Source of the DNA: Escherichia phage vB_EcoS_FFH_1 | Sequence record: KJ190157 | Reading direction: 5' to 3' (one strand) | DNA length: 64,000 nucleotides | In this document: piece by piece, positions 1-64,000 of the stretch | Position numbering within the stretch: the stretch's first letter is position 1 | How the letters are laid out: every line of letters starts with the position of its first letter | Notes under the pieces: generated by a model | Seen by the model: only the letters and a program-made list of their open reading frames with translations | The model's database searches: none | What the model was told of the DNA's origin: nothing | Position numbers and translations under genes: made by a program

Positions 1-148
1 TAGGGATTGTACTGTATATGTAGAAATTCTTTATATTACTCTCTCCGCCACAGAAATTTTTAGCAAATTCATACTCTTTATTAATGGTTGAGTCAAGTTT
101 AAAACAACCAGTAAGTAGGAATACAGATAGCAATAAAACTTTCTTCAT
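1..148 (-). CDS. Lipoprotein, N-terminal 49 codons only (runs off window edge)
   Basis: Reverse strand reads ATG at 148-146 then MKKVLLLSVFLLTGC..., a signal peptide with LTGC lipobox; no stop before position 1; a conserved early promoter sits just upstream at 181-209. Confidence 0.45.
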   Translation of the reverse strand, partial: MKKVLLLSVFLLTGCFKLDSTINKEYEFAKNFCGGESNIKNFYIYSTIP

Positions 149-180
149 TTTGCTTTCCTTCTCTTCACTTTATAAAATAT

Positions 181-209
181 ATTATACAGAGAATTAAGTA
201 AAATAGCAA
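181..209 (-). promoter_or_regulatory. Conserved early promoter (-35 TTGCTA, 17 nt spacer, -10 TATAAT)
   Basis: Plus strand shows attata at 181-186 and tagcaa at 204-209, i.e. TATAAT and TTGCTA on the minus strand. Confidence 0.6.
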
Positions 210-601
210 ATGAATTTTTAATAAATTTACTTATTGTGTAGGCCACCTGGAGGCTATGAACCCCACGGCTGACAAAGAAGTTTGCGAGACTTCTCTTAAA
301 AGCCAGAATAGACCCGCCGATCTATCGGAACCTACATAATAAGTAAACTTTATAGTGTCATTCTAGACAGGACTCGAACCTGTTATCACTTGTGCGGACT
401 TACGAGAACCATTCTTTCACTCGAATCGAACGAGCTTCTGCCCTAGCCAAGCTGGTTTCCCCATCAACCACGCTAGAATGTTTGATTGTTTTCAGTGCAA
501 GAGTCCGAGTCTTGGACACGACCGCTTCGCAAGTACATAGGCAGCTTATCATGAGTCAGCACTTCCGAATTGCTAGCCCCGTGTTCTGCACTGAAATTTT
601 A

Positions 602-949
602 TTAGTTTAACCGTAAAGTATTATCTACTTCACCATTAATTGTTCGGCATTCCTCTGGGATTGCCGGTGTAGCCTTGTATTCCCACCACTCAGCACCATC
701 ATATTCCCCACGTTCTAGCCAAGTTCCATCGGCAAACCATACATTACCATAAAGTAATTGTCCACCGTATCCAGAATCATATTCAAAGTCTAGGTTATTA
801 AGAAACCCCTCAATGTCTTCTTCTGTATAATCTAAAGGTAATACCCAGACTTTTTTGTCCCCATAATACCCAAATTCTATTTTAATACACTTAACTTTAG
901 AATTGGTATTTTTTAAGGCGAGTAACAGCTCTTCTTTAGCATTACGCAT
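602..949 (-). CDS. Hypothetical protein (115 aa)
   Basis: ORF in the same orientation as the tRNA cluster; no recognisable motif. Confidence 0.45.
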   Translation of the reverse strand: MRNAKEELLLALKNTNSKVKCIKIEFGYYGDKKVWVLPLDYTEEDIEGFLNNLDFEYDSGYGGQLLYGNVWFADGTWLERGEYDGAEWWEYKATPAIPEECRTINGEVDNTLRLN

Positions 950-974
950 AGTATATTCTCATACTGAATTAAGT

Positions 975-1051
975 TGGCGCGACCGATGGGATTTGAACCC
1001 ACATTCTCTCCCGTGACAGGGGAGTACCATTACCAAGCCAGCCCCGGTCGC
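975..1051 (-). tRNA. tRNA-Asp (anticodon GTC), CCA encoded
   Basis: Manual fold: 7 bp acceptor GCGACCG/CGGTCGC, anticodon loop CTGTCAC, T-arm GTGGG-TTCAAAT-CCCAT. Confidence 0.8.
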
Positions 1052-1060
1052 ATAATTCAT

Positions 1061-1246
1061 TTACTCAGCTTTGAGTTTTTCAATAGCTGCATTAAGTTCT
1101 TTAAGAAACTCTTTTCGTACATTAAGACGATTGAGACTTACTAGTATATCGTGTTTAAGTTCTTCGATGTATTTCTTTTCAACTTCAATATTGTTGATAG
1201 TGCTATCACGATGAACTTCTAGCTGCGCAATTACATTCTTGGACAT
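1061..1246 (-). CDS. Hypothetical protein (61 aa)
   Basis: Short ORF between tRNA genes. Confidence 0.35.
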   Translation of the reverse strand: MSKNVIAQLEVHRDSTINNIEVEKKYIEELKHDILVSLNRLNVRKEFLKELNAAIEKLKAE

Positions 1247-1348
1247 GCTTGTTTCCTCAGTTATTAATGAAAATGGTATCTGTGGCTGAATTCGATGTCA
1301 GCAATGATAGCTGGTTGGCTACCGGTTTACTTAACTCTACACAGAATT

Positions 1349-1431
1349 TGGCGGGCCGTGTAGGATTCGAACCTACGTTGTCTTTCGACATGGATTAACA
1401 GTCCACCGCCAAACCGCTTGGCTAACGACCC
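1349..1431 (-). tRNA. tRNA-Asn (anticodon GTT) with an atypical 13 nt variable arm
   Basis: Acceptor GGGTCGT/ACGGCCC, anticodon stem-loop GTGGA-CTGTTAA-TCCAT, T-arm GTAGG-TTCGAAT-CCTAC, CCA encoded; extra hairpin TGTC-GAAA-GACA in the variable region. Confidence 0.55.
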
Positions 1432-1583
1432 TAAATTTATATTGCTGACTAGGATTTTCACCTAGACGGAGTTAGCACCGTAGCGTGTAGCGGCATACCT
1501 CTCCAAACCGTGCCTCATCTTTCAATTACGGAGACAGTGTTCCTACGCGTGCCTGAATTGATTCAACAATTCTTCCAGCAAAT

Positions 1584-1659
1584 TGGACGACCGCATGAGA
1601 TTTGAACTCACATAAAAAGGATTTGCAATCCTTCGCCTAAGCCCTTCAGCCAACGGTCG
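1584..1659 (-). tRNA. tRNA-Cys (anticodon GCA), CCA encoded
   Basis: Acceptor CGACCGT/GCGGTCG, anticodon arm AAGGA-TTGCAAA-TCCTT, T-arm GTGAG-TTCAAAT-CTCAT. Confidence 0.75.
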
Positions 1660-1707
1660 GTTTATCTTGTTCTGTCATGTTGCTTCTCCAGTTCAATTTA
1701 TGTAATT

Positions 1708-1736
1708 ATTATACAGAACTTTTGGAAACTAAGCAA
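1708..1736 (-). promoter_or_regulatory. Conserved early promoter, positioned to drive the downstream tRNA genes
   Basis: Minus strand reads TTGCTT-17 nt-TATAAT (plus aagcaa 1731-1736, attata 1708-1713). Confidence 0.55.
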
Positions 1737-2016
1737 CTACATTTTTTAAGAATTTGATGCCTTTCTTTTTCTTCTTATATTTCCACGTTAATGGATTCTG
1801 TCGATTATGAACGCTTGAGATCTTTGTCTCGTCAAAGTTCTTCAATATCATGTAATCACAGGATAATTGTTCTAGTAGAATGTGATCACCGTCAAAAGCG
1901 TATACATAAGGCTGTTGACTAACACGATAATGATAGACTTTGTTAATTCTACGTTTCAGCGACTTATCAGCGCAGTAAATAAAGAAGTTTTCAGGATGCA
2001 TCAGCAGCTCCTTCAA
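1729..2016 (-). CDS. Hypothetical protein (95 aa, lysine-rich C-terminus)
   Basis: ORF; no recognisable motif. Confidence 0.4.
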   Translation of the reverse strand: MKELLMHPENFFIYCADKSLKRRINKVYHYRVSQQPYVYAFDGDHILLEQLSCDYMILKNFDETKISSVHNRQNPLTWKYKKKKKGIKFLKNVVA

Positions 2017-2018
2017 TT

Positions 2019-2093
2019 TGGTGCACCCTGTTCGTATCGAACGAACCTCTCAAGCTCTTCAGGCAAGCGCTAATCCATCTCAGCTAAAGGTGC
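2019..2093 (-). tRNA. Probable tRNA-Phe (anticodon GAA); anticodon stem imperfect
   Basis: Acceptor GCACCTT/AGGGTGC, loop CTGAAGA, T-arm GTTCG-TTCGATA-CGAAC, CCA encoded; only 3 of 5 anticodon-stem pairs. Confidence 0.5.
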
Positions 2094-2099
2094 AAATTT

Positions 2100-2176
2100 T
2101 GGCAAACCTACTAGGACTCGAACCTAGACCGTACGGTTTTGGAGACCGACATGCTGTCCAGTAACACTCTAGGAAT
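2100..2176 (-). tRNA. Possible tRNA-Trp (anticodon CCA); acceptor stem has two mismatches
   Basis: T-arm CTAGG-TTCGAGT-CCTAG, anticodon loop CTCCAAA, CCA encoded; T-T mismatches in acceptor stem as read. Confidence 0.4.
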
Positions 2177-2184
2177 GCAGAAAT

Positions 2185-2261
2185 TGGCGTCCTGTGCGGG
2201 GATCGAACCCGCAAATCCTACCTTGAAAGGGTAGTGACTTTACCAGTTTGTCTAACAGGAC
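2185..2261 (-). tRNA. tRNA-Glu (anticodon TTC), CCA encoded
   Basis: Perfect acceptor GTCCTGT/ACAGGAC, anticodon arm CTACC-CTTTCAA-GGTAG, T-arm GCGGG-TTCGATC-CCCGC. Confidence 0.8.
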
Positions 2262-2268
2262 TTAAATT

Positions 2269-2359
2269 TGGTGTTGGATGATGGAGTCGAACCACCCGAG
2301 ACCCTTCCGAGTCGGCAGATTTACAGTCTGCTTCGCTACCTCTACGATACTAATCCAAC
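2269..2359 (-). tRNA. tRNA-Tyr (anticodon GTA), long variable arm, CCA encoded
   Basis: Perfect acceptor GTTGGAT/ATCCAAC, anticodon arm GCAGA-CTGTAAA-TCTGC, T-arm GGTGG-TTCGACT-CCATC; 91 nt. Confidence 0.75.
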
Positions 2360-2489
2360 ATATTTAGAAGTATTCAAAAATTCTCATTTAAACACTTTTA
2401 AATATGTTTTCAAATTAGGTAACTATTATACCAAGTTTTAAGGCACTGAGCAAGTCAAATTTTAAAGAACTTGCTCAGTGCTATATTAG

Positions 2490-2765
2490 TTAGTCGAACT
2501 TAGGAGTGACAGTTAAGGAGAACGGAAGTTCGAAAACTTCTTCACCCTCATTACTAACGGTAACTACACGACCTTTAAGTTCAGACATTAAAATATCAAT
2601 ATCAGCTTTTGCATCTGGAGCCATGCCAGCTTCAATACATTTAGCTTTAACCTCCGGTAGAAGATCTACGTTATAGAGATAGAGCCACTCAATCTCACCT
2701 TCCCAGTCTTCCCAGGATTTGCAGATTGCACTTTCAATACCAGTTGCTGCAACACGATTTTGCAT
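2490..2765 (-). CDS. Hypothetical protein (91 aa)
   Basis: ORF; a long inverted-repeat hairpin lies just downstream at 2446-2482. Confidence 0.45.
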   Translation of the reverse strand: MQNRVAATGIESAICKSWEDWEGEIEWLYLYNVDLLPEVKAKCIEAGMAPDAKADIDILMSELKGRVVTVSNEGEEVFELPFSLTVTPKFD

Positions 2766-2855
2766 TCGTTAACTCCTTCATCAATTTATACAACTATTAT
2801 ATCAGAAATTTAAAGCAAAAGGCAAGTACATTTTTAAAAATTCTGTTTGGAGGAG

Positions 2856-3062
2856 CTAAACTCCAGATTCTTCAGCTAAGTCTAGGCTAATAAGAGTTAT
2901 AGCCATAATTGCTGCACCGTGTTCTTTTTCTCCGGTGTTTTTAGCAGAGTCTATAATAGTCTTAATCTGTTCGTAATAGCCTTTTACTTCTTGTTCAATA
3001 CCTGCCTCGGCTATCATGCCTTTAGTCATGATTCGTTGCATAGTAATTTCACGGTTAGCCAT
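2856..3062 (-). CDS. Hypothetical protein (68 aa)
   Basis: ORF. Confidence 0.4.
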   Translation of the reverse strand: MANREITMQRIMTKGMIAEAGIEQEVKGYYEQIKTIIDSAKNTGEKEHGAAIMAITLISLDLAEESGV

Positions 3063-3222
3063 GATGTTTCTCCAGCTTCATTTTTAATAGTTTACAAATG
3101 AAATCAACGTCTTCATCTGTACCTAGATCTCTATCTTCAAGAGTTGCCTTGAAGTTTTTAGTCAATTCCATGAGGATAACTTCTCTAGAACGACGTGTTG
3201 GCGGAGGTGGATGTCTATACAT
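3055..3222 (-). CDS. Hypothetical small protein (55 aa, MYRHPPPPTRR...), below the ORF-track cutoff
   Basis: Hand translation; ATG at 3222-3220 preceded by AAGGAAATAAG; its stop overlaps the start of the next gene. Confidence 0.3.
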   Translation of the reverse strand: MYRHPPPPTRRSREVILMELTKNFKATLEDRDLGTDEDVDFICKLLKMKLEKHHG

Positions 3223-3237
3223 CTTATTTCCTTAGTT

Positions 3238-3314
3238 TGGTAGGGGTGGTGGGATTCGAACCCACAAAACCTGAATTTTAAGTCCAGTACCTATGCCAAT
3301 TCGATTACACCCCC
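3238..3314 (-). tRNA. tRNA with anticodon TAA (Leu by anticodon) but a short class-I variable loop
   Basis: Acceptor GGGGGTG/CACCCCT, anticodon arm CTGGA-CTTAAAA-TTCAG, T-arm GTGGG-TTCGAAT-CCCAC, CCA encoded. Confidence 0.6.
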
Positions 3315-3321
3315 GTGTAGT

Positions 3322-3510
3322 TTAGTCAATTACTTTTGAGGCTTCAAGGTAGTCGATATAGTGTATGTTTTCTACCGTAATCATATAATCTGCCACTTTA
3401 TCCATAGCTTGGGCTTCAGAGGTAGCTCTGGCTAACCTATATCCTTTTTTATATTCATCCGGGTATTCTCTATCTTGGATAAACACAACATAAACTATAT
3501 ATAGATCCAT
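3322..3510 (-). CDS. Hypothetical protein (62 aa)
   Basis: ORF. Confidence 0.4.
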   Translation of the reverse strand: MDLYIVYVVFIQDREYPDEYKKGYRLARATSEAQAMDKVADYMITVENIHYIDYLEASKVID

Positions 3511-3529
3511 TTGTGACCTCTATTTAATT

Positions 3530-3607
3530 TGGTGGCTCCCCGAGGATTCGAACCTACGTACCTTCCGGTTATGAGCCGGGTGCTCATACCATATGAGCTT
3601 GAGAACC
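3530..3607 (-). tRNA. tRNA with anticodon CAT (Met, fMet or Ile2 type); weak T-stem
   Basis: Anticodon loop CTCATAA, D-arm GCTC...GAGC, acceptor GGTTCTC/GGGAGCC with G-U pairs, CCA encoded. Confidence 0.55.
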
Positions 3608-3613
3608 AGAATT

Positions 3614-3702
3614 TGGCGGAAGAAGCGGGAATCGAACCCACAAGGCTATATTTCAAACCGACAGATTAGCAATCTGCTGCAATACCGTTATGCTATTCTT
3701 CC
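3614..3702 (-). tRNA. tRNA-Ser (anticodon GCT), long variable arm, CCA encoded
   Basis: Perfect acceptor GGAAGAA/TTCTTCC, anticodon loop TTGCTAA, T-arm GTGGG-TTCGATT-CCCGC; 89 nt. Confidence 0.75.
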
Positions 3703-3723
3703 GAATTTATAAGATATATTATA

Positions 3724-4245
3724 TTAGAAATTTAGCTTCATAGCAAGAAAATTTTTCAAGTTTTCGGTAGACATCTCATCCACATCTACGGGAGAAACAA
3801 AGCCGTTTAATTTTCTAGCAAATTTTTCACCCGCAGGATCATTGTCCCCAACAGCTACCAATTTAAAAGGTAGTAATTTCAGTTGCTTTAATAACGCTTT
3901 TCCTGGAGAAGAACCCAACATTGCTAGGGCTGGATAACCAGCATTATGTAACGCAACTGCCTTAAATACAGATTCAGCAATCAATACTACTTTTTCATCT
4001 CCATTGAGAGTTTCTAGTCCCCATACACACTGGGTAGTAGAATAAGTAAAGTATTTAGCTTCAAAGGGGCACTTACCATGACCTTTTGGAGCAGAAGGAT
4101 TATAAGTTTGATAGCCCCTCAACATCCCGGAGAAGTCATACAACGGGACTGTTAGCCATCCTTCCGGACTTAACCAGCAATGATATTTATCTGTATCAAA
4201 TCCTCTAGATAAGAGGTGCTGTGTTAGCTCATCAACATTCATATT
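3724..4245 (-). CDS. Toprim-domain protein (DnaG-type fold), about 173 aa
   Basis: Conserved glutamate in LIAESVF and the acidic motif VGDNDPAGE; start taken at the internal ATG (4245) with RBS GAAAGAGGAA, because the longer ORF would overlap the promoter at 4273-4301. Confidence 0.55.
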   Translation of the reverse strand, partial: NMNVDELTQHLLSRGFDTDKYHCWLSPEGWLTVPLYDFSGMLRGYQTYNPSAPKGHGKCPFEAKYFTYSTTQCVWGLETLNGDEKVVLIAESVFKAVALHNAGYPALAMLGSSPGKALLKQLKLLPFKLVAVGDNDPAGEKFARKLNGFVSPVDVDEMSTENLKNFLAMKLNF

Positions 4246-4272
4246 TGGTTCCTCTTTCAAATTTATAGATAT

Positions 4273-4301
4273 ATTATACAGAGAATTTAGCATTCAAGCA
4301 A
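4273..4301 (-). promoter_or_regulatory. Conserved early promoter (TTGCTT-17-TATAAT)
   Basis: Plus attata 4273-4278 and aagcaa 4296-4301. Confidence 0.6.
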
Positions 4302-4417
4302 TCAAATTTTTTAACTTTTTAGAGGAAAATCATAGGGCACTTAAGGATAGCAGATAAGTGGTGAGGACCAAAATTTGTGACCCCACTAAAAATCCTGGGG
4401 CAATTTTTAAAGACCCC

Positions 4418-4446
4418 TTGACATTTTCGCTGGGGTAGTGTAAAGT
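4418..4446 (+). promoter_or_regulatory. Sigma70-type promoter with consensus -35 TTGACA (spacer 17, -10 TAAAGT)
   Basis: ttgacattttcgc at 4418-4430; the same 13-mer recurs at 33016; drives the antisense plus-strand cassette. Confidence 0.45.
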
Positions 4447-4509
4447 ATATGTTATGGATGAGTGATCAAATAGACACACATTTTCTATATACTAGGAGGT
4501 GTCAAAAAA

Positions 4510-5492
4510 TGACAGAAGAAGTAACTAAGAGTCCTGAGACCGTCGCTAGCGTTGCAGCAGAATTGCACCGTCACGAGGAATCAGATAAGAAAAAGTGGGA
4601 GAAGGTCAGAGCCTACGAAGAAAAACATCGTGAACACGATGATAAAGAAGATGATGATGAACATTGTCATAAATATGGAAAACATAAAATGCAAGAACCA
4701 GTAAACGTATTCACTAGTGGCTTCCCTGGCCTACTGGGTGGTTATCCAGCAAACGCAAGTGCTTTCGGTGGTGAAGGTATGGGACTATTCGGAGCTATCC
4801 TAATCGGTGCTCTATTAACAGGCGGATTCGGTGGTTTCGGTGGATTCGGCGGACGTGGTGTAGTTGGTGAAGGTACCGCAGTTGATGCAGTACTTCAGAA
4901 CCAAGATACCGCTAGTATTCTAGCAGCTATTAACACTACTCGTACAGAAGCTAACCAGGGTACTGGAGCTGTTTTAAGCGCAGTTAACAATGGTTTTAGC
5001 CAGACATCCCAAAACCAGAGCCGTGATACTCAGTCTGTACTGACTACGATCTATGGTACAGGTGCTAATCTGTCTAATCAGATCTGTCAGGAAACTCGCA
5101 ACGTTATTCAGGGTCAGTTCGATCTTTCTCGCCAGATTGATCAATCTTTCGCAGCTAATCAGATAGCTCGTGCACAAGATAAGTTTGATTCTGCACAGAT
5201 CGCTTTCCAGCAGACTTTACAAACTAATAACCAGTTTGCCGCTGTTCAGGCTCAGATGTGTGCTAATCAGAACTCTCTGGAACGTCAGATCGCTGAATGT
5301 TGCTGTGAACTTCAGACTGCGATCGCTGGTGTAACTACTGCGCGTATCCAGGATGAGTTAGATGCATGTCGTCTACGTGAAGCAATCGCTGCGGGTAACG
5401 GTGCTAACGGTCAGGTAATTAATCAAATCGCTGTAAGTCTTGGTGCTATAACTCAGACTCTGGCTGGTCTGCAGGCTAAACTGCCGGCTTAA
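4510..5492 (+). CDS. Low-complexity membrane protein: charged N-terminus, one hydrophobic helix followed by GGFGGFGGFGG, then an N/Q/T/S/A-rich C-terminal region
   Basis: Start taken at the ATG after GGAGG (4510); codon usage biased to GGT/GCT/CGT/CTG unlike neighbouring AT-rich genes; opposite strand to flanking genes. Confidence 0.5.
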
Positions 5493-5513
5493 TATTAAGG
5501 GGAGGAGCCCATT

Positions 5514-5930
5514 ATGAGTAAATATGGTTTTGTAAATAACGGACTTAATCAAAGTATGGGCTCCCAGCAGCCCCTGCCTGGTCTGGATAACCCCTACTTA
5601 CAACAATTGCAACAGCGTTTAGCAGAAGCGCAACAGATGCAGCAACAACTCCAGCAAAACCCTGGAAGTGTGAGTCCTATGCAAATGATGCAGCAAATGA
5701 GCGGGCAGTCGCAAATGCCTCAACAAATGCAGCAACAGGTGCCTCAGCAGCAAGTTCAGCAACAAACCCAACAACCGCAGGTTTCTGCGGAAGGACAGGC
5801 AGTACTAGCCCTTTTCGAAGACTTCGCAAAGACAGAGGATGGGAAACAGCTTGTATCACTTATGGGTAAGTTTAATAGCTTCTGCCAAAGCCAAGTTGCA
5901 AAAGCTCAAAATGGTGGTAATAACTCCTAA
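5514..5930 (+). CDS. Glutamine-rich low-complexity protein (138 aa)
   Basis: RBS GGGGAGGAG upstream; roughly 40 percent Q in the central region. Confidence 0.5.
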   Translation: MSKYGFVNNGLNQSMGSQQPLPGLDNPYLQQLQQRLAEAQQMQQQLQQNPGSVSPMQMMQQMSGQSQMPQQMQQQVPQQQVQQQTQQPQVSAEGQAVLALFEDFAKTEDGKQLVSLMGKFNSFCQSQVAKAQNGGNNS

Positions 5931-5939
5931 GGAGAAATT

Positions 5940-6134
5940 ATGTGTTGCAGAAAACCTGTTTCGTGCTGCCCAATGCCTGTAGCACGTTGTTGCTCTCCAG
6001 CAATGTTTACACAAATACCGGCGTTCAATCCCTTTGCCTTTAAGCCTACTCTTATCCTGCCCCCTAGAGTAGATTTTCAGTCAAGATTGGCCTCCCGTAT
6101 GGGTGGTTGCTGTACACCGAGAGTGTGGTTCTGA
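5940..6134 (+). CDS. Small cysteine-rich protein (64 aa; CC pairs)
   Basis: RBS AAGGAGAAA 5 nt upstream of ATG; followed by an intrinsic terminator. Confidence 0.4.
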   Translation: MCCRKPVSCCPMPVARCCSPAMFTQIPAFNPFAFKPTLILPPRVDFQSRLASRMGGCCTPRVWF

Positions 6135-6150
6135 AGAACCAAACAATAAA

Positions 6151-6186
6151 GCCCCTAGTCGAAAGACTTAGGGGCTTTTCTGTATT
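6151..6186 (+). terminator. Intrinsic terminator ending the plus-strand cassette
   Basis: GC hairpin gcccctag...ctaggggc followed by a T-run. Confidence 0.6.
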
Positions 6187-6190
6187 TAAG

Positions 6191-6230
6191 ATAAAAGAAA
6201 AGCCCTGCGCTCTCCAGGGAACGCAGGGCT
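6191..6230 (-). terminator. Intrinsic terminator downstream of the SPFH gene
   Basis: Hairpin agccctgcg...cgcagggct with an A-run on plus (U-run on the minus transcript). Confidence 0.5.
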
Positions 6231-6254
6231 TACTTCAGATGTTACATGCGGATA

Positions 6255-7202
6255 TTATTTATTACGCATATCCATGATCATTTGACCATCGTAGCCAGTA
6301 CCTACCACAGTCTGTGGTACACCACCTTGATATTTCTGAGCACGAATCATTTCGACTTCCAGTTGTTTCCAACGAATCATCTCAGGAGTAATGGTACGTT
6401 GCAGTGCGGCGTTAGCTTCAGCTTCTTTCTTAGCTGCGTACAGTTTAGCATCTGCGTCACGTTCATTAGCGATAGCTTGGTTGTTGCGAGCTTCACGATC
6501 TGCTTCTGCTTGTTTAACTTTTTGCTGTGCTTCCTGTTCAACACGAGCTAATTCAGCTTTAGCAGCATTAACCTGTTCTTCACGAACTTTGGTATTCTGT
6601 ACCTGTTCCATGATTACCGGTGGCAAAGTAATATCCTGAAGGAATACCTGCTTAACTGTGTAACCATATGGGCGTGCATACTCTTCAACTTCCTGTTGAA
6701 TTGCAGTTTGCAATTGAGCCTGAATTTTAGCATCAAACAAATCTTGTGCTTTAGGTACAGACTTACCAAACTCACGAATAGTAGACAGTAATTTTTCAGT
6801 TACATATTTGTCTAACGCTTGATCCTGAGTACCTGCGTTAATACGGTTAATTGGTGCCTTAGAACCATCAAACTGCAACATAACAGTCAGGTCAACAGTG
6901 GATTTAAACTTATCCTGGCTAGGAACCTGAAGTTTATCTAATTTTACAGCAATATCTTTTGTACTAAAAGTGTCGAAAGATGCAAATGGGTTTACAAGAT
7001 GGAAACCTGGTAATACTGGGTTAGGATCTACTTTACCCAGAAATGTTTGGGTTTTAACCGTACCATCAGAAACAATAGTATATGAATTAAAGGCTAGAAT
7101 CAAGCCTGCTAAACCAACTACAGCACCAATACCCCAACGTTTAATAGTACGAATTACTTTCTGCTCAGAAGTCAGTTCTTTCATATTTTTAGTATTAAAC
7201 AT
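6255..7202 (-). CDS. SPFH/band-7 (prohibitin/HflK-HflC-like) membrane protein
   Basis: N-terminal transmembrane helix, SPFH-like core, long coiled-coil A/E/Q/K-rich C-terminus; RBS AAGGAA. Confidence 0.65.
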   Translation of the reverse strand: MFNTKNMKELTSEQKVIRTIKRWGIGAVVGLAGLILAFNSYTIVSDGTVKTQTFLGKVDPNPVLPGFHLVNPFASFDTFSTKDIAVKLDKLQVPSQDKFKSTVDLTVMLQFDGSKAPINRINAGTQDQALDKYVTEKLLSTIREFGKSVPKAQDLFDAKIQAQLQTAIQQEVEEYARPYGYTVKQVFLQDITLPPVIMEQVQNTKVREEQVNAAKAELARVEQEAQQKVKQAEADREARNNQAIANERDADAKLYAAKKEAEANAALQRTITPEMIRWKQLEVEMIRAQKYQGGVPQTVVGTGYDGQMIMDMRNK

Positions 7203-7236
7203 ATATTTCCTTTGTTTTAGTTACAGTTAATAAAAT

Positions 7237-7311
7237 TGGCCGAGGTGACAGGATTCGAACCTGCATAAAGGAATTTAGAAGACTCCTGCCTCTCCCTTAG
7301 ACTACACCCCG
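7237..7311 (-). tRNA. tRNA-Arg (anticodon TCT), CCA encoded
   Basis: Acceptor CGGGGTG/CACCTCG, anticodon arm GGAGT-CTTCTAA-ATTCC, T-arm GCAGG-TTCGAAT-CCTGT. Confidence 0.7.
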
Positions 7312-7812
7312 TTTAAATATTTTTAAGAACTCTCGTAAAAACTCTTAAAAATACAGACGATACCGGGAGAGTCATAAGTCTCACTCATTAAGTATTTCAA
7401 GACAAAATACAGTAACGTCTATTATTTTCCAGTTTAAGTCAGGGTGACTTAGTGGTTATGTCCTGCGGTATATTGAGGACTCGGTTAGGCTTGGGGTCAT
7501 GACTTCCCGCCTTTTGCTGCTACTCAACAGGAGTTATCGCGAATTACCTGTGCTATTGTGCACCATTAGTGACATCTCTCATGTCAGCATTTCCCACTTT
7601 GTGGATAGCTTGAAAAACTACTCCGATATGGAGAAAAACTTCACTATCCTAGAATACCTTCTAAAGTTCTTCTTTAGCCTGGACATAGTTAAAGCGTAAT
7701 AAAACTATTCAGCAGACTGGTTGGTTAGTCTGGAACCAACTACCGCGTGGTTTAGGCAGTGCGCAACTAACCTCGGAAGCTTTTACGTTAAAAGCATCAG
7801 TTATCCAGTTCT

Positions 7813-7884
7813 TACCGACCGTAGGATTCGAACCTACATCTTCCACCAGTTACGGCTTGATAATACCAATTATACTAGGACGGC
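7813..7884 (-). tRNA. tRNA-like element or pseudo-tRNA; anticodon stem does not pair
   Basis: Good T-arm GTAGG-TTCGAAT-CCTAC and a 6 of 7 acceptor stem; no CCA encoded. Confidence 0.3.
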
Positions 7885-8122
7885 AGTGTTACTACATAAG
7901 TGATTTCCACACCCCACTATTTATAAATTAGAGAAGAGTTTAGGGGAGAGGTTTCAGACGCCTCATTTTACACGTTCTAGCCACTAACCGGGATTGCCGC
8001 CCCCTGTGTACTAGTTTTACAACTAACCCACCGACTCTATTCAACGAATCTTAGTGCTCGACGCATCTTACATTAAGACAAGTTCAGCGTAATCGGCTCG
8101 CTGTTCTCTAATTTATGAATAT

Positions 8123-8151
8123 ATTATACAGAATTTATAAGCATTTAGCAA
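8123..8151 (-). promoter_or_regulatory. Conserved early promoter (TTGCTA-17-TATAAT)
   Basis: Plus attata 8123-8128 and tagcaa 8146-8151. Confidence 0.6.
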
Positions 8152-8159
8152 ATAAATTT

Positions 8160-8603
8160 TTAATTAAATTCGCCAGCAATCTGAGCAGCAGTACCACCAT
8201 CGTAACGCCCAGGAAATTCTTCCTTAATCGCTTTCATCAGCATACCTTTTGTAATTCCAGGGTTTAGCTTAACTAATTCTGCAAAGTATTTACGAATCTC
8301 AGTATCAGATAACTGAGGAGGCAGATACTCCTGCAACCACTTATTTAGAATGTATTCATACTGAGCGGACTGCAAGCTATAACTATCAAGATCTTGACCA
8401 TGAAGTTTAGCTTTCATCTGGTTAATGCTTTTTAGTTGAGCTTTGAGATAAGACACAAATTGTTCAGAAGTGATGAAATCTTTATCAATACGCTGAAGAT
8501 CCCCGATTATGGTCTGATAGCTTTTAGCGACTTCTTTATCAGAACCATTAAACTTAGAATCCTGCAAAGCTCTACGCAAAACATCTAAAATATTCTCTTC
8601 CAT
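8160..8603 (-). CDS. GatB/YqeY-domain protein
   Basis: YLPPQLSDTEI and the C-terminal GITKGMLMKAIKEEFPGRYDGG pattern resemble the YqeY family as recalled from memory. Confidence 0.55.
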   Translation of the reverse strand: MEENILDVLRRALQDSKFNGSDKEVAKSYQTIIGDLQRIDKDFITSEQFVSYLKAQLKSINQMKAKLHGQDLDSYSLQSAQYEYILNKWLQEYLPPQLSDTEIRKYFAELVKLNPGITKGMLMKAIKEEFPGRYDGGTAAQIAGEFN

Positions 8604-8773
8604 TATTTCATTCCTAACGCTTGGTTAAAAGATTGTTCTGTCATAACTGCTGAGACTTTGGCGAAATCAAACTTTTTAGGGTTCGTAGTGATTTCAGCAA
8701 CGTTAGAAGTTTTAACAGTTTTCGTAGTACGAATACCGCGAGTGTTAACACCAATAATTACAACTGATTTCAT
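8603..8773 (-). CDS. Hypothetical small protein (56 aa), translationally coupled to the next gene
   Basis: Hand translation MKSVVIIGVNTRG...; RBS GAGAGGAAG; stop overlaps the next ATG (TAATG). Confidence 0.4.
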   Translation of the reverse strand: MKSVVIIGVNTRGIRTTKTVKTSNVAEITTNPKKFDFAKVSAVMTEQSFNQALGMK

Positions 8774-8804
8774 ATTTCGCTTCCTCTCATTAATTTATGG
8801 AAGT

Positions 8805-8833
8805 ATTATACGGAAATTTAAGTATTTAAGCAA
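8805..8833 (-). promoter_or_regulatory. Conserved early promoter
   Basis: Minus strand TTGCTT-17-TATAAT. Confidence 0.6.
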
Positions 8834-8841
8834 GTAAATTT

Positions 8842-9291
8842 TTAAGTTTTAGTGACAACAGGTTTATAAAACGTATGTCCCTTAATCTTAGTTGTTTTCT
8901 TAAACTTCTTTGTCCAGTAAGGTTTATCTTTACCACTATGGAAGTATAGTGCTCCATATGTAGGATCTTGTGGTAAATCAACGTAGTATATCACTCTAGC
9001 TAAATTCTTAGCGGTTTGCCAAGCCTCATCAGTTTTATCAACTTTTGGTCTCTTAGATACCCAAGAGAACTGGTTAGACTGATATACTACTTTACAGTAG
9101 GAATCTGGGAATTTACCGGAGTTTACACGGTTCTTAGTAACATGTGCAATCGCCGTCATTCCCTTTATGCCCTCACCACGACTTTCGAAATAGATATTTT
9201 TAGCAATGCAATCTATTTCTTTTGCATCGTGCGATGCCTGACTACTAAAGCTGAAGGTAAGGGCAGCTACTAAAAGCAAAGCTGCCTTCAT
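8842..9291 (-). CDS. Secreted cell-wall hydrolase, SleB/Hydrolase_2 family
   Basis: Signal peptide MKAALLLVAALTFSFSSQA and the IYFESRGE motif; start taken at the ATG preceded by AGGAG. Confidence 0.6.
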   Translation of the reverse strand: MKAALLLVAALTFSFSSQASHDAKEIDCIAKNIYFESRGEGIKGMTAIAHVTKNRVNSGKFPDSYCKVVYQSNQFSWVSKRPKVDKTDEAWQTAKNLARVIYYVDLPQDPTYGALYFHSGKDKPYWTKKFKKTTKIKGHTFYKPVVTKT

Positions 9292-9296
9292 TCTTT

Positions 9297-9614
9297 TTAC
9301 TCCTGCCAATCATATTCAACACGATTGGGATTTTCTTTATACCCTAAGTCAAGCAAATCATTACGCATAGTTTGCTTAGCTACGGGATTCGAGGTTACTA
9401 GTACCACTTTCTTTGGTCTCTGCCCAAACTCTAAGAGTAAACGAAGAATTTGATAACCTTCCATACCATCTACAGCCAAGTCATTATCCATATAAACGAA
9501 GTGGCCTGTGGTATCAGTTTTATTCAGAAACTTTACAGCGGCTTCTGGGGTTCGAATGATAATGTCCATTCCGTGAAGATTACGCACATCATCAATCAAA
9601 ATATGAAAAGTCAT
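9297..9614 (-). CDS. Small alpha/beta protein with a CheY-like receiver pattern (tentative)
   Basis: HILIDDV (acidic pair), FVYMDNDL, VVLVTSNP spacing resembles a REC domain; could instead be another Rossmann-like fold. Confidence 0.35.
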   Translation of the reverse strand: MTFHILIDDVRNLHGMDIIIRTPEAAVKFLNKTDTTGHFVYMDNDLAVDGMEGYQILRLLLEFGQRPKKVVLVTSNPVAKQTMRNDLLDLGYKENPNRVEYDWQE

Positions 9615-9644
9615 AATAGCCTCGTTTCATCAATTTAAAAATAT

Positions 9645-9673
9645 ATTATACATATAATGTAGTAGATTAGCAA
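9645..9673 (-). promoter_or_regulatory. Conserved early promoter
   Basis: Minus strand TTGCTA-17-TATAAT. Confidence 0.6.
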
Positions 9674-10056
9674 ATACATTTTTAAATTGTGAAACTAGTA
9701 AACCGATAAACAGCCTAGAGGCGCCACAGGCCATATCTTATGAGCCATGTACCTTTGATCTAGGGTTTGAATCATCAACGAATACTTTGCATCTTTTAGC
9801 TTTAGAAGTTTAGAAGTTTGAGTTCTTTAAACTTTTCAGCTTTCATACTTAAATGTTGATCTTTGAAGTTGTGTCGATAATATCAACGACGCTTTGTTCT
9901 TACGTGTCAGCTTAAAAGGCTGGTGTAATAAACATAATCTCCAATAGATTATACTTTATAGTATGGTCAGCGGTCTTATTTAACCTCGTATTTCAACCGC
10001 TGCTGCGAGGTAAGATGCTTGGGCTTTCGTCTACCGATTTACTAGCTTTTAAATTA

Positions 10057-10695
10057 TTACTCTACTTCAATGAGGGTAGAGGCGTTAGACTCGGACAGAA
10101 CAAAGTCAACATTTGTTGCAAAGTCCTGGTATTCCTCGTCATGCTGCTTAATCAGCTTCTCCAGTTCCAGCGGATCAATCAAGAATGGAGTATTCTTGAG
10201 TTCCAGCAGGTTGAGCTGCATTTTAACTTCATCTTCGGAAGTTTTCTTATCGCGGGTAGCCATACTATCCTGCAAACGCTCATATTTAGCATCAAACTGT
10301 GCTTTCTGCGTATTAAACTTAACCGTAGCGGCATGGAACTGCTTACGCATGTTAGCCAGCAATTGGGCTTTAAGTTCCATAGAACGCTTAGCTTCAATTG
10401 CTTCCGCAACAGTCATCTTACGAGAGCCAATCTCAACGATTGTTTCCGCATTGCTTTTAATCAGAGCAGCTTTGATACGATCACGCTGGGACATCATATC
10501 CAGCAGAGACTGGAAATCAGTCTTAATACGAGTAGACAGATCAGCTACTTCGATTGCAGCGCCAACTACAACCTGGTTTTTATCCTTACCTTCACCAACA
10601 GCGATCAGAAGCTGTTGTTCAGTAGCTTTACGGATTTTAGCTTCCAGAGATTTGATAGTTGCCAGAGCGCGAGTTTTAGAGATACGAGTAGTCAT
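10057..10695 (-). CDS. Hypothetical alpha-helical protein (212 aa)
   Basis: RBS AAGGAAG; same orientation as the operon; overlapping plus-strand ORFs judged spurious. Confidence 0.5.
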   Translation of the reverse strand: MTTRISKTRALATIKSLEAKIRKATEQQLLIAVGEGKDKNQVVVGAAIEVADLSTRIKTDFQSLLDMMSQRDRIKAALIKSNAETIVEIGSRKMTVAEAIEAKRSMELKAQLLANMRKQFHAATVKFNTQKAQFDAKYERLQDSMATRDKKTSEDEVKMQLNLLELKNTPFLIDPLELEKLIKQHDEEYQDFATNVDFVLSESNASTLIEVE

Positions 10696-10748
10696 TATTT
10701 GCTTCCTTATATGAAGTTTGAGATTTGAATTTGTTTAAATTTGGTCTA

Positions 10749-10931
10749 TTACAGACCAATTGCCAGCAGAGTGCGCAGAACAGTATCGTTACTGTTATCA
10801 ATTTTAGGATTAGCACGATTTAGCAGATCAAAGATTTTCTGGATACCTGATTGACGTTCAGCCATACGACGGATACCCAGATTACGAGTAGCTTTCTTAC
10901 CATTTTTACGAACATTTTTAGATACTGGCAT
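10749..10931 (-). CDS. Small basic protein (60 aa)
   Basis: RBS AAGAGGAAAA. Confidence 0.4.
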   Translation of the reverse strand: MPVSKNVRKNGKKATRNLGIRRMAERQSGIQKIFDLLNRANPKIDNSNDTVLRTLLAIGL

Positions 10932-10971
10932 ATTTGTTTTCCTCTTATTGTTTTCTCAAATTTATGAATAT

Positions 10972-11000
10972 ATTATACAGAATTTTGGGGCCGGAAGCAA
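10972..11000 (-). promoter_or_regulatory. Conserved early promoter
   Basis: Minus strand TTGCTT-17-TATAAT. Confidence 0.6.
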
Positions 11001-11001
11001 A

Positions 11002-11703
11002 TCAAATTTTCATTTTTTCGATCATAGCTGCAACACAATAGCTTTCAACTAAGGCATCAAATGCAGGATCATGCTTAACCGGATAGATCCCATAACGAAT
11101 AGTGTCCATCTTCTCCATTTTAGCTATTGCCCAGCTAATACCTTCGGTCTCTAGAGCCTTATAACTGTATCCAGCTTGCATCCAGAGATTACGAAGAGAT
11201 CGAACATTGCCCAAATTCCAGAATTTCCACGGAACTACCTCTTCATTGGTTCCAGCATGGAACGTATTTGCAGAGTAGATAGTCATATCAAACTCTGGGC
11301 CATTGCCATAGTACAAAGCATTGTCGCCTAGAGCCAATTCCATAATATTTTGAGCCATAGAGAAGGCAGCATAGTTAGAGCCAAGTTTATTAGTGCAATG
11401 ATGTTTACCATTTTGGAAGGCAATCAGTTTTGGATTACGTTCCTTCATAGCTTCCATAATGTGGATAGCAGACGGGCTATTTTTAGCTTGATCCATCCAG
11501 AATGCTAGAGTAGATGCTGTAACTTTAGCACCAGAATTAAACTGATCTTGCACATCCAAAGTAACAAATACTAGATCAGGGTCTTTATCAATTCCATGCA
11601 TAGCCACAAAAGCGAAAGAAGGCATTGCGATATGAGTAGTACCACAATCTCCTGGAGTTCCTAGAGATTCAATATCTAGCATACCAAATGGTTTTACTTT
11701 CAT
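11002..11703 (-). CDS. DEDDh-family 3'-5' exonuclease (DnaQ-like fold)
   Basis: Exo I-like MLDIESLG and Exo III-like H-x4-D (HDPAFDA); RBS AAGGA. Confidence 0.55.
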   Translation of the reverse strand: MKVKPFGMLDIESLGTPGDCGTTHIAMPSFAFVAMHGIDKDPDLVFVTLDVQDQFNSGAKVTASTLAFWMDQAKNSPSAIHIMEAMKERNPKLIAFQNGKHHCTNKLGSNYAAFSMAQNIMELALGDNALYYGNGPEFDMTIYSANTFHAGTNEEVVPWKFWNLGNVRSLRNLWMQAGYSYKALETEGISWAIAKMEKMDTIRYGIYPVKHDPAFDALVESYCVAAMIEKMKI

Positions 11704-11731
11704 AACTTATCCTTTATTGTGTAGAAAACTA

Positions 11732-11968
11732 TTAAAGAGCTGTCTCTTTAATAGACTCCCACTTCTTGGGGTCTTTAAAACCAGGAAGCATATCCTCACT
11801 GACATCCCAGTTCTCTTCCATAGAGAAGTCGGGCCATTCATTCCAGCTACCTTCCAGCTCTTCATAACAGGTATCCATTACCTCATGACTAGAAAGTCGT
11901 GTATAATCCCTAGCTGACTTATGGGTGCTAGCACGGTTAAAATCATTCTTTGCTACAAAATTACGCAT
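11732..11968 (-). CDS. Hypothetical acidic protein (78 aa)
   Basis: ORF with RBS GGAG. Confidence 0.4.
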   Translation of the reverse strand: MRNFVAKNDFNRASTHKSARDYTRLSSHEVMDTCYEELEGSWNEWPDFSMEENWDVSEDMLPGFKDPKKWESIKETAL

Positions 11969-12009
11969 AGTTTCTCCAAATAAGAGGGGCTTTCGCCCCC
12001 TGATTTAAA

Positions 12010-12225
12010 TCACTTGCCCAGCAGTTTAAGGATATTTTCCATAATAGTTTGGGCAGACTTTTCACTCTTGTTAGTTTCAGCCAACTTTAAAGCGAGTTCT
12101 TCCTGCTGTTTCTGAATATCAGCTGCGATTTTTTGATCAGCCTCAATACGAGCTTGAAGCTCATCAGTGATAGTGGTAAAGGAAGCAACGATTTCAGTAA
12201 CAGAACGTGGTTTCTTAGAGAACAT
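12010..12225 (-). CDS. Hypothetical protein (71 aa)
   Basis: ORF with RBS AAGGA. Confidence 0.4.
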   Translation of the reverse strand: MFSKKPRSVTEIVASFTTITDELQARIEADQKIAADIQKQQEELALKLAETNKSEKSAQTIMENILKLLGK

Positions 12226-12289
12226 AAAAAATATCCTTGATTAGTTAGAGAATTAGTCGATTGTAGGGGCTTTCGCCCCTACTTATCTA

Positions 12290-12805
12290 TTACTTCGCTT
12301 TACGCTTACGAACTGGTTTAGCAGATTTACGAGCAGAATCACCCGTGAACTTAATGCCTACACCGTAACACAGAGCACGAACATTATCTTTACTATACTC
12401 TACGCCAAAGATATTTGGCTTAACAGAACCAAACTGTCCACGAGTATCACGCAATACATCTGCTGTTGGTTTACGCTTCTGGTTAACTGCTTTCTCGTAA
12501 TCTTTCATGGCCATGCCATTACGAGGGAACAATTCTGCTCCAGCATTGAAACTCAGTGCTACTGGAACAGATTTGTGACCATAACCCTGTACATAGGTCA
12601 CAAGGCGGGCTACAGAACGAGTGGCATTCTTAGCCTTCGGCTTTTGACGAATCGGAGCCGGATTATTCAGTGCTTGAGCAGCCTGAGCATCAGTAGGGTG
12701 CTTGCGCAGGTGGCGTTCCAGACGAGCTTTGCGGTTAGCCTCAGTCTGCGGGAAAGTTTTAACTGTAGTAGCTGCTTGAGTTTTTGCGTTTTTCTGCTTA
12801 GCCAT
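12290..12805 (-). CDS. Basic lysine/arginine-rich protein, possibly nucleic-acid binding
   Basis: ORF with RBS AAGGAAA and its own promoter. Confidence 0.5.
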   Translation of the reverse strand: MAKQKNAKTQAATTVKTFPQTEANRKARLERHLRKHPTDAQAAQALNNPAPIRQKPKAKNATRSVARLVTYVQGYGHKSVPVALSFNAGAELFPRNGMAMKDYEKAVNQKRKPTADVLRDTRGQFGSVKPNIFGVEYSKDNVRALCYGVGIKFTGDSARKSAKPVRKRKAK

Positions 12806-12843
12806 TATTTGTTTTCCTTTTTGTTTATCAATTTATGAAGTAT

Positions 12844-12872
12844 ATTATACAAGAATTTGAAGCGTTTAGCAA
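12844..12872 (-). promoter_or_regulatory. Conserved early promoter
   Basis: Minus strand TTGCTA-17-TATAAT. Confidence 0.6.
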
Positions 12873-12888
12873 ATGAATTTTTTAAAAA

Positions 12889-13167
12889 TTATCTACCAAC
12901 CATCTTGGCTTGTTCTGCATCGGAAACATATTGATACGCTCCTTTATTATACGCTGGAGCAGTACACATTTTCTTACGCTCAATCTCTTCTTGAGCTTTT
13001 CTTTCGCGTTCAGCTAATTCTTCATCCAGATAAACTAAACGTTGTTCTGGAGGAGGTGGAAGACGTGTTTCTGGCTCACCAATATTAGCCTTTCTTATTT
13101 GACGAGGTGATTGTGCACGTTTTCTCAACGGTTTAAATCCTAATGAATTTGAGTTATAAATTCGCAT
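12889..13167 (-). CDS. Hypothetical basic protein (92 aa)
   Basis: RBS GAGGAGGG. Confidence 0.45.
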   Translation of the reverse strand: MRIYNSNSLGFKPLRKRAQSPRQIRKANIGEPETRLPPPPEQRLVYLDEELAERERKAQEEIERKKMCTAPAYNKGAYQYVSDAEQAKMVGR

Positions 13168-13194
13168 AAAGCCCTCCTCACTTTCAATACGAAT

Positions 13195-13223
13195 ATTATA
13201 CTAAATTAGAGGGCTTTAAGCAA
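13195..13223 (-). promoter_or_regulatory. Conserved early promoter
   Basis: Minus strand TTGCTT-17-TATAAT. Confidence 0.55.
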
Positions 13224-13243
13224 GAAGATTTTTAATTTATTTA

Positions 13244-13720
13244 TCACATCTCGGCAAGTTCTTGCTCAGTAATAACTGTGTTACACAATGCATCTACAGC
13301 TTCATTACCACTAATACCAGAATGTCCTTTAACCTTAATAAAGGTAGGATTAGTATTATGAAAGTTGATATACTGCTGTGTTAATTTAAATGCTTCCTGC
13401 CAAAGTTCTAGATTAAGAGGAACTTCACCATCTGCTTTCTTCCAGCCTTTCCTTTGCCAAGAAAACATCCAACTTTCCATACCATTTTTGCAATAAGCAG
13501 AGTCAGTATAGATAGCAATTGGTCTATTATCTTTTTTAACAGACCAACGTAGAGCTTCTACAATAGCTGTGAGTTCCATCTCATTATTTGTAGTTTTAGG
13601 ATTATAACCAGATTTAGAACCTAAACGATCGTCGTTATCATCATAGACAATAAAACCCCAAGCACCTGGACCTGGGTTAGACTTACAAGCACCATCTGTG
13701 TAAATGTGGAAAACCGACAT
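13244..13720 (-). CDS. rnhA: Ribonuclease H (RNase HI family)
   Basis: YTDGAC, NNEMEL, YTDS, KGHSG motifs; start at the ATG overlapping the upstream stop (TAATG) with RBS GGAGG. Confidence 0.85.
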   Translation of the reverse strand: MSVFHIYTDGACKSNPGPGAWGFIVYDDNDDRLGSKSGYNPKTTNNEMELTAIVEALRWSVKKDNRPIAIYTDSAYCKNGMESWMFSWQRKGWKKADGEVPLNLELWQEAFKLTQQYINFHNTNPTFIKVKGHSGISGNEAVDALCNTVITEQELAEM

Positions 13721-14001
13721 TATACCTCCCAACTAATTTTAAGACCCATGTCTACAAAGGCGGCTTCTCGGTAGTATTGTGAGAGATGATACCCCTTATC
13801 CGATAAGGTTTTTAGTACCGATTTAGCTGCTCCTGGCATTTCTCTAGGATTATATAGCCACCTAGCGTAAGGATTATCTCGAATAATTACTTCTGTATTT
13901 CCAGACTTAGCAGCTTCTACAATCTTTTCTTCTATAAACTTTAGAAATGCGGGTACTTCTGTTAATCCTGCAAGTTCTTGGGCTTCTTTGGCTGAAATCA
14001 T
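13720..14001 (-). CDS. Hypothetical protein (93 aa)
   Basis: ORF. Confidence 0.45.
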   Translation of the reverse strand: MISAKEAQELAGLTEVPAFLKFIEEKIVEAAKSGNTEVIIRDNPYARWLYNPREMPGAAKSVLKTLSDKGYHLSQYYREAAFVDMGLKISWEV

Positions 14002-14026
14002 TGTATACCTCCAATTTATAAAATAT

Positions 14027-14055
14027 ATTATATTTAAATTTCACTAAATAAGCAA
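14027..14055 (-). promoter_or_regulatory. Conserved early promoter
   Basis: Minus strand TTGCTT-17-TATAAT. Confidence 0.55.
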
Positions 14056-14096
14056 ATGAAATTTAAATATAATAGCCCCCGAAAGGGCTATTTGAG

Positions 14097-14936
14097 TTAA
14101 GAAGACATCTTAGCTTTAAGAGCTGGGTGAGGATCGTACCCCTCTAAATGGAATGACCAAGCTGCCGTATTATTTTCTAGTAAGTCGTAAAGATCTACAA
14201 ACTCTGGCATTACTAGAGTTGGTAAAGGACGAGGTTTACGTTTTACCTGTTCTTCTACCTGTTCCATGTGGTCATTATAGATATGAGTATCACCGCCACT
14301 AAAGATAAGATAACGAGGTTTTAATCCTGTCAGTTTTGCTAATATATGCGTTAATAAAGCATAACTAGCAATATTGAAAGGTAAACCGAGGAAACAATCC
14401 ACAGAGCGTTGTGTCCATTTAAGATCTAGGTATCCATCGTTACTTACATAGCACTGGAAGCCGTAGTGACAGGGTGGTAATGCCATTTTATCAAGTTCAG
14501 CTACGTTCCATGCAGAAACTAGATGTCTGCGGCCATGAGGATTATTCTTGAGTCCTTCAATAAGTTCTAGAATCTGATCTCGCCCACCAAAGTTGCGCCA
14601 CTGTTTACCATATACTGGTCCTAGATTACCCTTATCATACCCCATACTTATAGCTTGGTCTTCATAATTTGGAGTCCAGATGGTCCACTGTCCTTCGTCA
14701 CGACCAAATGTGAATACACGTAGATCATGGAGATTTGTGGAACCAGACAAGAACCATAAGAGTTCTCCTACTACGGATTTCCAAGCTAGACGTTTGGTAG
14801 TTACAGCCGGGAACCCTTCACGTAGGTCGAACTTAGCATAGGAATCAAAAATTGAAACTGTGCCTGTTCCTGTACGGTCATTACGGGGTTCACCTAGTAA
14901 AATTACATCTGTCAAAATTTTTAAGTATTGTTGCAT
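14097..14936 (-). CDS. thyA: Thymidylate synthase
   Basis: Active-site PPCH motif and overall ThyA-like sequence. Confidence 0.9.
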   Translation of the reverse strand: MQQYLKILTDVILLGEPRNDRTGTGTVSIFDSYAKFDLREGFPAVTTKRLAWKSVVGELLWFLSGSTNLHDLRVFTFGRDEGQWTIWTPNYEDQAISMGYDKGNLGPVYGKQWRNFGGRDQILELIEGLKNNPHGRRHLVSAWNVAELDKMALPPCHYGFQCYVSNDGYLDLKWTQRSVDCFLGLPFNIASYALLTHILAKLTGLKPRYLIFSGGDTHIYNDHMEQVEEQVKRKPRPLPTLVMPEFVDLYDLLENNTAAWSFHLEGYDPHPALKAKMSS

Positions 14937-15469
14937 TAATAAGTAACCAATTCCTGTACAAATCGCAGGCTGTTATCACTGTTTGCGCCAACTGCATAGA
15001 CTAATCGAGTGGATTCATAGTTATAATCCAGTATCATACTATCTAGGTGTATATCTGCCTCTAGCTTCTGTTCGCTAAAGATTGTAGATACAAAAGCACT
15101 TTCAATATGCCCATGTTGGTACATTTCTAGAAGAAGATTAGCTCCACCTAGAACTACTGTTTGCTGATCTTTTAGAAAAGTAGGTAATGTATCACCTATC
15201 ATTGATATGGGAGTGTAAATATCATGTGTAATATCATCTGGCAGTGGACGATCAGCACGAATAAATAGGTCAGAAGCTCCAATCATACGTTCCCTAACGG
15301 CGTATGGAAGAGCTAAATAAGTACCAGCACCAATGATGATGTTATCTGGATTCAACACGTCCAGTTGAGAATAGAAAGCATTCAGTTCTTCTTTGAAAGA
15401 GCCCCAAGGGAGCTTACCTCGGAGGCCGAACTCCCCATTCGGCCCAACTGCGTACATTGCTGTAATCAT
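14936..15469 (-). CDS. Dihydrofolate reductase
   Basis: DHFR-like 177 aa protein directly upstream of thyA, overlapping both neighbours. Confidence 0.8.
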   Translation of the reverse strand: MITAMYAVGPNGEFGLRGKLPWGSFKEELNAFYSQLDVLNPDNIIIGAGTYLALPYAVRERMIGASDLFIRADRPLPDDITHDIYTPISMIGDTLPTFLKDQQTVVLGGANLLLEMYQHGHIESAFVSTIFSEQKLEADIHLDSMILDYNYESTRLVYAVGANSDNSLRFVQELVTY

Positions 15470-16611
15470 AAGAAATCTCCAAATTCATTACCCAGATCTT
15501 TCAGAGTATCAGTAGAGGTCTCAGTTACCTGACCTACACGGTAGGCTGCACCAATCTGGATTTCTTGTGGAGCAGGCTGTAGAGAAGTAGTATCCAACCA
15601 GTTCATAATCCACGGAATAGGGTTTTTAGTGATTACTGGTAAGTGACTAGGCCATTCTACACCAATGTGCATAAATGCATTACGCCCTACAAAGTACAAG
15701 TATTCTTCTAGAAGTTCTGCATTCAAACCAATCAGACTACGACCTTTGAAAATGAAATGACCCCATTCAATTTCAGTTTTCAGAGTTTTCAGGAGCTGTG
15801 CTGGTGCTTTAGCCACTGCTTCGTCTACCAGATCTTTGTCAAACTGCTGGAACATAATCTGGATGATTGCTTTGGACATCTGAGTGTGCAGAGCTTCATC
15901 TTTAGCGATTAATTGCAGATTTTTAGCAATACCTTGCAGAATATCGTTCTCTGCTAATGCAAAGGTACATGCAAAGGATGCGTAGAACTGCATTGCTTCC
16001 AGACCGTAGATTGCAAAATAAGCATCTAACAGTTTAGCCTGAGTTTCACGCTTAACTTCAGGGAACTCCGTTTCTGGGTATGTATTGTCACCACGATGAT
16101 CACGTACTGCGATGAAATACTGACCTAACTGGTACAGTTCATCGAATAGTTCAACAGAATCAGCGATGCGTGCGAATGCTTCTTGGTTTTTGGTTACAGA
16201 ATCAATAAATTCTGCTGGATCAGTTAGCACATTACGAATAATATTGCTATAAGCACGACTGTGCAGATCTTCGAAGTAGCTCCACTGCTTGAGCATACCT
16301 TCCAATTCTGGACGACTTACAAGCGGCATAATAGCTGCTTCAGGAGCACGACTGATGAAGGAATCTGTTTGAGTCTGCCATGCTAAGTTCAGGAGTGTAA
16401 TTTCCTGAATTTCTCGTGGGAGATTAGGCCATTGTTTCTTATCTGCTTCCAGACTGATTTCAGTTTCAGTCCAAAATTGAGAGCGTTGCAGAAGTGCCAG
16501 ACGTTCTAGTTCTGGATGTGCTACACGTACATAATCTGCGATACCTAGAGAATCTCCCAGGAAAAGGTCAGCGTTAGTATGATCCCAATTCAGGTTTAGT
16601 AAAGTAGTCAT
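15466..16611 (-). CDS. nrdB: Ribonucleotide reductase class Ia beta subunit
   Basis: Ferritin-like di-iron protein of NrdB size and pattern; RBS AGAGGAAAA. Confidence 0.9.
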   Translation of the reverse strand: MTTLLNLNWDHTNADLFLGDSLGIADYVRVAHPELERLALLQRSQFWTETEISLEADKKQWPNLPREIQEITLLNLAWQTQTDSFISRAPEAAIMPLVSRPELEGMLKQWSYFEDLHSRAYSNIIRNVLTDPAEFIDSVTKNQEAFARIADSVELFDELYQLGQYFIAVRDHRGDNTYPETEFPEVKRETQAKLLDAYFAIYGLEAMQFYASFACTFALAENDILQGIAKNLQLIAKDEALHTQMSKAIIQIMFQQFDKDLVDEAVAKAPAQLLKTLKTEIEWGHFIFKGRSLIGLNAELLEEYLYFVGRNAFMHIGVEWPSHLPVITKNPIPWIMNWLDTTSLQPAPQEIQIGAAYRVGQVTETSTDTLKDLGNEFGDFL

Positions 16612-16641
16612 TGATTTTCCTCTTTCTCACTATTTCAGGAA

Positions 16642-16670
16642 TATTATAGCAAATCTGGTAGCGATTAGCA
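16642..16670 (-). promoter_or_regulatory. Conserved early promoter upstream of nrdB
   Basis: Minus strand TTGCTA-17-TATAAT. Confidence 0.6.
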
Positions 16671-16677
16671 AATAAAA

Positions 16678-17160
16678 TTATAAACTATCAAGCTCCAATA
16701 GTTTAGCATCGCGCCATTCTATAGCATCCTCTAATTCTTTGAATGTTTTAGTATGTTTTACACCTTTTCTAGCAATCTGGACTTGGTAAGATCCGCTTGC
16801 TTTTTGGTGTATATTTTTAATACCTAACTTATTGTCTTTGTGCGCTCCGACATTCTTTCCATTGTTAAATCTATCAGATGCTAATAAATTAATTGCTCTA
16901 TTATCATGACGTATTCTGTTGTCATGGTCTACTTCTTTTGGAATGTATCCATGGGTGATATAGAATGCTAAGATATGTGCATAGTATTTTTTACCCCTTA
17001 CTTGCATTACTATGTATCCTGAACATTTTTCTAGAGAACCTGCTTCTTTGTCAGCAAACTTAGTATTAAAGGATTTATCTTCTCTAGGTCTGTGGGTAAA
17101 GATTCCGGTTTCTGGATTATAGTCAAATAACTCAGCTATTTCTTTGTATTTTTCTTCCAT
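16678..17160 (-). CDS. HNH homing endonuclease with a C-terminal AP2-like DNA-binding domain
   Basis: HNH motif EVDHDNRIRHDNRAINL; free-standing between nrdA and nrdB; weak RBS and no promoter of its own. Confidence 0.8.
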   Translation of the reverse strand: MEEKYKEIAELFDYNPETGIFTHRPREDKSFNTKFADKEAGSLEKCSGYIVMQVRGKKYYAHILAFYITHGYIPKEVDHDNRIRHDNRAINLLASDRFNNGKNVGAHKDNKLGIKNIHQKASGSYQVQIARKGVKHTKTFKELEDAIEWRDAKLLELDSL

Positions 17161-17191
17161 AATCTAAAATTACAGCCGTTATAGGCCTAAT

Positions 17192-17216
17192 AAAAGGGGC
17201 TTTCGCCCCCTTATTT
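17192..17216 (-). terminator. Conserved GGGGC-TTTC-GCCCC hairpin acting as terminator downstream of nrdA
   Basis: aaaaggggctttcgccccc on plus; a U-run follows the hairpin on the minus transcript. Confidence 0.55.
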
Positions 17217-17217
17217 A

Positions 17218-19551
17218 TTATAATTGGCAACCACCTGATGCGCATCCAGCAGCAGCTTCCTCTCCTGCACCTCCACCGTTTGCGGTGTTGAAGTTAGCAT
17301 AATAGAAAGTTTTCCACCCGTACTTAACAGCAGTCATGAAATCACGAACTACTACTGGGCCAGGAATAATTTCATTCTCAAACTTGGTGTAGTCGTAGTA
17401 CATATTAGTACTGATAGACTGGCTGAAGAATTTCTGCATAGTTGCTACCCATTTGATCCACTCGATACGATCTACATCATAAGCCAATTTATAGCTCATT
17501 AACGTTTCCCAATCGGTTGCACCTGGAGCAATTGCAATTACTTTATTTACTGCACTACCCTTGATAGATACAATCTTACGTGGTGGTTCGATAGAGTTAG
17601 TAACACCTAACAGAACAGAAGAACTTTCTCCCGGCATCTGAGCAGTCAGAACAGAGTTACGCATACCATATTTCAGAATATCTGCACGTAGAGACTCCCA
17701 ATCCATTTCTAGACCTATGGATACCAGTTCATCAACAGTTTTCTTGTACGTGTCGATTACCAAAATTCCCTTAGATGGTTTAGTACGATCAAACCACTCA
17801 CATGCACCCTGTTCTTTAGCTAGGCGTACAGAGGCTTTATGCAGGAAGTAAGACAGTTTTTCAGCCTCACGGTGAATCCAGTTACGTGCTTCAATACCTT
17901 CATAAGCCAGACCTTCTGCGGCCATTGCACCTGCTGCGTTCATTAGGCCAATACCAACATTACGACGTTTCTTAGCCGTATATTCCATAGTTGGGAACGG
18001 ATAATCCTGAATTTCGATAATTGTATCAATGAATTTCAGAAGGATGTAGCAAGTTTTTTCCCACTCAGCCAGAGATTCCATGCGTCCAAGTACAACACCA
18101 CCTAAGTTACACAGAGATACTTCACCAATATCCTCCGGCTTCATTTGATCAAGCTGCTCTTTTGTCTTATACAGCTCTGTGATATGATGGAACGGGCGTG
18201 TAGGCTGAGTAATCTCAACACAAAGGTTTGTCATACGGATCGGATCAAGGAAATTACCATGACGATTAGACTCCCCAATGTGATGAGCATACATACGTCC
18301 TGTTTCCATTCGGATACGTAGCCAAGTATCTAGGATTTCTTTTGCAGAGACTTTAGGAGCTGCTGGAACTGTTTTTCCTTTGTGGTCGATCTTTGTAAGA
18401 GATGCCACACGTTTCTCCGCTGCCACATAGATTTCTTCAAATTTAGCCTCGTCATCACTATAAAACGCTTCATGAACTTCTGGAGCATAGAAGTATGACA
18501 TTAGCGTAATATCTTCATTTTTCAGATAACGTTTTAACAAAAGATTGTTGAAGCTCAGAGAATAATCCATCTTATCGATTTTATTCTCATCTGTAGCACG
18601 TTGTTGCTTAACCTGCATCAATTGAATGATTTCAGGGTCAAAGTATGGATAAGACACTGTAGCAGAACCACCACGAGTTTGCTGAGTATTGGCCTTTACT
18701 GAGCGGTCAATGTGTCGATAATATGGCAGTTTTCCGGAATGCGGGAATGCCCCATTTCGCACCGGATCAGCAATTGATCTGCTCTCAAGATGATACCCGA
18801 TTCCCGCTCTGGCTGCGACCATTTTGAAGACGATGTGCTCGGCGGTGTCGATTGAATCCAACGTGTCAGTGGAATCCACGAGGCAGCAACTAGCAAATCC
18901 ACGGTCACTAGAGCGCAGACCAACCAGTGGCGGCGTAGGAACGTTGATTTTGTGGAGCGACATTGCGTTGTAGAGGTCGATTGCATCTAGAATTGTCCAG
19001 TTAGGTTGAGATAACATCGCCATTGCCATACCCATGTAGGCAAACTGCGGGGTTTCATAAATTTCACCAGTGGCTATGTTACGACGGGAATACTTATCAA
19101 AGAACTGCTTCAGCCCACCACTAGTAAAAAGACGGTCACGATCATGGTCGATAACCTGATTCAGAGCTTCAAATTGCTCATCGGTAATCCATGCACTCAT
19201 GTCTTCCCATGCACCTACGCTAACCATGTGGTCATGGAAGAAACGTAGAGAAGGTGGTTCGAAGGAGTCATAAAGGCGCTTACGCATTTGCGCAAGACGT
19301 AATTCCTTTGCTGGCACATCGTATGCTGGGTTATCTTTGATAAGACTTTCAGCAGCTTTAATTAATGCGTCCATCAGAGTGTCGGAATCTACAACCCCTT
19401 TAGGTAGAGTTTTTTGAGCAGCCATAGTAATGGCTGACCAACTTACATCAACTGTTTTGCAACCATACTCTGCCCAACCATTGAGTTTTTCAGGAGCAAA
19501 GTCTTCTACAGTACCGTCACGTTTAATTACTTTTTCAATGCGATGGCTCAT
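17218..19551 (-). CDS. nrdA: Ribonucleotide reductase class Ia alpha subunit
   Basis: Clear colinear similarity to E. coli NrdA as recalled (ATP-cone start, C-terminal cysteine pair); start set at MSHRIEKVIKRDG with RBS AAGGAAAG. Confidence 0.9.
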   Translation of the reverse strand: MSHRIEKVIKRDGTVEDFAPEKLNGWAEYGCKTVDVSWSAITMAAQKTLPKGVVDSDTLMDALIKAAESLIKDNPAYDVPAKELRLAQMRKRLYDSFEPPSLRFFHDHMVSVGAWEDMSAWITDEQFEALNQVIDHDRDRLFTSGGLKQFFDKYSRRNIATGEIYETPQFAYMGMAMAMLSQPNWTILDAIDLYNAMSLHKINVPTPPLVGLRSSDRGFASCCLVDSTDTLDSIDTAEHIVFKMVAARAGIGYHLESRSIADPVRNGAFPHSGKLPYYRHIDRSVKANTQQTRGGSATVSYPYFDPEIIQLMQVKQQRATDENKIDKMDYSLSFNNLLLKRYLKNEDITLMSYFYAPEVHEAFYSDDEAKFEEIYVAAEKRVASLTKIDHKGKTVPAAPKVSAKEILDTWLRIRMETGRMYAHHIGESNRHGNFLDPIRMTNLCVEITQPTRPFHHITELYKTKEQLDQMKPEDIGEVSLCNLGGVVLGRMESLAEWEKTCYILLKFIDTIIEIQDYPFPTMEYTAKKRRNVGIGLMNAAGAMAAEGLAYEGIEARNWIHREAEKLSYFLHKASVRLAKEQGACEWFDRTKPSKGILVIDTYKKTVDELVSIGLEMDWESLRADILKYGMRNSVLTAQMPGESSSVLLGVTNSIEPPRKIVSIKGSAVNKVIAIAPGATDWETLMSYKLAYDVDRIEWIKWVATMQKFFSQSISTNMYYDYTKFENEIIPGPVVVRDFMTAVKYGWKTFYYANFNTANGGGAGEEAAAGCASGGCQL

Positions 19552-19589
19552 TTGGCTTTCCTTTTTATAGTTATCAGGATTTAAGGAAT

Positions 19590-19618
19590 ATTCTACTTTA
19601 TTATCGGTCATTAGGCAA
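19590..19618 (-). promoter_or_regulatory. Early promoter upstream of nrdA (TTGCCT-17-TAGAAT)
   Basis: Plus attcta 19590-19595 and aggcaa 19613-19618. Confidence 0.5.
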
Positions 19619-19692
19619 ATAAAATTTTCTGATAGAAAAGGCCCGAGTATTTTCATACCCAGGCCTGTATATTACCAGTCTAGCTTTTTAGC

Positions 19693-19914
19693 TTATTCAA
19701 TTACTTTAGCTCTAGCTACTTCTTTTAATAGAATATCTATAGAGGTGCTCAGCTCATTATAATTGAATGGTTTATTTGGATTTGAGGTTACAATTTTCCA
19801 CGCTAGGGTTGTCTTAGGACTTTCTTCCCCTTCCTTACGTGTAATCATATTAGCAGCACTCAGTGAAGTACGATGTATTTTAGTTTTACGGCTCAGATGA
19901 ACGACGTTTCCCAT
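19693..19914 (-). CDS. Hypothetical protein (74 aa), coupled to phoH
   Basis: Start at the internal ATG with RBS GAAGGTG; overlaps the phoH stop (TAATG). Confidence 0.4.
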   Translation of the reverse strand: MGNVVHLSRKTKIHRTSLSAANMITRKEGEESPKTTLAWKIVTSNPNKPFNYNELSTSIDILLKEVARAKVIE

Positions 19915-19915
19915 A

Positions 19916-20677
19916 TTACACCTTCCCCATGTCTTTAAAAATGTCATAGAATGCTTTAGACTCAACAGAACGAACGTTATCAATCAATTCGATCATTGAG
20001 AAGGGGGCATTTTCGTATTTCTCATAGACTTCCATAAGGAGTGCTAGACCTGAGTCACCTTTAATGTCTTTCTGAGCTATATCTCCGCAGATAATTAAAC
20101 GGCAGTCTTGTCCTACACGGGTTAGGAGACAAATCATTGCCTCAACGGAAATATTCTGAGCTTCATCGACAATTACATAGGAGTTGTTGAAAGTTCTGCC
20201 ACGAGCATGTTCGATAGCCAAAAATTTAATTTTCTGACGTTCGACATATCCTTTATATGCATGATCGCCGATGGCCCATTTCATACCATCAGCTATTGGC
20301 TCCAACCAAGGCTCTAGCTTTTCCGCTAGATCACCAGGAAGCATACCAAGAGACTTACCTAGAGGTTCATTAGGACGTACGAGAATCACTTGCTCAATAT
20401 CTGAGTGAATGTCTACTAGTTCCTGAGCTGCAAGAACGGACGGAATAAAGGTTTTACCAGTACCTGGCTCACCGATACCCACAGTCACTGTGTTGTTCTT
20501 GATCATATTGATATATGATTTTTGCTCGCGGTTTTTACCTACTAGGGATTTAGCAACTGGGTTAGCGTAATCATTAGAAAAATCAGCCTGAATTACGTTA
20601 TTCTCATATTTGTTGCCACGCTTTCTTGAACCATTGCGGTTCTCTCTTTTTTGACGTGCTTTTCCCATAAATAACAC
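19916..20677 (-). CDS. phoH: PhoH-like ATPase
   Basis: Walker A GEPGTGKTF and PhoH-like layout; RBS AGGAG. Confidence 0.85.
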   Translation of the reverse strand: MLFMGKARQKRENRNGSRKRGNKYENNVIQADFSNDYANPVAKSLVGKNREQKSYINMIKNNTVTVGIGEPGTGKTFIPSVLAAQELVDIHSDIEQVILVRPNEPLGKSLGMLPGDLAEKLEPWLEPIADGMKWAIGDHAYKGYVERQKIKFLAIEHARGRTFNNSYVIVDEAQNISVEAMICLLTRVGQDCRLIICGDIAQKDIKGDSGLALLMEVYEKYENAPFSMIELIDNVRSVESKAFYDIFKDMGKV

Positions 20678-20744
20678 TCCTATAGTGTACTTCGCTTCTA
20701 ACAGAGGATCAACAAAGAGATCTTGTTTATCAACTTACAAATAT

Positions 20745-20773
20745 ATTATAACAAGGTTTACAGCAAAAAGCAA
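20745..20773 (-). promoter_or_regulatory. Conserved early promoter upstream of phoH
   Basis: Minus strand TTGCTT-17-TATAAT. Confidence 0.6.
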
Positions 20774-20965
20774 GTATAATTTTAAATAAACCTATGATAT
20801 TGCTTTTAAGTAAAAAATTTACTTGCTTTTAACGTGAGATGTACGATACTAGATAATCATTTTATATCGCGTGCACGAGTGCGTGATTATACAATTTTTA
20901 ATAGAGGTTGGCAAATAAAATTTTTTGACTCAGATCATGTTACAGAACTTTATAGTAAAATATTA

Positions 20966-20994
20966 TTGACATCCGCCCTCGAATGAGTTATAAT
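20966..20994 (+). promoter_or_regulatory. Consensus sigma70 promoter (TTGACA-17-TATAAT) upstream of nrdD
   Basis: ttgaca 20966-20971 and tataat 20989-20994, then RBS GAAGGAGGG and ATG at 21024. Confidence 0.65.
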
Positions 20995-21023
20995 AGTAGT
21001 CTTAGTTAGAGAAGGAGGGTGTA

Positions 21024-22898
21024 ATGAATCGTAATGAAGAACTAAAATATAAAGAAATGCAGGCGTTAATTAGAAACTGCAAAGAGATTATCGAAGGGTC
21101 AGCAGATGAAGAGCTGCTGTTTAATAATGCTAATAAACCCTCAGAACGTTTCCCTACACAAAGGGATATGCTTGCAGGTGAATTGAGTAAGTATCTAATT
21201 CTAGAAGAAATGCCTATCCAGATTCGAAATGCTCATATGATTGGGGATATTCATTTCCACGATGCTGATTATGCTGCATTAGGCATGACTAACTGTTGTC
21301 TGGTAGCTTTGGAAGATATGTTGAAGAATGGTATGAAGGTTGGTAATGCTGAAATTAGCACTCCAAACTCTATCACTACTGCGGCGGCTATTACTGCTCA
21401 GATTATCACTCAGGTTAGCTCCCATCAGTATGGCGGTACTTCTGTAGATCGCCTTGATGAAGTATTAGCCCCTTATGTTCGTAAATCCTATGACAAAAAT
21501 CATGCGTTTGCAAAACGTTGGACTAAGGATGAAGCCAAAGCATCAGTAATGGCTACGGAGATGACTGAAAAAGAAGTCTATGACGCTTGTCAGGGTTTAG
21601 AATATGAAATCAATACCATGTTCAACTCTAATGGTCAGAGTCCATTTATTACCTTTGGTTTTGGTCTAGGAACTTCCTGGGAAGCACGTCTAGTACAGAA
21701 AGCAGTACTGAAAGTACGCATGGATGGTTTAGGTATCAATAAACGTACAGCTATCTTCCCGAAACTGGTATTTGTACTTCGCGATGGCGTAAATATGAAA
21801 CCAGGAGATGTTAATTATGACATCAAGAAGTTAGCTATGAAATGTACTGCTGAACGTATGTATCCAGATTATATCAGCTATGACAAGGTTGTAGAAGTTA
21901 CTGGAGACTATAAAGTTTCTATGGGCTGCCGTTCATTCCTAGCTGCTGCAGAAGATGGTGAAACTGCTGGCCGTAATAACTTAGGTGTTGTTTCTGTAAA
22001 CTTGCCTAGAATTGCTATCGAAGCTGAAGGAAATATTGATCTATTCTTTGATTTGCTTGAGCTACGTGTGGATACAGCGTTAAAAGCATTGGAGTGGAGA
22101 GTTGATCGCTTAAAATACATCCAAGCTAAAGCTGCACCCATCCTCTATATGTCAGGAGCCTTTGGGTTACGCTTGGAGCCTGATGAATATGTATTCGATC
22201 ATTTCTATAACCGTGCTTCTGTATCTCTAGGGTATATTGGTTGCCATGAAATGCTACAGTTCATGTTCGGCAAAGATGTAGACACAATGTCAGAGACCTG
22301 CATCAAGTTTGTTCAGCGTGTATTGCAGTACATGCGAGATAGAGTCGATCAGAAGAAGGAAGAGACTAAGTTAGGTTATAGCCTGTATGCTACACCGTCA
22401 GAGTCCCTATGTGATAGGTTTTGCCGTTTAGACCGTGAATATTTCCCAGAGCATGAAGATATTCTGTCTAAAGGATACTACACTAACTCGCACCACCTTG
22501 ATGTAGAGCGTAAAGTTGCTCCTAACGTGAAATTTGATTATGAATCTAACTTTACGCCTATTGCTTCTGGTGGGTGCATTTCCTATGTAGAACTACCGGA
22601 TATGAAACGATTCCCAGATGCACTGGAATGGGTTATTAATTATGCTGCTAGTAAGGTTCATTACTTCGGTATTAATACCCCAGTGGATTCTTGTGGTAAA
22701 TGTGGATTCTTAGGTGAAACAATAGCATCCGAAGATGGATTCAAGTGCCCTATCTGTGGTAATCATGACCCCGAAACTCTTGAAGTAACTCGTCGAGTTT
22801 GTGGGTATCTTGGAAATCCAGGTGCTCGTCCGTTTAACCCAGGAAAACAACATGAGGTTATGGGCAGGGTGAAACATCAGGATATTCGAGCTAAGTAA
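21024..22898 (+). CDS. nrdD: Anaerobic ribonucleoside-triphosphate reductase (class III)
   Basis: C-terminal glycyl-radical motif RVCGYLG and Zn-ribbon CPICG. Confidence 0.9.
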   Translation: MNRNEELKYKEMQALIRNCKEIIEGSADEELLFNNANKPSERFPTQRDMLAGELSKYLILEEMPIQIRNAHMIGDIHFHDADYAALGMTNCCLVALEDMLKNGMKVGNAEISTPNSITTAAAITAQIITQVSSHQYGGTSVDRLDEVLAPYVRKSYDKNHAFAKRWTKDEAKASVMATEMTEKEVYDACQGLEYEINTMFNSNGQSPFITFGFGLGTSWEARLVQKAVLKVRMDGLGINKRTAIFPKLVFVLRDGVNMKPGDVNYDIKKLAMKCTAERMYPDYISYDKVVEVTGDYKVSMGCRSFLAAAEDGETAGRNNLGVVSVNLPRIAIEAEGNIDLFFDLLELRVDTALKALEWRVDRLKYIQAKAAPILYMSGAFGLRLEPDEYVFDHFYNRASVSLGYIGCHEMLQFMFGKDVDTMSETCIKFVQRVLQYMRDRVDQKKEETKLGYSLYATPSESLCDRFCRLDREYFPEHEDILSKGYYTNSHHLDVERKVAPNVKFDYESNFTPIASGGCISYVELPDMKRFPDALEWVINYAASKVHYFGINTPVDSCGKCGFLGETIASEDGFKCPICGNHDPETLEVTRRVCGYLGNPGARPFNPGKQHEVMGRVKHQDIRAK

Positions 22899-22903
22899 GC
22901 TAA

Positions 22904-22940
22904 TCAGCCGGGTTGCTAGTCGACCTGGCTTTTATTTTAT
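22904..22940 (+). terminator. Intrinsic terminator after nrdD
   Basis: Hairpin agccggg...cctggct followed by ttttatttta. Confidence 0.5.
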
Positions 22941-22969
22941 TTGCTTTCAGCCAAAAATTTATATATAAT
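22941..22969 (+). promoter_or_regulatory. PN25-like early promoter
   Basis: TTGCTTTCAG...TATAAT-AGATTTATAAATTTGAGGAGG, very similar to the T5 PN25 sequence recalled from memory. Confidence 0.65.
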
Positions 22970-22998
22970 AGATTTATAAATTTGAGGAGGTAGGAATT

Positions 22999-23379
22999 AT
23001 GACTTTAAAACCGTATATAGTGGAGTCTACGTGTGGCAGTTTCCACCTGGGTGTGGATGATATTGCTGAGGCTGTCTTTGCTGCCACAGGTGATTACTCT
23101 CATATAGGGGGTGCTGGGTACCCCACCGTTATTGGCGATTGGGTGGAAACAAATCTAGATGTGTCGCCTTATAACCCGTATTGCTTGTTTGATGAAGACA
23201 GAGATGAGGTAAAGTGTAATCTTGAATTTGTGTATAATAGAGTATTAAAAGTATACCAACGTAGTCCCGAGGGGTACGGAGATATTACTTGTAGTATTAA
23301 ACAGTATCTTAAAGATGTATACTCTAGTTTTTCTGACGAAGGCCTAGAAACAGTTGCAGTGGAGTTTAATAATGACTAA
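22999..23379 (+). CDS. Hypothetical protein (126 aa); no radical-SAM CxxxCxxC motif, so not an obvious NrdG
   Basis: ORF with RBS GAGGAGG. Confidence 0.5.
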   Translation: MTLKPYIVESTCGSFHLGVDDIAEAVFAATGDYSHIGGAGYPTVIGDWVETNLDVSPYNPYCLFDEDRDEVKCNLEFVYNRVLKVYQRSPEGYGDITCSIKQYLKDVYSSFSDEGLETVAVEFNND

Positions 23380-23578
23380 GAATGTGAAACACCTTAAATA
23401 TCGCTTAATCTATAACGGACGTATGGAAACAGAAGATCTGGCCCAATTAGCTATTAATTCTAATGAGGTTATGGTGCGTGCGCTAGCAATTGAAAAGTTG
23501 CGTGCTTCTTATGAAAATCGTGTTATGGAACTAGAGGAGAAACTGTATGGACTTCTTGAATCAGAGTCTAAAAAGTAA
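23372..23578 (+). CDS. Hypothetical protein (about 68 aa)
   Basis: Start taken at the internal ATG (MTKNVKHL...). Confidence 0.4.
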   Translation: MTKNVKHLKYRLIYNGRMETEDLAQLAINSNEVMVRALAIEKLRASYENRVMELEEKLYGLLESESKK

Positions 23579-23741
23579 TCCAGAAAACATGCTTATTGAG
23601 CAATGGAACTTTGGTTATAATGCCGGTATAGCTACTTGTATTGCTAGATTGGATATGCTTATTAAGCAAGAAAAGGTACGCCCGGAGGAAGCAATTTTAC
23701 TCCGAAATATTATCGAAGGATTTAAGCAAGGAATCGTATAG
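23547..23741 (+). CDS. Hypothetical protein (64 aa)
   Basis: RBS GGAG upstream. Confidence 0.4.
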   Translation: MDFLNQSLKSNPENMLIEQWNFGYNAGIATCIARLDMLIKQEKVRPEEAILLRNIIEGFKQGIV

Positions 23742-24565
23742 TGCGTAGACTAATTATTATTAGCGGTGCGGGTTTGAGTGTTGAAAGTGGTGTACGAGCT
23801 TTTCGTACTGATACTGCTAGTGGTAAAGCATTGTGGGATGATTATAATCTAGAAGAAGTATGTAATATTCATGCCTTTCGTGGTAATTTTTATCATAAAA
23901 CCCATATGTTTTACAACAAGCGACGTGAAGAGTTAGAAACTGTTGAACCTAACCTTGCGCATCTTCGTATTGGTGAGTGGTATAAGAAATATCCGGGTCA
24001 AGTAGTAAATTTGACTACTAACATTGATGACCTTATTGAGCGTGCTGGTGTTCCACATAATGATATTCTCCACATTCATGGATACTTAAAGGAGGTTGTT
24101 GTAGCTGATAGCTACAATAGTAGTAATAAACGAATTATTGATGTTGGGTATAACTCTATTGACCCAGAGGATTATAAATGGGTTAAACCTAACGTTATCT
24201 TCTTTGGTGAGCATGCTCCAGCATATACAGAAATGTACAATGTTTTTGATGGTATTACCAGTCAAGATATGATCATTGTGGTTGGTTGCTCTAACCAAGT
24301 AATTAACTTCTACTGGGAATTATTTCCTGTTCTTAATTTGACTGCTGCCAAATTAATGGTAGTTAACTACTACGATAGTGCCCTAGCGGCAGAACCAGGC
24401 TATCAAGGTATGACTCGTAGTGAGATGTACCAGTTGGAAGATCGTGGTATTCCTTACTGGAGTAAAGGTGCGGTAGATGCTTTTAGTGACCCTGATTTTA
24501 TTGCTCGTGTGGAAGCCCATTTAGAGGGTAGACCTTACGTGCCAGGGAAACAAATATGTCCATAA
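23741..24565 (+). CDS. Sir2-family protein (NAD-dependent deacylase / ADP-ribosyltransferase fold)
   Basis: Motifs GAGLSVESGVRAFR, TTNIDDL, HIHG; GTG start with RBS AAGGAA. Confidence 0.75.
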   Translation: MRRLIIISGAGLSVESGVRAFRTDTASGKALWDDYNLEEVCNIHAFRGNFYHKTHMFYNKRREELETVEPNLAHLRIGEWYKKYPGQVVNLTTNIDDLIERAGVPHNDILHIHGYLKEVVVADSYNSSNKRIIDVGYNSIDPEDYKWVKPNVIFFGEHAPAYTEMYNVFDGITSQDMIIVVGCSNQVINFYWELFPVLNLTAAKLMVVNYYDSALAAEPGYQGMTRSEMYQLEDRGIPYWSKGAVDAFSDPDFIARVEAHLEGRPYVPGKQICP

Positions 24566-24738
24566 TTAAATCTGTGTATACACACCCTGATGATATATTT
24601 GTATGGGCGGACGGTAGTTGGTGCTATCGCTGTGAACTGTGGGAAATGGACTATAAATCCGATGACTATGGTGTCATATATGTTGATACGGCTGAGTATG
24701 ATACGTTCTTAGAAAGGAACAAAAATGGAAATAAGTAA
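24556..24738 (+). CDS. Hypothetical small protein (60 aa)
   Basis: ORF overlapping both neighbours. Confidence 0.35.
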   Translation: MSIIKSVYTHPDDIFVWADGSWCYRCELWEMDYKSDDYGVIYVDTAEYDTFLERNKNGNK

Positions 24739-25231
24739 TACTCCAATTATTTTTCTAGACATTGATGGGGTGCTCAATTCGAGCATCTCCCACCATCATG
24801 CACCTGATGATGAAAAGATTTTCTTTGGAAGTGACTGGGTTTTCAAACCGCTTCTCAAGGCTTTTCAGGACTTTATTCGTCCTTCTCCGATAATGATTGT
24901 TGGGGTATCCTCATGGTTCTCTGTCAGGAATGAGATGGAGAACGTTCAGATTATGACCGGATTAGGTCTTATCGATCGTTTTCTTGGTACAACGGATTTT
25001 ACTGGTGGTGGGCTATCTAGGGGTAATTCTGTTCTTCGCTTCGTTGAAAAGCATAAGCTCAAACATTGGTGTGTACTGGATGACGCTGGTGCTATGATGT
25101 ATCAGTATCCAACGGTTATAGTCAATGGTAGAACTGGAATAAATCTTCAAGATTTAAAAGCTGTTAGCTATATGCTAGAATTTAGCCCAGATCTTGAAAT
25201 GTGTAAATCCTTACAACAATTTAAGGTGTAA
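24725..25231 (+). CDS. HAD-superfamily phosphatase-like protein
   Basis: N-terminal FLDIDGVLN (DxDG motif I); RBS AGGAA. Confidence 0.55.
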   Translation: MEISNTPIIFLDIDGVLNSSISHHHAPDDEKIFFGSDWVFKPLLKAFQDFIRPSPIMIVGVSSWFSVRNEMENVQIMTGLGLIDRFLGTTDFTGGGLSRGNSVLRFVEKHKLKHWCVLDDAGAMMYQYPTVIVNGRTGINLQDLKAVSYMLEFSPDLEMCKSLQQFKV

Positions 25232-25233
25232 AT

Positions 25234-25662
25234 ATGTTCAATAATGTATTCTCTAAAGAAGCTAACCCAATTTTGGTTAACTTTTGGCGTACTCTCCCAG
25301 CTAGCCTGTATAATGAGGCTATTAACTCTTTGAAAATATGGTGTGAGAATAACGAAATCTCCTTTGCTTTTAAAGATGATATTGATGAGGCTCCCTGTAT
25401 TGTTTTAATTGTGCAGGTAGAGGAGGGTCTTGAAGAGATTGTGGGCTGGAAAGAGTTAGACGAAATGGGCTTAGTTTTTGCGTTAAATTATAAACTGTTT
25501 ATGCCTGCTAAGCATCGCCTTGTTGTTAACTATAAAACTAGTGAATCTCCTGGTTTTCAGGTTAATGAACGTTATGGTTGGTCTTACTCACCGGAAGAAG
25601 TAAATGAGGGGATTCAGAAACTTCGACGTTTCGGGTATATGATCCCGGGTTTAACTGCTTAA
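25234..25662 (+). CDS. Hypothetical protein, paralog A of a tandem pair
   Basis: Shares WKELDEMGLVFALNYKLFMP and C-terminal YMIPGLT with the next ORF. Confidence 0.5.
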   Translation: MFNNVFSKEANPILVNFWRTLPASLYNEAINSLKIWCENNEISFAFKDDIDEAPCIVLIVQVEEGLEEIVGWKELDEMGLVFALNYKLFMPAKHRLVVNYKTSESPGFQVNERYGWSYSPEEVNEGIQKLRRFGYMIPGLTA

Positions 25663-25671
25663 GGAGGCAGG

Positions 25672-26064
25672 ATGGAACAAGTATATTGGCGTCAGATTGA
25701 CCCTAGTTTGGTGAAACGTGCGGAGAAGCTGCTACAACGTTGGTTGGGGGTAAGGCAAGCCTCCTTCTCTTTTCCGGAGCAGCAAACGGATGATCCATGC
25801 ATTGGCGTTTTCCTGTCTGGATATGCCGGGGAATGGGAGATGGATTGGAATGAATTGTCCGCTATGGGTTTAATTGTTGCCCTAAATTTCTCTTTGTTCC
25901 ATCCACGTGGTTTGGCCATATGTCGTGTGCCTGATGACGGTTGTTCGCCCCATCTTTTACAGGTGGAAGATGATATTTGGGAGTACACTCCAGATATTCT
26001 CAAAGAAGCTAAAGAACAATTAAACCGTGTTGGGATTTATGTTCCAGGCCTAAATGATGAATGA
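25672..26064 (+). CDS. Hypothetical protein, paralog B of a tandem pair
   Basis: WNELSAMGLIVALNFSLFHP and YVPGLN match the previous ORF; RBS AAGGAGG. Confidence 0.5.
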   Translation: MEQVYWRQIDPSLVKRAEKLLQRWLGVRQASFSFPEQQTDDPCIGVFLSGYAGEWEMDWNELSAMGLIVALNFSLFHPRGLAICRVPDDGCSPHLLQVEDDIWEYTPDILKEAKEQLNRVGIYVPGLNDE

Positions 26065-26088
26065 TTTTTACTAGCTGAACTCTGATTA

Positions 26089-26113
26089 CCGAGTCAAAAT
26101 GACTCGGTTTTAT
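26089..26113 (+). terminator. Intrinsic terminator
   Basis: Hairpin ccgagtc-aaaat-gactcgg followed by ttttat. Confidence 0.55.
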
Positions 26114-26155
26114 CCGTACTCAAGACCAATGATAGCACCATCCGGAAAATTTTAC

Positions 26156-26184
26156 TTGCAGGATGCCCAAAATCTTGATATAAT
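26156..26184 (+). promoter_or_regulatory. Early-type promoter (TTGCAG-17-TATAAT) with no ORF for about 490 nt downstream
   Basis: ttgcag 26156-26161 and tataat 26179-26184 followed by the conserved ATATTTATATTGAGAG box. Confidence 0.5.
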
Positions 26185-26676
26185 ATTTATATTGAGAGAC
26201 ATTAGTAAAAATTGATTTTGCTAATTTTTCTTGTTTACAATCCGCGATACGGAACAGTTAGGCTGCCCCATTAAGGGTTGTTTTAACTATTACTAGTGTT
26301 TATATTGCATTAGTTAATCTTCAATTAAGTGATCTGTGTACCCTGAATTCGGAAAGGTAAATCCAAACCGTGCATATTTAGCTCGTTATATAGGCAGAGC
26401 TTTATATGGGGGTGCGAACGAAAAGAGCAGCGAATGGCGGCACGTACAGTAGTCACCTACCAATAGGATAGTGAGGACAAATAGAATCGGCTTAGCGGCC
26501 AATGACCTAGGTTCTATTCTGTATATGAGCGAAGAGAGCACAGCACTGAGATATGATAACTTATTCATATTGTTTGATGATAATTGATGTTTACGTAAAT
26601 AGTAGTAATAGTTGTTCTATTCTTTCTGAATAGTCCTAAAGAAAAGATTTCTATTAATCAACACAGGAGTATTGTT

Positions 26677-29466
26677 GTGTTTTCTATCCTCCAAGGTCAC
26701 GCCGGTTTTTCTCGTGATTTAGCAACAGGTATTTGGCGAGAAATCAAAGCGGAAGATTATACCTTTGCCAAACGATTCTCGAAAGAGCATCCAGAAGGTA
26801 AACCAGCTTCTATGCCCTTCAAATTTGATGTAATAGAAGAGCACGACCCACAAAGCCTTGCCGAAATGTTACCACTTATGAGACGTTTAACGTCTGACCC
26901 TCATATCGTTGCGGTACGAGGTCGATGTCTTGCACCTAAAAATAATGTGCGACGTAAGAAAGGTAACTTTAATGTATCCAACCCTAGCAATATTATTGCT
27001 ATGGACGTGGATGGTATCCTAGATACCGGTGGGTATGACAAGTTTAATCTTGTAGGTATGGCTCGCCACATTATTAAGATGTTGAATAGTATTAGTGAGG
27101 ATATGTTTCCTCTTGATGCAGGGTTTATTGCTCATGCATCGTCTTCGGCTGGCCTAAAACCAGGTATCCGAATGCACTTAATGCTAGAATCTAACGTCAA
27201 GGTAACTCAAGGTCAGTTAAAGTTCTTATTTACGTCTATCAATGATAGTAGTAAGCAAAAATTCGGTTTTGATATTGCCGACTTAGCTTATTACTCATCT
27301 GTCCAGCTTCACTATTTTGCCGACCCTTTATTTAGCGATGGTATTGTTGATCCGTTTAAAGCGGAGAGTAAGCCACGTCTGGTATATGTTAAAGGTTCGA
27401 AGGTAAATTTGCCCAATAATCTGGTTGACTATGAAACAACTAGAGGGGAATTTAAGGAAGAGTTTTATTCTTTACTTGATCAAATTAAAGGCAAAAAGAT
27501 TGCTTCTGATAAAGTAGAAGAAACCATCAGCGAATTGGAAGAAGCCGAGGATGGGGTGTACTTGCGTATTATCCCCAAACTCTACCATAGAGCATTAGAG
27601 GATGGTGTTGATTTCGCATGGCTAGAACGCGAGATTAAACCCGCTTTATCTGAATATATTGCAACTAAAGATAACAGTCGTAATATTCAAGATTACTTTA
27701 ATAACGGTCGTAAGCAGGCTCTCAAAGCGTTTGTTAATAATTCTAAACGTGAGATCCCATTAAATCTGAAGGGTGTTCCACTCAAGAAATTAGAAGTGGA
27801 TTCTCCACCAGAAGTTCCGTACCTGAAGATTAACATTGTGCCTCCAAAAGGCCATATAACATTTGTTAAGGCAAGTCTTGGTACTGGTAAGACTACGGCA
27901 GTAACTAAATGGCTGGACGCAGGTGTTCTTCCTGGCAACTTTTTAGCAGTTACAAATACTAGAGCACTGGTATCTTCAAACGCTAAGAAATTTAGCGCAG
28001 GACAATATGATAAGTCTGTAGATATGCTCAACTTTAAACGTGGAGCTATTGATCGTATGTCTACAACTATCCACTCTTTGCATAAGTTCAAAAGTTTTAT
28101 TGGTCAAATAGATACCATTTTTATTGATGAATGTGATGCTGTAATGAATGATCTATTATTCGCACCTGTTGTTAAGCAACGTCGCGAATGTATTCAAGTT
28201 CTACGTGACATCCTCATGACAGCTAAAACTGTAATTCTATCAGATGGTGATATTAGTGCCGAAACTATTGAAGCATATGGTTCTCTAATTGATTTTGATA
28301 AACCAGTAGCATTTTATAATCATCACCGTAAGATGCTGTCAAAAGCTCATGCTTATGAGTTCCCGGATGAATCCAGTATTTGGGTTGCACTTCAGACCTC
28401 TCTAGAGATGGGTGAGAAATCTATCCTAGTATCTGATTGTGGGCCGGATGAACTGAATGAGAAGGGCATGGCATTGCGTCGTAATACGGGTGCGCTAGTT
28501 AAGGAAATCCACTCAAACTCCACTTCAGATGTGGATATTAGACGTATTCTGGATTATACGACTAATGAGTTAATTGATCAACAAATTGACTGCTTATTAT
28601 GTAGTCCATCCGTAACGAGTGGCGTTGATTTCAACTATTTTGATAACGTATTTGTTATTACTAGAACTAGTAATCAAGCGCCAAACATGCGTTTCCAAGC
28701 AATTAGGCGCGACCGTGGTGCTCAGAATATCTATTATTTTATTGATAAATCTACGAGTGGATTCTCCGCAGGTTCTGAACAATATAATATTGATGAGGGT
28801 TGGCTGGAGTTAGCACAGCAATTATACGCACGTCGCAGAGAGCTAGAATCTAGGAACTATACTAGTACTTTACGTTATTACTTGCTTGATCAGGGTGCAA
28901 CTATTGATATTTTCAGTGAAAGTTGGGGAACTATTGAAGGTGCTGGTAAAGAGTACACAGAAGAGCGAATTAAAGCTATTCTACATTCAACTCCTGATTA
29001 TTGTGCTCCACGTCATGCGGATGCGTATGAAGCTAAACTACTTCTTGTCCGCTATTATCATCTTGAGTCTATTAAAGATGTAACAGTTGAGCATGTTGAA
29101 CAATATATCAAAGATAAACCGAATGATCGAGCTGCATTCTTCCATAAGATGCACGAGATGTTCTGGGAAGATATTAAGAAGTGTTCAAATGTGACCATTA
29201 AACCATTCATAGAGGCTCTGAAAGGTAAGAAGAAAGACTTCTTCCTTAAAACAGGTCAGAGTGCTAACCCAAAATATGCTAGAATGTATCTTGGTATGAT
29301 GGGTATTGGTAAGGATATGAACACTGAAAATATTGTAGACTGGTACAGAACCTATTGTAAAATCGAGTGTATGCCAATCCCATATAAGTTTATGACTGAT
29401 GAGGAGAAACATATGCATGATGAAGCAATGGCAGAGCTAGGTGCTAGAAATGACAGTGAAGAATAA
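26677..29466 (+). CDS. Large SF2-type helicase / replication-origin-binding-type protein (929 aa)
   Basis: Walker A KASLGTGKTT and DExD-like IFIDECD; GTG start after AGGAG; follows a 600 bp noncoding region. Confidence 0.55.
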   Translation: MFSILQGHAGFSRDLATGIWREIKAEDYTFAKRFSKEHPEGKPASMPFKFDVIEEHDPQSLAEMLPLMRRLTSDPHIVAVRGRCLAPKNNVRRKKGNFNVSNPSNIIAMDVDGILDTGGYDKFNLVGMARHIIKMLNSISEDMFPLDAGFIAHASSSAGLKPGIRMHLMLESNVKVTQGQLKFLFTSINDSSKQKFGFDIADLAYYSSVQLHYFADPLFSDGIVDPFKAESKPRLVYVKGSKVNLPNNLVDYETTRGEFKEEFYSLLDQIKGKKIASDKVEETISELEEAEDGVYLRIIPKLYHRALEDGVDFAWLEREIKPALSEYIATKDNSRNIQDYFNNGRKQALKAFVNNSKREIPLNLKGVPLKKLEVDSPPEVPYLKINIVPPKGHITFVKASLGTGKTTAVTKWLDAGVLPGNFLAVTNTRALVSSNAKKFSAGQYDKSVDMLNFKRGAIDRMSTTIHSLHKFKSFIGQIDTIFIDECDAVMNDLLFAPVVKQRRECIQVLRDILMTAKTVILSDGDISAETIEAYGSLIDFDKPVAFYNHHRKMLSKAHAYEFPDESSIWVALQTSLEMGEKSILVSDCGPDELNEKGMALRRNTGALVKEIHSNSTSDVDIRRILDYTTNELIDQQIDCLLCSPSVTSGVDFNYFDNVFVITRTSNQAPNMRFQAIRRDRGAQNIYYFIDKSTSGFSAGSEQYNIDEGWLELAQQLYARRRELESRNYTSTLRYYLLDQGATIDIFSESWGTIEGAGKEYTEERIKAILHSTPDYCAPRHADAYEAKLLLVRYYHLESIKDVTVEHVEQYIKDKPNDRAAFFHKMHEMFWEDIKKCSNVTIKPFIEALKGKKKDFFLKTGQSANPKYARMYLGMMGIGKDMNTENIVDWYRTYCKIECMPIPYKFMTDEEKHMHDEAMAELGARNDSEE

Positions 29467-29683
29467 AAAATGGGAAACAAGGAAGTTCCCAGTAAAAGAA
29501 CGTAAAGTTCCTGTTTATGATACTTCGGAAAAGCTATGTAGGGTGGTACCGCATAGATTAGCTGGTATCCCTAACATATCCGAATGGTTACTTAAACAAC
29601 GGAAAACAAACGTGTCTCTTCGCATCGGCTTTGAGTTAGATAAAGTCTATGCTGAACTTGCTTCTTTGCTCAAGGAATCGTAA
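29441..29683 (+). CDS. Hypothetical protein (80 aa)
   Basis: ORF overlapping the end of the previous gene. Confidence 0.35.
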   Translation: MLEMTVKNKKWETRKFPVKERKVPVYDTSEKLCRVVPHRLAGIPNISEWLLKQRKTNVSLRIGFELDKVYAELASLLKES

Positions 29684-29691
29684 AAATTTAT

Positions 29692-29720
29692 TTGCATAGT
29701 TCAAAAAATTTCTGTATAAT
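29692..29720 (+). promoter_or_regulatory. PN25-like strong early promoter
   Basis: AAAAATTTATTTGCAT...TCTGTATAAT-AGATTCATAAATTTGAGAGAGGAGTT, matching the T5 PN25 sequence recalled from memory across the -10 and downstream box. Confidence 0.75.
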
Positions 29721-29751
29721 AGATTCATAAATTTGAGAGAGGAGTTTAAAT

Positions 29752-30456
29752 ATGGCTGGTTCTCGCAGAAAGAAACATATCCATGAAATCCCGGATGAAG
29801 TCTTTAAAAAAGTTATAGAGCATCTGGAGAACGGTGGTACTAAGAAAGCAGCATGTGAAATGCTTGGCGTATCATCCAACCCAACTATGGAAAGGATGAT
29901 AGAAGAGTGGCAAGATCGCCAAATTCAAGTTGCCGAGATGAAGAAAAAGAAACGTGGCACACTCATTGAAGGCATTGAGTTGGCCAACGTTATTGAACAG
30001 TATCTATCTGGCGATTCTTTTGAAGAGATTGCCGATCGTAATTACCGCTCTGTAGCAATGGTTAAATCTGTTCTGGAACGCTATGGTGCTCTGCTTCGTT
30101 TGAACGATATTGTAGATCCATTGAATCCACCAATTATTCCTGATGATGCTGTAGCAGAAGAATTTGAGGTAGGTGAGCTTGTTTGGGTTCCTGGATACCA
30201 GTGTATCGGTGAAATCAAAAAAGCAATGGATACCCCTGTTGGTTGTTACCGTGTATGGCTTCTATCAGAAGGCAAACAACAGAACGTTCATTATATGAAT
30301 TATGAGTTGGCTTCTGTTAAACATCTGGAAAAGCTAGGGGTTGATGTAAAATCTCTAGGGTATAAGTGGACTCGTGAAGAAGTTATTACGTTGATTAACG
30401 AAGCTGTTAAGGCTGCCTTGAAACTTGATAAAGAAAAAGGAAAACGCCGTGAGTAG
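29752..30456 (+). CDS. DNA-binding protein with N-terminal helix-turn-helix (possible T5 D5 analogue)
   Basis: HTH-like GGTKKAACEMLGVS; driven by the PN25-like promoter with RBS GAGGAG. Confidence 0.5.
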   Translation: MAGSRRKKHIHEIPDEVFKKVIEHLENGGTKKAACEMLGVSSNPTMERMIEEWQDRQIQVAEMKKKKRGTLIEGIELANVIEQYLSGDSFEEIADRNYRSVAMVKSVLERYGALLRLNDIVDPLNPPIIPDDAVAEEFEVGELVWVPGYQCIGEIKKAMDTPVGCYRVWLLSEGKQQNVHYMNYELASVKHLEKLGVDVKSLGYKWTREEVITLINEAVKAALKLDKEKGKRRE

Positions 30457-30700
30457 ACTAACTGATTTACTTAAAGATGGGGAAATAAAAACACTATATC
30501 GTAGAAGCTGGGATAACGATAATAACGGCTTAGTGTTACTAACTTTAGATGCTGACTCGGATGTAGCTACTCAGCATACCTGGGTAGCCGGTAACTATCC
30601 ATATAGCGAGGTTGTTTCATTAACAGTATGCGAAGCTATTGCAGATGATTGGGAGGTTGCCAGCATCGAGGATATGCTCGCTGTTGGCCTGGTGGAGTAA
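30449..30700 (+). CDS. Hypothetical protein (about 83 aa)
   Basis: GTG start with RBS AAGGAA; overlaps the previous stop. Confidence 0.4.
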   Translation: MSRLTDLLKDGEIKTLYRRSWDNDNNGLVLLTLDADSDVATQHTWVAGNYPYSEVVSLTVCEAIADDWEVASIEDMLAVGLVE

Positions 30701-30717
30701 CTACTTAAAAATTTCAG

Positions 30718-30746
30718 TTGCTTAATCCTACAATTCTTGATATAAT
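30718..30746 (+). promoter_or_regulatory. Conserved early promoter
   Basis: TTGCTT-17-TATAAT. Confidence 0.6.
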
Positions 30747-30803
30747 ATTCTCATAGTTTGAAAGAACTATTCTGTTTAATTCTTAATTAAGGAAATATAA
30801 AAT

Positions 30804-31214
30804 ATGACTACTCCAACTCAGTGGACTGATGAACTGTTCGAAAAAATGTCTTCCGAATACGTTGCTCGTATGGAGCAATTCCCAGAGGATGAACGTCCGG
30901 GTGTTAGCATGGAAATTGTTAGCGAAATTGCCCAGGAAAACGGTGTAACTCCGAACGGTTTTCGTATGAAGCTGACTAAAGCAGGTTTGTATATTAAGAA
31001 AGCTGCTGGTTCTACTTCTAAATCTAGCGCATCTACTGGAGAAAAAGCTTCTGGTGGTTCTCGTACCTCCAAAGCTCAAGCCCATGCCGACCTTCGCGCA
31101 GCATTCTCTGACGCTGGCTTAGCACCAGATTTTCTGGATGATGCAATTATCGACAAACTGACCGGTAAAGCGGCTGCTCATCTGGCAGAAGCAATCCGAG
31201 CTATCACTAAGTAA
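30804..31214 (+). CDS. Hypothetical protein (136 aa) with host-like codon usage
   Basis: RBS AAGGAAA; Ser/Ala/Gly-rich linker. Confidence 0.5.
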   Translation: MTTPTQWTDELFEKMSSEYVARMEQFPEDERPGVSMEIVSEIAQENGVTPNGFRMKLTKAGLYIKKAAGSTSKSSASTGEKASGGSRTSKAQAHADLRAAFSDAGLAPDFLDDAIIDKLTGKAAAHLAEAIRAITK

Positions 31215-31250
31215 TTTTTAGATAAATCCACCAACAAAAGGAACACAGTT

Positions 31251-31547
31251 ATGACCAAAGCTGAAATTATCGCACAATGTGAAAAATTTGGTGAGTTTTA
31301 TCTTCATTACGAGAAACTTCGTCAGAAAGGAACCACGTACCTTCAGGGTACGATGGAATTTGATCCAGCCCAAGATAAATATCTGGCTGAGCGTATTAAA
31401 CGTGAACGTATTCGTAAAGCGAAAGATGATGAGATCCTTGTCTTCTCTCGTACTAATGATAGCTTCCGTTTTATTCCTGTTGAGAAAGTCCGTCGTGTGA
31501 CTAGCCTCCAATCAGAGTTAGATCGTGCTTCTCCAGTAGGCCGATAA
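31251..31547 (+). CDS. Hypothetical protein (98 aa)
   Basis: RBS AAGGAA. Confidence 0.5.
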   Translation: MTKAEIIAQCEKFGEFYLHYEKLRQKGTTYLQGTMEFDPAQDKYLAERIKRERIRKAKDDEILVFSRTNDSFRFIPVEKVRRVTSLQSELDRASPVGR

Positions 31548-31557
31548 GAAACCAATT

Positions 31558-31586
31558 AGCCCCTATATGGGGCTTTTTGTGTATTT
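31558..31586 (+). terminator. Intrinsic terminator
   Basis: Hairpin agcccc-tatat-ggggct followed by ttttgtgtattt. Confidence 0.55.
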
Positions 31587-31597
31587 GGGATATGTAA

Positions 31598-31906
31598 ATG
31601 AGCGAACAGGTAAATCAAAACTATGAAGGACACGTTGATGACCAGTCCATCATACTTTGGGAGAAGGAGGGGGAACAAGTAAGATTAACAGTATCGGAAT
31701 TTCGTGGGAATCTATACATGGGTATTCGTTACTGGCTTCTTGATATTAATGATGAATGGTTTCCAACGAAATCTGGCTTCTCTTTTCCTTACACCCTAGA
31801 AACAACATCACAGCTTTTCTACGCGTTTACACAGATTCTTAGTGAATCTGAGGTTTTACATGAGGTACAGAAACGAGCTGAAGAACTCAAAGCCAAGAAT
31901 GCCTAG
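31598..31906 (+). CDS. Hypothetical protein (102 aa)
   Basis: ORF; terminator hairpin spans its stop codon. Confidence 0.45.
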   Translation: MSEQVNQNYEGHVDDQSIILWEKEGEQVRLTVSEFRGNLYMGIRYWLLDINDEWFPTKSGFSFPYTLETTSQLFYAFTQILSESEVLHEVQKRAEELKAKNA

Positions 31907-31933
31907 TTCTTGGCTTTTTCTTTATAAATGTAT

Positions 31934-31962
31934 TTGCTTTCAACTCAGTTTTGTTATATAAT
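31934..31962 (+). promoter_or_regulatory. Conserved early promoter upstream of the ligase N-terminal ORF
   Basis: TTGCTT-17-TATAAT. Confidence 0.6.
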
Positions 31963-31993
31963 ATTTATATAAATTGATGAGAGATACAAATAA

Positions 31994-32965
31994 ATGACTA
32001 ATGTAAAAAACTTTATTAAACGTTGCCAAGAAGCGTACTACCAGGGAATGTCTTTAATCTCTGACGAAGAATATGATCGTCTGATTAAAAGATTTCCGTT
32101 AGAAGAAGAGATCGGTCCTAAGGGCGATATTCCACATCTGTATCGTATGTATTCTTTACAGAAAGTTTATTATAATCGTGGAGATAAACCTCCGTTTAAC
32201 CCATTAGGTCAGGTAGAAACTGATAAGTTAGATGGTTGTGCGATTTCTCTGCTATATATTAATGGCGAATTTGTTCAAGCACTAACTCGTGGTAATGGTA
32301 TTCTAGGGAATGATGTCACAAGCAACGTAAGATTGCTGAACATTCCTAAAAAGATTTCCCAAAAAGTACCTACTCAAATCACTGGTGAAGTTCTAATTAC
32401 AAAAGAAGTAGAAAATAAACGTAACTTTGCCTCTGGTGCTATTAACCTCAAAGATAGTGATGATTTCGTACAACGTATCGGGGAAGGTGGTTTAATCTTT
32501 GTTGCATATGGTATCCAGTGTTCTGCTGAATCTGTAGGTATTACAGAAGCATATTTAAAAGATATGCTTTGGCTAGAGAATGAGAACTTCTTAACAGTTG
32601 TTAATGTACGTTCCTTCTTTAAATGGATTCCGACGGACGGTAAAGTTGTTCGTATTAATGACAACAACAAATTCTTCCGCGAAGGCTGGACTAATAAATT
32701 CCCTCGCGGGGCGTTCGCTATTAAAGAGGATGAAGAAGGCGAGATTACAACTCTTACTAAAGTTGAATGGCAGGTAGGGGCTTCTGGTAAAGTAACTCCA
32801 GTTGGTTATTTCGAACCGGTAATTATTGATGATGCTACAATTGTTAAAGCGACTCTTAATAACGTTGATTATATTAACTCTCTCTATCTAGAGATCGGTT
32901 GCCAGATTCGAGTGATTCGTGCTGGTGGTGTAATCCCGTGTATAGTAGAGCGAGTATACGATTAA
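31994..32965 (+). CDS. NAD-dependent DNA ligase, N-terminal part (Ia and adenylation domains plus OB)
   Basis: ISDEEYDRL (Ia domain) and the KxDG adenylation motif TDKLDGCA. Confidence 0.75.
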   Translation: MTNVKNFIKRCQEAYYQGMSLISDEEYDRLIKRFPLEEEIGPKGDIPHLYRMYSLQKVYYNRGDKPPFNPLGQVETDKLDGCAISLLYINGEFVQALTRGNGILGNDVTSNVRLLNIPKKISQKVPTQITGEVLITKEVENKRNFASGAINLKDSDDFVQRIGEGGLIFVAYGIQCSAESVGITEAYLKDMLWLENENFLTVVNVRSFFKWIPTDGKVVRINDNNKFFREGWTNKFPRGAFAIKEDEEGEITTLTKVEWQVGASGKVTPVGYFEPVIIDDATIVKATLNNVDYINSLYLEIGCQIRVIRAGGVIPCIVERVYD

Positions 32966-33015
32966 TACATAACCCTTTGCTACCCATCTACCATATCGGA
33001 ATTATAAAGTGGTTA

Positions 33016-33044
33016 TTGACATTTTCGCCGCTTAGGTATATACT
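33016..33044 (+). promoter_or_regulatory. Sigma70-type promoter TTGACA-17-TATACT inside the ligase split
   Basis: Shares the 13-mer ttgacattttcgc with the promoter at 4418. Confidence 0.45.
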
Positions 33045-33108
33045 ATTATCATTCAGTTGAGGGATAGAAAGTTATGGCGAGGGTAAGCAAAGTTAGTTAA
33101 AATTGTAG

Positions 33109-33137
33109 TTGCTAAATGCTTAAATACTTGCTATAAT
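33109..33137 (+). promoter_or_regulatory. Conserved early promoter upstream of the ligase C-terminal ORF
   Basis: TTGCTA-17-TATAAT. Confidence 0.6.
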
Positions 33138-33164
33138 ATTTATATAAATTGATAAGGAAGAAAT

Positions 33165-33947
33165 TTGATGAAAATCGAAATTCCAACACAATGTCCCTCT
33201 TGTGGTTCTAAGCTAGATCTTGTCAACGGACAATTATTCTGTCGTAATAAGTCCAACTGTCCAGCGCAATCAAGCAAGTTAATTGAGAACTTCTGTTCAA
33301 AAATGAAGTTAAAGGGCTTTGGCCCAAAAACTATTGAGAAGCTGGAGCTGACGAAGATTTCAGAACTATTTTACCTAACCGAAGAAGATTTGGTTAGAGT
33401 CGTGGGTAGCAAGGTTGCCGCTAAGTTAATTAGCGAATTAAATACTAAAGTTCGCGGAGACATTGACTTTGGTTCAGTTCTCGGTTCTTTAGGAATCCCT
33501 CTAATTGGAGAGGTTGCAGCAAAGAAATTATCCCAAAATTGCACTAGCTTCCACGATGTGAAGGCTGACGGCAAGGCTGGAGAAAATTACAAAGCCTGGC
33601 TAAATTCCCCACAAGGCAAGGATGTTATTGAACTACCGTGGAAATTTTCAACTGGTATTAAGGGCACTAAAGCTGACGTCATCATTACAGATGAATTAGT
33701 TGCCCAGCCAAATGGAATCGCGGTATGTATTACCGGATCTTTGCAAGATTTTGCAAATCGAACGGATGCAACAAACTATTTAGAAGGTCTAGGGTATACG
33801 GTTAAGAAATCCGTTACTAAAGACGTCAAATACCTAATCTGTGAGGATGAATCAAAACGTTCTTCCTCATCTTATAAGAAAGCCGAAACGAATGGGATAG
33901 AAATCCTGTCGATTAAAGAACTATTGGAGAAAAATAATAATGTCTAA
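33165..33947 (+). CDS. NAD-dependent DNA ligase, C-terminal part (Zn-finger, HhH, BRCT-like)
   Basis: Cys4 zinc finger CPSCGS...CRNKSNCPAQ, HhH-like FGPKTIEKL, C-terminal BRCT-like region. Confidence 0.7.
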   Translation: MMKIEIPTQCPSCGSKLDLVNGQLFCRNKSNCPAQSSKLIENFCSKMKLKGFGPKTIEKLELTKISELFYLTEEDLVRVVGSKVAAKLISELNTKVRGDIDFGSVLGSLGIPLIGEVAAKKLSQNCTSFHDVKADGKAGENYKAWLNSPQGKDVIELPWKFSTGIKGTKADVIITDELVAQPNGIAVCITGSLQDFANRTDATNYLEGLGYTVKKSVTKDVKYLICEDESKRSSSSYKKAETNGIEILSIKELLEKNNNV

Positions 33948-34707
33948 ACTGAACTGGAACGTAGAAGGTGTAACCGAGTCTCTGAAAGCAAAAGCCACTG
34001 CTCTGGGTGTTGCTGTAATCTCTCAAGAACAAGTAGCTGCTATCGCTGCTGAACTGGCTGCTGAAACTGGTAAAGACGTTACAGCTCGCTCTGTTGGCTC
34101 TAAACTGCGTAAAGAAGGTTTTGAAGTACAGAAAGCTAACGAAGTACAGAAATCCCCGTGGACTCCTGAGCAGGAAGCTGAACTGGTTGATTTCCTGAAC
34201 GCTCATGCTGGTCAGTATACCTATGCTGAAATCGCTGCTGCTGTAGCTGGTGGTCAGTTCGGTGCTAAACAGGTACAGGGTAAGATCCTGAGTCTGGAAA
34301 TGACCGCTTCTGTTAAACCAACTGAAAAAGCTGCTGCTGTTCGTTCCTTCACTCCTGATGAAGAAACTGATTTTGTTAATCAGGTTGTTGCTGGTGCTAC
34401 TATTGAAGCTATCGCTGCTCACTTCGGTCGTAATATCAAGCAGATCCGTGGTAAAGCTCTGAGCCTGCTTCGTGAAGGTCGTATCGCTGCTATGCCGGTA
34501 CAGGAAACCTCAAGTGCTAAAACTCGTGAAGATCTGTTAGAAGGTCTGGATCTGGCTAACATGACTGTTGCTGAGATCGCTGAGAAAACTGGTAAATCTG
34601 AGCGCGGTGTTAAATCTATGCTGTCTCGTCGTGGTCTGGTTGCTAAGGACTATGATGGTGCTGCTAAGCGTGCTAAACTGGATGCAAAAGCTGCGGCTGC
34701 TGAATAA
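33940..34707 (+). CDS. Protein with three tandem helix-turn-helix-like repeats and host-like codon usage
   Basis: Repeats TYAEIAAAVAG...LSLEM, TIEAIAAHFGRN...LSLLREG, TVAEIAEKTGKS...LSRRGL; strong GCT/CTG/GGT codon bias. Confidence 0.5.
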   Translation: MSKLNWNVEGVTESLKAKATALGVAVISQEQVAAIAAELAAETGKDVTARSVGSKLRKEGFEVQKANEVQKSPWTPEQEAELVDFLNAHAGQYTYAEIAAAVAGGQFGAKQVQGKILSLEMTASVKPTEKAAAVRSFTPDEETDFVNQVVAGATIEAIAAHFGRNIKQIRGKALSLLREGRIAAMPVQETSSAKTREDLLEGLDLANMTVAEIAEKTGKSERGVKSMLSRRGLVAKDYDGAAKRAKLDAKAAAAE

Positions 34708-34738
34708 TCTGGTAAATTAAACCTAAGGGGAGGGGGCT

Positions 34739-36262
34739 ATGCTCCTTCCCCTTTTTGCATTTAGAAGGCACGAAAGCGTGCAAAGGAGAATGACCTTGTT
34801 TAACGTGCAAGCTGTAGTGTTGAAGATGCTTCTAGCTTCCGAACAGAAGCAGATAGCATTGGAAACATTCTCAAAACTGCATAAAGATCATTTTAATGAC
34901 GCTTTCTCCTCAATTTACCAAGCCGTCCAGAATTATTATAAAAAATATAACACAATGCCGTCCATTGACGCACTGATGCTTGAGGCTAATAGGAACGCCC
35001 GCCTTTCTCAAGCTCTAGTCGTTTTAGCTAACACTCAAATTCCAGAAGTTAGCATGGAACAGGCACTTGAAGTCCTAGAGGCCGAGTATACACAGGATTT
35101 ATTCCTGAAGCTTCTAGAAACAGACGTGCTTCAAGATTTAACAATGCTGGATCAGGGAGAAATTCTTAACCGAGTTGCCTCCCTTCACTTAAAATTAGAA
35201 GAGAAAGTAACGAATACTGGAAAAGTATTCAACGCAGATAACATGCGTATTTTCCAGAGAGAAGAAGATACCAAACTGAACTTAATCGCTCTTGGTATTT
35301 GTAATGAGTTCGACGCTCAAATTGGTTTAGCTCGCACAGAAACGTTACTGCTTGGTGGTTGGCGTGGTACTGGTAAATCCATTATCTGTTCAAACATACA
35401 GGTTCAGCAATATTTGAATGGAGATATTGCTCCATACTTCTCAATTGAGATGAAAGAACATGAAGTATTTAGACGTAATCTAGCCATGTTAGCTGGTGTA
35501 TCCGCACTAGCAATGCGTAATAATACTCTAGAAGGTGCAGCTCTGTTGAGATTAGCCAGAACTAGAGCTAGGATGTTTAACGGTGGTGAAGAGCTTTTCG
35601 ATAACTTCGTTAAACAGTACACAATGGCTAAGATGAGTGATTTCTACGATATGGAGAGTAAGCTAATAGAAGGATATGAGCTACATACTCCTATGATTAT
35701 TGTTTATGATCCTGAGCTGTCTATTACAACAGTTGACGTAGAATTAAATAAATTAGTTGCTAGATATGGAGATAAAGTTACAGTAGCTTTACTGGACTAT
35801 ATTAACCAAACCCGACTTCCAGACTCTAAAACCATTGATATGTATGACTGGAAAGAACAGATGGTTGTTAGCTCGTCTTTCAAATCTATCTGCCAGAAAC
35901 ATAACGTGGCTGGTGTAGCTCCTTACCAGATCGATCAAGATGGTAGAACACGTATGTCAAAGGGGATTCTTGATTCCGCAGACATGGCTGCTAATCTTAA
36001 TGCTGCAAAAGCTGATAATGGTCAAGGTGCTATTATGTTTGACTTCGTTAAGACTCGTTCTTCTGATAGCGTGAAGTTTATGCCTAAGATGAACTGGGAA
36101 ACTCTGCGAATGGATAATACAACTAACCTAGCAATGGAAGATATATCTCAAATGGAAGCTGAGTTCGTTATCCCTATTGAGAAGGATAAGCCGGCTCAAC
36201 CTAAACGTGCTAAGAAAGACAAAACTGAAAATTCAACAGGTGAACAGGCCAGCGATATATGA
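34739..36262 (+). CDS. DnaB-like replicative helicase (RecA-fold ATPase); start codon uncertain
   Basis: Walker A-like LLLGGWRGTGKS; sits directly upstream of primase; possible TTG start near 34797. Confidence 0.55.
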   Translation: MLLPLFAFRRHESVQRRMTLFNVQAVVLKMLLASEQKQIALETFSKLHKDHFNDAFSSIYQAVQNYYKKYNTMPSIDALMLEANRNARLSQALVVLANTQIPEVSMEQALEVLEAEYTQDLFLKLLETDVLQDLTMLDQGEILNRVASLHLKLEEKVTNTGKVFNADNMRIFQREEDTKLNLIALGICNEFDAQIGLARTETLLLGGWRGTGKSIICSNIQVQQYLNGDIAPYFSIEMKEHEVFRRNLAMLAGVSALAMRNNTLEGAALLRLARTRARMFNGGEELFDNFVKQYTMAKMSDFYDMESKLIEGYELHTPMIIVYDPELSITTVDVELNKLVARYGDKVTVALLDYINQTRLPDSKTIDMYDWKEQMVVSSSFKSICQKHNVAGVAPYQIDQDGRTRMSKGILDSADMAANLNAAKADNGQGAIMFDFVKTRSSDSVKFMPKMNWETLRMDNTTNLAMEDISQMEAEFVIPIEKDKPAQPKRAKKDKTENSTGEQASDI

Positions 36263-37149
36263 GTAGAATAACAGAACTACTTGATCTGAAAGGCATTGAA
36301 TATAAAGACACAGGTGGGGACATCCTCATCTGTTGTCTCAATCCAGATCATGACGATAAACACCCAAGTTTGCGTATTGATCCTGAAACAGGTATTATGC
36401 ACTGCTTGAGTTGTGGCTTCGGTAAAGGTATACCGAGCATTTACCATTATTTTAATGAGACTCAGTACCGACAGTCTCCAAGACTATCACAGGTACGTAA
36501 AAAGATTTCAGAGATTAGGAATGGATCAACGAATCTTGCAATTCCTGAATCTGCTTACCTTTTCGAAGGTGATTTCCGAGGTATAAGTTCTAAGACCTTG
36601 AAGAAATATTTTGCTTTCCAACACCAAGCAGACTGGGAAGGCAGAATTGTATTCCCAATCACAGATGCTGTTGGACGCAATATCCTATTTTTGGGTCGTT
36701 CTATAAACAGTTCTGCCCCTCCTAAATACTTAGTAAAACCAAAACAAGTTTCACCGCCAATTTTTCCTGTACGATATAATACTCCAGTTCTTATTCTAGT
36801 TGAAGGCATCTTTGATATGCTGAACCTAGAGGATAATGGTATAGACTATGCTTCTTGCTGCTTTGGTACACATCAGTTTACTTCGGATAACATTGCAGAT
36901 AAGTTCAGTCCTTATATTATTGCTGGGGTAAAAGTTGTTGTTATCTTACTAGATAATGATGCTTCTGGTAATAAAGCTGCACAAGCATTGGCTAAGCTAA
37001 TTCGTACAAAAACGCGTTTAACACCTGTAGTTGCTAACTTCCTCCTGCCTGAAGGCAAAGATCCAGGTGATTTAAACAAAGATGAAATTGATATGTTAGC
37101 AAAACGTATTGAAATTTTAGTTGCTGAATCGCTTAAAGATTTGGTATAA
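36259..37149 (+). CDS. DNA primase (zinc-binding plus Toprim, DnaG-like)
   Basis: Zn motif CLNPDHDDKHPS...HCLSCG and Toprim acidic motif LLDNDASGNKAA. Confidence 0.8.
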   Translation: MSRITELLDLKGIEYKDTGGDILICCLNPDHDDKHPSLRIDPETGIMHCLSCGFGKGIPSIYHYFNETQYRQSPRLSQVRKKISEIRNGSTNLAIPESAYLFEGDFRGISSKTLKKYFAFQHQADWEGRIVFPITDAVGRNILFLGRSINSSAPPKYLVKPKQVSPPIFPVRYNTPVLILVEGIFDMLNLEDNGIDYASCCFGTHQFTSDNIADKFSPYIIAGVKVVVILLDNDASGNKAAQALAKLIRTKTRLTPVVANFLLPEGKDPGDLNKDEIDMLAKRIEILVAESLKDLV

Positions 37150-37211
37150 TATATTGGTAAGTTAGAGAAGAAACACTGAAGTTATACTTACTTACCAAGA
37201 GGAGATTAAAT

Positions 37212-39779
37212 TTGAAAATCGCAGTAGTTGATAAAGCTCTAAATAACACTCGTTACGATAAACATTTCCAGCTATACGGCGAGGAAGTTGATGTATTCCA
37301 TATGTGTAACGAGAAGTTATCTGGTCGTTTGCTTAAAAAGCACATTACTATTGGAACACCAGAAAACCCATTTGATCCGAATGATTATGATTTTGTTATA
37401 CTAGTAGGTGCTGAACCTTTCCTGTATTTCGCAGGTAAGAAAGGCATTGGTGACTATACTGGTAAACGTGTAGAGTATAATGGATATGCTAACTGGATTG
37501 CGAGTATCAGCCCAGCCCAGTTACACTTTAAGCCTGAAATGAAACCAGTTTTCGATGCAACAGTAGAGAATATCCACGATATTATCAATGGTCGTGAGAA
37601 GATTGCAAAAGCTGGTGATTACCGTCCTATTACTGACCCTGACGAGGCGGAAGAATATATCAAGATGGTGTATAATATGGTTATCGGACCTGTCGCATTC
37701 GACTCCGAAACCTCAGCACTATACTGTCGAGATGGTTATCTGCTTGGTGTTTCTATATCTCACCAAGAGTATCAGGGTGTATATATCGATTCTGATTGTC
37801 TCACAGAGGTTGCAGTATATTATCTCCAGAAAATTCTGGATAGTGAAAACCACACTATTGTTTTTCACAACTTGAAGTTTGATATGCACTTTTATAAGTA
37901 CCATCTGGGACTTACTTTTGATAAGGCACATAAAGAACGTAGGCTCCACGATACCATGTTGCAGCACTACGTTCTAGATGAACGTCGTGGTACTCATGGC
38001 TTGAAATCTCTAGCAATGAAGTATACCGATATGGGTGACTATGACTTTGAACTAGATAAGTTCAAGGAGGATTACTGCAAAGCACATAAAATCAAGAAAG
38101 AAGATTTCACATATGATTTAATTCCGTTTGATATTATGTGGCCTTACGCTGCAAAAGATACCGATGCCACCATACGTTTGCACAATTTCTTCTTACCAAA
38201 AATTGAGAAGAATGAAAAACTTTGCAGTCTGTATTATGATGTTCTAATGCCTGGTTGTGTATTTCTCCAGCGTGTTGAGGATCGTGGTGTACCTATTTCT
38301 ATTGATCGTTTAAAAGAAGCTCAGTACCAGTTAACCCATAATCTGAATAAAGCTCGTGAAAAGCTGTATACTTATCCAGAAGTCGTTCAGCTAGAGAAAG
38401 ATCAGAACGAAGCGTTTAACCCAAACTCTGTTAAGCAGCTACGTGTTCTTCTGTTTGATTATGTTGGCTTAACTCCAACAGGTAAATTGACGGATACTGG
38501 AGCAGACTCTACAGATGCAGAAGCTCTGAACGAACTGTCTACGCAGCATCCAATTGCTAAAACTCTGCTAGAGATTCGTAAGCTAACTAAGCTGATCTCT
38601 ACTTACGTTGAGAAGATTCTTCTGAGCATTGATGCTGATGGTTGCATTCGTACTGGCTTCCATGAACACATGACTACTTCTGGTCGTCTGAGTTCTTCTG
38701 GTAAACTGAACCTGCAACAGTTACCTCGTGATGAATCTATTATCAAGGGTTGTGTAGTAGCTCCTCCAGGGTATCGTGTAATCGCATGGGACTTAACAAC
38801 TGCGGAAGTTTATTATGCTGCTGTTCTATCTGGTGATAGAAATATGCAACAAGTATTTATCAACATGAGAAATGAACCTGATAAATACCCTGACTTCCAC
38901 TCTAACATCGCCCACATGGTATTTAAACTGCAATGTGAACCTCGTGATGTTAAGAAGCTGTTCCCAGCTCTACGTCAAGCAGCTAAGGCAATTACCTTTG
39001 GTATTTTGTATGGTTCTGGCCCGGCTAAAGTAGCACATTCTGTTAACGAAGCATTGCTAGAACAAGCAGCCAAAACTGGTGAACCGTTTGTTGAATGTAC
39101 TGTTGCAGATGCTAAAGAGTACATTGAAACTTACTTCGGTCAGTTCCCGCAGCTTAAGCGTTGGATTGATAAGTGCCACGATCAGATCAAGAATCATGGA
39201 TTTATCTATAGTCACTTTGGTCGTAAGCGTCGTCTGCACAATATCCACTCCGAAGACCGTGGTGTTCAGGGTGAAGAAATTCGTTCTGGATTTAACGCAA
39301 TCATTCAGTCTGCTTCCTCTGATAGCCTTCTTTTAGGTGCTGTAGATGCAGATAATGAGATCATTTCTCTTGGCCTGGAACAAGAGATGAAGATTGTTAT
39401 GCTAGTTCACGACTCCGTAGTTGCTATTGTTCGTGAAGACTTGATTGATCAATACAATGAAATCCTGATTCGTAATATTCAGAAAGACCGTGGTATCAGT
39501 ATTCCTGGCTGTCCGATTGGTATTGATTCAGATTCTGAAGCTGGAGGTTCTCGTGACTACTCTTGTGGTAAGATGAAGAAACAGCACCCATCAATCGCTT
39601 GTATTGATGATGATGAATATACTCATTATGTCAAGGGTGTATTACTTGATGCAGAATTCGAGTATAAGAAACTAGCTGCAATGGATAAAGAGCATCCAGA
39701 TCATAGCAAATACAAGGATGATAAGTTTATTGCTGTATGTAAAGATTTGGATAACGTGAGAAGGATTCTCGGTGCTTGA
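37212..39779 (+). CDS. Family A DNA polymerase with 3'-5' exonuclease domain
   Basis: Exo motifs FDSETS and YAAKD; Pol motif B RQAAKAITFGILYG; motif C VHDS; 855 aa matches the T5 polymerase length as recalled. Confidence 0.9.
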   Translation: MKIAVVDKALNNTRYDKHFQLYGEEVDVFHMCNEKLSGRLLKKHITIGTPENPFDPNDYDFVILVGAEPFLYFAGKKGIGDYTGKRVEYNGYANWIASISPAQLHFKPEMKPVFDATVENIHDIINGREKIAKAGDYRPITDPDEAEEYIKMVYNMVIGPVAFDSETSALYCRDGYLLGVSISHQEYQGVYIDSDCLTEVAVYYLQKILDSENHTIVFHNLKFDMHFYKYHLGLTFDKAHKERRLHDTMLQHYVLDERRGTHGLKSLAMKYTDMGDYDFELDKFKEDYCKAHKIKKEDFTYDLIPFDIMWPYAAKDTDATIRLHNFFLPKIEKNEKLCSLYYDVLMPGCVFLQRVEDRGVPISIDRLKEAQYQLTHNLNKAREKLYTYPEVVQLEKDQNEAFNPNSVKQLRVLLFDYVGLTPTGKLTDTGADSTDAEALNELSTQHPIAKTLLEIRKLTKLISTYVEKILLSIDADGCIRTGFHEHMTTSGRLSSSGKLNLQQLPRDESIIKGCVVAPPGYRVIAWDLTTAEVYYAAVLSGDRNMQQVFINMRNEPDKYPDFHSNIAHMVFKLQCEPRDVKKLFPALRQAAKAITFGILYGSGPAKVAHSVNEALLEQAAKTGEPFVECTVADAKEYIETYFGQFPQLKRWIDKCHDQIKNHGFIYSHFGRKRRLHNIHSEDRGVQGEEIRSGFNAIIQSASSDSLLLGAVDADNEIISLGLEQEMKIVMLVHDSVVAIVREDLIDQYNEILIRNIQKDRGISIPGCPIGIDSDSEAGGSRDYSCGKMKKQHPSIACIDDDEYTHYVKGVLLDAEFEYKKLAAMDKEHPDHSKYKDDKFIAVCKDLDNVRRILGA

Positions 39780-40269
39780 TTTCAAATTGCCCGTATATGC
39801 TTTACGGGCTTTTGTATCAATTGAGCAAGAAGGTGATTATTCCGTAATTACAACAAGATATAATAAATATGTGCTAGATAACAGGAAGTTGCCTGGCACG
39901 TTTTCTCAACGTAGGCTTATTCTATTTGAGAAACGGAAAGAATTACCATACAAGCTCTATCCTATTAGGGGTAGAATATCAATGTTGTCTCAATTAGTTG
40001 GGTCAAAGCGTAACCAATTTATAGATTCTGATGGAAATCTTATTAATTGGAAGAAAACTACGTTCTATGATGTTGTCACCTCTAAAGTTTTGCATTCAGC
40101 TAGAATTTATAATGGAAAGTACCAATGCTATGTGGCTAAAGTTCCTTATCCATTTGTACTATCCTATGTTCCAGCTTATATAAGCTATATTCTGGTAAAT
40201 AATAGCCCTGTTATTTATCAAGTCCATCAAGAGGAGCCTGAAATTCCTAGACTTAGAATAAAATTATGA
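39772..40269 (+). CDS. Hypothetical protein (165 aa)
   Basis: ORF overlapping polymerase stop. Confidence 0.45.
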   Translation: MLDFKLPVYALRAFVSIEQEGDYSVITTRYNKYVLDNRKLPGTFSQRRLILFEKRKELPYKLYPIRGRISMLSQLVGSKRNQFIDSDGNLINWKKTTFYDVVTSKVLHSARIYNGKYQCYVAKVPYPFVLSYVPAYISYILVNNSPVIYQVHQEEPEIPRLRIKL

Positions 40270-41618
40270 AGGTTGTTATATCTAATAAAGCCTATTTCAA
40301 GCCCGATGATGAACTTTGGGATTATTGTAGTAAGCAAACCACTTATCATATAGAGACAATGACTAGTAAATACCCTATTATGTATAAGAATAGTGGTGTT
40401 GTTGCCAAAGAGATTAAGTGGATTCCTATTACGCGTCTGGACTTACTGGATGCTAAAGGAGTAAAATACGAATTAGTCGATAAACGCACATTAGCTCCGG
40501 TAGGTATACCAAAACCTAAGTTCAAGCTGCGTGAAGAAGATCAGCTTCCAATATACGAAGAATGCGATGATACCTGTATTATTAATGGTAAGCCTGGATT
40601 TGGTAAAACTATCCTAGCCCTTGCACTTGCGTATAAATTTGGCCAGAAAACTTTGGTAATTTGTACCAACACATCTATTCGTGAAATGTGGGCGGCAGAA
40701 GTTCGTAAATGGTTTGGGTTTGAACCAGGTATCATAGGTTCTGGGAAATACAATATTGATCCACCAATTGTGGTCAGTAATATTCAAACAGTGAATAAAC
40801 ATGCGAATAATCTTTCTAAAGTATTCGGTACTGTTATAGTTGATGAAGTTCACCATTGTGTGGCTACAACTTTCACTAACTTCCTAGAAATATCATGTGC
40901 TCGCTATAAGATTGGGCTATCTGGAACATTAAAACGTAAAGATGGTCTACAAGTTATGTTCAAAGATTTCTTTGGATATAAGATATTTAGCCCACCGGTT
41001 AATAATACTGTTGCACCTACAATCCATAGATACTCCGTACCTGTTGAGTTATCAGGGAACCAAAACGTACCATGGGCATTACGTGCTAACGATGTATATA
41101 ATCATCCTGAATATCGAGAGAATATTATAAATCTAGCACATTTATATGTGAATATGGGGCATAAAGTACTCATTGTAAGTGACAGAACAGAGTTAATCCA
41201 AACAGTACTAGAAGCTCTTGCGCAGCGTGGTGTTACAACATATGAAATTATAGGGGCAACTCACTTAGATGACCGATTAAAAATTCAGGAAGATATAGCA
41301 AAAGGTGGACCTTGTGTACTTGCAGCAGCTCAAAGTATCTTCTCTGAAGGTATTTCCCTTAATGAGCTATCTTGTTTAATAATGGGAAGCCTCATTAATA
41401 ATGAATCTCTCATTGAACAGCTTGCAGGCCGTGTTCAACGTATTGTCGATGGTAAACTCGACCCTATTGTTGTGGATCTGATTATGAAAGGTGGCACTGG
41501 ACTAAGACAGGCTTCTGGACGTATGGCAGTATATCGTAACAACGGGTGGAAAACTATTACTATGACTCCAGAGAAAGCAGTTCAATTAGCTAAAATTGCA
41601 TTTGGCAACAGCTTATAA
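40266..41618 (+). CDS. SF2 DNA helicase (DEVH box)
   Basis: Walker A GKPGFGKT and Walker B VIVDEVHH. Confidence 0.8.
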   Translation: MKVVISNKAYFKPDDELWDYCSKQTTYHIETMTSKYPIMYKNSGVVAKEIKWIPITRLDLLDAKGVKYELVDKRTLAPVGIPKPKFKLREEDQLPIYEECDDTCIINGKPGFGKTILALALAYKFGQKTLVICTNTSIREMWAAEVRKWFGFEPGIIGSGKYNIDPPIVVSNIQTVNKHANNLSKVFGTVIVDEVHHCVATTFTNFLEISCARYKIGLSGTLKRKDGLQVMFKDFFGYKIFSPPVNNTVAPTIHRYSVPVELSGNQNVPWALRANDVYNHPEYRENIINLAHLYVNMGHKVLIVSDRTELIQTVLEALAQRGVTTYEIIGATHLDDRLKIQEDIAKGGPCVLAAAQSIFSEGISLNELSCLIMGSLINNESLIEQLAGRVQRIVDGKLDPIVVDLIMKGGTGLRQASGRMAVYRNNGWKTITMTPEKAVQLAKIAFGNSL

Positions 41619-41630
41619 ATGATGTATAAT
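41602..41630 (+). promoter_or_regulatory. Early promoter P1 of a tandem pair (TTGGCA-17-TATAAT)
   Basis: Followed by the conserved box ATATACATAAATTTGAGAGAG but no ORF. Confidence 0.5.
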
Positions 41631-41701
41631 ATATACATAAATTTGAGAGAGAAAGTTTCGGATTGATAAGAAAGTCCAAAGCAGAAAAATAAAAATTTTA
41701 G

Positions 41702-41731
41702 TTGCTAAATTCTCTCGAAATATAGTATAAT
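41702..41731 (+). promoter_or_regulatory. Early promoter P2 of a tandem pair (TTGCTA-18-TATAAT)
   Basis: Followed by ATATACATAAATTCGAGGAG. Confidence 0.5.
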
Positions 41732-41837
41732 ATATACATAAATTCGAGGAGAAAACAAAATTAAATTCTTCAATTATGAAAAGCTATACTTATTAGCTAG
41801 AGGAAATTCCGACCTAATTATTAAGCTATTCAAAAGA

Positions 41838-42122
41838 ATGCTTACAGAGCCTGATGCTCACCAATTATTGGTAGGTTCCTCATTCATTTTGAATGAATCA
41901 ACAATAGTTGATAATCCAAATAAATTGTCTAATAGACAACTGGCAGAATATCTAGGAATTTTAAGTCTACGAAATTATGCCGAATACAAGTTTACAAACG
42001 ATCCTAGTTTGGACATACAATATGTTCCAGTATGGATACCACGTTTAGTAATCGACACTAACCCACTAATCGCAATTAACAAATCGAAATTAATCTTTAA
42101 AGAGGAAATAAAATATGGCTAA
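41838..42122 (+). CDS. Hypothetical protein (94 aa)
   Basis: ORF with weak RBS. Confidence 0.35.
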   Translation: MLTEPDAHQLLVGSSFILNESTIVDNPNKLSNRQLAEYLGILSLRNYAEYKFTNDPSLDIQYVPVWIPRLVIDTNPLIAINKSKLIFKEEIKYG

Positions 42123-42888
42123 GTCTTGGGGCGAAACTACTGGCGGTTCTAACGATAAAATCGAATTCCTGAAGTTCAACAACGGTATCACTCGTGTTCG
42201 TATCGTTTCTGGTGTTCTTCCACGTTATGTCTATTGGCTGACTAATAAAGAGGGTAGCGTAGCTCCTTTCGAATGTCTTCGTTTCAACCGTGACAAAGAG
42301 AGCTTTGTTCGTGGTAAAGCTGATCCGGTTCATGAGATGGGCTTCTTTGAGAAGGAGCTGGATAAAGATGGTAATCGGGTTCCGCTGAAACCGAAGAAAA
42401 ACTATATCGCTTTTGTTATTGACCGTTCTGATAACAAACTGAAAGTAATGGAAGTCAAGGCTACTATTCTGAAAGGCATCCAGTCTATCATGAAGCAGTT
42501 GAACCTGGCAACTCCGTTTGATATTGATATTTCTATCGAGAAAAAAGGTAAAGGTTTCGATACTGAGTATGATGTACAGCAGATTGCTGCTATGCAGTTC
42601 CAGATTAAGCTGCAAGATCCTAACAGTGCGGAATCTAAGCAATATGCTGCGGATGTAGATCTGATCGGTGAAGCTATGTGTGATGAAGATGGCGACATCA
42701 TTAAGTTCGAAAAAGTTCCTTCTCTGGAACAAACCTATCCGGTTCCTACCTATGAAGAGCAGAAAGAAGCAATTCTAGCCTTCATGGAAGGTCGTGAGAA
42801 TAAAGATGATGATGCCAAATCTGGTAATAGCAATGCAGGTTCCCAGAAAGGTATTGACTCAGAAGCTGCAAGCGATCTGGACGACTAA
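42115..42888 (+). CDS. Probable single-stranded DNA-binding protein
   Basis: Acidic C-terminal tail ending DSEAASDLDD; host-like codon usage; position within the replication module. Confidence 0.5.
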   Translation: MAKSWGETTGGSNDKIEFLKFNNGITRVRIVSGVLPRYVYWLTNKEGSVAPFECLRFNRDKESFVRGKADPVHEMGFFEKELDKDGNRVPLKPKKNYIAFVIDRSDNKLKVMEVKATILKGIQSIMKQLNLATPFDIDISIEKKGKGFDTEYDVQQIAAMQFQIKLQDPNSAESKQYAADVDLIGEAMCDEDGDIIKFEKVPSLEQTYPVPTYEEQKEAILAFMEGRENKDDDAKSGNSNAGSQKGIDSEAASDLDD

Positions 42889-42894
42889 TAAATA

Positions 42895-42920
42895 GAGGGG
42901 CTTCGGCCCCTTTCTTTTTA
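42895..42920 (+). terminator. Intrinsic terminator (ggggc-ttcg-gcccc plus T-run)
   Basis: GC tetraloop hairpin followed by tttcttttta. Confidence 0.65.
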
Positions 42921-42924
42921 ACCA

Positions 42925-43902
42925 ATGAGAATATTATTTAGTGCTGATCATCATATCAAACTAGGACAAGATAAAGTTCCAAAGGAATGGCAGAAGCGTC
43001 GTTTCCTGATGCTAGGAGAACGGTTAAATGATATATTCCATAATCATAACTGTGATCTTCATATTGCTGGTGGTGATATACTTGATGTTGCCGACCCGTC
43101 GTCAGAAGAAATAGAACTGCTTGAACAGTTCATGTCAAGACTCGACCATCCAGGAAAAATCTTTACTGGAAATCATGAAATGCTAACTAAAACCATTTCA
43201 TGTCTATATCATTATGCAGGAGTTATTAATAAAGTAACTAGTGGGAAGTGGGAAGTAATTACCAAACCATATCGTTCCCCTGAATTTGATATTGTTCCGT
43301 ATGATGAGATTCATAAACCTAAGTGGAAACCATCTGAATCAAAACTATGTTTCACGCATGTTCGTGGTGAAATCCCTCCGCATGTAAAACCAGAAATTGA
43401 TCTAACTAAGTATAACTGTTATGATACTGTAATTGCTGGCGATTTACATTCTTATACTAATAGTCAGACTATCGGATCTACTAGACTTCTCTACCCAGGG
43501 TCTCCATTAACTACATCGTTCCATAGAGAACGCACAAAAGGTACAAATGGTTGCTTTATCGTTGATACCGACACATTAAAAGTAGAATGGATTGAACTAG
43601 GTGATTTACCACAACTGATTCGTAGAACAATCGGAGCCGGTGAAGAGATGGAACCTAGTGATTATGATCGTGTAGTCTATGAAGTTACTGGTGACGTTGT
43701 TCAATTAAAGTCTATCAAAGACTCTGATTTATTAGATAAGAAGATTAACCATCGAGTTACTAAAGACGCTAAGTTAAATCTTGTTGATCTTGATATGTTA
43801 GGTGAACTTGAACTTTACTTCCGTGAAGTCGAGAAGCTATCTCAAGGCGACATTGATAGAATCTTGGCTAGAGCTGCGAAATATGTCAAAGATTACAATT
43901 AA
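42925..43902 (+). CDS. Mre11/SbcD-like nuclease (calcineurin-like phosphoesterase)
   Basis: Motifs SADHH, GGDILD, GNHE. Confidence 0.8.
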   Translation: MRILFSADHHIKLGQDKVPKEWQKRRFLMLGERLNDIFHNHNCDLHIAGGDILDVADPSSEEIELLEQFMSRLDHPGKIFTGNHEMLTKTISCLYHYAGVINKVTSGKWEVITKPYRSPEFDIVPYDEIHKPKWKPSESKLCFTHVRGEIPPHVKPEIDLTKYNCYDTVIAGDLHSYTNSQTIGSTRLLYPGSPLTTSFHRERTKGTNGCFIVDTDTLKVEWIELGDLPQLIRRTIGAGEEMEPSDYDRVVYEVTGDVVQLKSIKDSDLLDKKINHRVTKDAKLNLVDLDMLGELELYFREVEKLSQGDIDRILARAAKYVKDYN

Positions 43903-45721
43903 GACACTAAAATTTAGTAACGTTATGTCTTACGGTAAAGACATCGTAATTCATTTCGATAAGAATCCAGTTACTCAACTAATTGGTGGCAATGGGCTAG
44001 GGAAATCTACTATCGCCACGGTTATAGAAGAGCTATTCTATAATAAAAATTCTCGCGGTATTAAAAAGGATGCATTGTTCTCTTGGAATGCCCCTAAGAA
44101 AGAATATGATATGCACGCTTATTTCTCGAAAGATGATGATGAGTATGAGCTGCATAAAGTAGTTAAGTCAACTGCTAAAGTAACGTTGATTAAGAATGGG
44201 GAAGATATTAGTGGACACACTGCAACCCAAACATACAAGATGATTGAAGAGATTATGGGTGGTGACTTTCAAACATTCACCAAACTGATTTATCAATCAG
44301 TGGGTTCCAACCTAGATTTTCTAAAAGCAACGGATGCAACACGTAAGGCTTTTCTTGTTAACTTGTTCAATCAAGAGCAATACAAAGAAATGTCGGAAAC
44401 TGTTAAGGCTGACCGTAAAGAAATAGCAAATACCTTAAATAATTTGCAGGGCCAGATGGCTGTAATTACGAAAATCCTTAATGGGAAAAATAATCTAGGA
44501 ACTTTGCAGGAACCTGTAGAAGTACCGGAGTTTGATGAAGAACCATTAGCACAAGAACTTACTGAATCGAAAATTAAGGCGGCATTAGCCAAGTCTCAAG
44601 AGGCTAATATTACTAAATTGCGTAATTTGGACAAAGCTGTACAAGTTGCCGAACAATCTTTCGAGCCTTTCAAAAATTTGCCTGCGCCCACTGACCAAAA
44701 TGAAGAGATCTCGAGTGTTACGCGTGACCTAACGATTGTGACCTCACGTGCGAGCGAAGTTAAGAAACGTTATCAGAAGTTCAAGCAAGAGGCTTCAAAT
44801 ACTGAATGCCCTACTTGCGGTACTCACCTGGATACAACTGCTGCTAAAAAAGCAATGGATATGGCTAGAGTAGAATATGATCCTCTGTTCAAAGAGAAGC
44901 AATCTCTTGAAGCTAAGCTAGAACAGTTGAAGAAAGAACAACTTGAGTACGTTGCGTATACTAGAGCAAAGGATGCTTTGGATAAAGCAGTGGTAGCTAG
45001 AGACGAGTTCAAAAATTCAATGAGTGATGCTTCTTTTGAAGAACTCAATGTGCAAATCCTACAGGTGCAAATCCGACAATTAGAACAGGAAATCGCTGAT
45101 GGCCGCTCTAAAGTTGCAATTGCCAAAGAGCATAATGCAAATGTTGAATTAGCCAATGCAAAATATAAAGCGAAACTAGAACAGATTGAGAAAGCTGAGG
45201 CAGAAATGTCTGAGATTACTTCCAAACTGGATGGAGTATCAGAGGCTGTTGCTGATCTGGATATTCTGATCGCCGCATTGAAAAATCTGGTAGGGTATAA
45301 ACTAGAACATAGTGTGAAAGTATTTGAAGAGCTTATCAATAAATACCTTTCCATTATGACTGGCGGTAAGTTCGCACTTGGATTTGAGCTTGATGAAACA
45401 AAATTACAAGTAGTAATCTTCAATGATGGAAACCGTACCAGTATGGAGAACTGCTCTACTGGCCAGCAAAGTCGAATCAACCTAGCAACTCTGTTAGCTA
45501 TTCGAATGCTACTAACATCTATTAGTAAAGTTAATATTAATCTTCTATTCCTTGATGAAGTAATTAGCTTTATTGATACTAAAGGACTTGACACTCTTGT
45601 TGAACTATTAAATGAGGAAGAAAGTCTAAACTCTATCATTGTTTCTCATGGGCATACGCATCCATTAGCTCATAAGATTACTGTCAAAAAAGATGCAGAA
45701 GGATTTTCCTACTTAGAATAA
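43883..45721 (+). CDS. Rad50/SbcC-like ATPase
   Basis: Walker A GGNGLGKST, long coiled coil with CPTCG zinc-hook-like motif, C-terminal LLFLDEV. Confidence 0.8.
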   Translation: MSKITIKTLKFSNVMSYGKDIVIHFDKNPVTQLIGGNGLGKSTIATVIEELFYNKNSRGIKKDALFSWNAPKKEYDMHAYFSKDDDEYELHKVVKSTAKVTLIKNGEDISGHTATQTYKMIEEIMGGDFQTFTKLIYQSVGSNLDFLKATDATRKAFLVNLFNQEQYKEMSETVKADRKEIANTLNNLQGQMAVITKILNGKNNLGTLQEPVEVPEFDEEPLAQELTESKIKAALAKSQEANITKLRNLDKAVQVAEQSFEPFKNLPAPTDQNEEISSVTRDLTIVTSRASEVKKRYQKFKQEASNTECPTCGTHLDTTAAKKAMDMARVEYDPLFKEKQSLEAKLEQLKKEQLEYVAYTRAKDALDKAVVARDEFKNSMSDASFEELNVQILQVQIRQLEQEIADGRSKVAIAKEHNANVELANAKYKAKLEQIEKAEAEMSEITSKLDGVSEAVADLDILIAALKNLVGYKLEHSVKVFEELINKYLSIMTGGKFALGFELDETKLQVVIFNDGNRTSMENCSTGQQSRINLATLLAIRMLLTSISKVNINLLFLDEVISFIDTKGLDTLVELLNEEESLNSIIVSHGHTHPLAHKITVKKDAEGFSYLE

Positions 45722-45724
45722 AAC

Positions 45725-46207
45725 ATGGCTGTAGATAGTAGAGAGAAAGGTAAACGTGGTGAATATCAGGTAAGAGATATTTTACGTGAACGTACGGGTC
45801 TTGAGTGGGAACGTGTTCCTGGTTCTGGTGCTTTTGGCCAGAGCCACGGATTGAAGGGTGACATCTACCTTCCACCACAAAGCGGACACATTAGTAAATA
45901 CTGCTTCGAAGTTAAGTGGTATAAAGATGATAATATATCAAGTAATTTATTTAATGTTGGTGAATCCACTCTAGAGAAATGGTGGCAGCAGTGCTCACGT
46001 GAAGGTGAGCAGATGAACTCTAAACCTGCATTAATATTCAAAAAAGACAGAGGACAGTGGTTAATAGCTTTGGATAGCTCAGACCCGATGGTTGACAACT
46101 TAATGAGTCGTACCCATATGGTGTTAAATAAGAAAGACATGGAAATCGTAATTGGTTTATTTGAGCCGTGGCTACATCATGCATCTGTTGAGGACTTAGT
46201 TAAATAA
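45725..46207 (+). CDS. Putative PD-(D/E)xK-fold nuclease (tentative)
   Basis: GDIYL ... FEVKW spacing resembles a D...ExK motif. Confidence 0.35.
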   Translation: MAVDSREKGKRGEYQVRDILRERTGLEWERVPGSGAFGQSHGLKGDIYLPPQSGHISKYCFEVKWYKDDNISSNLFNVGESTLEKWWQQCSREGEQMNSKPALIFKKDRGQWLIALDSSDPMVDNLMSRTHMVLNKKDMEIVIGLFEPWLHHASVEDLVK

Positions 46208-47082
46208 TGAGTAAATCCTGGGGAAAATTTATTGAAGAAGAGGAAGCTGAAATGGCTTCCCGTCGTAACCTAATGATTGTCGATGGAACTAACTTAGGCT
46301 TTCGCTTCAAACATAACAATAGTAAAAAACCATTTGCCTCAAGTTATGTTTCCACTATTCAGTCTCTAGCAAAATCTTATTCTGCTAGAACTACAATAGT
46401 TTTAGGGGATAAAGGGAAGTCTGCATTTCGCCTAGAACATCTTCCAGAGTATAAGGGGAATCGAGATGAGAAATACTCTCAGCGTACGGAAGAGGAGAAA
46501 GCGTTAGATGAGCAGTTCTTCGAGTATTTGAAAGATGCTTTCGAACTATGTGAAACTACATTCCCAACCTTCACTATTCGTGGCGTAGAAGCAGATGATA
46601 TGGCAGCTTATATTGTTAAGCTGATTGGGCATCTATATGATCATGTTTGGCTAATTTCTACCGATGGTGACTGGGATACTTTATTAACTGATAAAGTTTC
46701 TCGCTTCTCTTTCACAACACGTCGTGAATATCATCTTCGTGATATGTATGAGCATCATAATGTTGACGATGTAGAGCAGTTCATCTCCCTGAAAGCAATT
46801 ATGGGTGATCTAGGGGATAATATCCGAGGTGTTGAAGGTATTGGGGCAAAACGCGGATATAATATTATTCGTGAATTTGGTAACGTTCTGGATATTATTG
46901 ATCAGCTTCCACTGCCTGGAAAACAGAAATATATACAGAATTTAAATGCTTCGGAAGAATTGCTTTATCGAAACCTAATTCTGGTTGATTTACCTACCTA
47001 CTGTGTGGATGCTATTGCTGCTGTAGGTCAAGATGTATTAGATAAGTTTACAAAAGATATTTTGGAGATTGCAGAACAATGA
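46207..47082 (+). CDS. Flap endonuclease / 5'-3' exonuclease
   Basis: N-terminal LMIVDGTNL and FEN-like acidic clusters; 291 aa matches the T5 D15 exonuclease length as recalled. Confidence 0.85.
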   Translation: MSKSWGKFIEEEEAEMASRRNLMIVDGTNLGFRFKHNNSKKPFASSYVSTIQSLAKSYSARTTIVLGDKGKSAFRLEHLPEYKGNRDEKYSQRTEEEKALDEQFFEYLKDAFELCETTFPTFTIRGVEADDMAAYIVKLIGHLYDHVWLISTDGDWDTLLTDKVSRFSFTTRREYHLRDMYEHHNVDDVEQFISLKAIMGDLGDNIRGVEGIGAKRGYNIIREFGNVLDIIDQLPLPGKQKYIQNLNASEELLYRNLILVDLPTYCVDAIAAVGQDVLDKFTKDILEIAEQ

Positions 47083-47525
47083 TTAAAATTAAACTAACCC
47101 ATCCAGATTGTATGCCTAAGATTGGTTCCGAAAATGCTGCAGGTATGGATCTGCGAGCATTCTTTGGTACTAACCCTGCTGCAGATTTACGTGCTATTGC
47201 ACCAGGCAAATCCTTAATGATTGACACCGGTGTCGCGGTGGAAATTCCGCGAGGTTGGTTCGGTTTGGTAGTTCCACGTAGTTCTTTAGGTAAACGCCAT
47301 CTGATGATTGCAAATACCGCAGGTGTGATCGACTCAGATTATCGTGGGACTATTAAGATGAACCTGTTTAACTACGGTTCTGAAATTCAAACTCTGGAAA
47401 ATTTTGAAAGACTTTGTCAGTTGGTAGTAGTACCACACTACTCAACACATAATTTTGAAATTGTTGATGAACTAGGGGAAACTGATCGTGGTGAAGGCGG
47501 GTTTGGAAGCTCCGGAAGCAGATAA
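47079..47525 (+). CDS. dut: dUTPase
   Basis: Motifs AGMDLRA, PRSS, GVIDSDYRG. Confidence 0.9.
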   Translation: MIKIKLTHPDCMPKIGSENAAGMDLRAFFGTNPAADLRAIAPGKSLMIDTGVAVEIPRGWFGLVVPRSSLGKRHLMIANTAGVIDSDYRGTIKMNLFNYGSEIQTLENFERLCQLVVVPHYSTHNFEIVDELGETDRGEGGFGSSGSR

Positions 47526-47754
47526 TTTTAGTGATCCTAATATGGTAGGTATTGATACTAGTATGTCAGCTTATCAGATTAAAACTACTAAACCAGAAAC
47601 GTTTGTGCTAAAAACAGATAAAGAAGGTAATGTTACTTTCTGGGATCCTGAAGGTTTTGTAGAGTTTTGTACTAATACTAATAATGAGCATTTAAAAATA
47701 CTATTAACTATCTATAATCTTGGTATTATAGAAGGTTGTAGAAGCAAGTAATAT

Positions 47755-47795
47755 AAAAACCCCAGCGGACAAAATCCGCTGGGGTTTCTTTTTAC
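47755..47795. terminator. Bidirectional intrinsic terminator between the early (plus) and late (minus) modules
   Basis: 10 bp GC stem ccccagcgga/tccgctgggg flanked by an A-run and a T-run. Confidence 0.7.
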
Positions 47796-47874
47796 TATGC
47801 GTATATAATTATCTATCTGGATTATTGAGCTGGTTCACAAGTTTTTCAGTTCGATTAATTCTTGCTCAAATTTG

Positions 47875-49617
47875 TTAGGAACCATTCGCTTCTTTTAATG
47901 CAGCTAATTCTGCTTCTAGGTTTTCCACCTTTTCCATCAAAGCAAGTATCGCCTCGTGGTGCAGTGCAGCTGCTACACCTGGCGTATTAACAGATTTTAT
48001 GTTATCCAACGTCGAACCGTCGCGCAGAGTAACAGGTGATGACTGAGTTTCAGATACTGCTTCAGGAAAGTCTTTCTCTACATCCTGAGCAATAAATCCA
48101 TACCCAACTGAGCCGTTTGTTTCTAGCACCCATTTAACCCCTTTAATGTTTCGCATCTTAGATAGTGGATCGTTTATACGCTCAATATTACTTTTAATGC
48201 GTTTGTCGGATAAGTTTCTCCATTCTTGACCTTTTGCTATACCATCCGTCCCAAAAAGATAAGATGCAGCTCCTCCGATTCCGTTATAGACATTAAGCTG
48301 TACTCTATCTAACAACGTATTACCGGAGCGAATACCACCAAACATCCAGTTTCCATCGTACCAATCGCCGCTTATAGTGTTTACATAATACCCTTCTGAC
48401 ACATTCGCGTAGTTAATCATTCTGATGGCGTTTCTTTCTATAGCGGCAACTCCAACAGAGTTTAATGGCTGTGCAACGAAGTCTTTTGCTCGTATGTATG
48501 CGTTAACCTGTAGCTCGCCATCAGACCTTAGCGTGCCAATTTGAGTTTCTGCGCTTGGGAAGTACAAAGTCCCAGCTTGATTAAATGACCACTCTTGAAC
48601 CCCGTTTGATATAACTGCACCTTGTTCAGACGTCAATCCATCAATCTTTCCGTAAGATTGCAGATATGCTTGATGCGTAGTAGTTGTGCCAATCTTGTAT
48701 TCTGACTTCACACTACCACCCCTTACAACTGTCCCAGTAGGAGGTTTGACAGCATCAGCGTTTATTACACTCCATGATGTATTTGCCGCAACGAAACCAC
48801 CGGACGCCCGTATTACCCACACCCCGACAAAGTTTCGTGTAAGAATCTCGTCGGTTGATGCTCCGTAAATCGGACTTGACATTGAGGCATTGAAGTCGCA
48901 GGTATTATAACGCCCGGCGAGCGCCGCTGTGCCTGGGGGTATACCGTCTCCTTTTCCTTCCGGAAATACATTATTACTTGCGGTAAAAGAACCGCCTGTC
49001 ATACCTAATACCTGGCCGTAAGTTTGAGCGGAATATGTGGTGAAAAAGCCTGTAATATTAGGCGCAGCAGATTCGAACAGTTGCCCATTTGCACCACTAT
49101 TCCCGCCATCTCCACGGCCATAAAGAGCACGTATTGATCCCTCCTGCACCCCATTCTTATCTGGAACACGAAAAGTTGTTGCTCCGTCACCATTAGAGTA
49201 TTTGCCACGCTGGAATTTATCCGCTAACCATACGGAATCCTCTATAACACCAACCATTTGAGCGTATGCCCAAAGCTCCGGCCAGTCAGCCCTGTTAAGA
49301 AGCTGCCCATCAGAAACTACTTCATAAGGTTGAATATACGCACGGCTATCGCGAAGGTGGAAATCACCAACACCGTAATTCATAACACCATTCATAGTGG
49401 GACCGACTGTACCGGTGTTAATCTTATTCTCTACCCAACGTTTAGTTGCGGCATCATAGTCCCCAACAGGATCTCCCGCAAGAGGGGTGGACCCAATAGG
49501 ACGCACATTTAACCATGCTGCTGCACGGTCTGCAAGATCGGATAAATTGTTGTTTTTATCCATCTTTTCGTCTTTAAGTTTTGTAATATCCTGGGGGATA
49601 TTAGTATAAGTAGTCAT
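47875..49617 (-). CDS. L-shaped tail fibre distal component with C-terminal intramolecular chaperone (self-cleaving S74-like) domain
   Basis: C-terminal region resembles the auto-processing chaperone domain of T5 pb1 and endosialidases as recalled. Confidence 0.65.
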   Translation of the reverse strand: MTTYTNIPQDITKLKDEKMDKNNNLSDLADRAAAWLNVRPIGSTPLAGDPVGDYDAATKRWVENKINTGTVGPTMNGVMNYGVGDFHLRDSRAYIQPYEVVSDGQLLNRADWPELWAYAQMVGVIEDSVWLADKFQRGKYSNGDGATTFRVPDKNGVQEGSIRALYGRGDGGNSGANGQLFESAAPNITGFFTTYSAQTYGQVLGMTGGSFTASNNVFPEGKGDGIPPGTAALAGRYNTCDFNASMSSPIYGASTDEILTRNFVGVWVIRASGGFVAANTSWSVINADAVKPPTGTVVRGGSVKSEYKIGTTTTHQAYLQSYGKIDGLTSEQGAVISNGVQEWSFNQAGTLYFPSAETQIGTLRSDGELQVNAYIRAKDFVAQPLNSVGVAAIERNAIRMINYANVSEGYYVNTISGDWYDGNWMFGGIRSGNTLLDRVQLNVYNGIGGAASYLFGTDGIAKGQEWRNLSDKRIKSNIERINDPLSKMRNIKGVKWVLETNGSVGYGFIAQDVEKDFPEAVSETQSSPVTLRDGSTLDNIKSVNTPGVAAALHHEAILALMEKVENLEAELAALKEANGS

Positions 49618-49627
49618 TAATCACCTC

Positions 49628-49894
49628 TTATGCCCATTTGCGTACACCGGGATTCTCAATAATGAATTGTTCGATGTCTGACAAGTCTATATTATCTCCT
49701 ACTATCCTTATATTTATGTAATAACCTTCTTTACCAATAATAGCAGGGGTTTTACTTTTAGGGTCGTCTACCACAGGGATAAAACCAATTTCATCTATAA
49801 ACACGTTACCGTAGTTTGTCTTAAGCCACCCACTATCAACGACAACATCCAGATAATGTTTTTCATCCTTGAATTGTAAATTAATATCTTTCAC
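49628..49894 (-). CDS. Hypothetical small protein (88 aa) between the two fibre genes
   Basis: ORF. Confidence 0.4.
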   Translation of the reverse strand: MKDINLQFKDEKHYLDVVVDSGWLKTNYGNVFIDEIGFIPVVDDPKSKTPAIIGKEGYYINIRIVGDNIDLSDIEQFIIENPGVRKWA

Positions 49895-52345
49895 TTAAAC
49901 TTTCTCCCGCATTTGACTATCTGTTAATACTCTATTCCATATTCTAAGGTTTCGCACATGACCATATAATTTAGTTGAATCGGAGGGTCTTCCTCCTATC
50001 TCCAGCAAGGAATCCGGAGGTAGCCCTTCCCACGTTGAACCGGAGGATGTTATATTCTTAAGACCATTCAAAAACGATGTTACATCTCCATCTTTTGTAT
50101 GAATGAACCCCCATATAGACGGGACACCTACCCCACTAAATGAAGATCCGTTCGATCCTATGGAGGTTCCAGTTTCTTTATTTAAAAAGTAAACGCTGGG
50201 AACCCTTGTACCTATGACAACTTCGGATACAAAAGATTCACCAGCAGTATTGTAACGGTTGTTATCAATTATCATCGGGTATGTATTATCCAATTGAAAG
50301 CTATCCCAGTTAGTGCTTACCTCAACAAGGAATGAAATGTTCAACCCTGAGAAATTATTTCTTGCGGGTATAGTAACATAATCTAGAGCCCTTGTTGCAG
50401 GAGTGCTTCCCGTAATAATGAAGGAGGATGCACAAAAACCCTTTTCAAATTGTGGAGTACAAAATGATATCGTGTCCCCAACTTGCACAGGTTGATCATT
50501 ATTCCGACAATAATTTACAGATCCAATAGAACTACCTCCACGTTCTACAAATTTACACATAGCTTCAACTTTCAACCATCCGTTGTCTTCTCTATATATT
50601 CTATGTGCTATAGTCCCTCTCCCTTCTACTATAGAAGAAACTTCGCCGGTTTCGCAATTTATGAAAGATCTAGCGCCGAGAATAAGACCCCCATCCTCAC
50701 CTACTAAATAAAATTGTGGGGTGATATAGATATCCAAGTTTGCCTTTACTCGTATAGATAAAGAAACGTATTCATTTTGCTGACAGTTGATTGCATTTAC
50801 TGTTTCACAATAAAATAATGGGGGATACTCACCTTGTGACTTTTCGTTTGCTGTCGCCGTTGCATATGCAAAACCATACTTATCGACATTATAAGTAACA
50901 TCACTACGGTATTTATCTGTATTTAATGAAGCGGGGTCATTACTGAAAGTAATGTGATTTGTCCTCTGGCCCTCAATCAAGAGTCCTTGCTTTTCAAATC
51001 TAGGTTCATCGATATTAGCAATGCAAAATTCACCATGCTTATTTATGTATGTTGCATTTGACGCACGTGAGAAACTAACAACCTTATCAGAAGGCATTGT
51101 AATAACATCTGCACCAACTGTTATTTTCTTATAGCCGGGTGAGTAACCTGCTAGCATATCAAGCGAGTCATTAAATGGAATCCATACGTCAGGGAATGGT
51201 TGAAGATCCGGAGCCCTGTTAGCTGCAATTTCCGCACGGTCTGCTTCTGCTTTTGCACGGTCTGCTTCTGCTTTAGAGCTGTTTGCACTACCAGCAGCAT
51301 TGCTAGCTTGTTGCCCGGCCTCAATAGCACTATTACCAGCTTGTGTAGCAGAAGCAGCAGCTTGGTTTTTTAAAGCTGTTGTATCAGATACCGCGCTATC
51401 CTTAATACCTTGTGTATCCGTTTTTAATTGCTCAACATCTGCTTTTAAAGTTGTTATCTCGGATACCGCGCTATTTTTAATGGCCTGGGTATCAGATTTT
51501 AACTGTTCTACATCCGCTTTTAAAGCTGTTGTCTCTGTTACAGCACTATTTTTAATGGCCTGGGTATCAGATTTTAACTGTTCGACATCTGATTTAAGTC
51601 CTTGAATAGCAGCTACAGATTGGCTGGCAGAAGTTGCAGATCCCGCAGCATTAGTTTCACTAGCCTTAGCTTTTGTTTCCGAGGTTTTTGCATTGGTTTC
51701 AGAGATTTTTGCCGCAGATGCCGATGCAGCAGCTTGCCCAGAAAATATTTCCGCCTCATTCCTAAAACCGCTAGAATCATCCGCTGATTGAGCTGCATTA
51801 GTCTCACTGACCTTTGCGTTACCCTCGCTAAGTTTTGCATCAGCCGCTGATTGAGCTGCATTAGTCTCACTTGCCTTTGCATTAGTCTCACTAATTTTTG
51901 CAGCAGCAGCTGATGCGTCAGCGTTAGTTTCACTAGTCTTTGCATTAGTTTCACTAGTCTTCGCATTAGCTTCACTAGTCTTCGAGTTAGTCTCGGATGT
52001 TTTAGCTGCGGCAGCGGATTCTGCAGACTTATTGGCTGATGCTGCAGACTGAGTAGCAGAAGTAGCTGATTGAGTAGCAGAAGCTTCTGAAGCTCCAGCG
52101 GAAATAGCAGCATCATTTTCAGATTCTTTAGCATTAAGTTCTGAGGTTTTAGCAGCTACTTCAGAATCTTTTGCAGCCGCAGCAGATTTAGCGGCGGCCT
52201 CTATAGAAGATACTAACTCATTAGCAGTAATAGAGCTAATAGAATTTCCAAGAGTTACTGTGTATCTAGGAAATTTACTAGCAGTAGTTTTAGTATCATC
52301 AATATTTAATATTTGTTGTACAATAATCTTAGTAGTTATTGCCAT
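49895..52345 (-). CDS. L-shaped tail fibre proximal component, rich in tandem repeats
   Basis: Coiled-coil repeat block of 25 aa (x3), 7 aa KTSETNA repeats, C-terminal beta-rich domain. Confidence 0.65.
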   Translation of the reverse strand: MAITTKIIVQQILNIDDTKTTASKFPRYTVTLGNSISSITANELVSSIEAAAKSAAAAKDSEVAAKTSELNAKESENDAAISAGASEASATQSATSATQSAASANKSAESAAAAKTSETNSKTSEANAKTSETNAKTSETNADASAAAAKISETNAKASETNAAQSAADAKLSEGNAKVSETNAAQSADDSSGFRNEAEIFSGQAAASASAAKISETNAKTSETKAKASETNAAGSATSASQSVAAIQGLKSDVEQLKSDTQAIKNSAVTETTALKADVEQLKSDTQAIKNSAVSEITTLKADVEQLKTDTQGIKDSAVSDTTALKNQAAASATQAGNSAIEAGQQASNAAGSANSSKAEADRAKAEADRAEIAANRAPDLQPFPDVWIPFNDSLDMLAGYSPGYKKITVGADVITMPSDKVVSFSRASNATYINKHGEFCIANIDEPRFEKQGLLIEGQRTNHITFSNDPASLNTDKYRSDVTYNVDKYGFAYATATANEKSQGEYPPLFYCETVNAINCQQNEYVSLSIRVKANLDIYITPQFYLVGEDGGLILGARSFINCETGEVSSIVEGRGTIAHRIYREDNGWLKVEAMCKFVERGGSSIGSVNYCRNNDQPVQVGDTISFCTPQFEKGFCASSFIITGSTPATRALDYVTIPARNNFSGLNISFLVEVSTNWDSFQLDNTYPMIIDNNRYNTAGESFVSEVVIGTRVPSVYFLNKETGTSIGSNGSSFSGVGVPSIWGFIHTKDGDVTSFLNGLKNITSSGSTWEGLPPDSLLEIGGRPSDSTKLYGHVRNLRIWNRVLTDSQMREKV
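51365..51600. repeat. Roughly 75 nt tandem direct repeats (about 3 copies) inside the proximal fibre gene
   Basis: Repeated taaagctgttgtatcagataccgcgct... units encoding ALKADVEQLKSDTQAIKNSAV. Confidence 0.6.
51640..52000. repeat. 21 nt tandem repeats inside the proximal fibre gene
   Basis: Repeated tttgcattagtttcactagtc-like units. Confidence 0.55.
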
Positions 52346-52767
52346 TATCTAGTTACCCCATCACTGATAAATACTTTACCCTCCATTATACGAAAAGAGC
52401 TAATAGCTGATCCTATGACATCTCGTGTCATAATTATATCATAGTATCCTGCAAAACGTTGGCGAGGGTTATACTTATCTCTCTCTTTGGTAGCTTTTTC
52501 GCCGATATTATCTACCGCCTCTACAGGTAAACTTATAGCTATAGCACCTTGAGCAGCATCAATAATTTTAGTAGTAAAAGATGCCAAAGTTTCCGCGTCC
52601 TCATCAAGCCCGGCCTTTATAGTACCCCTTAGGGAATACCCTGTTAAGTTAACAGGGGTATTTGTAGGTGGATAAGTACTATCATCAACATCTAAGAATT
52701 GCATCATTAGACCATAAGGTACTTTCTCATCTATCACTAAGTCTATAACTCTATTTTCAGTACTCAT
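52345..52767 (-). CDS. Tail collar protein (T5 p132-like by position; 140 aa)
   Basis: Position between the fibre gene and pb4-like gene; naming is from memory of T5 gene order. Confidence 0.5.
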
Positions 52768-52773
52768 TATTTA

Positions 52774-54846
52774 TTACCTTATATGGATATACCCACTATT
52801 TAGGTCTATCTTCATCTTGTAGTATGCCTCAGGGTTTCCGGATAATGCAGCGTTCCTATCATAAATGATGTTAACACCGATCTGGGATAAAAAAGCATTT
52901 CCTGCTACAATTTTATCTGCCGTCACCGTTCCGTTAACAATCATGTTTCCGTGGAGAACCATTGCAGGGTTAACCCACCCAGATCCATTCCATTGTCTGG
53001 TAAATGCTGATTGGGGGGCATTACTATTAAATTCAGTTAATACATCGTATTTAACTGGTGGAGAACCGAAGTTACTTTGAAAGAAGGAATTAGCTTGTCC
53101 ATCATCCCAACCACCTAAACCTGCTATACCTACAGAATACATCCCAGGACCACGTTGTCCATCATGCCCTATAGTACCTTCAGTACCACTCCACTGAACT
53201 ACATCCGACCAGCTAGTACCCTCTAATAACCTATTAGTAACTGGATCAAGCGTACCTGTAGTGGCATAGATATTTTGTGCCATATCTGTACGGTTAGGCG
53301 GAGTTTTTGACCAACCAGGAGGCGGATAATCTTGTTCTAGTGGTTTAGCAGGTAGAGATGTTGCTAACTTATAAACAAATACTGTTTGCTTACCTTGCAT
53401 ACCAGTACCCAGATCTACATCGCCATTAGGAGTTCCAATTACTACACCACTAGAGATACGCAAAGTAGTACCATCATAACGTATCCATTGTGTAGCGTTA
53501 CCAATGTCTAGTTTAGCTTTGGCAGAAGTATTATCCATACCCATCCAAATACCGGAGTTATTATCACCCCAAGATTTACCTTGAGTGTAAATTGCTGGAT
53601 TATCCTTACCAGATAAGTTAGTCATGATAAAGCTCGCAGCATTAATATCTCTAGTAATTACTTTACCATCAACGTTAACAACACGGTTTATAGGGTCAAA
53701 AGAAATAGGTGCTTTTCCTTCTTCATCTAGCAGACCAATGTTAATAGCACCAGTAGCTGCGTCGATTAAGAATGTCTGTCTCCAGATTTCTCCATCTTTC
53801 ATGCTGCCCTTAATAAAGGCATAGTTAACATCAATACCAGTCTCATTGACAAAGCTGTTGTCTAGAGGAGTATCTTCATTTAATATAAATGTTACAGGAG
53901 CTGATTCTGTTATATCTTGCTTATTTGGTCCCCAGGCAATTGATGATACCTTAAAAGTATGCTCAACTTTCCACGGGAATGATATAATCGTTGCAGCTCT
54001 AGCAGCCCCAACGTTTATCTTTTGAGCTTTAGCCCAGCCAGTCTTAGCGTATTCTTCAGAGTTTATATAAGTAACCAGAAATTCACGGACATTAGCACCC
54101 GCACCACGTTCCCAGTCCCACTCTATTCTGACATCATATCGTTCCTTACCATCTGCAATTCGTGCAGCTTTAAAGGCAATGTTAGTAGGTGCAGTAGGTG
54201 GTACAAAATTATAAGCTACAGTGAAAATGCTAGGATATTCATAATAACCAGATGAGTCAACTGTAACACCATCTGGCATCGTAATTTGACCAGATATTCT
54301 GATCTTATAGTCGCCAACAGGAACACCACCAAATTTGATAGTAGGTCCCAGTGCGCCTATATAATATTTAACCCATTCACTATCTTCTGATGCAGTACTT
54401 TTTAATTCAATAGTGCAGTAACTAGCTTCACCAGCAGTCTCTACAACAACTATTGGAGCACCAACACCAACGTCAACGGGTTCTGATTCAGATCTTGCTG
54501 CAGTAATTATTGGCTTTTCCTTTGTTCTAAAGTTAGTTTCATTAGAGAGGTTGATACCAATCTTAGCTTCCAGTAACTCTGAGTCAATAATTGAGTCATA
54601 GAAAGCCCCCTGAATCTCATAGGAGGTAGAGGGGGTTAGATTATTAATCATTACGAAGAAAGTATCTATACCGGTGTAATCACGTCTATCTATACTTTCT
54701 CCTATTTTTAACCAAAAAGATCTACCAATAACATCATAATCAGTATAAATGGAGTGCTGGACATAAGCCAAAGTATATCCAGTCATTATACTATTTAAGA
54801 CCATTTTGGCTGGTGCATTATTTGAAATCATTAAATGGATGCCCAC
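52774..54846 (-). CDS. Baseplate central fibre protein (T5 pb4-like, 690 aa)
   Basis: Size and position downstream of the hub gene. Confidence 0.55.
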   Translation of the reverse strand: MGIHLMISNNAPAKMVLNSIMTGYTLAYVQHSIYTDYDVIGRSFWLKIGESIDRRDYTGIDTFFVMINNLTPSTSYEIQGAFYDSIIDSELLEAKIGINLSNETNFRTKEKPIITAARSESEPVDVGVGAPIVVVETAGEASYCTIELKSTASEDSEWVKYYIGALGPTIKFGGVPVGDYKIRISGQITMPDGVTVDSSGYYEYPSIFTVAYNFVPPTAPTNIAFKAARIADGKERYDVRIEWDWERGAGANVREFLVTYINSEEYAKTGWAKAQKINVGAARAATIISFPWKVEHTFKVSSIAWGPNKQDITESAPVTFILNEDTPLDNSFVNETGIDVNYAFIKGSMKDGEIWRQTFLIDAATGAINIGLLDEEGKAPISFDPINRVVNVDGKVITRDINAASFIMTNLSGKDNPAIYTQGKSWGDNNSGIWMGMDNTSAKAKLDIGNATQWIRYDGTTLRISSGVVIGTPNGDVDLGTGMQGKQTVFVYKLATSLPAKPLEQDYPPPGWSKTPPNRTDMAQNIYATTGTLDPVTNRLLEGTSWSDVVQWSGTEGTIGHDGQRGPGMYSVGIAGLGGWDDGQANSFFQSNFGSPPVKYDVLTEFNSNAPQSAFTRQWNGSGWVNPAMVLHGNMIVNGTVTADKIVAGNAFLSQIGVNIIYDRNAALSGNPEAYYKMKIDLNSGYIHIR

Positions 54847-57680
54847 TCCACAGACTGTTCTCCATCATCCCCTTCAGCCCTAATACGAAAATACAATTTT
54901 CTATTTATACCTAGAGCACCACTGTTCTGGAGAGCAAAGTCTGCCTTATTATACGTTAATAAATAGTCATAAGTATACTGATTTTCAATACGTACACTTC
55001 TTAACATCCTATTTTGTGAATCGTGTATTTCAAGGGTATAAAATATACTCTCTATTATATCTTCTTCAGGTATTCTATCCCAGGCTAGTTTCACATCTGG
55101 GCCAACAAACTCAGTTACATCTCCGGAAGCAGTATTAGTTACCCTAAAATTAGATACTACACTAAGGTTTTTAGCAGAGTTAAGTTCTATAGACAGAGTC
55201 ACCGGGGAACTTCTTCTACCATTAATATCTACTGCCCTTATCTCAAATATAGCCAGACCTGCTGGTTCTCCAATTATTTCTTGGATCATACGTTCGTTAG
55301 GGTTGGTCTCTAACTGTTGTACTATGTAAGGTTCGGCATGGCCTGAGTGCACGATAGAGTAATAAACTACATTATTGGTTAGACTCGGAAGCCAGGATAA
55401 CTCACCATTTTTACCTATAGAACCAACTAAGCCACCGGGTGTAGGAGTATACTTAAAATCTCTAGGAGGAAGAACATTGTTACTAATATCTGGTATATCA
55501 TTACCGCTATTATCAACCTGCTCAGAGTTAATGAATACATCTTCTCCATACTCCTGTAGAGTAACATTTATCTTACCCTCTCTAGAGTTTTCAACCTCAT
55601 CAACTAGGAAATACTTTTTGTCCCATCCATAACGATCATATGTGAATGCAATAGCATCATTAGGCTCAATACCAATGAATTGATATGGCAATGAGAAAGA
55701 AAGTGTTCTTGAGTATCTGGATTTCTTAAGTTCTCTATCCGCAAAACTTCTTGCAGTATAGTAATTAGTAATATTAGCAAAAGATAGTTGTAATTTTTTA
55801 TCCAGGTTCTTGTCCTGTTCCTTATACTTGGAGTTATAGAATGTAATGGAATTAGTTTTCCAGCTAAGGGCTGGGTCTACGATAGATGCTTGAACTGAGT
55901 TGAATTTATTTCTACCAGTAGTATCTGATAGCTCCAAATCACCATAAGTATCTAGAAAATTAATCTCTAATGGAGTATTAGAGTATTTTTCTACAGTAAC
56001 CCTGTACTGGCCAGATAAGTTGTTAATAGCCCCACCGTAGGACTCTAATAAACCTTGCACATTTTTAAATACTGATTCAGATGTATCCAGAATAGTATTC
56101 ATTTGTACTATTTGTCTATTTTCTGCTAGTGGATCAGTCCACCCAACGTATCTCCAATATGGCTGCCAAGATACCTGATAGGATTCATCTATAATATCTA
56201 AAATAGCTGCTTCCTGTATTAATTGCTGAAGGGGGAACTGATCAATGGTAATATTAGCGCCATATCTATCAGAGGTTAAGTAATCAAGTGTTTGCCAAAT
56301 ACCATTTAAACTAGTACTATTAGCAGTTACTCTACCATCAGAATGATAGACTTTTACTTTTTTACCTTGAATTTCAGCACTAACTTCAGGAATCTCAGTC
56401 CTATTTTCATTAATAGTGAAGCGCACCACTGCGTATGCAGTATCTAATAGTTTATACCTAGCATCCCAGTACTCCGGTCCATTGCCATTCATATTCTGAA
56501 GGTAGAACCCACGTTCTTTAGCTATATCTACTAGTACTTCAGAAGCCGTTTGATCAGATTTTCCATGATACGTCCAAATTCTTATGTCACCATTACCATC
56601 ATTATACTTATATTCCTGCCCATGCACGGAAGGACTACTAGAAGGTGTTCCTGACGCTATTCTTTGCATGGTGTCCCCAGCCACTTTTTTAGTACCAAAG
56701 CAGGTTCTAGCGGAGCTATCATTAGCATCTACGCAGATCATAGGGTTATCACCAAAGGAGAAATCAAGAAAACCATCAATCTCCCCCTCAGCAAAGGCAT
56801 ATACGACATAAACTATGTTGGGATTGTGTAGTTCTGTATCAGCAAAAATGGGTATTCCAGGAATTTTTTGAACTCCATAAACCACCGGTATGTATTTAGC
56901 AGCAAGGTTAAAATCTATATCCACTTCCTTAGTGACAGTTTCATAGTATTTTTTAAGGCTGTAGCTTCTAGATAAACCAAATAGCTTTTTCTTAGACTTT
57001 AGCTTGTATCTTTCTTCCTGTACCTGATATTTTGCTAGAATAGAGATACTTTTATTGGCATGAAAGAACCCATAATCTTCTTGGTATTCAAGTCTTTTAG
57101 CCCCGTTAGATGGAACTAACTGCCCTGCTACAACCTCAAGCCCTCTATGAGAAGCATCATCAGTAAATCTACCATTAACCCTATCAAAATCATAGAACTG
57201 GTTAGAACAATTCCAAGTAATTGTGGATGTTCCAACCCCAGAAGTACTAATGTTGTCCTTAATACCACCACCGGTAATTCTTCCTCTAAAGTATAATAAA
57301 GGGCCATTTGTGTCTGGGTCTACCGGTAAAATAGAACCATCTTCTGTAATAATTGCTTGGTGGATTGATACTATTCTATCTAAAAAGGACACACCATTCT
57401 GCACTAATTTAAGTACTTCATCCTGCGCTGTACCTGTAATAGTAAAAGATAGACTGCCAATAGATAAATCTCTATTTTGTTTATGTGTGCTAATGGACTT
57501 AACCTTACCGGCCTGGTACAAAATACCATTATATAGTACATCTCTAAAATAATCAGTTAAATAAATAAAAGCAGTACTAGTACCAGTAGAGCCAGGTAAT
57601 TCTAGGGAAATTAGACTAGCAGTTTTTATTCTGCTATTATTTTTTAAGTAGTTTCTAGCACTATCTAGTATTTTCTTCAT
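54831..57680 (-). CDS. Baseplate hub protein (T5 pb3-like)
   Basis: 949 aa, the length recalled for T5 pb3; sits between Dit and the central fibre. Confidence 0.65.
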   Translation of the reverse strand: MKKILDSARNYLKNNSRIKTASLISLELPGSTGTSTAFIYLTDYFRDVLYNGILYQAGKVKSISTHKQNRDLSIGSLSFTITGTAQDEVLKLVQNGVSFLDRIVSIHQAIITEDGSILPVDPDTNGPLLYFRGRITGGGIKDNISTSGVGTSTITWNCSNQFYDFDRVNGRFTDDASHRGLEVVAGQLVPSNGAKRLEYQEDYGFFHANKSISILAKYQVQEERYKLKSKKKLFGLSRSYSLKKYYETVTKEVDIDFNLAAKYIPVVYGVQKIPGIPIFADTELHNPNIVYVVYAFAEGEIDGFLDFSFGDNPMICVDANDSSARTCFGTKKVAGDTMQRIASGTPSSSPSVHGQEYKYNDGNGDIRIWTYHGKSDQTASEVLVDIAKERGFYLQNMNGNGPEYWDARYKLLDTAYAVVRFTINENRTEIPEVSAEIQGKKVKVYHSDGRVTANSTSLNGIWQTLDYLTSDRYGANITIDQFPLQQLIQEAAILDIIDESYQVSWQPYWRYVGWTDPLAENRQIVQMNTILDTSESVFKNVQGLLESYGGAINNLSGQYRVTVEKYSNTPLEINFLDTYGDLELSDTTGRNKFNSVQASIVDPALSWKTNSITFYNSKYKEQDKNLDKKLQLSFANITNYYTARSFADRELKKSRYSRTLSFSLPYQFIGIEPNDAIAFTYDRYGWDKKYFLVDEVENSREGKINVTLQEYGEDVFINSEQVDNSGNDIPDISNNVLPPRDFKYTPTPGGLVGSIGKNGELSWLPSLTNNVVYYSIVHSGHAEPYIVQQLETNPNERMIQEIIGEPAGLAIFEIRAVDINGRRSSPVTLSIELNSAKNLSVVSNFRVTNTASGDVTEFVGPDVKLAWDRIPEEDIIESIFYTLEIHDSQNRMLRSVRIENQYTYDYLLTYNKADFALQNSGALGINRKLYFRIRAEGDDGEQSVEWASI

Positions 57681-58291
57681 AAACTTTCCCGTAAATTTAA
57701 TGAGATGCCGGAATATGTTCCGTTATTATTTAATGTAGATCCGAAAGCATCACCATTCATGAGTTTTGTTCTAAATAGTATTCCGTTAAATACGGGTTTC
57801 TCAGCCCCAGTAGTAGTTATAAATAAATCAGGATATAAGTTTATAGACCACGTATTACCTGATTTATTGAATGATGTTATTTTATATACTTTTGGATGGT
57901 TAGATAGCTTAAATAGATCCCCTGGTTTTGGAGTACCGATAAGAAGTCCTTTTGTATCCATAGTTATATTAGAACCCTTCTGTCCAGCAGGTATATTTAC
58001 TAGACTAGTATTACCTCTAACTCTAAAAGCTTCGTATTGTGGTAATATAACATCTATATAACTACCAGTCCTTTTGTATTCTAGAATAAAAGCATCTAGA
58101 ACATTATATTCATCTGGAAATAATTCTGGATAAGAAATATTTATACCCCAGTATTGAGCAGATACCTTAACTTCGTTAACTTTACCATTTGGTAACTCAT
58201 CACGAATTACTGGGTCATTATCAATCAGGTTAACACTTTCGAATCCTAATCCTGAAAGTTCTGGATTCGTGTATGGGTCTGGTAATCTCAT
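57677..58291 (-). CDS. Distal tail protein Dit (T5 pb9-like)
   Basis: 204 aa immediately downstream of the tape measure gene. Confidence 0.6.
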   Translation of the reverse strand: MRLPDPYTNPELSGLGFESVNLIDNDPVIRDELPNGKVNEVKVSAQYWGINISYPELFPDEYNVLDAFILEYKRTGSYIDVILPQYEAFRVRGNTSLVNIPAGQKGSNITMDTKGLLIGTPKPGDLFKLSNHPKVYKITSFNKSGNTWSINLYPDLFITTTGAEKPVFNGILFRTKLMNGDAFGSTLNNNGTYSGISLNLRESL

Positions 58292-58400
58292 AGTTAATTT
58301 CTCCTCTTTAATAACAATATTATAATAGTATTAGAAAATTTTATCAAGAAATTTTTATTTTTCCATAAAGAAAAGGAGGACTCAAAGTCCTCCTCCAGTT

Positions 58401-61400
58401 TTAAGAATTTCCTAATGTTTTCAGACTAGCACCGTTCTCATTCAGAGCTAATTCTACTGCGTCTCTTAGAGCACCACTATTACTAGAAGCAAACTCTCTA
58501 AAACTTGCAGCATCCATAGCACTAATATTCAGGATGATAGGTCTTCCTGAAGTTGAGTTAGACGAGGTTTTTAGCTCATCATTAGGTGTAGCTTTCATAG
58601 GAACCATAGGGGTAACTACTTCTGTACCATGCTCACCCATTTGATAGCTAACCCCTGGATACATATTACCACCCTCAGCACGAGGAACGAAAGAGTTGGC
58701 ACTACCTATACCTTGATCGCCACGAATATAAGATAGTTCACCTGCATTAGCAGACATGGACACATCTATATTCTTCTGACGCTCTCCTAAGGTTAAGTAA
58801 CTAGTTGTATCCGCCCCAGAATCAGCAATACTTGACATACCAGATGCAGAAGATGCTTGTGCTAATGCCAATGCACCCGCTAAACCTGCCGCAACCATTA
58901 AAGGAATAGAGAACGGGTATGGTACAGCTGTTGCCGCTTGCATTACAGCTACTGCAGTTTGGATGATAATCTGCTTCTTAGCTGCGTCTTGTTGAATCTT
59001 CAGCTTTTCAGCTTCCAACTTCTTCAACTTAGCTTTAGATGCTTCTGATTTACCATCACGTTTCTGTTCTGCTGCGATAGCTGCATCAATAGCACTAACC
59101 TGTTGACTAGTACTATACTGAATCATAGAAGATACAGTTTGCATGCCAGAAGCAATCAAGGAGGTAGTATCTAGGGATCCCTGAGAGAACTGGATCATAG
59201 CGTTAGTTAAGTTACCCATACTTTGAGCCACAGCGGTTGCTTCAGAATTTAATTCAGATAGCTTAGAGATTGCCTGATCATAAGAAGCCATTCTATTTTG
59301 CATATCTGCAAAATCTTTGTCTTCCCCCGATAGTCCAGTTGTAGGAGTGTACACAGCACCCACAGAAGATCCTACCTGTTGCTGCATTTGGCCTTCTCTT
59401 TGCTTTCTAAGTTGCTCTAGAGCAGCAGCAGTTTTATAGATCTCATTACGATACTTGATCTCTTCTTCGGTATTGCCCTTAGATAGTTCTAGCTGTTCTT
59501 GCAAAACAGATAATCTTTCCGTAAGAATCTGAGCTTGGCCAGTAACATTTCTTTGTGTTTGGCTGACTTCTAGTGCATCCATGAGAGCTGATACATGTGA
59601 GGCAGTTGCCTGCTTCTCCGTTTCCCATAGTTCCCTACTTATTTGTGCTTGAGCACGTCTAGACTGTTCCGCCTCTTTCTGTTTGTCCGCTTGTTTTGTA
59701 TACCATTCGTACTTCTCTTTCTCTACAGTTAGTTCTAGTTTTAGCTGAGCTAATCTATATTGAGTAGTAGTCATAGTACGGTCATTCAGAAGAGCTATCT
59801 CACGATCTACACCAAGAATTTTATCTGTGTAATCCTTGACCTTCTTCTGAGCTTCCATACCCTGATTGGTAAGTTTAAGTTTCTCCAGCTGAATTTTTTC
59901 AATTTCTTTCTCAACAGCTTTATTCCCCTGGTTTGTTTGAAGAACACGGCGTAAAGCAGCTTCTTGCTCTTCTAACTGTTGCAACTCTAAACGTCTACCA
60001 GCTTCCTGAGCCTTTTCCTTATCCTTAGTTTGAGTGTATACATCAGCTATCTTCTGTTGAACTGCTAACTGATTTTTAGTTTCATTACCAGTTAGTTTAA
60101 CATACTCAGATAGAGCCTGAGATGCAGTTTTCATTTCAGACAGGGTGTTATAACCCAGGTTAAGGTTTTTAACATACTCATCGGCACTCTTACCGGTACC
60201 TAAGGATAGAGATTCTATATTTTTTATAGCATCAGCTAAAGTGGCACTAGTTTTAGCCGCAGTATCTGTATTCTGAGCAACGTTCTGTATATCATTAGCT
60301 AAGTCACTAGCAGTTTTCTTAGTTTGATTATACGCTTTCTGTTGTTCAGTTAGTCCTTTTAATACTGTGGAGTTAAAGTCATATACAGCACCAGGATCAG
60401 TAGTATCCCTCTGTAGATTAATTTGCTTCTGAAACTCTGGACTAGCCTTTGCAGCAGCGGCCCCAGCAGCTTGATACGCTGATTTCCAAGCATTGAGATT
60501 CTCTGTAGAATCCTCTACTTCCTTACCAAGTCTAGTTACTTGTAGACCCATAGCTGCAGTTTCTGCTACAAATTGCTTATTGGCCTCCGAAGCACCTGCT
60601 GCTGCAAGACCAACAGGAATACCTTCACCAACTTGACGTATAGCTAGTTTTGTATAGAAATCTGCTTGTTCCATTCGTTTATCGAACTCAGATTTTAGCT
60701 TATTACGCTTATCAAGAGATTCCTTATACATATCTAGAGCTTTATTATACCCTTCTTCAGAAGCGGCTAAACTTAAAGCAACAGCACCAACGTTGGTAGG
60801 ATCTATCTGTCTATTAGTTTTTTCTTGAGCTCTAGCTGCTTCAGCAGATACAGAAGCCTGAGAAGTATAAAATACTGTGTTGATAGCATCAATTACGGGC
60901 CCTAAGTATTTAGCAGCAGCCTGCTGAATCTTTCTCAGTGCGGCATCAGCATTAGCGGCAAATTGCTCCCACGGAGTAGCACGTAAAACTTCATCTAAGT
61001 AGCCAAAACGTTTAGTAGACTCTGCTATAACAGCATTAGCATACGCCTGCTGTTTCTGGAAAGTAGTAAGGCTGTTAATATTATATGTTATACCTGTGTT
61101 TGCAGCATTTAACTGCTTAACGTAATCAGCATAAGCATCATTAAGACGAATAGTAACACCAAGTTCATCCAGAAGTTCGATTTCTTGTTTAGATACACCC
61201 TTAATTACACGGTTAAGTGCATCAGTCATATCAACGCCAAGAACAGCAGCAGCACGACGAGCTACTAAACCAAATTTATTAAGTTGTTCGGCGTCAAATC
61301 CATAAGCGGACGCTGAGGATGCTTGCCTCATAGCTTCTTCAAAAGAGATTGCATAGCCAGCTGCCTCTTGTAGTGATCTAGCAAGGGACTGAACAGGAGT

Positions 61401-62081
61401 ACCTGTCTGAGTACCTACTATAACACCAAATTTTTCTAGACGATTTAGCTGATCACCTAGTTTAAGTTGCTCGAATGCAGATTGCAAAACGAAGATGTTG
61501 GAAGCAAGAGCTGCGTACATAATAGGTAAACTACCACCGATCTTAGCCATTGCTGCAAAATCACGAGTTGCACCGCGTGCCGAACCAGAAGTATTACCGA
61601 TAGCTCTGGAAGCTCTTCCAGCAGCACCAGTAGTATCATTAAAGCCCTTAGCTGTACCACCTAAAGCTCTATTAGTATCGTATAACCTATCTTGAACTTT
61701 CTCTGTTGCAGCTGCAACATCATTGCCCATTGTTTTAACAGATCTAGAAACTCCATCGAATCCAACTTCTAGTTTATCTGCTACTTCAATCATTGTAATA
61801 GCTAGGTCATCCAGCTTAGTCCCTATATCATTAATAGATTTAGTAATACTAAGCATGCCCCTACTAGCCTGCATTTTAGTAAGACTTTTCGCTGCTCTAT
61901 CTGCTGCCCTCTCAATGGAATAAAGAGTTCTGGGCATTTTACCTAACTGCTCATTTGTCAGTTCGGAAGCAGCAGCAGCATTTTCCAACGCATCAGATAC
62001 GTTTTCAATAGACTTTGCAGTACGAGTTGCCCCCTTCTGTTTAACGTCTATTAGTAATTCTCGTATTAGCTTATCAGTCAT
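58401..62081 (-). CDS. Tail tape measure protein (T5 pb2-like)
   Basis: 1226 aa, alpha-helical coiled-coil-rich, hydrophobic segment, C-terminal Gly-rich region. Confidence 0.85.
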   Translation of the reverse strand: MTDKLIRELLIDVKQKGATRTAKSIENVSDALENAAAASELTNEQLGKMPRTLYSIERAADRAAKSLTKMQASRGMLSITKSINDIGTKLDDLAITMIEVADKLEVGFDGVSRSVKTMGNDVAAATEKVQDRLYDTNRALGGTAKGFNDTTGAAGRASRAIGNTSGSARGATRDFAAMAKIGGSLPIMYAALASNIFVLQSAFEQLKLGDQLNRLEKFGVIVGTQTGTPVQSLARSLQEAAGYAISFEEAMRQASSASAYGFDAEQLNKFGLVARRAAAVLGVDMTDALNRVIKGVSKQEIELLDELGVTIRLNDAYADYVKQLNAANTGITYNINSLTTFQKQQAYANAVIAESTKRFGYLDEVLRATPWEQFAANADAALRKIQQAAAKYLGPVIDAINTVFYTSQASVSAEAARAQEKTNRQIDPTNVGAVALSLAASEEGYNKALDMYKESLDKRNKLKSEFDKRMEQADFYTKLAIRQVGEGIPVGLAAAGASEANKQFVAETAAMGLQVTRLGKEVEDSTENLNAWKSAYQAAGAAAAKASPEFQKQINLQRDTTDPGAVYDFNSTVLKGLTEQQKAYNQTKKTASDLANDIQNVAQNTDTAAKTSATLADAIKNIESLSLGTGKSADEYVKNLNLGYNTLSEMKTASQALSEYVKLTGNETKNQLAVQQKIADVYTQTKDKEKAQEAGRRLELQQLEEQEAALRRVLQTNQGNKAVEKEIEKIQLEKLKLTNQGMEAQKKVKDYTDKILGVDREIALLNDRTMTTTQYRLAQLKLELTVEKEKYEWYTKQADKQKEAEQSRRAQAQISRELWETEKQATASHVSALMDALEVSQTQRNVTGQAQILTERLSVLQEQLELSKGNTEEEIKYRNEIYKTAAALEQLRKQREGQMQQQVGSSVGAVYTPTTGLSGEDKDFADMQNRMASYDQAISKLSELNSEATAVAQSMGNLTNAMIQFSQGSLDTTSLIASGMQTVSSMIQYSTSQQVSAIDAAIAAEQKRDGKSEASKAKLKKLEAEKLKIQQDAAKKQIIIQTAVAVMQAATAVPYPFSIPLMVAAGLAGALALAQASSASGMSSIADSGADTTSYLTLGERQKNIDVSMSANAGELSYIRGDQGIGSANSFVPRAEGGNMYPGVSYQMGEHGTEVVTPMVPMKATPNDELKTSSNSTSGRPIILNISAMDAASFREFASSNSGALRDAVELALNENGASLKTLGNS

Positions 62082-62164
62082 GTTTTATTTTTCCCAATAA
62101 AAAAGGCTCTGGGCAAATCACCCAGAGCCAAGCCTCATCGTGGAACGCCCATTGGAGGAAACTT

Positions 62165-62533
62165 TTACCGTGCACGAGATCTAGCATGTGGCTTAACGTT
62201 AGGAATCCTTCCGTTTTGCGGTTTATGCTTCTCAGCACGTTTACGTGCAGCATCTACAGCTTTAGCATCAAATATATTGATAATGTGTAGAACAAATTCT
62301 TTCTCTATAGGATCAGTAATCCCATAAATATCAAATAAAACACCTAGAGCAGCCTTATCTTTACCTATAAAGATAGGAAAGTCACCTGGTATGAAGCAGT
62401 CAATTAGACTGTTATAAATATTCATACTAGTAGCTACAATAGGTGGAAAGTCTTCAAGTTCAACAGGCATGGCCTTAGGATCAGGCTCTATACCCATTGA
62501 TTCACAAAGTATTAAATATTGTTGTTTAGTCAT
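62165..62533 (-). CDS. Probable tail assembly chaperone
   Basis: Small ORF between tail tube and tape measure genes. Confidence 0.45.
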   Translation of the reverse strand: MTKQQYLILCESMGIEPDPKAMPVELEDFPPIVATSMNIYNSLIDCFIPGDFPIFIGKDKAALGVLFDIYGITDPIEKEFVLHIINIFDAKAVDAARKRAEKHKPQNGRIPNVKPHARSRAR

Positions 62534-62594
62534 TTTAGATGCTGAGCTTTTAATACACTTATCTGCAAAATCAGCAACAGCATCTAGGAGTTCT

Positions 62595-63014
62595 TTACGC
62601 TTTTGGGCTACGAAAAGTGTCTAAGTGGAACACTGTCTGGTTGATCCAAGAATCAAACGCAGCAGAGTTCTGCATGAGCATTATAGCATTATCGCGGCTA
62701 AAAGGAACTTCAGTAGCAGGATCAGCATCTGTTTCAATCAGCATCAGTTTTTCAACGTCACCTACAGTCAAACCGGTCCAACCTTTAATAGCTGCGTCAA
62801 CGAAGGCTTCAATGAACTTATCATCATCCTGTACCTGAATCAAAGTACCATTAACCCATTCATCGCGTTTAGCAGAAGAAATAACACGTTTAGAGGTAGC
62901 ACGAGACATATAGTTAAGTTCTAATTTAAAGTTCGGCATACCTGGGTAGGAAAGAGTAATAGTACGAGTATCAAGAGTAATATCTTTTAAATTAATCATT
63001 TTTAATTTCTCCAA
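62595..63014 (-). CDS. Probable tail assembly chaperone
   Basis: Small ORF between tail tube and tape measure genes. Confidence 0.45.
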   Translation of the reverse strand: MEKLKMINLKDITLDTRTITLSYPGMPNFKLELNYMSRATSKRVISSAKRDEWVNGTLIQVQDDDKFIEAFVDAAIKGWTGLTVGDVEKLMLIETDADPATEVPFSRDNAIMLMQNSAAFDSWINQTVFHLDTFRSPKA

Positions 63015-63894
63015 AGAAATCTATTCTCACTGGGTCTGAAGAAGCAGTAGGTATAATATCCCACTCAACTCTATACACATCTGAGAAATCTAGGCGTTTT
63101 GTAATACGTGCTGAAGGAAAATCTATAGAAATATTATTATTTCTTATATTTAAAGGTACATCTGTCTCCGGTTCGATATTGTAAACCATACCTCCTGCAA
63201 AACGTTTTAAGTAATATAGAGAAATGGTTGCCGAAGCATTCATTTCATTTACATAAGCTCTTTTATTATTATAAATTTTATTTATATCAAAAACACTCTT
63301 ATCCTCTCTCCAGGAGCACTGCTGTTGGAAAGATAAAGAGGCAGAAATAAGACCGGGTAAGATGCTGCCATTAGTAGAAGCTATTACTGGGCTGTAAGAC
63401 ATTACTTCACCCTGTATAATAGAAGCTGCTTCTCTATAGGTAGATACTTCTGAGAATTTCCCAGACTCAATACCAACATTAAGAATTGGTATGTTCTTAT
63501 CTAAAGAAAAATCTACCGTAGATACATAACAGTTTTCAAAATATACACAGTTATTATCTTTATTTACTATATAGATATTGAACATAATAGGTTCAATATT
63601 ACTACTATATAGTGGGAGTAAGAAAGTATTACCTTTTCTATCAAAACCTAACCATTCAAAGAAGTTAGCCTCTGTAAGAGTATTACTGAAATTTATTGCT
63701 AGAGAGATAGAAGAGGGGGTTTGAGCATTTATAATAGAGTCTGCATAGTTAGTTCTACGATGAACAGTCCTACGAAGAGTCTTGAATTCCTCGTAGGAAG
63801 TCTGTATATCATAGTTTGATAGGGCATCAAAATGAAATGCCCTACCATCATACTCAACTATAACTTTTGACTCTCGCATTAGAGAGTAGTACAT
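62992..63894 (-). CDS. Tail tube-associated protein (T5 p140-like by position; 300 aa)
   Basis: Immediately downstream of the partial tail tube gene. Confidence 0.45.
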   Translation of the reverse strand: MYYSLMRESKVIVEYDGRAFHFDALSNYDIQTSYEEFKTLRRTVHRRTNYADSIINAQTPSSISLAINFSNTLTEANFFEWLGFDRKGNTFLLPLYSSNIEPIMFNIYIVNKDNNCVYFENCYVSTVDFSLDKNIPILNVGIESGKFSEVSTYREAASIIQGEVMSYSPVIASTNGSILPGLISASLSFQQQCSWREDKSVFDINKIYNNKRAYVNEMNASATISLYYLKRFAGGMVYNIEPETDVPLNIRNNNISIDFPSARITKRLDFSDVYRVEWDIIPTASSDPVRIDFFGEIKND

Positions 63895-63898
63895 TTAT

Positions 63899-64000
63899 TT
63901 AACCACCAGCACTAACTGTGATAGTTTTAGTACCTTCTACACCAGAACCGTCTTTAGCTACAGCCTTCACAGTAACTGCACCAGTTTTAGAAACATCAGC
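63899..64000 (-). CDS. Tail tube protein, C-terminal end only (T5 pb6-like)
   Basis: Reverse frame ends ...KAVAKDGSGVEGTKTITVSAGG then stop at 63901-63899. Confidence 0.45.
   Translation of the reverse strand, partial: ADVSKTGAVTVKAVAKDGSGVEGTKTITVSAGG

Follow-up and report, generated by a model that had tools for sequence, protein, structure and literature searches.

What was already known about these two kinds of protein?

The closest described relatives of the two genes discussed here sit in the classical phage T5, where T5.083 (NC_005859, 42290-42739) carries the RefSeq label ‘endolysin’ and T5.084 (NC_005859, 42745-43062) is called ‘hypothetical protein, similar to KVP40.0304’. Both genes are present in the T5 annotation of 2005, both families have been described and annotated previously, and in that sense the pair is already known and quite ordinary. 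A genome paper from 2012 listed a ‘cell wall hydrolase SleB’ among the early genes of a T5-like phage, and current records name both proteins by the same domain labels that we find here, the hydrolase as ‘cell wall hydrolase’. Literature searches, including those on PF20274 and on the name cREC, turned up no experimental work on T5.083, on T5.084 or on any cREC protein.

For the hydrolase, the reference enzyme is Bacillus subtilis SleB, whose catalytic groove contains E203, R222, Y278 and H301 (PMC13556211; we took the catalytic residues from this paper and from PMC12331253), and whose family prefers a peptide-free muramic-lactam substrate (PMC13556211). A 2024 survey of T5-like Salmonella phages found M15C peptidases adjoining the holin and SleB-domain proteins far from it, and left open which of the two is the main lysin (PMC11180984). 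The other protein belongs to a family that was named cREC by Iyer et al. of the Aravind group in 2021-22, who reported that it never accompanies histidine kinases, that its genomic links are with RNA ligases and NAD/ADPr-processing genes, and that as many as 18% of jumbo phages have it (PMC7824862, PMC9503650), a frequency that goes against the expectation of the initial annotation of this DNA that such a domain would be unusual in a lytic phage. The same authors predicted that cREC proteins open 2',3'-cyclic or 1''-2''-cyclic phosphates, and thus act as phosphoesterases on cyclic-phosphate or ADP-ribose derivatives (PMC7824862, PMC9503650). The cREC papers term the active site metal-independent, and the 2022 paper calls the family experimentally uncharacterised.

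Where do the genes lie, and how are they transcribed?

The window, by which we mean the whole 64,000-nucleotide stretch of Escherichia phage vB_EcoS_FFH_1 (KJ190157) that was analysed, comes from a T5-like phage of the family Demerecviridae. It holds ten tRNA genes (ARAGORN) at a G+C content of about 39%, and over 8000-10800 it shares 98-99% identity with Tequintavirus genomes (NBEco001, phiLLS and others), with 445 phage records matching that region. Both open reading frames are on the minus strand, exactly where the initial annotation had placed them (Table 1), and they are the orthologues of T5.083 and T5.084. There is no difference of substance from T5: the two phages agree in gene order, strand and flanking promoters, the cREC proteins share 96% identity, and nucleotide identity is 94% for the cREC gene and 96% for the hydrolase gene, although the window is closer to NBEco001 and phiLLS (99%) than to T5 itself. 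The neighbours of the hydrolase gene are cREC, a DUF7616 gene and a YqeY-like gene, while the cREC gene borders the tRNA cluster, with the YqeY-like protein and an Rv2179c-like 3'-5' exoribonuclease encoded nearby. Family membership, fold, conserved residues, operon layout and synteny are what we establish for this pair of genes.

Table 1. Features of the cREC-hydrolase transcription unit, in the direction of transcription
Feature	Position	Strand	Remarks
Early-type sigma-70 promoter, TTGCTA-17 nt-TATAAT	9645..9673	-	10/12 matches in promoter scan; drives the two-gene unit
cREC gene, 105 aa, T5.084 orthologue	9297..9614	-	Receiver fold (model); invariant D8, D9, R11, R21, D43, D45, T74 (always T or S), N76
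Shine-Dalgarno AGGAG for hydrolase	9300..9304	-	Within the last cREC codons, 8 nt ahead of the ATG; read from sequence
Hydrolase open reading frame, 149 aa	8842..9291	-	
Hydrolase codons 1-19, predicted Sec signal peptide MKAALLLVAALTFSFSSQA	9235..9291	-	Predicted cleavage before S20; from hydrophobicity and the -3/-1 rule
Mature Hydrolase_2 (SleB/CwlJ-type) domain with stop codon, T5.083 orthologue	8842..9234	-	E36, R55, Y116, H139, C28, C66
Next early promoter, TTGCTT-17 nt-TATAAT	8805..8833	-	Read from sequence; serves the DUF7616 and YqeY-like genes; 3' limit of the unit

The ATG at 9291 is the most likely start of the hydrolase. The ORF finder had proposed TTG 9309, an unlikely start because the AGGAG at 9304-9300 precedes the ATG, and the GenBank records of T5, NBEco001 and SIA3lw all have a coding sequence of 450 nt. 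A sequence scan found no terminator-like site between the cREC and hydrolase genes, which therefore form a two-gene early transcription unit. Both promoters have counterparts in the T5 record, which annotates one at the equivalent place upstream of T5.084 and another, P-D/E 33, between T5.083 and T5.082, corresponding to our 8805-8833.

Upstream of this unit, the intergenic stretch 9690-10056 (370 nt, from the upstream gene to the cREC promoter) caught our attention in its own right. It is about 95% identical in Epseptimavirus-like genomes, in which the flanking genes are 85-90% identical, and as a minus-strand RNA it folds with a z-score of -4.97, against -2.07 for the other strand. A stem of some 20 bp closes the predicted RNA, and in one hairpin a CG pair is replaced by AU, a compensatory change; Rfam has no match in this interval. 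Judged by its conservation and folding, it looks like a functional non-coding element.

What kind of enzyme is the hydrolase?

The assignment of the 149-residue protein to the SleB type, as made in the initial annotation, is fully borne out. The protein scores 88.9 bits against Pfam Hydrolase_2 (PF07486; cutoff 27) over profile positions 1-100 of 100, it also matches PHROG endolysin families, and phmmer aligns it with the SleB catalytic domains 4f55/4fet at 3.6e-8, placing E36 against the first Glu of the SleB GESRGE motif. Its AlphaFold (AF2) model has a pLDDT of 90.8, and the only significant PDB matches that Foldseek returned with this model were SleB structures (4f55 and 4fet; probability 1.0, TM 0.62-0.79). 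Four residues, E36, R55, Y116 and H139, correspond to SleB E203, R222, Y278 and H301 with identical +19 and +23 spacings, and among 25 homologues E36, R55 and H139 are invariant and Y116 nearly so. The initial annotation had named loss of the catalytic glutamate as the result that would speak against a SleB-family enzyme; E36 is kept, and no such objection arises because this residue, together with R55, Y116 and H139, matches the SleB groove. By homology, the protein is predicted to be a lytic transglycosylase acting on peptidoglycan, and the mature enzyme would cut glycan strands via Glu36.

Membership of the family does not make the protein SleB itself. It consists of a single Hydrolase_2 domain, and against the SleB equivalog model TIGR02869 it reaches 50.4 bits, over profile positions 79-201 only, where the cutoff is 236.5. 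We therefore rejected it as a SleB equivalog, on account of a score far below the cutoff and the missing N-terminal peptidoglycan-binding domain.

The N-terminus reads MK, then AALLLVAALTFSF, a 13-residue hydrophobic core with a mean Kyte-Doolittle value of 2.36, then SQA|S, and in a rule-based check the S-Q-A|S site obeys the -3/-1 rule, so that the n-region, hydrophobic core and cleavage site of the signal peptide proposed earlier are all present. Divergent homologues (25 aligned) likewise have a hydrophobic N-terminus followed by a small-x-A motif. The segment might instead serve as an anchor that is not cleaved, or as a SAR-type domain. Its short core of 13 residues and the SQA|S site make a cleaved signal likelier than a SAR anchor, as far as such features allow a prediction. 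The 149-residue precursor would thus be exported by Sec and probably cleaved after Ala19, yielding a basic periplasmic enzyme of about 15 kDa that amounts to the SleB/CwlJ catalytic domain only. Given a fold of the SleB/CwlJ type, a catalytic Glu and an export signal, a periplasmic muralytic factor, as the initial annotation suggested, is the natural prediction. The same annotation considered a signal peptide unusual for an endolysin, and here we differ: signal peptides are predicted in 27.9% of Gram-negative phage lysins, in which Hydrolase_2 is among the dominant catalytic domains (PMC8223927), and an N-terminal hydrophobic segment is found in every aligned Hydrolase_2 phage protein.

C28 and C66 are the only two cysteines of the hydrolase, they are invariant across the 25 homologues, and the aligned positions of Bacillus SleB hold Leu and Ser. 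A periplasmic C28-C66 disulfide may therefore be envisaged from this pattern, within the T5-like clade only, because phage FV3 keeps C28 and has Arg at position 66. This same phage breaks the rule that homologues have both cysteines or neither, which we had considered and have dropped.

Is the hydrolase the endolysin of the phage?

The hydrolase is not the main endolysin, since no holin/spanin cassette surrounds its gene. In NBEco001, which is 99% identical here, the interval 18.5-21.9 kb contains the genes for the holin (gp044), the endolysin (gp043) and the Rz-like spanin (gp047), and the hydrolase gene lies at 39.3 kb, so that the lysis cassette is some 20 kb from the hydrolase gene, and its counterpart falls outside the window. 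In our preferred account, the hydrolase would be an accessory muralytic enzyme, working beside a main cassette (holin, L-Ala-D-Glu peptidase and spanin) encoded elsewhere in the genome.

An exported SleB-type enzyme is a recurrent and recognised phage feature. Proteins with a Hydrolase_2 domain are found in 1,272 phage records; among rV5-like and PVP-SE1-like phages the enzyme is again a second lysin, located in a replication or regulatory module; and phages are also the source of the nearest relatives beyond Demerecviridae (41-48% identity), of which three were examined and two lie among nucleotide-metabolism genes. The arrangement is different in Escherichia phage Mangalitsa (Chaseviridae), where a Hydrolase_2 protein with an N-terminal hydrophobic segment is encoded directly after the holin/antiholin gene. 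This last case, the frequency of Hydrolase_2 among the lysin catalytic domains of Gram-negative phages, the RefSeq name of T5.083, and the presence of homologues of at least 60% identity in about 519 phage records (those listed being T5-like, so that the gene is probably near-core there) all lend something to the idea that the hydrolase is a Sec-dependent, holin-independent endolysin that contributes materially to lysis, as a second pathway resembling the secreted and SAR endolysins that wait for membrane depolarisation. We nevertheless consider this unlikely, in view of the remoteness of the holin/endolysin/spanin cassette, the position of the hydrolase gene between T5 early-region promoters, the dedicated M15 endolysin that T5-like phages already possess, and the early or nucleotide-metabolism modules, as opposed to lysis cassettes, in which the closest relatives outside Demerecviridae reside.

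Early expression raises a problem of its own. An active, free periplasmic transglycosylase made from an early promoter would carry a risk of premature lysis, and some restraint must exist. An early and non-lytic periplasmic role might also be entertained, be it murein remodelling, the trimming of peptide-poor strands, superinfection exclusion or a pre-conditioning of the sacculus for the L-Ala-D-Glu peptidase. The early-region position and promoters are consistent with such a role, as is the fact that unrelated large virulent phages repeatedly carry signal-bearing Hydrolase_2 genes in an early or replication module, and the liking of the SleB family for peptide-free muramic-lactam hints at denuded or trimmed strands. 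However, nothing in the sequence tells such a role apart from that of a plain accessory lysin, and no inhibitor or partner gene was identified, so we would give it only a small chance of being correct and retain the accessory lysin as our working model.

Is the neighbouring protein a response regulator?

The 105-residue protein is receiver-like, as the initial annotation proposed. It matches the Pfam family cREC_REC (PF20274) at 54.5 bits (cutoff 27), as do 16 of 16 close relatives, and it models as a receiver fold, with structural neighbours among viral models that are annotated as cREC proteins of other phages. The family is large: a cREC profile search of 1.84 billion representatives returned 428 clusters, and a profile built from 101 sequences returned 1,637 clusters at 90% identity, almost all of them standalone proteins of about 100 residues. 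Across 140 family representatives sharing less than 50% identity, D8, D9, R11, R21, D43, D45, G53, P67 and N76 are invariant or nearly so, with D8, D9 and D43 strictly invariant and position 74 always T or S, so the CheY-like pattern (DD, then D, then T/S) that had been noticed in the single protein is real and kept across these representatives.

In the model, D8 and D9 come after strand 1, D43 after strand 3 and T74 after strand 4, which puts these residues at the topological positions of CheY D12, D13, D57 and T87. The question of whether the putative phosphoacceptor Asp aligns with CheY D57 accordingly receives a divided answer: D43 occupies the same place in the modelled fold, an equivalence of strand-end topology and not a residue-level superposition, and a comparison of the cREC alignment with E. 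coli CheY by hhalign yielded nothing usable (probability 2.4%). Other comparisons with known receivers were similarly unproductive. A search of PDB sequences with cREC gave spurious repeat-protein matches only, and the window protein has no match to Pfam Response_reg (PF00072) at E <= 10, the best result among its 16 relatives being a single one at E = 0.064. There is no conserved Lys at the position of CheY K109 (cREC residues 91-98 in the 140 representatives), and helices 1 and 5 are absent from the model, in which strands 1 and 2 are not separated by a helix and the last strand is not followed by one.

Could the protein then be a phosphoacceptor switch, that is, a CheY-like single-domain response regulator controlling the hydrolase or another phage or host target? 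The receiver fold, the DD/D/T residues at their canonical positions, and the tight linkage and probable co-transcription with the hydrolase gene in most Markadamsvirinae are what such a proposal would build on. Against it stand the failure to match Response_reg or to align meaningfully with CheY in a profile comparison, the unconserved K109-position Lys and the missing helices, and the extra invariant residues R11, R21, D45 and N76, which resemble a substrate-binding or catalytic site. Moreover, the family reportedly never accompanies histidine kinases, and we saw none near cREC in any neighbourhood examined; direct contact is implausible between a hydrolase predicted to be periplasmic and a cREC protein that has no signal peptide; and the two genes also occur apart. 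We regard a switch as highly improbable, and the phosphoacceptor-type domain of the initial annotation does not survive these comparisons.

What might cREC do?

Our preferred reading is that the 105-residue protein is a cytoplasmic cREC enzyme of receiver fold, with a Mg/phosphate-binding acidic pocket made up of D8, D9, D43 and T74 and supplemented by the invariant R11, R21, D45 and N76. In line with the published prediction for the family, a cyclic-phosphate phosphoesterase activity is predicted, and the enzyme would most likely hydrolyse a phosphoester of a cyclic-phosphate or ADP-ribose-derived substrate, such as 2',3'-cyclic RNA ends, ADPr>P or immune signals of the cADPR type, in the service of tRNA repair or of counter-defence. 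Like the export and cleavage of the hydrolase, the enzymatic activities of both proteins, their substrates and their biological roles are things that we infer.

The DxD active site of HAD phosphatases resembles that of CheY. Relative to CheY, cREC has an invariant Asp two residues past the phospho-site position, and by analogy the D43-x-D45 arrangement recalls the HAD motif, which leads us to suggest, as our own addition to the published prediction, a Mg-dependent mechanism with an aspartyl-phosphate intermediate and the Asp at +2 as general acid. It is conceivable, if hardly probable, that cREC works in just this manner, with D43 as nucleophile and D45 as general acid, to destroy NAD-derived immune signals or the cyclic phosphates formed from them, Thoeris cADPR isomers and ADPr>P being examples. 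A divergent T5-like contig (L006) is of some relevance here, in that it has the gene order Sequestin, cREC, Sequestin, Hydrolase_2, with both Sequestin ORFs above the Pfam threshold and a DUF4326 gene 1.6 kb downstream. Sequestin has been shown experimentally to be a 3'cADPR sponge that blocks type I Thoeris (bioRxiv 10.1101/2025.07.12.664507), and DUF4326 proteins have been proposed to process ribose-linked phosphates on ADPr products. This single locus, the only one examined that has ADPr-related cREC neighbours, points slightly to a counter-signalling role for cREC; the neighbours in the window are tRNA and RNA-related genes only. If the HAD-like reading were true, the T5.085-T5.083 interval would be an anti-signalling hotspot, at which Sequestin sponges and a DUF4326 phosphatase have been acquired by some T5-like phages, and the classical, genetically tractable phage T5 would for the first time open to experiment a so far uncharacterised family of some 1,600 protein clusters.

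The genomic setting in the window also invites a narrower proposal, in which cREC is specific to tRNA repair and opens the 2',3'-cyclic phosphate ends that phage or host tRNAs bear after cleavage by host anticodon nucleases, small-molecule immune signals not being its substrates. Such a specialisation falls within the original prediction, which drew on operon links to RNA ligases. It would also suit a gene at the edge of a tRNA cluster, close to a YqeY-like protein and an Rv2179c-like exoribonuclease, and the cREC gene of Vibrio phage phi-ST2 is near DUF2828/DUF7788 and RNaseH-like genes. However, an RNA ligase or polynucleotide kinase beside cREC was seen in no locus examined, and in L006 it is 3'cADPR sponges that flank the gene. 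An exclusive role in tRNA repair thus strikes us as doubtful, and we prefer to keep the broader prediction of a cyclic-phosphate or ADP-ribose-derivative phosphoesterase.

Do the two genes work together?

The order cREC, Hydrolase_2, DUF7616, YqeY-like is kept down to 62-69% cREC identity in Markadamsvirinae and in metagenomic T5-like contigs related to them, and in the T5-like contigs with a cREC in this range the gap from cREC to the hydrolase is 5-12 nt. Selection for co-expression of the two genes may have played some part in this. The partnership is not a fixed one. In phage falkor an HNH homing endonuclease ORF is inserted between the two genes; Pectobacterium phage My1 has both, five genes apart; and in Klebsiella phage IME260 (Sugarlandvirus) no cREC gene adjoins that of the hydrolase. 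The converse is seen in Vibrio phage phi-ST2 and in four unrelated phage contigs, where no Hydrolase_2 gene lies near cREC, and the three contigs encoding the closest non-Demerecviridae hydrolases have no cREC nearby. Among the loci examined, adjacency is seen within Demerecviridae only; the related-locus search of viral contigs covered close T5-like genomes, other cREC lineages being reached by profile search.

We conclude that the adjacency is inherited synteny and not a functional module. A cREC-hydrolase module was considered and rejected on two grounds, namely that the genes occur apart and that their products are predicted to reside in different cell compartments, and the neighbourhood of hydrolase and receiver that the initial annotation pointed out carries no demonstrated functional significance. 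Transcription is shared because the genes are neighbours and not because they form a system. All in all, we think it probable, if some way from certain, that the two early accessory genes of this T5-like phage are unrelated and are co-transcribed as neighbours from one strong sigma-70 promoter, with the hydrolase and cREC performing the roles proposed above.

The value of this locus as a discovery is small. Its practical value lies in the fact that both proteins belong to a model phage and are conserved in some 400-500 sequenced relatives, and two questions are raised that are well worth asking, the first being why the early region of many large virulent phages encodes a second, exported muralytic enzyme of the SleB type, and the second being which substrate the cREC pocket hydrolyses.

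How does this locus compare with known systems?

With the Bacillus enzymes SleB and CwlJ, the phage hydrolase shares its fold, the catalytic Glu and the groove Arg, Tyr and His, and it is single-domain like CwlJ. From SleB it differs in having an identity of only about 30%, in having neither the N-terminal peptidoglycan-binding domain nor a YpeB partner, and in a cysteine pair that is specific to its clade. The setting is also different, in that the host of the phage has no muramic-delta-lactam, and activity on host murein is not guaranteed. With signal-peptide and SAR endolysins, such as the Hydrolase_2 lysin of Mangalitsa, the hydrolase has in common an N-terminal hydrophobic export segment and a small muralytic domain, but it lies in the early region, away from any holin or spanin gene, in a phage that has a separate canonical endolysin.

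Set against receivers of the CheY type (Response_reg), the window cREC shows no sequence similarity that could be detected, lacks a K109 equivalent as well as helices 1 and 5, and has no kinase partner. Compared with the cREC family as described by Iyer et al. (2021, 2022), the window locus has no Nudix fusion and no adjacent RNA ligase, sirtuin or 2H gene, and its cell-wall hydrolase neighbour is an association absent from the non-Demerecviridae cREC loci examined. In other respects the window protein fits PF20274 well: its score exceeds the gathering threshold, it stands alone with a length of about 100 residues, and the conserved Asp residues, a phage origin and an early-gene setting agree with the family.

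Features of the early region

The features considered here, some in the phage vB_EcoS_FFH_1 window and others in related loci, belong to the early region that holds the gene for cREC, the 105 aa receiver-like protein.

Positions of the features in the window and in compared loci
Feature	Location	Strand	Context
SPFH/Band 7 protein gene, T5.080-like	window 6255-7202	minus	same early region as cREC and the SleB/CwlJ-type hydrolase
gene-free stretch, ~800 nt	window 7312-8120	minus	downstream of the 8151-8123 promoter, adjoins tRNA-Arg
non-coding element	window 9690-10056	minus	flanked by the T5.085-like gene and the cREC promoter
early-region genes with doubtful database names	window 10057-10695, 11002-11703, 12010-12225	minus	
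divergent cREC allele with HNH homing endonucleases	L005 2395-3847		Salmonella phage falkor
Sequestin-cREC-Sequestin and DUF4326 gene	L006 4763-7435		metagenomic T5-like contig, SRR11036332

Among Epseptimavirus-like loci, the non-coding element is about 95% identical, as against 85-90% for the flanking genes, and its RNA is far more stable than shuffled sequences on the transcribed strand (z -4.97; z -2.07 on the other strand). The folded structure has a closing stem of about 20 bp as well as one hairpin with a compensatory pair. A search of Rfam gave no match to the element, and the T5 annotation carries no feature at the equivalent position. Within it lies a TATAAT (at about 9953-9948), which is followed by GGAG and then by a mini-ORF of seven codons with its ATG at about 9935.

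The T5 region that corresponds to the gene-free stretch of about 800 nt carries the label ‘RNAX, stable RNA with unknown functions’. Inside the window's stretch Rfam finds a weak tRNA-like element (7813-7884, 35.5 bits) that ARAGORN does not call, and a second Rfam tRNA, at 3533-3607, was likewise missed by ARAGORN.

The SPFH/Band 7 protein, annotated as a ‘lipoprotein’, has a hydrophobic segment at its N-terminus and is predicted to be another early protein directed to the envelope. Database names elsewhere in the early region include ‘tail fiber protein’ for a 212 aa protein, ‘metallopeptidase’ for the Rv2179c-like exonuclease, ‘tail length tape-measure protein’ for a 71 aa protein, and either ‘tRNA amidotransferase’ or ‘recombination related exonuclease’ for the YqeY-like protein; such names look like propagated errors.

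Variation at the cREC locus

The falkor counterpart of the element carries a homing-endonuclease insertion at its 3' end. HNH homing endonucleases also flank the divergent cREC allele of this phage, which shows 55% amino-acid identity, compared with a DNA identity of about 88-90% for the adjoining genes. Since the cREC matches in JLBYU43 and Kenya-K38 are annotated ‘HNH endonuclease’, and cREC forms the C-terminus of a 273 aa protein (P0111), a fused or merged ORF is likely. Taken with the falkor arrangement, this suggests that homing endonucleases have driven allele replacement at the cREC locus.

In the metagenomic contig the detectable part of the element shrinks to about 70 nt, and a gene for Sequestin (PF21825), a sponge for 3'cADPR, lies in the equivalent intergenic interval. 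The cREC gene there has a Sequestin gene on each side (n=2), with a DUF4326 gene just downstream, which suggests that the cREC interval serves some T5-like phages as an anti-signalling hotspot; another compared locus (L007) has DUF4326 as well.

Follow-up and report, generated by a model that had tools for sequence, protein, structure and literature searches.

Introduction

Homing endonuclease genes are the main source of local differences among the genomes of T5-like phages (PMC10644984). HNH_3 proteins that carry AP2 domains are a known homing endonuclease architecture (PMC5714182), and HNH-AP2 endonucleases of phages and bacteria are attributed to Magnani et al. (2004) and Wessler (2005), as cited in PMC5714182. 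[quoted passage not shown] HNH genes located between nrdA and nrdB have been found in T5-like phages and compared with mobE (Niu et al., 2012; PMC3326045). Phage T4 likewise has a gene, mobE, between nrdA and nrdB; this gene lacks a promoter and needs transcription from upstream, and its transcript is limited by a terminator that is present in all mobE carriers and only there (PMC2790892). The MobE enzyme appears to nick (PMC2790892), acting on nrdB at nt 122-126 and causing co-conversion of the flanks (PMC2790892).

Here we examine a gene of this kind in a 64-kb stretch of DNA from Escherichia phage vB_EcoS_FFH_1 (hereafter, the window). With a probability of about 0.8, we consider it a free-standing homing endonuclease gene of the I-HmuI-like HNH_3 group, encoding a protein with an AP2-fold domain and residing in a cassette of about 536 nt between nrdA and nrdB. 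The two-domain architecture of the HNH-AP2 endonucleases is shared by the window protein. [quoted passage not shown] I-HmuI of Bacillus phage SPO1 (PDB 1u3e) is encoded in an intron and binds DNA with a different C-terminal part, while the window protein is free-standing, ends in an AP2 domain and is only about 20% identical to I-HmuI. Products of T5 hegH / P-TflVIII and AKFV33 orf096 are likewise HNH_3 proteins, 165-174 aa long and encoded in the same 106-nt spacer as the window gene, but overall they are only 36-42% identical to the window protein. Their genes lie 3' of the nrdB promoter, have their own Shine-Dalgarno sequence and are tied to the nrdB 5' end, whereas the window gene is tied to the nrdA 3' end.

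T4 MobE is the closest functional analogue, with a likeness to the window gene that is functional and positional only. The MobE terminator is located inside the coding region, whereas that of the window gene lies upstream. No sequence relationship between the window protein and MobE was detectable (hhalign probability 0.1%), and MobE matches Pfam HNH PF01844 instead of HNH_3 PF13392, with no AP2 match found. Membership in the MobE family was rejected on the basis of the hhalign result and the different Pfam family. Since MobE is unrelated in sequence, the resemblance is considered convergent.

Results and discussion

A free-standing gene in the nrd region

The endonuclease gene occupies positions 16678..17160 on the minus strand and is given in the ORF list as a frame of 160 aa with an ATG start, stop codon included. 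Its upstream flank is nrdA (17218..19656, minus), an 812-aa ORF for the large subunit of class Ia ribonucleotide reductase (RNR; Pfam large-chain barrel, E=1.6e-119). The downstream flank is nrdB (15466..16611, minus), a 381-aa ORF for the small subunit (Pfam Ribonuc_red_sm, E=3.8e-36). An exact ORF and RNR domains on both neighbors confirm the position between nrdA and nrdB that the first-pass annotation had proposed. Its placement in a T5-like genome is equally borne out, as the 4.3-kb nrd region of FFH_1 shares 97% identity with several T5-like members of the Demerecviridae. Each of the two nrd ORFs is intact, and the gene is intergenic, with the nrdA stop on one side and the nrdB promoter on the other. 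It is thus free-standing, outside any intron or intein.

The block around the gene is dedicated to nucleotide metabolism (13244-15469 and 19916-20677, minus). Its order is an RNase H-like ORF, thymidylate synthase, dihydrofolate reductase, nrdB, the endonuclease gene, nrdA and a PhoH-like gene, with names taken from the translations and from the annotation of relatives. No paralog of the endonuclease family was found in the 64-kb window, either by tblastn or with a family HMM run against the 340 stop-to-stop frames of at least 50 codons.

The 'H-N-H endonuclease' annotated in FFH_1 has the same amino-acid sequence as the window protein (100% identity). The gene is therefore already annotated in public records, and the finding is an ordinary one, already known in kind. 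Other labels are 'F-TflVI' in EPS7, which is an annotation transfer by similarity, and 'homing endonuclease' in many other records. Prior annotation and publication in T5-like phages (PMC3326045) go beyond what the first-pass annotation contained, as do the cassette terminator, the linked nrdA tail and the two-position hot spot described below.

Two observations concern the annotation of nrdA. The listed ORF start at 19656 falls within a terminator-like hairpin (19666..19639), and annotated N-termini are shorter in relatives; the true start is probably downstream of 19656, e.g., the ATG giving MTDNKVEY at about 19611. In the EPS7 record (CP000917; L001:3072-4301), the nrdA CDS is annotated as truncated (1230 nt), yet the DNA aligns along the full gene, and the short CDS is probably a sequencing or annotation fault of that record.

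Domain structure and catalytic residues

Pfam HNH_3 (PF13392) matches residues 59-95 of the protein with E=1.6e-8 and 34.5 bits against a cut-off of 24.8, and the whole protein falls in PHROG 99 'HNH endonuclease' (E=5.6e-49), so the HNH motif recognized on first inspection stands. This HNH_3 (His-Me finger) nuclease core is encoded at 16876..16986 (minus) and is associated with D78-H79, N91 and N100/N103. It is followed by a predicted AP2/ERF-fold DNA-binding domain at 16684..16845 (minus; residues ~106-159).

Relatives were collected by a word-indexed search, which returned 6 proteins, and by using the alignment of those as query, which returned 946, many with precomputed HNH_3 and AP2 assignments. 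An alignment of 88 sequences was made from these relatives, the window protein included. Pfam detected HNH_3 in 88/88 of the aligned sequences and AP2 in 63/88. For the window protein alone, Pfam AP2 (PF00847) gave no match at E<=1, and phmmer of the single sequence against the PDB gave only a chance match (E=0.69). The 88-sequence profile matched the solved AP2 domains of WRI1 (E=9.7e-10, profile positions 107-161) and TEM1 (E=1.8e-5), as well as the nicking homing endonuclease I-HmuI (E=6.1e-8, positions 40-118). The predicted AP2 domain of the window protein is too divergent for the Pfam model and is recognized only through the profile and the structure model; with the matches of its relatives and of the profile, the AP2-like C-terminal domain of the first-pass annotation is retained.

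The structure comparison gave I-HmuI (8.0; 4.3 Å; 97), the AP2 domain of TEM1 (6.1; 1.5 Å; 49) and the GCC-box domain of AtERF1 (5.7; 1.8 Å; 49), and the same three were the top Foldseek targets, with weak E-values. The nuclease part resembles a solved member of the HNH_3 / His-Me finger group, and the C-terminal part has the three-stranded antiparallel sheet packed against a C-terminal helix of the AP2/ERF fold. Across the 88 sequences, D78, H79, N91 and N103 are invariant and N100 is nearly so. In the profile alignment, D78-H79 correspond to D74-H75 of I-HmuI and N100 corresponds to N96. Work by Shen et al. from 2004 reportedly assigned catalytic roles to these I-HmuI residues. Taken together, the comparisons support the prediction of an HNH nuclease whose C-terminal domain has the AP2 fold.

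Selection on the gene

Differences between endonuclease orthologs are mostly synonymous, which indicates that the ORF is under strong purifying selection. Values of dN/dS range from 0.02 to 0.16: the window and EPS7 genes differ by 33 synonymous and 5 non-synonymous changes (dN/dS 0.03), and comparison with the divergent S124-type variant gives 0.13. Judged by this substitution pattern, the ORF is not a chance ORF. Between the window and EPS7, the gene is 92% identical at the nucleotide level (dS 0.47), and the flanking nrd genes are about 90-93% identical. We looked for a lower divergence of the gene than of its flanks as a mark of horizontal transfer and found none in this comparison. Because the divergence of the gene matches that of the flanks, recent horizontal spread and old presence with repeated loss are not separated by these data.

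Distribution among T5-like phages

The junction was searched with a query composed of 400 nt of nrdB, the spacer with the gene and 400 nt of nrdA. Matches were obtained in 533 phage records, with at least 80% of the query covered in 46 of them, whereas in most of the others the match spanned about 903 nt instead of 1406, i.e., the site was empty. The gene alone matched 46 records at a coverage of 95% or more, at one place per record or at two (SB6), and tblastn of the protein gave 46 records at 60% identity or more. Since 46 records have the gene and 46 cover at least 80% of the junction query, all copies are taken to lie at the nrdA-nrdB locus. Insertion is thus strictly site-specific, and the gene is present in about one relative in eleven (46/533 junction-bearing records). 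Carriers include Tequintavirus (NBEco001, SUT_E1520), Epseptimavirus (EPS7, SB6) and Yersinia phage phiR2-01, and both Tequintavirus-like and Epseptimavirus-like backgrounds include phages with the gene and phages without it.

The same polymorphism was seen in 26 independent junction loci from IMG/VR: the empty spacer of 106-107 nt was found in 15/26, the window-type gene or its 75-78% variant in 3/26, the T5 hegH/P-TflVIII type in 5/26, the AKFV33 type in 2/26 and a fourth HNH_3 type in 1/26. The flanks are near-identical with and without the cassette; at the empty locus L030, the first 500 nt of nrdB match the window at 100% identity, and in phage EC148 (ON185585), whose spacer is also empty, the flanks are ~96% identical. 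The variable presence suspected by the first-pass annotation is therefore observed, with every copy at the same site. A gene universal among relatives and lacking the catalytic histidine would have spoken against the first-pass reading; the gene is not universal, and H79 is invariant in the 88 relatives. Its reading as a mobile homing endonuclease is supported by these sequence data.

The distribution also bears on a different function. T5-like phages carry specific nicks (PMC10644984), and the window protein is related to the nicking enzyme I-HmuI, so it might be regarded as the enzyme behind the natural site-specific single-strand nicks of T5-type virion DNA. The gene is, however, missing from T5 itself and from about 91% of the junction-bearing T5-like records, whereas nicked genomes are a T5-like feature, reported for both T5 and BF23 (PMC10644984). 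Being contradicted by the gene distribution, this extremely improbable function was rejected.

One carrier has an unusual copy. Salmonella phage SB6 (MK809530; L003:2234-2560) shows a partial tandem duplication of about 300 nt that comprises the 5' part of the endonuclease gene. The second ORF is identical to the full copy over its first 90 residues and then runs out of frame. The duplication could be real or an assembly artefact.

Cassette anatomy and expression signals

The whole inserted cassette, consisting of a terminator, a spacer and the gene, covers 16678..17213 (minus; ~536 nt). It takes the place of about 36 nt of resident spacer that include the resident terminator, for a net gain of 500 nt, and the nrdA-nrdB intergenic region accordingly measures 606 nt in the window and 106 nt in empty-site phages. 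Homology to the empty sites returns at TTTTAYTTGCTAATCGC on the nrdB side, and on the other side it stops just past the nrdA stop. These boundaries were set by direct reading, as a MAFFT alignment of empty and occupied junctions misplaced the empty-site flank. In empty-site phages, the order is near-invariant: the nrdA stop, TAAAAACA, the terminator AGGAGATCTTCGGGTCTCCTTTTTCTTTGAAA, TTTTACTTGCTAATCGC...TATAAT of the nrdB promoter, AAGAGGAAAATCA and the nrdB ATG.

The cassette has an intrinsic terminator of its own at 17189..17212 (minus), located just 5' of the gene in the stretch that separates the nrdA stop from the endonuclease start. It reads AAGGGGGC-GAAA-GCCCCUU followed by UUAUU. At the corresponding place, empty-site phages have GGAGATCTTCGGGTCTCC-TTTTTCTTT. 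The hairpin scan gave the cassette terminator on the plus strand only, and folding of the minus-strand RNA confirmed the hairpin and the U-run. In the H8/S124 variant, which is 76% identical, the layout is the same but a third, unrelated terminator is present. The terminator is separated from the endonuclease ATG by a spacer of 28 nt, by direct reading (17161..17188, minus).

Within this spacer, the 16 nt 5' of the ATG (GCTGTAATTTTAGATT) contain no Shine-Dalgarno sequence, which agrees with the weak ribosome-binding site reported previously; nrdB, by contrast, has AAGAGGAAAATCA ahead of its ATG. A consensus scan also detected no promoter between the nrdA stop and the ATG, as had been stated for this gene. 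The promoter and terminator scans report consensus matches only. The nearest promoter is the resident one of nrdB at 16643..16671 (minus; TTGCTA-17-TATAAT, TG-extended, 10/12 consensus match), which belongs to the flank, outside the cassette, and whose -35 box directly abuts the endonuclease stop codon. It is identical in empty-site phages, and in AKFV33 and T5 the corresponding position carries the annotation of a T5-consensus promoter. The cassette terminator could silence the endonuclease gene almost fully.

An nrdA tail linked to the gene

At the 3' end of nrdA, the final ~60 nt (17218..17277, minus) form a haplotype that is tightly linked to the endonuclease gene, with an extra GCT codon and a protein end reading ...GCASGGCQL before the stop. 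Over the last 60 alignment columns of nrdA, identity to the window is 87-97% in the three other carriers and 66-77% in all 23 loci without the window allele or with a different or variant one. The 300 nt of nrdA before the tail are 93-98% identical in most loci, in carrier and non-carrier groups alike. EPS7, from another genus, is 96.5% identical in the tail versus only 89-93% over the remaining nrdA. On the nrdB side, the sequence is from the first base up to 100% identical to empty-site phages. The linkage is a population pattern and not the outcome of a cross; co-conversion leaves such tracts. The tail is presumed to be a co-conversion tract and/or an immunized target, and it suggests that the window enzyme acts on the nrdA 3' end or the resident terminator.

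A mixed tail was seen in L018, the IMG/VR copy of Salmonella phage SP3. Its site is empty, but its nrdA tail has the carrier-like extra GCT codon and GCTGCTGCTGG; it remains carrier-like until about 20 nt from the stop and then continues with the empty-site ending and the resident terminator. By its sequence, L018 may be a recombinant or a loss event.

The same data can be used to weigh whether the gene is an immobile remnant or domesticated passenger, which once homed but no longer moves, its patchiness reflecting vertical descent and repeated deletion. A gene that has diverged roughly in step with its flanks and sits behind a terminator without a ribosome-binding site would fit such a history, as would L018 if its partial tail records a loss. 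On the other hand, strong purifying selection and intact catalytic residues are unexpected in a dead element, the flanks are near-identical both with and without the cassette, and a sharp linked tract of 60 nt is typical of conversion. We regard an immobile gene as rather unlikely.

Proposed mechanism of homing

For an active homing endonuclease, we propose the following mechanism. With neither a promoter nor a Shine-Dalgarno sequence, the gene would be expressed at a low level from nrdA transcripts that read through the cassette terminator, and this read-through, together with inefficient initiation, would keep a potentially toxic nuclease scarce. [quoted passage not shown] I-HmuI nicks DNA, and as the window protein has a single HNH site, it is expected to nick one strand, a cut of both strands being less likely. 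The nick site would most probably lie in the last ~50 nt of nrdA or in the resident terminator. Recombinational repair would then copy the cassette and the adjacent nrdA tail into the recipient, giving the gene super-Mendelian inheritance, while the carrier genome would be protected because the target stretch is replaced or polymorphic in it.

Other endonucleases at the junction and a shared AP2 module

Three further HNH_3 lineages use a second position in this spacer, with the -10 box of the nrdB promoter on one side and the start of nrdB on the other. These are represented by T5 (L005), AKFV33 (L007) and IMGVR_UViG_2974569706 (L027), the last being the fourth type. All three keep the resident terminator and promoter, replace the nrdB leader, bring their own AAGGAG, and reach or overlap the start of nrdB. 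GenBank has 75 records with the T5 type (at least 80% identity) and, for the AKFV33 type, 29 records at 95% identity or more plus 7 at 60-80%. All four junction types are HNH_3 proteins, and by these comparisons the 106-nt spacer is a two-position hot spot for at least four HNH_3 lineages. Among the loci examined, no genome had both positions filled. In the T5, AKFV33 and fourth types, the first ~130-190 nt of nrdB are divergent, each type being tied to a haplotype of its own, which suggests that the second-position enzymes act on the nrdB 5' end.

The similarity between the junction types is unevenly distributed over the protein. Relative to the window protein, the AP2-like part (106-157) is 61% identical in the AKFV33 type and 45% in the T5 type, whereas the nuclease part (1-105) is 34% and 32% identical, respectively. 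For 85 other family members, the nuclease part has a mean identity of 38%, and the AP2-like part a mean of 21% with a maximum of 33%. Since the AP2-like parts are far closer than across the wider family, and the nuclease parts no closer than average, the junction endonucleases appear to have a predicted DNA-binding module in common. Possible reasons are that all of them target this locus or that alleles have swapped the 3' parts of their genes.

Such conservation could also fit an AP2-type DNA-binding regulator of the nrd operon, acting for instance at the nrdB promoter, in which nuclease activity has become secondary or has been lost. Among the junction endonucleases, no other part is as well conserved as the AP2 domain (61% and 45% versus a mean of 21% for unrelated family members), the endonuclease stop codon abuts the -35 box, and I-TevI offers a precedent of an endonuclease that also represses transcription (cited in PMC2790892). 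However, about nine in ten relatives express nrdB from the identical promoter without the window protein, and the nuclease residues are fully conserved, which makes a regulator very unlikely.

With a homing endonuclease as the preferred reading of the gene, the spacer might be seen as a two-position arena in which at least four HNH_3 lineages displace each other, the AP2 module being retained or exchanged because it addresses the locus and each enzyme cutting its own side. This extension is tentative, and we consider it possible but doubtful. If it is true, the window gene would cut the nrdA 3' end, and the T5, AKFV33 and fourth types the nrdB 5' end.

The finding of two positions and multiple alleles in one spacer adds modestly to the known picture. 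As a whole, the gene is of little importance beyond phage genomics. It is a marker of recombination history and a possible cause of biased marker inheritance near the nrd genes in mixtures of T5-like phages for therapy or biocontrol, and its product is a candidate site-specific nickase with an AP2 reader domain. The locus could serve as a compact natural system for studying homing endonuclease competition and module exchange, since it combines two positions for insertion with several alleles and is represented in hundreds of sequenced genomes. Such use would extend known biology and not represent a new kind.

A last observation concerns Salmonella phage SP01 (L032), which has a window-type gene, yet carries the nrdB 5' haplotype (~190 nt, locus 3501-3690) of the T5/AKFV33-type endonucleases, with the second insertion position empty. 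From its sequence, this combination looks like a trace of successive invasions or of recombination; under displacement between the two positions, the SP01 genome would bear the traces of two successive invasions.

Follow-up and report, generated by a model that had tools for sequence, protein, structure and literature searches.

A gene neighbourhood of T5-like phages in which a sirtuin accompanies a Swiss-army-knife HAD protein was described by Iyer, Burroughs, Anantharaman and Aravind in 2022 (section 3.7.3; PMC9503650), who predicted for it a Tpt1/KptA-like, NAD-dependent repair of RNA ends. The mechanism given in that section is a prediction, and the section holds no discussion of a DUF7415 pair or of the loss of zinc-binding cysteines. 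Tpt1/KptA would share with the phage proteins the proposed chemistry, in which the 2'-phosphate of RNA is removed with NAD+ via an ADP-ribosylated intermediate, and genes of a similar kind (2H, Nudix, ligase and kinase) lie near the sirtuin in other phages. The two are not homologous, as Tpt1/KptA has an ADP-ribosyltransferase fold and the sirtuin a Rossmann-fold domain, so that the likeness would be one of functional analogy. The cassette analyzed here is not a discovery but an annotated and previously analyzed feature of T5-like phages, for which the published function, RNA repair, is predicted.

The window, a 64,000-nucleotide stretch of Escherichia phage vB_EcoS_FFH_1 (KJ190157), belongs to a T5-like phage (Tequintavirus). 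Positions 23741-26064 contain the orthologues of T5.102-T5.107 in the same order as in T5, with the same flanks (nrdD upstream and a 929-aa "replication origin binding" helicase-like gene downstream), and the region showed 94-97% nucleotide identity to T5, AKFV33 and other Tequintavirus genomes, with 447 phage records matched. The sirtuin of the window stands beside a SAK-like HAD in a T5-like phage, as in the type 3 "Escherichia phage SP15" group of section 3.7.3 (PMC9503650), and SP15 was among the matches for both the HAD protein (H106) and DUF7415 (P0031). The surroundings form a nucleotide-metabolism block (nrdA, nrdB, nrdD, thy and frd), and the phage encodes its own tRNA set.

These genes make up the distal end of a + strand early operon with eight genes (22999-26064; orthologues of T5.100-T5.107), which is tightly packed, has terminators at both ends and lies just downstream of nrdD. 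Its upstream boundary is an intrinsic terminator after nrdD (22906..22930, + strand; a 10-bp stem with 6 G-C pairs, then a T run), where T5 likewise has an annotated terminator, together with a promoter. The first ORF (22999..23379, 126 aa, T5.100 orthologue) matched phrog_11748 (E=3.6e-74) and no Pfam family, and has a homologue in My1. It is overlapped by a T5.101-like ORF of 74 aa (23354..23578; phrog_5236, E=5e-46), followed by an ORF of 64 aa (23547..23741; phrog_5827, E=4.6e-31) that is annotated in phage Elw and whose stop overlaps the GTG start of the Sir2 gene (23741..24565). A small acidic ORF (24556..24738, 60 aa, pI 4.35; T5.103/T5.104-like; phrog_5116, E=2.3e-30) is conserved between the Sir2 and HAD genes and overlaps both. 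The HAD gene (24725..25231) and two DUF7415 genes (25234..25662 and 25672..26064) complete the operon. Downstream, a hairpin terminator (26088..26113, + strand) reads ACCGAGTCA-aaa-TGACTCGGT followed by TTTTAT; it was read from the sequence, is absent from the list of a consensus terminator scan and corresponds to the T5 terminator annotated after T5.107. The intergenic region at 26117-26676 contained short repeats and no Rfam family. The identity of the cassette parts is near certain. The first-pass annotation had placed the four larger ORFs exactly at these positions, and its Sir2 and HAD domain calls agree with Pfam scores far above the gathering cut-offs; the 60-aa ORF at 24556-24738, the three small operon ORFs at 22999-23741 and the bounding terminators are absent from it.

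The Sir2-family protein (274 aa, T5.102 orthologue) scored 89.2 bits against Pfam SIR2 (PF02146; cut-off 24, E=4e-25) and matched phrog_2162 with an E-value of 8e-121. Its closest solved relative by sequence is E. coli CobB (1s5p), with archaeal Sir2Af and SIRT5 as other near relatives in sequence and fold. The AF2 model (pLDDT 88.9) superposes on CobB (Foldseek TM 0.83 normalised to CobB), and the Foldseek E-values to CobB and SIRT5 were 6.6e-18 and below. In common with CobB and SIRT5, the phage protein has the fold, the GAGxS motif, the Asn/Asp of QNID, the catalytic His, the FGE loop and YxxR, which appear as GAGLS at residue 9, FYNKRR at 57, TTNID at 92, HIHG at 111 and FFGE at 154, whereas its identity to these enzymes is only about 25%, Thr replaces the Gln of QNID and the zinc-binding cysteines are missing. 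The YxxR motif, a marker of class III sirtuins that binds acidic acyl groups, is formed by Y58 and R61, and FYNKRR aligns with FYNARR of CobB. The only cysteines are at 41, 183 and 273; none lies at residues 114-148, where a Cys4 zinc-ribbon was sought, although the modelled zinc-ribbon segment keeps its length and beta strands. Judged by its motifs, the protein is a catalytically intact, zinc-less, class III-like phage sirtuin.

Related sirtuins form a clade that occurs in about 1000 phage genomes, including those of T5-like, rV5-like, phi92-like, KVP40-like and jumbo phages. G9, G11, S13, F21, R22, Y58, R61, N94, D96, H113, F155 and E157 were invariant in 38 of 38 members, as was the Thr of TxNID, and the zinc-ribbon region contained no Cys in 25 sequences and a single Cys in 13. 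The clade is phage-specific; it has kept the NAD/catalytic and YxxR motifs and lost the zinc-ribbon cysteines. The catalytic His and Asn, for which the first-pass annotation had proposed an alignment check, are thus present (H113 and N94, with D96) and invariant, which makes NAD consumption a sound expectation. Compared with CobB and SIRT5, the clade has a specific C-terminal helix, and its T5-like members have an insertion at about residues 210-235. The clade is acidic (median pI 5.2, net charge -6 to -20). At the positions of its invariant basic residues R19, R22, R61, R62 and R101, and of K149 (aligned with Arg), CobB is basic as well.

The clade that includes the sirtuin of the window also includes phage sirtuins encoded beside RNA ligase, kinase, 2H and Nudix genes. 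The T5-like protein is 58-60% identical to those of rV5 and SSE121 and 43% identical to that of GAP32. In rV5_ev168, the 58%-identical Sir2 gene adjoins a gene annotated "3'-phosphatase, 5'-polynucleotide kinase", a phosphoesterase gene and a tRNA cluster; in SSE121, the 60%-identical one is in a run with metallophosphoesterase, RNA ligase, ATPase, DNA ligase and nucleotide pyrophosphohydrolase genes. In GAP32, a small gene annotated "RNA ligase" and a Nudix hydrolase gene flank the orthologue, which directly precedes the latter, and nicotinamide phosphoribosyltransferase and NMN adenylyltransferase are encoded approximately 2-4 kb away. A search of the literature found no member of the clade that had been studied by biochemistry or genetics, and the HIDEN-SEQ preprint contained nothing matching Sir2, sirtuin or T5-like.

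The HAD-superfamily phosphatase (168 aa, T5.105 orthologue) scored 73 bits against HAD_SAK_2 (PF18143; cut-off 27.5, E=4e-20) over profile positions 1-138 of 139. Motif I, DIDGV, with its DxD nucleophile, is at residue 12, SSW at 62 and DD, as the acidic motif IV, at 119. According to its Pfam description, the family was defined on RNA-repair proteins; a literature search for HAD_SAK_2 returned nothing. The DxD-type phosphatase chemistry is that of the T4 Pnkp phosphatase domain and of the "Swiss Army Knife" RNA repair HAD domains, whereas the phage HAD stands alone, without a kinase or ligase domain; a sequence search of the PDB gave nothing at E<=1, T4 Pnkp included. With 168 aa the protein has no room for a cap domain and is apparently cap-less. 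HAD phosphatases of the cap-less type tend to act on macromolecular ends. In T4-like phages of the Aeromonas type, a HAD_SAK_2 homologue, a T4 Rnl1 RNA ligase, a DUF7415 gene and a PolyA_pol-family nucleotidyltransferase are encoded within 8 kb.

Following Iyer et al. (2022), whose section 3.7.3 outlines the mechanism, we tentatively propose, at a little under an even chance, that Sir2 and HAD act jointly on damaged RNA ends. The substrates would most plausibly be tRNAs cleaved by nucleases of host defence systems or by toxin nucleases. Using NAD+, the sirtuin would remove a 2'-phosphate by ADP-ribosyl transfer, as in Tpt1/KptA, and the HAD protein would remove a terminal 3'- or 2'-phosphate or dephosphorylate the ADP-ribose phosphate by-product. 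For sealing and CCA repair the pathway would depend on the host, as the ten other window ORFs that were scanned and the initial 63 kb of the annotated T5 genome showed neither an RNA ligase nor a polynucleotide kinase. In favour of this proposal we counted the published prediction, the intact sirtuin motifs and the superposition on CobB, the neighbours of the clade in rV5_ev168, SSE121 and GAP32 (verified here separately from that publication), the HAD_SAK_2 description, the 8-kb Aeromonas-type cluster and the phage tRNA set. We also counted the scores of T5.102-T5.106 in a published genome-wide T5 knock-down, in which these genes were "Not Fit", that is, without a fitness defect, in laboratory E. 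coli without added defences; such scores would fit a conditional role. Against it we counted the acidity of the clade and of the HAD protein (pI 5.7), unlike what is expected of an RNA-binding enzyme, the sharing of the invariant basic residues with CobB, the missing ligase and kinase, the retention of Sir2 in Sugarlandvirus after HAD was dropped, the position of the cassette within a nucleotide-metabolism block and the lack of any literature test of the clade. The gene order within the Demerecviridae is inherited and is therefore not independent evidence.

A serious rival, possible but in our estimate rather unlikely, is that Sir2 acts on acyl-lysine in proteins as a plain NAD-dependent deacylase of the CobB/SIRT5 kind, with a preference for succinyl, malonyl or acetyl groups. 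It would strip acyl marks off proteins of the host or the phage, for instance when cells are rich in acetyl phosphate or in stationary phase, and HAD and DUF7415 would be functionally unrelated to it or would only clear ADP-ribose by-products. The nearest relatives named above are CobB, Sir2Af and SIRT5, the YxxR motif (FYNKRR) is invariant, and the catalytic His and TxNID are kept; since the residues with which canonical deacylases handle acyl-lysine (FFGE loop and YxxR) are retained, homology favours plain deacylation as the simpler reading, and this role is compatible with dispensability on laboratory hosts. The best NCBIfam matches are likewise protein deacylase models, but the scores fall far below every CobB equivalog cut-off (99.5 bits vs 243 for the subfamily model and 89.6 vs 320 for prot_deacyl_CobB). 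The four zinc-ribbon cysteines help to shape the peptide cleft in canonical sirtuins, and they are absent throughout the clade (0-1 Cys in the region), which counts against this rival. Furthermore, four phage lineages have neighbours for RNA-end or ADP-ribose processing, and nothing there is tied to protein acylation.

The two DUF7415 proteins, paralog A (142 aa, T5.106 orthologue; E=1.7e-33, phrog_2502) and paralog B (130 aa, T5.107 orthologue), scored 115 and 108 bits against PF24187 (cut-off 27). They had been called tandem paralogs, and pairwise alignment bears this out (32% identity over 124 aa, E=4e-20). Both are confidently predicted to have an orphan fold, and the widespread core of the domain corresponds to residues 56-118 of paralog B; an HMM of 43 single-domain homologues matched only the C-terminal halves of the two proteins. 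Pfam matched two stretches in each protein, but BLAST gave no similarity between N- and C-terminal halves, and an internal duplication is not claimed. Fusion partners of DUF7415 that lacked an assigned identity matched only PHROGs families of unknown function, and the literature search returned nothing on DUF7415. The pair is an acidic orphan-fold module separate from Sir2/HAD, and its members are most likely protein-binding adaptors or regulators and not enzymes of the Sir2/HAD step.

The settings of DUF7415 elsewhere raise a further alternative, which we regard as distinctly improbable: HAD, as a nucleotidase, and DUF7415, tethering or regulating NrdD and related enzymes, would be accessories of the adjacent deoxynucleotide-synthesis genes, and Sir2 would be linked to them by position only. 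The cassette directly follows nrdD within the nrdA, nrdB, thy and frd block, Jiaodavirus has a single-domain DUF7415 gene between nrdD and nrdG, fusions join the domain to thymidylate kinase and to a MazG-like enzyme (dATP/dGTP pyrophosphohydrolase), and the HAD_SAK_2 homologues of Aeromonas-type phages come after thymidylate synthase. However, a short and apparently cap-less HAD would be of the type that usually acts on macromolecules, and most DUF7415 fusion partners are of unknown function. The core domain also follows the Rnl1 RNA ligase gene and is fused to ASCH/DUF3850, and these associations are therefore not specific to dNTP synthesis. Another DUF7415 locus (P0060), in a small element that also encodes a Phage_GPA replication protein, was uninformative.

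The first-pass annotation had linked the cassette to the Sir2 proteins of anti-phage defence and suggested a module for host NAD+/nucleotide manipulation or counter-defence. The phage protein and ThsA, DSR1/DSR2, Sir2-HerA and the short pAgo system SPARSA are alike in using NAD+ and in their Sir2 superfamily fold. Unlike these NADases, it belongs to the early operon of a lytic phage, has HAD and DUF7415 as neighbours in place of a fused or adjacent sensor (SLOG, HerA or pAgo), and is much closer in sequence to housekeeping sirtuins. No PADLOC model matched any of five proteins at E<=0.01. The proposed likeness to defence NADases thus gives way to a canonical-sirtuin match (CobB, SIRT5). Consumption of NAD+ itself stands as soundly inferred, whereas the cassette contains nothing like an NAD-reconstitution pathway: Pfam domains of such genes (Nampt, NMNAT, ADPR-PP synthetase, NadR/PnuC-type; NARP1/2/3) were not found in the eight operon proteins. 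A direct counter-defence on host NAD+ or ADP-ribose-derived small molecules, in which NAD-derived immune signals might be destroyed or diverted, or NAD depletion buffered, with HAD dephosphorylating a nucleotide product, agrees with the predicted NAD+ binding and cleavage, with the NAD-synthesis and Nudix genes of GAP32 and with dispensability where defences are lacking, but is distinctly improbable given the missing likeness to defence Sir2 proteins and the missing NAD-synthesis enzyme, the aggravation of depletion-type defences that NAD+ consumption would bring, and the kept acyl-lysine and anion-pocket residues, which point to a macromolecular or acylated substrate. The RNA-end repair predicted in section 3.7.3 (PMC9503650) would be counter-defence only indirectly, by mending the damage done by defence nucleases.

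The suggestion that the four genes act as one module is not supported, as other phages keep the parts separately. The first-pass annotation had also named a mutant without phenotype as a refuting outcome; the missing fitness defect on knock-down of T5.102-T5.106 bears on this only for a host without added defences. Sir2 and HAD_SAK_2, split only by the 60-aa ORF in the window, have the same arrangement in T5, Elw and My1. Sugarlandvirus has Sir2 and two DUF7415 genes without HAD, rV5-like, phi92-like and jumbo phages have Sir2 without HAD or DUF7415 nearby, and T4-like Klebsiella phages have DUF7415 without Sir2 or HAD in the locus examined. A candidate Sir2 gene upstream of HAD in Proteus phage Pm5461 (gp023) was rejected, as it gave no Sir2 signal.

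The RNA-end reading can be extended to a bolder form, which we consider unlikely: that the zinc-less sirtuin would be the first with RNA as its natural substrate, removing a 2'-phosphate or capping the RNA end with ADP-ribose, and that DUF7415 would be an unrecognised orphan-fold adaptor or regulatory domain that docks NrdD, Rnl1, thymidylate kinase and MazG-like proteins onto a common partner. If this were true, T5-like phages could rescue tRNAs after cleavage by host defences without needing a ligase. Because T5 lends itself to genetic work and already serves as a model for defences that target tRNA, its Sir2/HAD pair is convenient for testing the action of a sirtuin on RNA. In the published T5 knock-down screen, T5.107 (paralog B) was among 17 fitness genes. 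It is one of the few of these without a known function, and its membership of a widespread domain family of orphan fold, with fusions to nucleotide-metabolism enzymes, provides a concrete starting point. Two minor differences between the window and T5 were seen in the small ORFs: phrog_5116 is represented by one copy in the window and by two tandem copies in T5 (T5.103 and T5.104), and two small ORFs precede Sir2 in the window where one is annotated in T5.

The 3.7-kb region around the cassette was 94–97% nucleotide-identical to numerous Tequintavirus genomes, T5, AKFV33 and Elw among them, placing the window in a T5-like phage, and nucleotide comparison matched this region to 447 phage records. 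The four ORFs listed in the first-pass annotation were all present at the positions given there: Sir2 (23741–24565, 274 aa; Pfam SIR2, E=4e-25; T5.102 orthologue), HAD (24725–25231, 168 aa; Pfam HAD_SAK_2, E=4e-20; T5.105 orthologue), and the DUF7415 paralogs A (25234–25662, 142 aa; E=1.7e-33; T5.106 orthologue) and B (25672–26064, 130 aa; E=2.2e-31; T5.107 orthologue), with all Pfam matches well over the curated cut-offs. Overlooked at that stage were a conserved 60-aa ORF between Sir2 and HAD (24556–24738; phrog_5116) and three small ORFs 5′ of Sir2 (22999–23741). A terminator after nrdD (22906–22930) and a hairpin terminator (26088–26113) bound eight genes, each of which overlaps or almost abuts its neighbour; therefore, the unit is an eight-gene early operon. 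Small-ORF content differed among close relatives. T5 carries two tandem phrog_5116 ORFs (T5.103 and T5.104; region 4373–5815 of the T5 record L001), whereas the window has one, and two small ORFs precede Sir2 in the window (23354–23741) and in Elw compared with one annotated in T5. A PhoH-like ATPase gene (19916–20677, minus strand) lies just upstream of the operon, divergent from nrdD; in jumbo phage GAP32 the Sir2 orthologue is likewise followed, about 1.3 kb further downstream, by a PhoH-like gene (locus L013, 7037–8479).

The nearest solved sequence relatives of the window Sir2 were E. coli CobB, archaeal Sir2Af1/2 and SIRT5, and a structure model built from 38 homologues (pLDDT 88.9) superposed best on CobB (TM 0.83 normalised to CobB). 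The protein belongs to a large, phage-specific clade: its sequence matched 999 phage records, mostly T5-like, rV5-like, phi92-like, KVP40-like and jumbo phages, and each of the best 120 database clusters was at least 49% identical. In an alignment of 38 clade members, the GAGxS NAD-binding motif, FR of the cofactor loop, N94 and D96 of TTN(I/V)D, catalytic H113, F155 and E157 of the FFGE loop, and the class III Y58-x-x-R61 were invariant. Therefore, loss of the catalytic His/Asn, named in the first-pass annotation as grounds for refutation, was not seen, and the gene is predicted from these motifs to encode an intact NAD-using enzyme. In contrast to housekeeping sirtuins, the clade lacks the four zinc-ribbon cysteines (0 or 1 Cys in the segment), although the segment and its strands are kept in the predicted model, and the window Sir2 scored far under the cut-off of CobB equivalog models. 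None of the PADLOC models matched Sir2, which therefore does not belong with the defence-type NADases; the earlier likening to anti-phage defence Sir2 proteins was thus not borne out.

The HAD match spanned the entire HAD_SAK_2 profile (PF18143), with the DIDGV of motif I beginning at residue 12 and two adjacent aspartates (DD) at 119, and a sequence search of solved structures found no relative. Under the accepted classification of HAD enzymes, those lacking a cap domain tend toward macromolecular substrates, and the scant space for a cap in 168 aa would favour such substrates here.

In section 3.7.3 of their paper, Iyer, Burroughs, Anantharaman and Aravind (2022; PMC9503650) described a distinct phage sirtuin clade with three conserved neighbourhoods, and proposed that the sirtuin uses NAD+ to take off RNA 2′-phosphates, much as KptA/Tpt1 does, and that the enzymes linked to it either open cyclic phosphates or act on the ADP-ribose phosphate that is left as a by-product. 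Our literature search found no experimental study of any clade member. The sirtuin and HAD would accordingly process RNA ends in that proposal, a reading of the sequences that we hold tentatively; it draws on the family to which the HAD is assigned and on which genes surround the sirtuin in several unrelated phage lineages. We looked again at the gene contexts on which the published proposal was built. The Sir2 orthologue adjoins a phosphoesterase gene, a tRNA cluster and a gene whose annotation reads '3'-phosphatase, 5'-polynucleotide kinase' in rV5_ev168; stands in a run with a metallophosphoesterase, RNA ligase, ATPase, DNA ligase and nucleotide pyrophosphohydrolase in SSE121; and is flanked in GAP32 by a Nudix hydrolase gene on one side and, on the other, a small gene carrying the annotation 'RNA ligase', with nicotinamide phosphoribosyltransferase and NMN adenylyltransferase genes close by. 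Its neighbours in phage inny and Vibrio phage D485 were uninformative. However, synteny within Demerecviridae is inherited rather than independent, and content varies, My1 carrying Sir2, HAD and one DUF7415 gene and Sugarlandvirus lacking the HAD but carrying Sir2 with two DUF7415 genes; the four genes are thus not the one indivisible module first envisaged. Neither the scanned window ORFs nor the first 63 kb of annotated T5 sequence yielded an RNA ligase or polynucleotide kinase, and any repair would end at end-healing, the remainder depending on host enzymes. The clade is also acidic (median pI 5.2), and its invariant basic residues are basic in aligned CobB too. The sirtuin also retains precisely the residues used by deacylases, YxxR among them; that Sir2 is an ordinary protein deacylase seems to us somewhat less likely than RNA-end processing, but a serious rival to it.

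The tandem paralogs aligned with 32% identity over 124 residues (E=4e-20), as the first-pass annotation had expected of a duplicated pair. The widespread core of DUF7415 (PF24187) is the C-terminal half (paralog B residues 56–118; WNELSxxGLxxxxNxxxxHPxGLAxxRxxxxGxSP), the N-terminal half occurring only in T5-like phages; an exhaustive profile search gave 257 clusters at 50% identity. The core stands alone as a 72–77-aa protein in two settings. In T4-like Klebsiella phages it sits between nrdD and nrdG, the 72-aa gene of KpV477 (locus L009, 3995–4213) overlapping both, and the first 13 Klebsiella/Raoultella phage entries checked had the same features under the match. In Aeromonas-type T4-like phages it directly follows T4-type RNA ligase 1 (Rnl1), whose stop its start abuts or overlaps, in a run of thymidylate synthase, HAD_SAK_2, DUF4326, (DenA), Rnl1 and DUF7415 (loci L017, 1723–8479, and L005, 5171–8529), where the HAD_SAK_2 gene precedes DUF7415 by about 2 kb and a gene for a PolyA_pol-family nucleotidyltransferase follows it at about 2 kb. 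The core is fused to thymidylate kinase, dATP/dGTP pyrophosphohydrolase (PF04447) or ASCH/DUF3850 (database proteins P0263, P0286, P0288 and P0236), and in about a dozen longer proteins lies beside regions matching no known family. Because these proteins are small, acidic (pI 4.5–4.8 in the T5 type), promiscuously fused and without an enzyme-like relative, the data suggest a binding or adaptor module tied to nucleotide and RNA metabolism. Two further readings are about equally unlikely: that the HAD and DUF7415 genes are nucleotide-metabolism accessories, and that the cassette acts directly on NAD or ADP-ribose signals, as first proposed.

In the CRISPRi-ART screen of T5 by Adler et al. (2025; supplementary files 1 and 16; PMC11879866), T5.100–T5.106, including the Sir2, HAD and paralog A orthologues, were 'Not Fit', a result consistent with Sir2 and HAD having a conditional role. 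T5.107, the paralog B orthologue, was among only 17 'Fit' genes (p=0.0215) and was placed with those 'of entirely unknown function', showing that the paralogs are non-redundant. Since nrdA, nrdB, nrdD and T5.108 were likewise 'Not Fit', the screen is insensitive, and more weight therefore falls on the T5.107 positive than on the negative calls.

Annotation of the cassette dates back to the first T5 genomes, and a 2022 paper (PMC9503650) analysed the Sir2-HAD pairing, so we rate it as already known. Beyond section 3.7.3 of that paper go the clade-wide loss of zinc cysteines alongside the kept YxxR, DUF7415's orphan fold and its fusion partners, and the connection with the T5.107 fitness phenotype. 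The significance is modest at present; a demonstration that a sirtuin acts on RNA would raise it sharply.

Annotation errors on the HAD, DUF7415 and Sir2 genes propagate through public records: RefSeq names T5.105 'Sir2 (NAD-dependent deacetylase)', apparently via phrog_18062, DUF7415 proteins appear as 'tail protein', 'tail tube protein' or 'exonuclease', and one Sir2 orthologue (P0147) as 'tail assembly protein'. A 560-nt non-coding gap (26117–26676) separates the operon terminator from a 929-aa helicase-like 'replication origin binding' gene; it matched no Rfam family. The gap is rich in AT and contains promoter-like hexamers, as well as an inverted repeat of 18 nt with its arms 293 nt apart. 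Two plus-strand ORFs, 4449–5492 (347 aa) and 5514–5930 (138 aa), orthologues of T5.077/T5.078 without a Pfam family, run opposite to the surrounding tRNA genes. Besides the 10 tRNAs called by ARAGORN, tRNA-like matches to the Rfam tRNA model lie on the minus strand at 3533–3607 (40.3 bits) and 7813–7884 (35.5 bits).

Follow-up and report, generated by a model that had tools for sequence, protein, structure and literature searches.

The gap upstream of the D2 helicase gene

What occupies the 612 bp (positions 26065–26676) that separate a DUF7415 gene from the D2 helicase gene in a T5-like phage? The window analyzed here is a 64,000-nt stretch of Escherichia phage vB_EcoS_FFH_1 (KJ190157), and this gap is the longest part of it in which neither strand has an ORF of 61 aa or more. 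The upstream gene ends at 26064, and the helicase ORF opens with a GTG at 26677. Matches to 750 bp around the gap were found in 439 phage records, the best of which all belong to T5-like phages (Demerecviridae, Markadamsvirinae), with an identity of 96.8% for T5 over the same 750 bp. According to three GenBank records, the T5 counterpart lies between T5.107 and the 929-aa D2 protein, at 58,928–59,544 of 121,750 bp, or about 48.4–48.9% of the genome. The only annotations that the T5 records carry in the gap are a rho-independent terminator and a promoter, the "putative early promoter T5P32".

The product of the downstream gene has a single Pfam match, Herpes_ori_bp, at residues 389–533 (E = 1.3e-7), and its N-terminal domain has no match in Pfam or the PDB. 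Biochemical work has described D2 as an unusual bipolar SF2 helicase that is related to herpesvirus UL9 and is proposed to be a replication initiator (PMC3632103).

The base composition of the gap is uneven, with a GC content of 0.45–0.50 across 26350–26549 versus 0.24–0.36 in the flanks. This GC-richer core is purine-rich on the + strand (GC skew of about +0.25, AT skew of +0.2 to +0.28), and the tracts that flank it are AT-rich, with 24% GC at 26550–26649.

The T5P32 promoter and its predicted transcript

The DUF7415 gene block ends at a terminator whose stem is a perfect 9-bp inverted repeat (26088–26096 and 26100–26108). It is annotated in the T5 records, and relatives keep the stem while the loop varies. 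The early promoter T5P32 follows, with a −35 element TTGCAG at 26156–26161, a 17-bp spacer, and TATAAT at 26179–26184 preceded by TG at 26176–26177, which together form an extended −10 element (TG-n-TATAAT, 26176–26184). The upstream tract is A/T-rich (AAAATTTTAC), and the promoter thereby combines the features of T5 early promoters, namely TATAAT, a distance of 17±1 bp to TTGnnn and an A/T-rich upstream tract. T5P32 is absent from the output of a generic sigma-70 scan, because its −35 element agrees with TTGACA at just three of six positions. The pattern TTGC(A/T)N-17-TATAAT is kept in relatives with D2 proteins just 55–75% identical, and the promoter is conserved in T5-like phages of Klebsiella, Providencia and Pectobacterium. 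All lineages retain a promoter directly upstream of the leader; in two phages that carry an HNH gene insertion, a different promoter substitutes at an equal distance to the leader. A second promoter-like site at 26212–26241 was not taken as functional, since it falls inside the 5'-terminal hairpin described below and is split by a 97-nt insertion in some phages.

Judged from the position of the −10 element, transcription would start at about 26191; our literature search found no mapping of T5 transcription start sites or RNA ends. A scan of the + strand between 26191 and 26677 returned no terminator-like site, and transcripts should therefore continue into D2, with the intervening RNA as the leader of its mRNA. 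These results bear on an earlier sequence-only reading of the locus. The position and content that it gave for 26065–26676, with a large helicase gene downstream, are as it described, and its locally GC-richer segment is the core delimited above. Its well-formed early promoter at 26156–26184 is backed by the sequence elements, the T5P32 annotation and the conservation in diverged relatives alike. Only the epithet "orphan" has to be given up, as the D2 transcription unit has T5P32 as its promoter.

Conservation of the leader across lineages

Close relatives are nearly identical over the ~100 nt that follow the promoter and the ~70 nt that precede D2, and the central ~300 nt occur in two strongly diverged versions. 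Type A is present in the window, T5 and Epseptimavirus; many phages of Salmonella and E. coli carry type B. Short islands are common to both types, such as GGCTTAGCGGCC, and one genome (L026) is an A/B recombinant. The gap is also an insertion hotspot, where an HNH endonuclease gene, a 97-nt insert and an expansion of a tandem 9-mer are encountered.

Distant phages keep the order terminator, promoter, leader and D2, with the rest of the sequence unalignable. This order is found in the Klebsiella type, the Pectobacterium phages My1 and DU_PP_V, the Providencia phages PR1 and PSTCR5, the Proteus phage Stubb and a metagenome lineage (L109), the only new lineage that a metagenome scan for D2 relatives revealed. 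Leaders are 471–522 nt long in most lineages, 612–616 nt in PR1 and PSTCR5 and 765 nt in Stubb, and every lineage examined has UUAGCGG at leader position 299–353. A degenerate pattern of the 5' motif matched 32 viral contigs, 31 of which are T5-like genomes with a single copy, always at the D2 locus; the remaining one is a chance match in unrelated DNA without D2.

Some distant D2 homologues (34–48% identity) have no long leader, which implies that D2 does not generally require it. The leaders of Vibrio phages (Ermolyevavirinae and relatives) are long, contain few ORFs and have a promoter at their start. We do not claim homology or a common fold for them, as the covariation term of +4.79 gives no net support and many pairs are broken.

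The predicted fold of the leader RNA

The leader of the window folds with a minimum free energy (MFE) of −126.8 kcal/mol (z = −3.09), and none of 100 dinucleotide shuffles is as stable. The opposite (−) strand reaches −97.8 kcal/mol (z = −1.52), and the + strand fold is the stabler one by 13–52 kcal/mol in all nine lineages tested. In the eight other lineages, z-scores range from −0.7 to −4.5, several of them modest (−0.7 to −1.9). MFE folds computed independently for the lineages converge on one architecture (Table 1). From the 5' end it consists of a hairpin, a stem-loop with ACGGAACAGUUAGGCUG, and a very long A/U-rich, long-range duplex that closes a multi-branched domain; a UUAGCG hairpin, a hairpin with a loop of ~8–11 nt, a small hairpin and an open A/U-rich ribosome-binding region make up the 3' part. 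About 17 helices are predicted in total, many of which covary.

Table 1. Features of the gap and of the downstream gene, in window coordinates; RNA elements are predicted.
Feature	Position	Strand	Basis or description
Rho-independent terminator at the end of the DUF7415 gene block	26088–26113	+	Stem ACCGAGTCA / TGACTCGGT, then T-run
Early sigma-70 promoter T5P32	26146–26184	+	Sequence and T5 GenBank annotation
Structured leader RNA of the D2 mRNA, ~486 nt (predicted)	26191–26676	+	MFE, covariation, kept length; start predicted
H1, 5'-terminal hairpin	26194–26232	+	Outer stem GAGAGA/UUUCUU, inner stem of 10 bp
H2 stem-loop	26237–26281	+	Conserved motif GAUACGGAACAGUUAGGCUGCCCCAU at 26246–26271; RNAalifold helix
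Closing duplex, 5' strand	26284–26324	+	Pairs with 26574–26614; inverted repeats I1 and I2
Central multi-helix domain, ~250 nt, GC-richer and purine-rich	26325–26573	+	Two divergent "alleles", A and B
HU hairpin	26480–26518	+	Outer stem AAUAGAA/UUCUAUU, asymmetric internal loop, 3-bp stem, apical loop
Hairpin with loop of ~8 nt	26550–26571	+	AUAUGAU-AACUUAUU-CAUAUUG
Closing duplex, 3' strand	26574–26614	+	Pairs with 26284–26324
Small hairpin after the closing duplex	26617–26633	+	CUAUUC-UUUCU-GAAUAG
A/U-rich spacer, largely unpaired, with SD and start codon	26634–26679	+	AGGAG at 26665–26669, GTG at 26677–26679
D2 helicase, 929 aa, "replication origin binding protein" in GenBank	26677–29466	+	Pfam, PHROG 3712, T5 annotation

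The 5'-terminal hairpin H1 is invariant within T5, Epseptimavirus and the type B phages, and a counterpart of the same shape and other sequence opens the transcript in L109, DU_PP_V, My1, the Klebsiella type, PR1 and Stubb. In H2, an A-U pair is replaced by G-C in L109. The closing duplex is predicted to comprise ~35–40 bp, in coaxial segments of 12, 7 and 10 bp and more with small interruptions. An equivalent long duplex of unrelated sequence is predicted in type B, L109, DU_PP_V, My1, PR1 and Stubb; in all, such a duplex recurs in at least seven lineages, and one of its pairs is A-U in the window, G·U in T5 and G-C in type B. The small hairpin that follows it is invariant in types A and B and is kept with changes in L109 and DU_PP_V (helix 17). 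The arrangement of AGGAG and start codon is conserved.

Covariation of the predicted helices

Two alignments were built from sequence only. The first (group A) contains 17 type A sequences, 88–99% identical, so that the alignment is unambiguous. Its 153 predicted pairs show standard pairing in 99.8% of pair cells, and 12 of them are changed on both sides, compared with 4.9±1.2 in column shuffles (none of 500 reached the observed value); when the partners were slid by 1–3 columns as a control, 0–1 such pairs were left. The second, diverged alignment contains eight type B sequences together with L109, DU_PP_V and My1. Here, 57 of 107 pairs are changed on both sides versus 16.4±3.0 in shuffles (again 0/500) and 11–21 with slid partners, and 93.9% of the cells are paired versus 36–46% when slid.

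Pairs that only one strand tolerates point in the same direction. G·U exceeds A·C by 396:2 and 190:17 in the two alignments, which indicates that the fold exists on the + strand only, that is, on the strand transcribed from T5P32. The check by covariance and structure prediction across T5-like genomes that the sequence-only reading had proposed has brought out extensive compensatory changes, and we consider it very likely that a conserved structured RNA is encoded here.

The changes are spread over the leader. Helices 5–15, which belong to the central domain, contain pairs changed on both sides, and in the hairpin at 26550–26571, whose counterpart in other lineages has the conserved loop UUGCCACCCC, two pairs are changed on both sides in group A and four of five in the diverged set (helix 16). 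The apical loop of the HU hairpin lies within the conserved GGCUUAGCGGCC (26489–26500). Two HU pairs are changed on both sides within group A, and in the inner stem G-C is replaced by A-U or by C-G in the sequence-only alignment. That alignment recovered just the inner stem of this hairpin, and a covariance model made from four group A sequences proved too sequence-specific, aligning other lineages only locally; the outer stem was for this reason tabulated by hand. Among ten representatives, 49 of 50 cells are paired at the five inner positions of the outer stem, and all four Watson-Crick pair types occur at four of these five positions. Since this table was registered by hand and fitted to the structure, it is used as supporting evidence only.

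Comparison with known RNAs

Searches with the Rfam 15 covariance models gave no match on the leader, with thresholds of E ≤ 10 for the window and E ≤ 5 for 11 related loci. Likenesses seen by eye, to CR-V of RNase P (ACAGAAC..CGGCU), to the cobalamin riboswitch (GGUGAGAUUCC, GCCAC) and to elements of group I introns, were dropped because these permissive scans returned nothing on the leader. A full-text literature search found no description of this leader RNA. We rate the RNA as a new large structured family of a generally known kind, a structured mRNA leader or a large non-coding RNA.

A putative cis-acting leader of the D2 mRNA

As to its role, we lean modestly towards a cis-acting leader that would control how the D2 mRNA is processed, stabilized or translated. 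The conserved order of terminator, promoter, ~480-nt leader and D2, which persists at 55–75% D2 identity, supports this assignment. Host RNA polymerase would initiate at T5P32, near 26191, and the nascent RNA would fold H1 and H2 and then the ~35–40-bp duplex, closing a ~250-nt domain that displays the UUAGCG loop; the small hairpin and the open A/U-rich ribosome-binding region would lead to the D2 GTG. H1 may protect the mRNA, as 5'-terminal hairpins of such kind protect mRNAs from 5'-end-dependent decay. RNase III may cut the closing duplex, which has the predicted length of a substrate (at least 20 bp of near-continuous duplex). Once cut, the D2 message would be separated from the folded domain, and its stability and translation would be set in this way; the conserved loops could be bound by a phage or host factor that adjusts this control.

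Several known systems share parts of this design. The leader of the lambda N gene and the RNase III sites of T7 early mRNAs belong to early transcripts of the host polymerase that have extended duplexes in long leaders or spacers, and RNase III cutting in these RNAs alters the stability and translation of the downstream gene. The T5-like leader resembles them as a phage early leader that contains an extended duplex. The lambda and T7 elements, however, are single hairpins of ~50–100 nt, whereas the T5-like duplex encloses a multi-helix domain of ~250 nt whose loops are invariant; the lambda and T7 elements have no sequence or Rfam relationship to it, and cleavage in the T5-like leader is predicted only. 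In rRNA precursors, a long-range duplex of flanking sequences is the RNase III entry site that releases a folded domain. The duplex that brackets the T5-like domain is comparable to these processing stalks as an architectural analogy only, the domain being unrelated to rRNA. With riboswitch and T-box leaders the RNA has in common a conserved folded domain of the 5' UTR directly before a gene, but it is much larger than most riboswitches and has no Rfam match.

Inverted-repeat searches and the alignment of relatives yielded no conserved alternative pairing of the kind that sequesters the SD or switches between terminator and anti-terminator. A 5-bp hairpin over the SD and start codon is present only where the sequence is invariant. 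That no conserved switch at the ribosome-binding site was found, that MFE z-scores are modest in several lineages and that some distant D2 homologues have no long leader all count against a cis-acting leader.

A fold of ~17 helices and ~490 nt far exceeds the needs of mRNA protection or processing, which suggests an additional or different function. From its size and invariant loops, we argue that the domain would also bind something, or would act alone after excision.

A possible excised, stand-alone RNA

The latter option can be carried further. RNase III may cut the closing duplex to free a stable RNA of ~300 nt that would act in trans; it could, for instance, belong to a ribonucleoprotein, titrate a host factor or defence system as a decoy or sponge, or be a catalyst, and D2 would simply be the next gene on the precursor. 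We consider this a minority option, proposed by analogy and deserving perhaps one chance in a handful. The number of covarying helices and the invariant motifs (UUAGCG, ACGGAAC, UUGCCACCCC) are more typical of autonomous large ncRNAs than of leaders, the 35–40-bp duplex brackets the domain exactly, and the central domain has been swapped as a module among near-identical phages, as types A and B and their recombinant illustrate. With a length of several hundred nucleotides, conserved loops and a large number of covarying helices, the RNA is similar to OLE, GOLLD, ROOL, HEARO and raiA; GOLLD and ROOL are frequently borne by phages or prophages. Unlike these RNAs, it is confined to T5-like phages, is always the 5' leader of one gene and has no covariance-model match. 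An autonomous RNA is also disfavoured by the scan, in which it has no terminator of its own, by its constant fusion to D2 and occurrence nowhere else, by the failure to match any known ncRNA class, and by the lack of an evident gene for a partner protein beside the leader. A cis-acting leader of D2 remains the reading that we prefer.

A possible transcription-primed replication origin

The sequence-only reading had offered three interpretations of the region, a replication origin, a long structured leader and a noncoding RNA. The structured leader or ncRNA is strongly supported by the covariation in two alignments, the excess of G·U over A·C and the lack of a conserved ORF, and the origin obtained no positive support, in that there are no conserved iterons and no skew turn at 26 kb. 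The origin is kept here as an alternative because a primer of the ColE1 RNA II type would also be a conserved structured RNA. By this analogy, the T5P32 transcript would fold like RNA II and form a persistent RNA–DNA hybrid, which would provide a primer or a loading site for D2. ColE1 RNA II is ~550 nt long and must fold correctly to function. As in RNA II, the T4 origins oriF and oriG and the T7 origins, non-coding RNA of several hundred nucleotides follows a promoter beside replication functions, and the promoter-containing origins of T4 and T7 offer a parallel. In contrast to RNA II, the T5-like leader has no antisense regulator and no homology to it, and continues straight into a translated gene.

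At the locus itself, a strong promoter and ~490 nt of non-coding structured RNA lie directly upstream of the putative initiator helicase, the arrangement of promoter and non-coding transcript beside replication genes that is looked for in a transcription-primed origin. The purine-rich, RNA-like strand of the central domain favours R-loops, and the flanking AT-rich tracts also speak for an origin. So does the location near the centre of the T5 genome, where Bourguignon et al. (1976) reportedly placed a primary origin.

The evidence on the other side is broader. Conserved iterons or repeated binding sites are absent, and no DnaA-box-like repeats are conserved; the only repeats in the gap are 10 nt long and occur in two copies, and one copy of GTTCTATTCT falls in a stem that has a differing sequence in type B. 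The turns of cumulative GC skew follow gene orientation, at ~20.7 kb and 47.6 kb, and none falls at 26 kb, although skew is a weak criterion in phages. The target of selection is RNA pairing throughout, not a DNA unwinding element, and the leader is missing from some distant D2 homologues. Strand bias reported in a preprint on recombitrons points to dominant T5 replication from one genome end (PMC10055335), which disfavours an origin at this locus, and T5 replication from "multiple origins" is attributed to Bourguignon 1976 as cited in PMC3632103. A mapped T5 origin was not found in our literature search. We judge a transcription-primed origin at this locus to be unlikely. A fuller version, in which the leader transcript would set the start of T5 replication as an RNA II-like primer or organiser, through an R-loop and/or recruitment of D2 via UUAGCG and ACGGAAC, and the locus would be the primary origin of T5-like phages, appears slightly more doubtful still.

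DNA-level elements and small genes as improbable alternatives

An element that acts as DNA, either a cruciform or protein-binding inverted repeats, or the scar of a mobile element, without any RNA function, seems highly improbable to us. The record of insertions in the gap and the inverted repeats that are detectable in the DNA would suit such an element. The G·U to A·C ratio of 396:2, in contrast, reflects pairing of one strand, which extrusion from duplex DNA does not require; the ~17 nested helices that covary go beyond a single palindrome, and a promoter is kept directly upstream in all lineages.

The least tenable alternative is that one or more of the short ORFs in the gap are small protein-coding genes, which we regard as very improbable: its longest ORFs encode 38 aa on the + strand (two such ORFs) and 60 aa on the − strand, and some GenBank records call CDSs of 28–60 aa within the leader (e.g., vB_Si_CECAV_FGS009 and AKM_HA2021_32), but across nine lineages the ORFs of 25 aa or longer share neither place, frame nor strand, translated similarity between lineages appears in all frames of both strands at once and is confined to blocks conserved as nucleotides, and substitutions preserve base pairs, not codons. 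Because the ORFs vary by lineage and the similarity is independent of frame, the CDSs called in the leader, like the upstream-extended D2 start in oselot, are probably errors of over-annotation. The ~490 nt without a credible ORF that the sequence-only reading described are as it stated, and the finding that it had named as a refutation, a conserved ORF in related phages, did not turn up among the nine lineages.

Implications for T5-like phages

In the records and papers searched, the gap is annotated with just a promoter and a terminator. To our knowledge, few large structured RNA families are known, and the ~490-nt RNA, which has no Rfam relative, would add one. T5 is a classical model phage, and the leader RNA sits in an experimentally easy system. 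Because it stands directly before the putative initiator D2, and because the literature searched contains no mapped T5 origin, the leader may offer targets for the control of replication: the UUAGCG loop, the closing duplex and the 5' hairpin are concrete sites at which mutations would bear on D2 expression and on the start of replication.

Promoter and transcript start

In Salmonella phages 8sent1748 and Kenya-K41, an HNH endonuclease gene is inserted upstream of the structured RNA leader of the D2 helicase gene, with the T5.107 homologue on its other side, and another consensus promoter takes the place of the usual promoter sequence; the transcript start ...ATGAGAGACATTAG is retained in both phages despite the promoter swap. 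The window itself carries one ATTGA unit fewer than T5 and most relatives (ATTGAATTGAGAGA vs ATTGAGAGA), and the missing unit falls exactly at the inferred transcription start.

Table. Coordinates of features in the window and in related phage loci (L-numbers: loci compared with the window)
Feature	Location	Strand	Remarks
Tandem paralogous genes (two)	window 25234-25662 and 25672-26064		two DUF7415 repeats each
tRNA genes (10), clustered	window 975-7311	-	
HNH gene insertion	L013 116-568; L007 ~640-1190		corresponding site: window ~26065-26190
ATTGA unit difference	window 26185-26195		
ATTTTGCTA counterpart	window 26214-26224		
97-nt insertion	point equivalent to window ~26232		L006, L010, L012
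ATTTTGCTA array, oselot	L004 756-786		
Terminator-like hairpin	window 26503-26486	-	reported by scan
D2 N-terminal region	window 26677-27831		residues 1-385
Recombinant leader	L026 1010-1503		
Leader duplication, PG07	L083 ~1030-1210		
Listeria-labelled records	H96, H160		'Listeria phage LM 4-14-1', 'LM 4-11-1'

The tandem DUF7415 paralogues are located directly upstream of the terminator, and the remaining long stretches of the window that lack ORFs accompany the tRNA cluster.

Insertion and repeat expansion at the 5' hairpin

A 97-nt insertion is found immediately 3' of the leader 5'-terminal hairpin (H1) in DT571/2, Gostya9 and NR01. The insertion contains a hairpin of its own (ATTTACGG...CCGTAAAT) and has TTTTTCTT on each side, copies that look like a target-site duplication. 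It is absent from the window, and no second site was found among the related loci compared. In Salmonella phage oselot, ATTTTGCTA, which forms the 3' strand of H1, is present in four tandem copies; the oselot record annotates this array as a repeat_region, and places the start of the D2 CDS ~96 nt upstream, within the leader.

Minus-strand hairpin and the D2 N-terminal region

The terminator-like hairpin consists of the leader's UUAGCG hairpin in reverse complement, followed by a T-rich run, and at its position neither a minus-strand promoter nor a gene context in favour of a function was found. Downstream of the leader, the N-terminal region of D2 has no Pfam match and no PDB sequence match. 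It contains residues that are invariant in Demerecviridae (D110-x-D112; S155, S157, G159, K161 and H167), which we take to be reminiscent of primase-polymerase (AEP) motifs I and II.

Distant relatives and exchange of leader modules

Vibrio phage PG07 has a long leader 5' of its D2 homologue with a direct duplication of ~75 nt, the copies of which start ~101 nt apart (GACTATCACTTTGTAGCCTCAATCCTCGGATTGTGTGAGTCAGTTAACTTCTGTCG...). T5-like leader and D2 sequence of 85-86% identity also occurs in short records labelled Listeria or Campylobacter, which are probably mislabelled or contaminant. Among close relatives, the central domain of the leader exists in two diverged versions, types A and B, and the leader of L026 is a recombinant that combines a type A central domain with a type B 3' tail (AAAACTTATTTCATTTCC). 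This recombinant shows that leader modules are exchanged at the conserved blocks.
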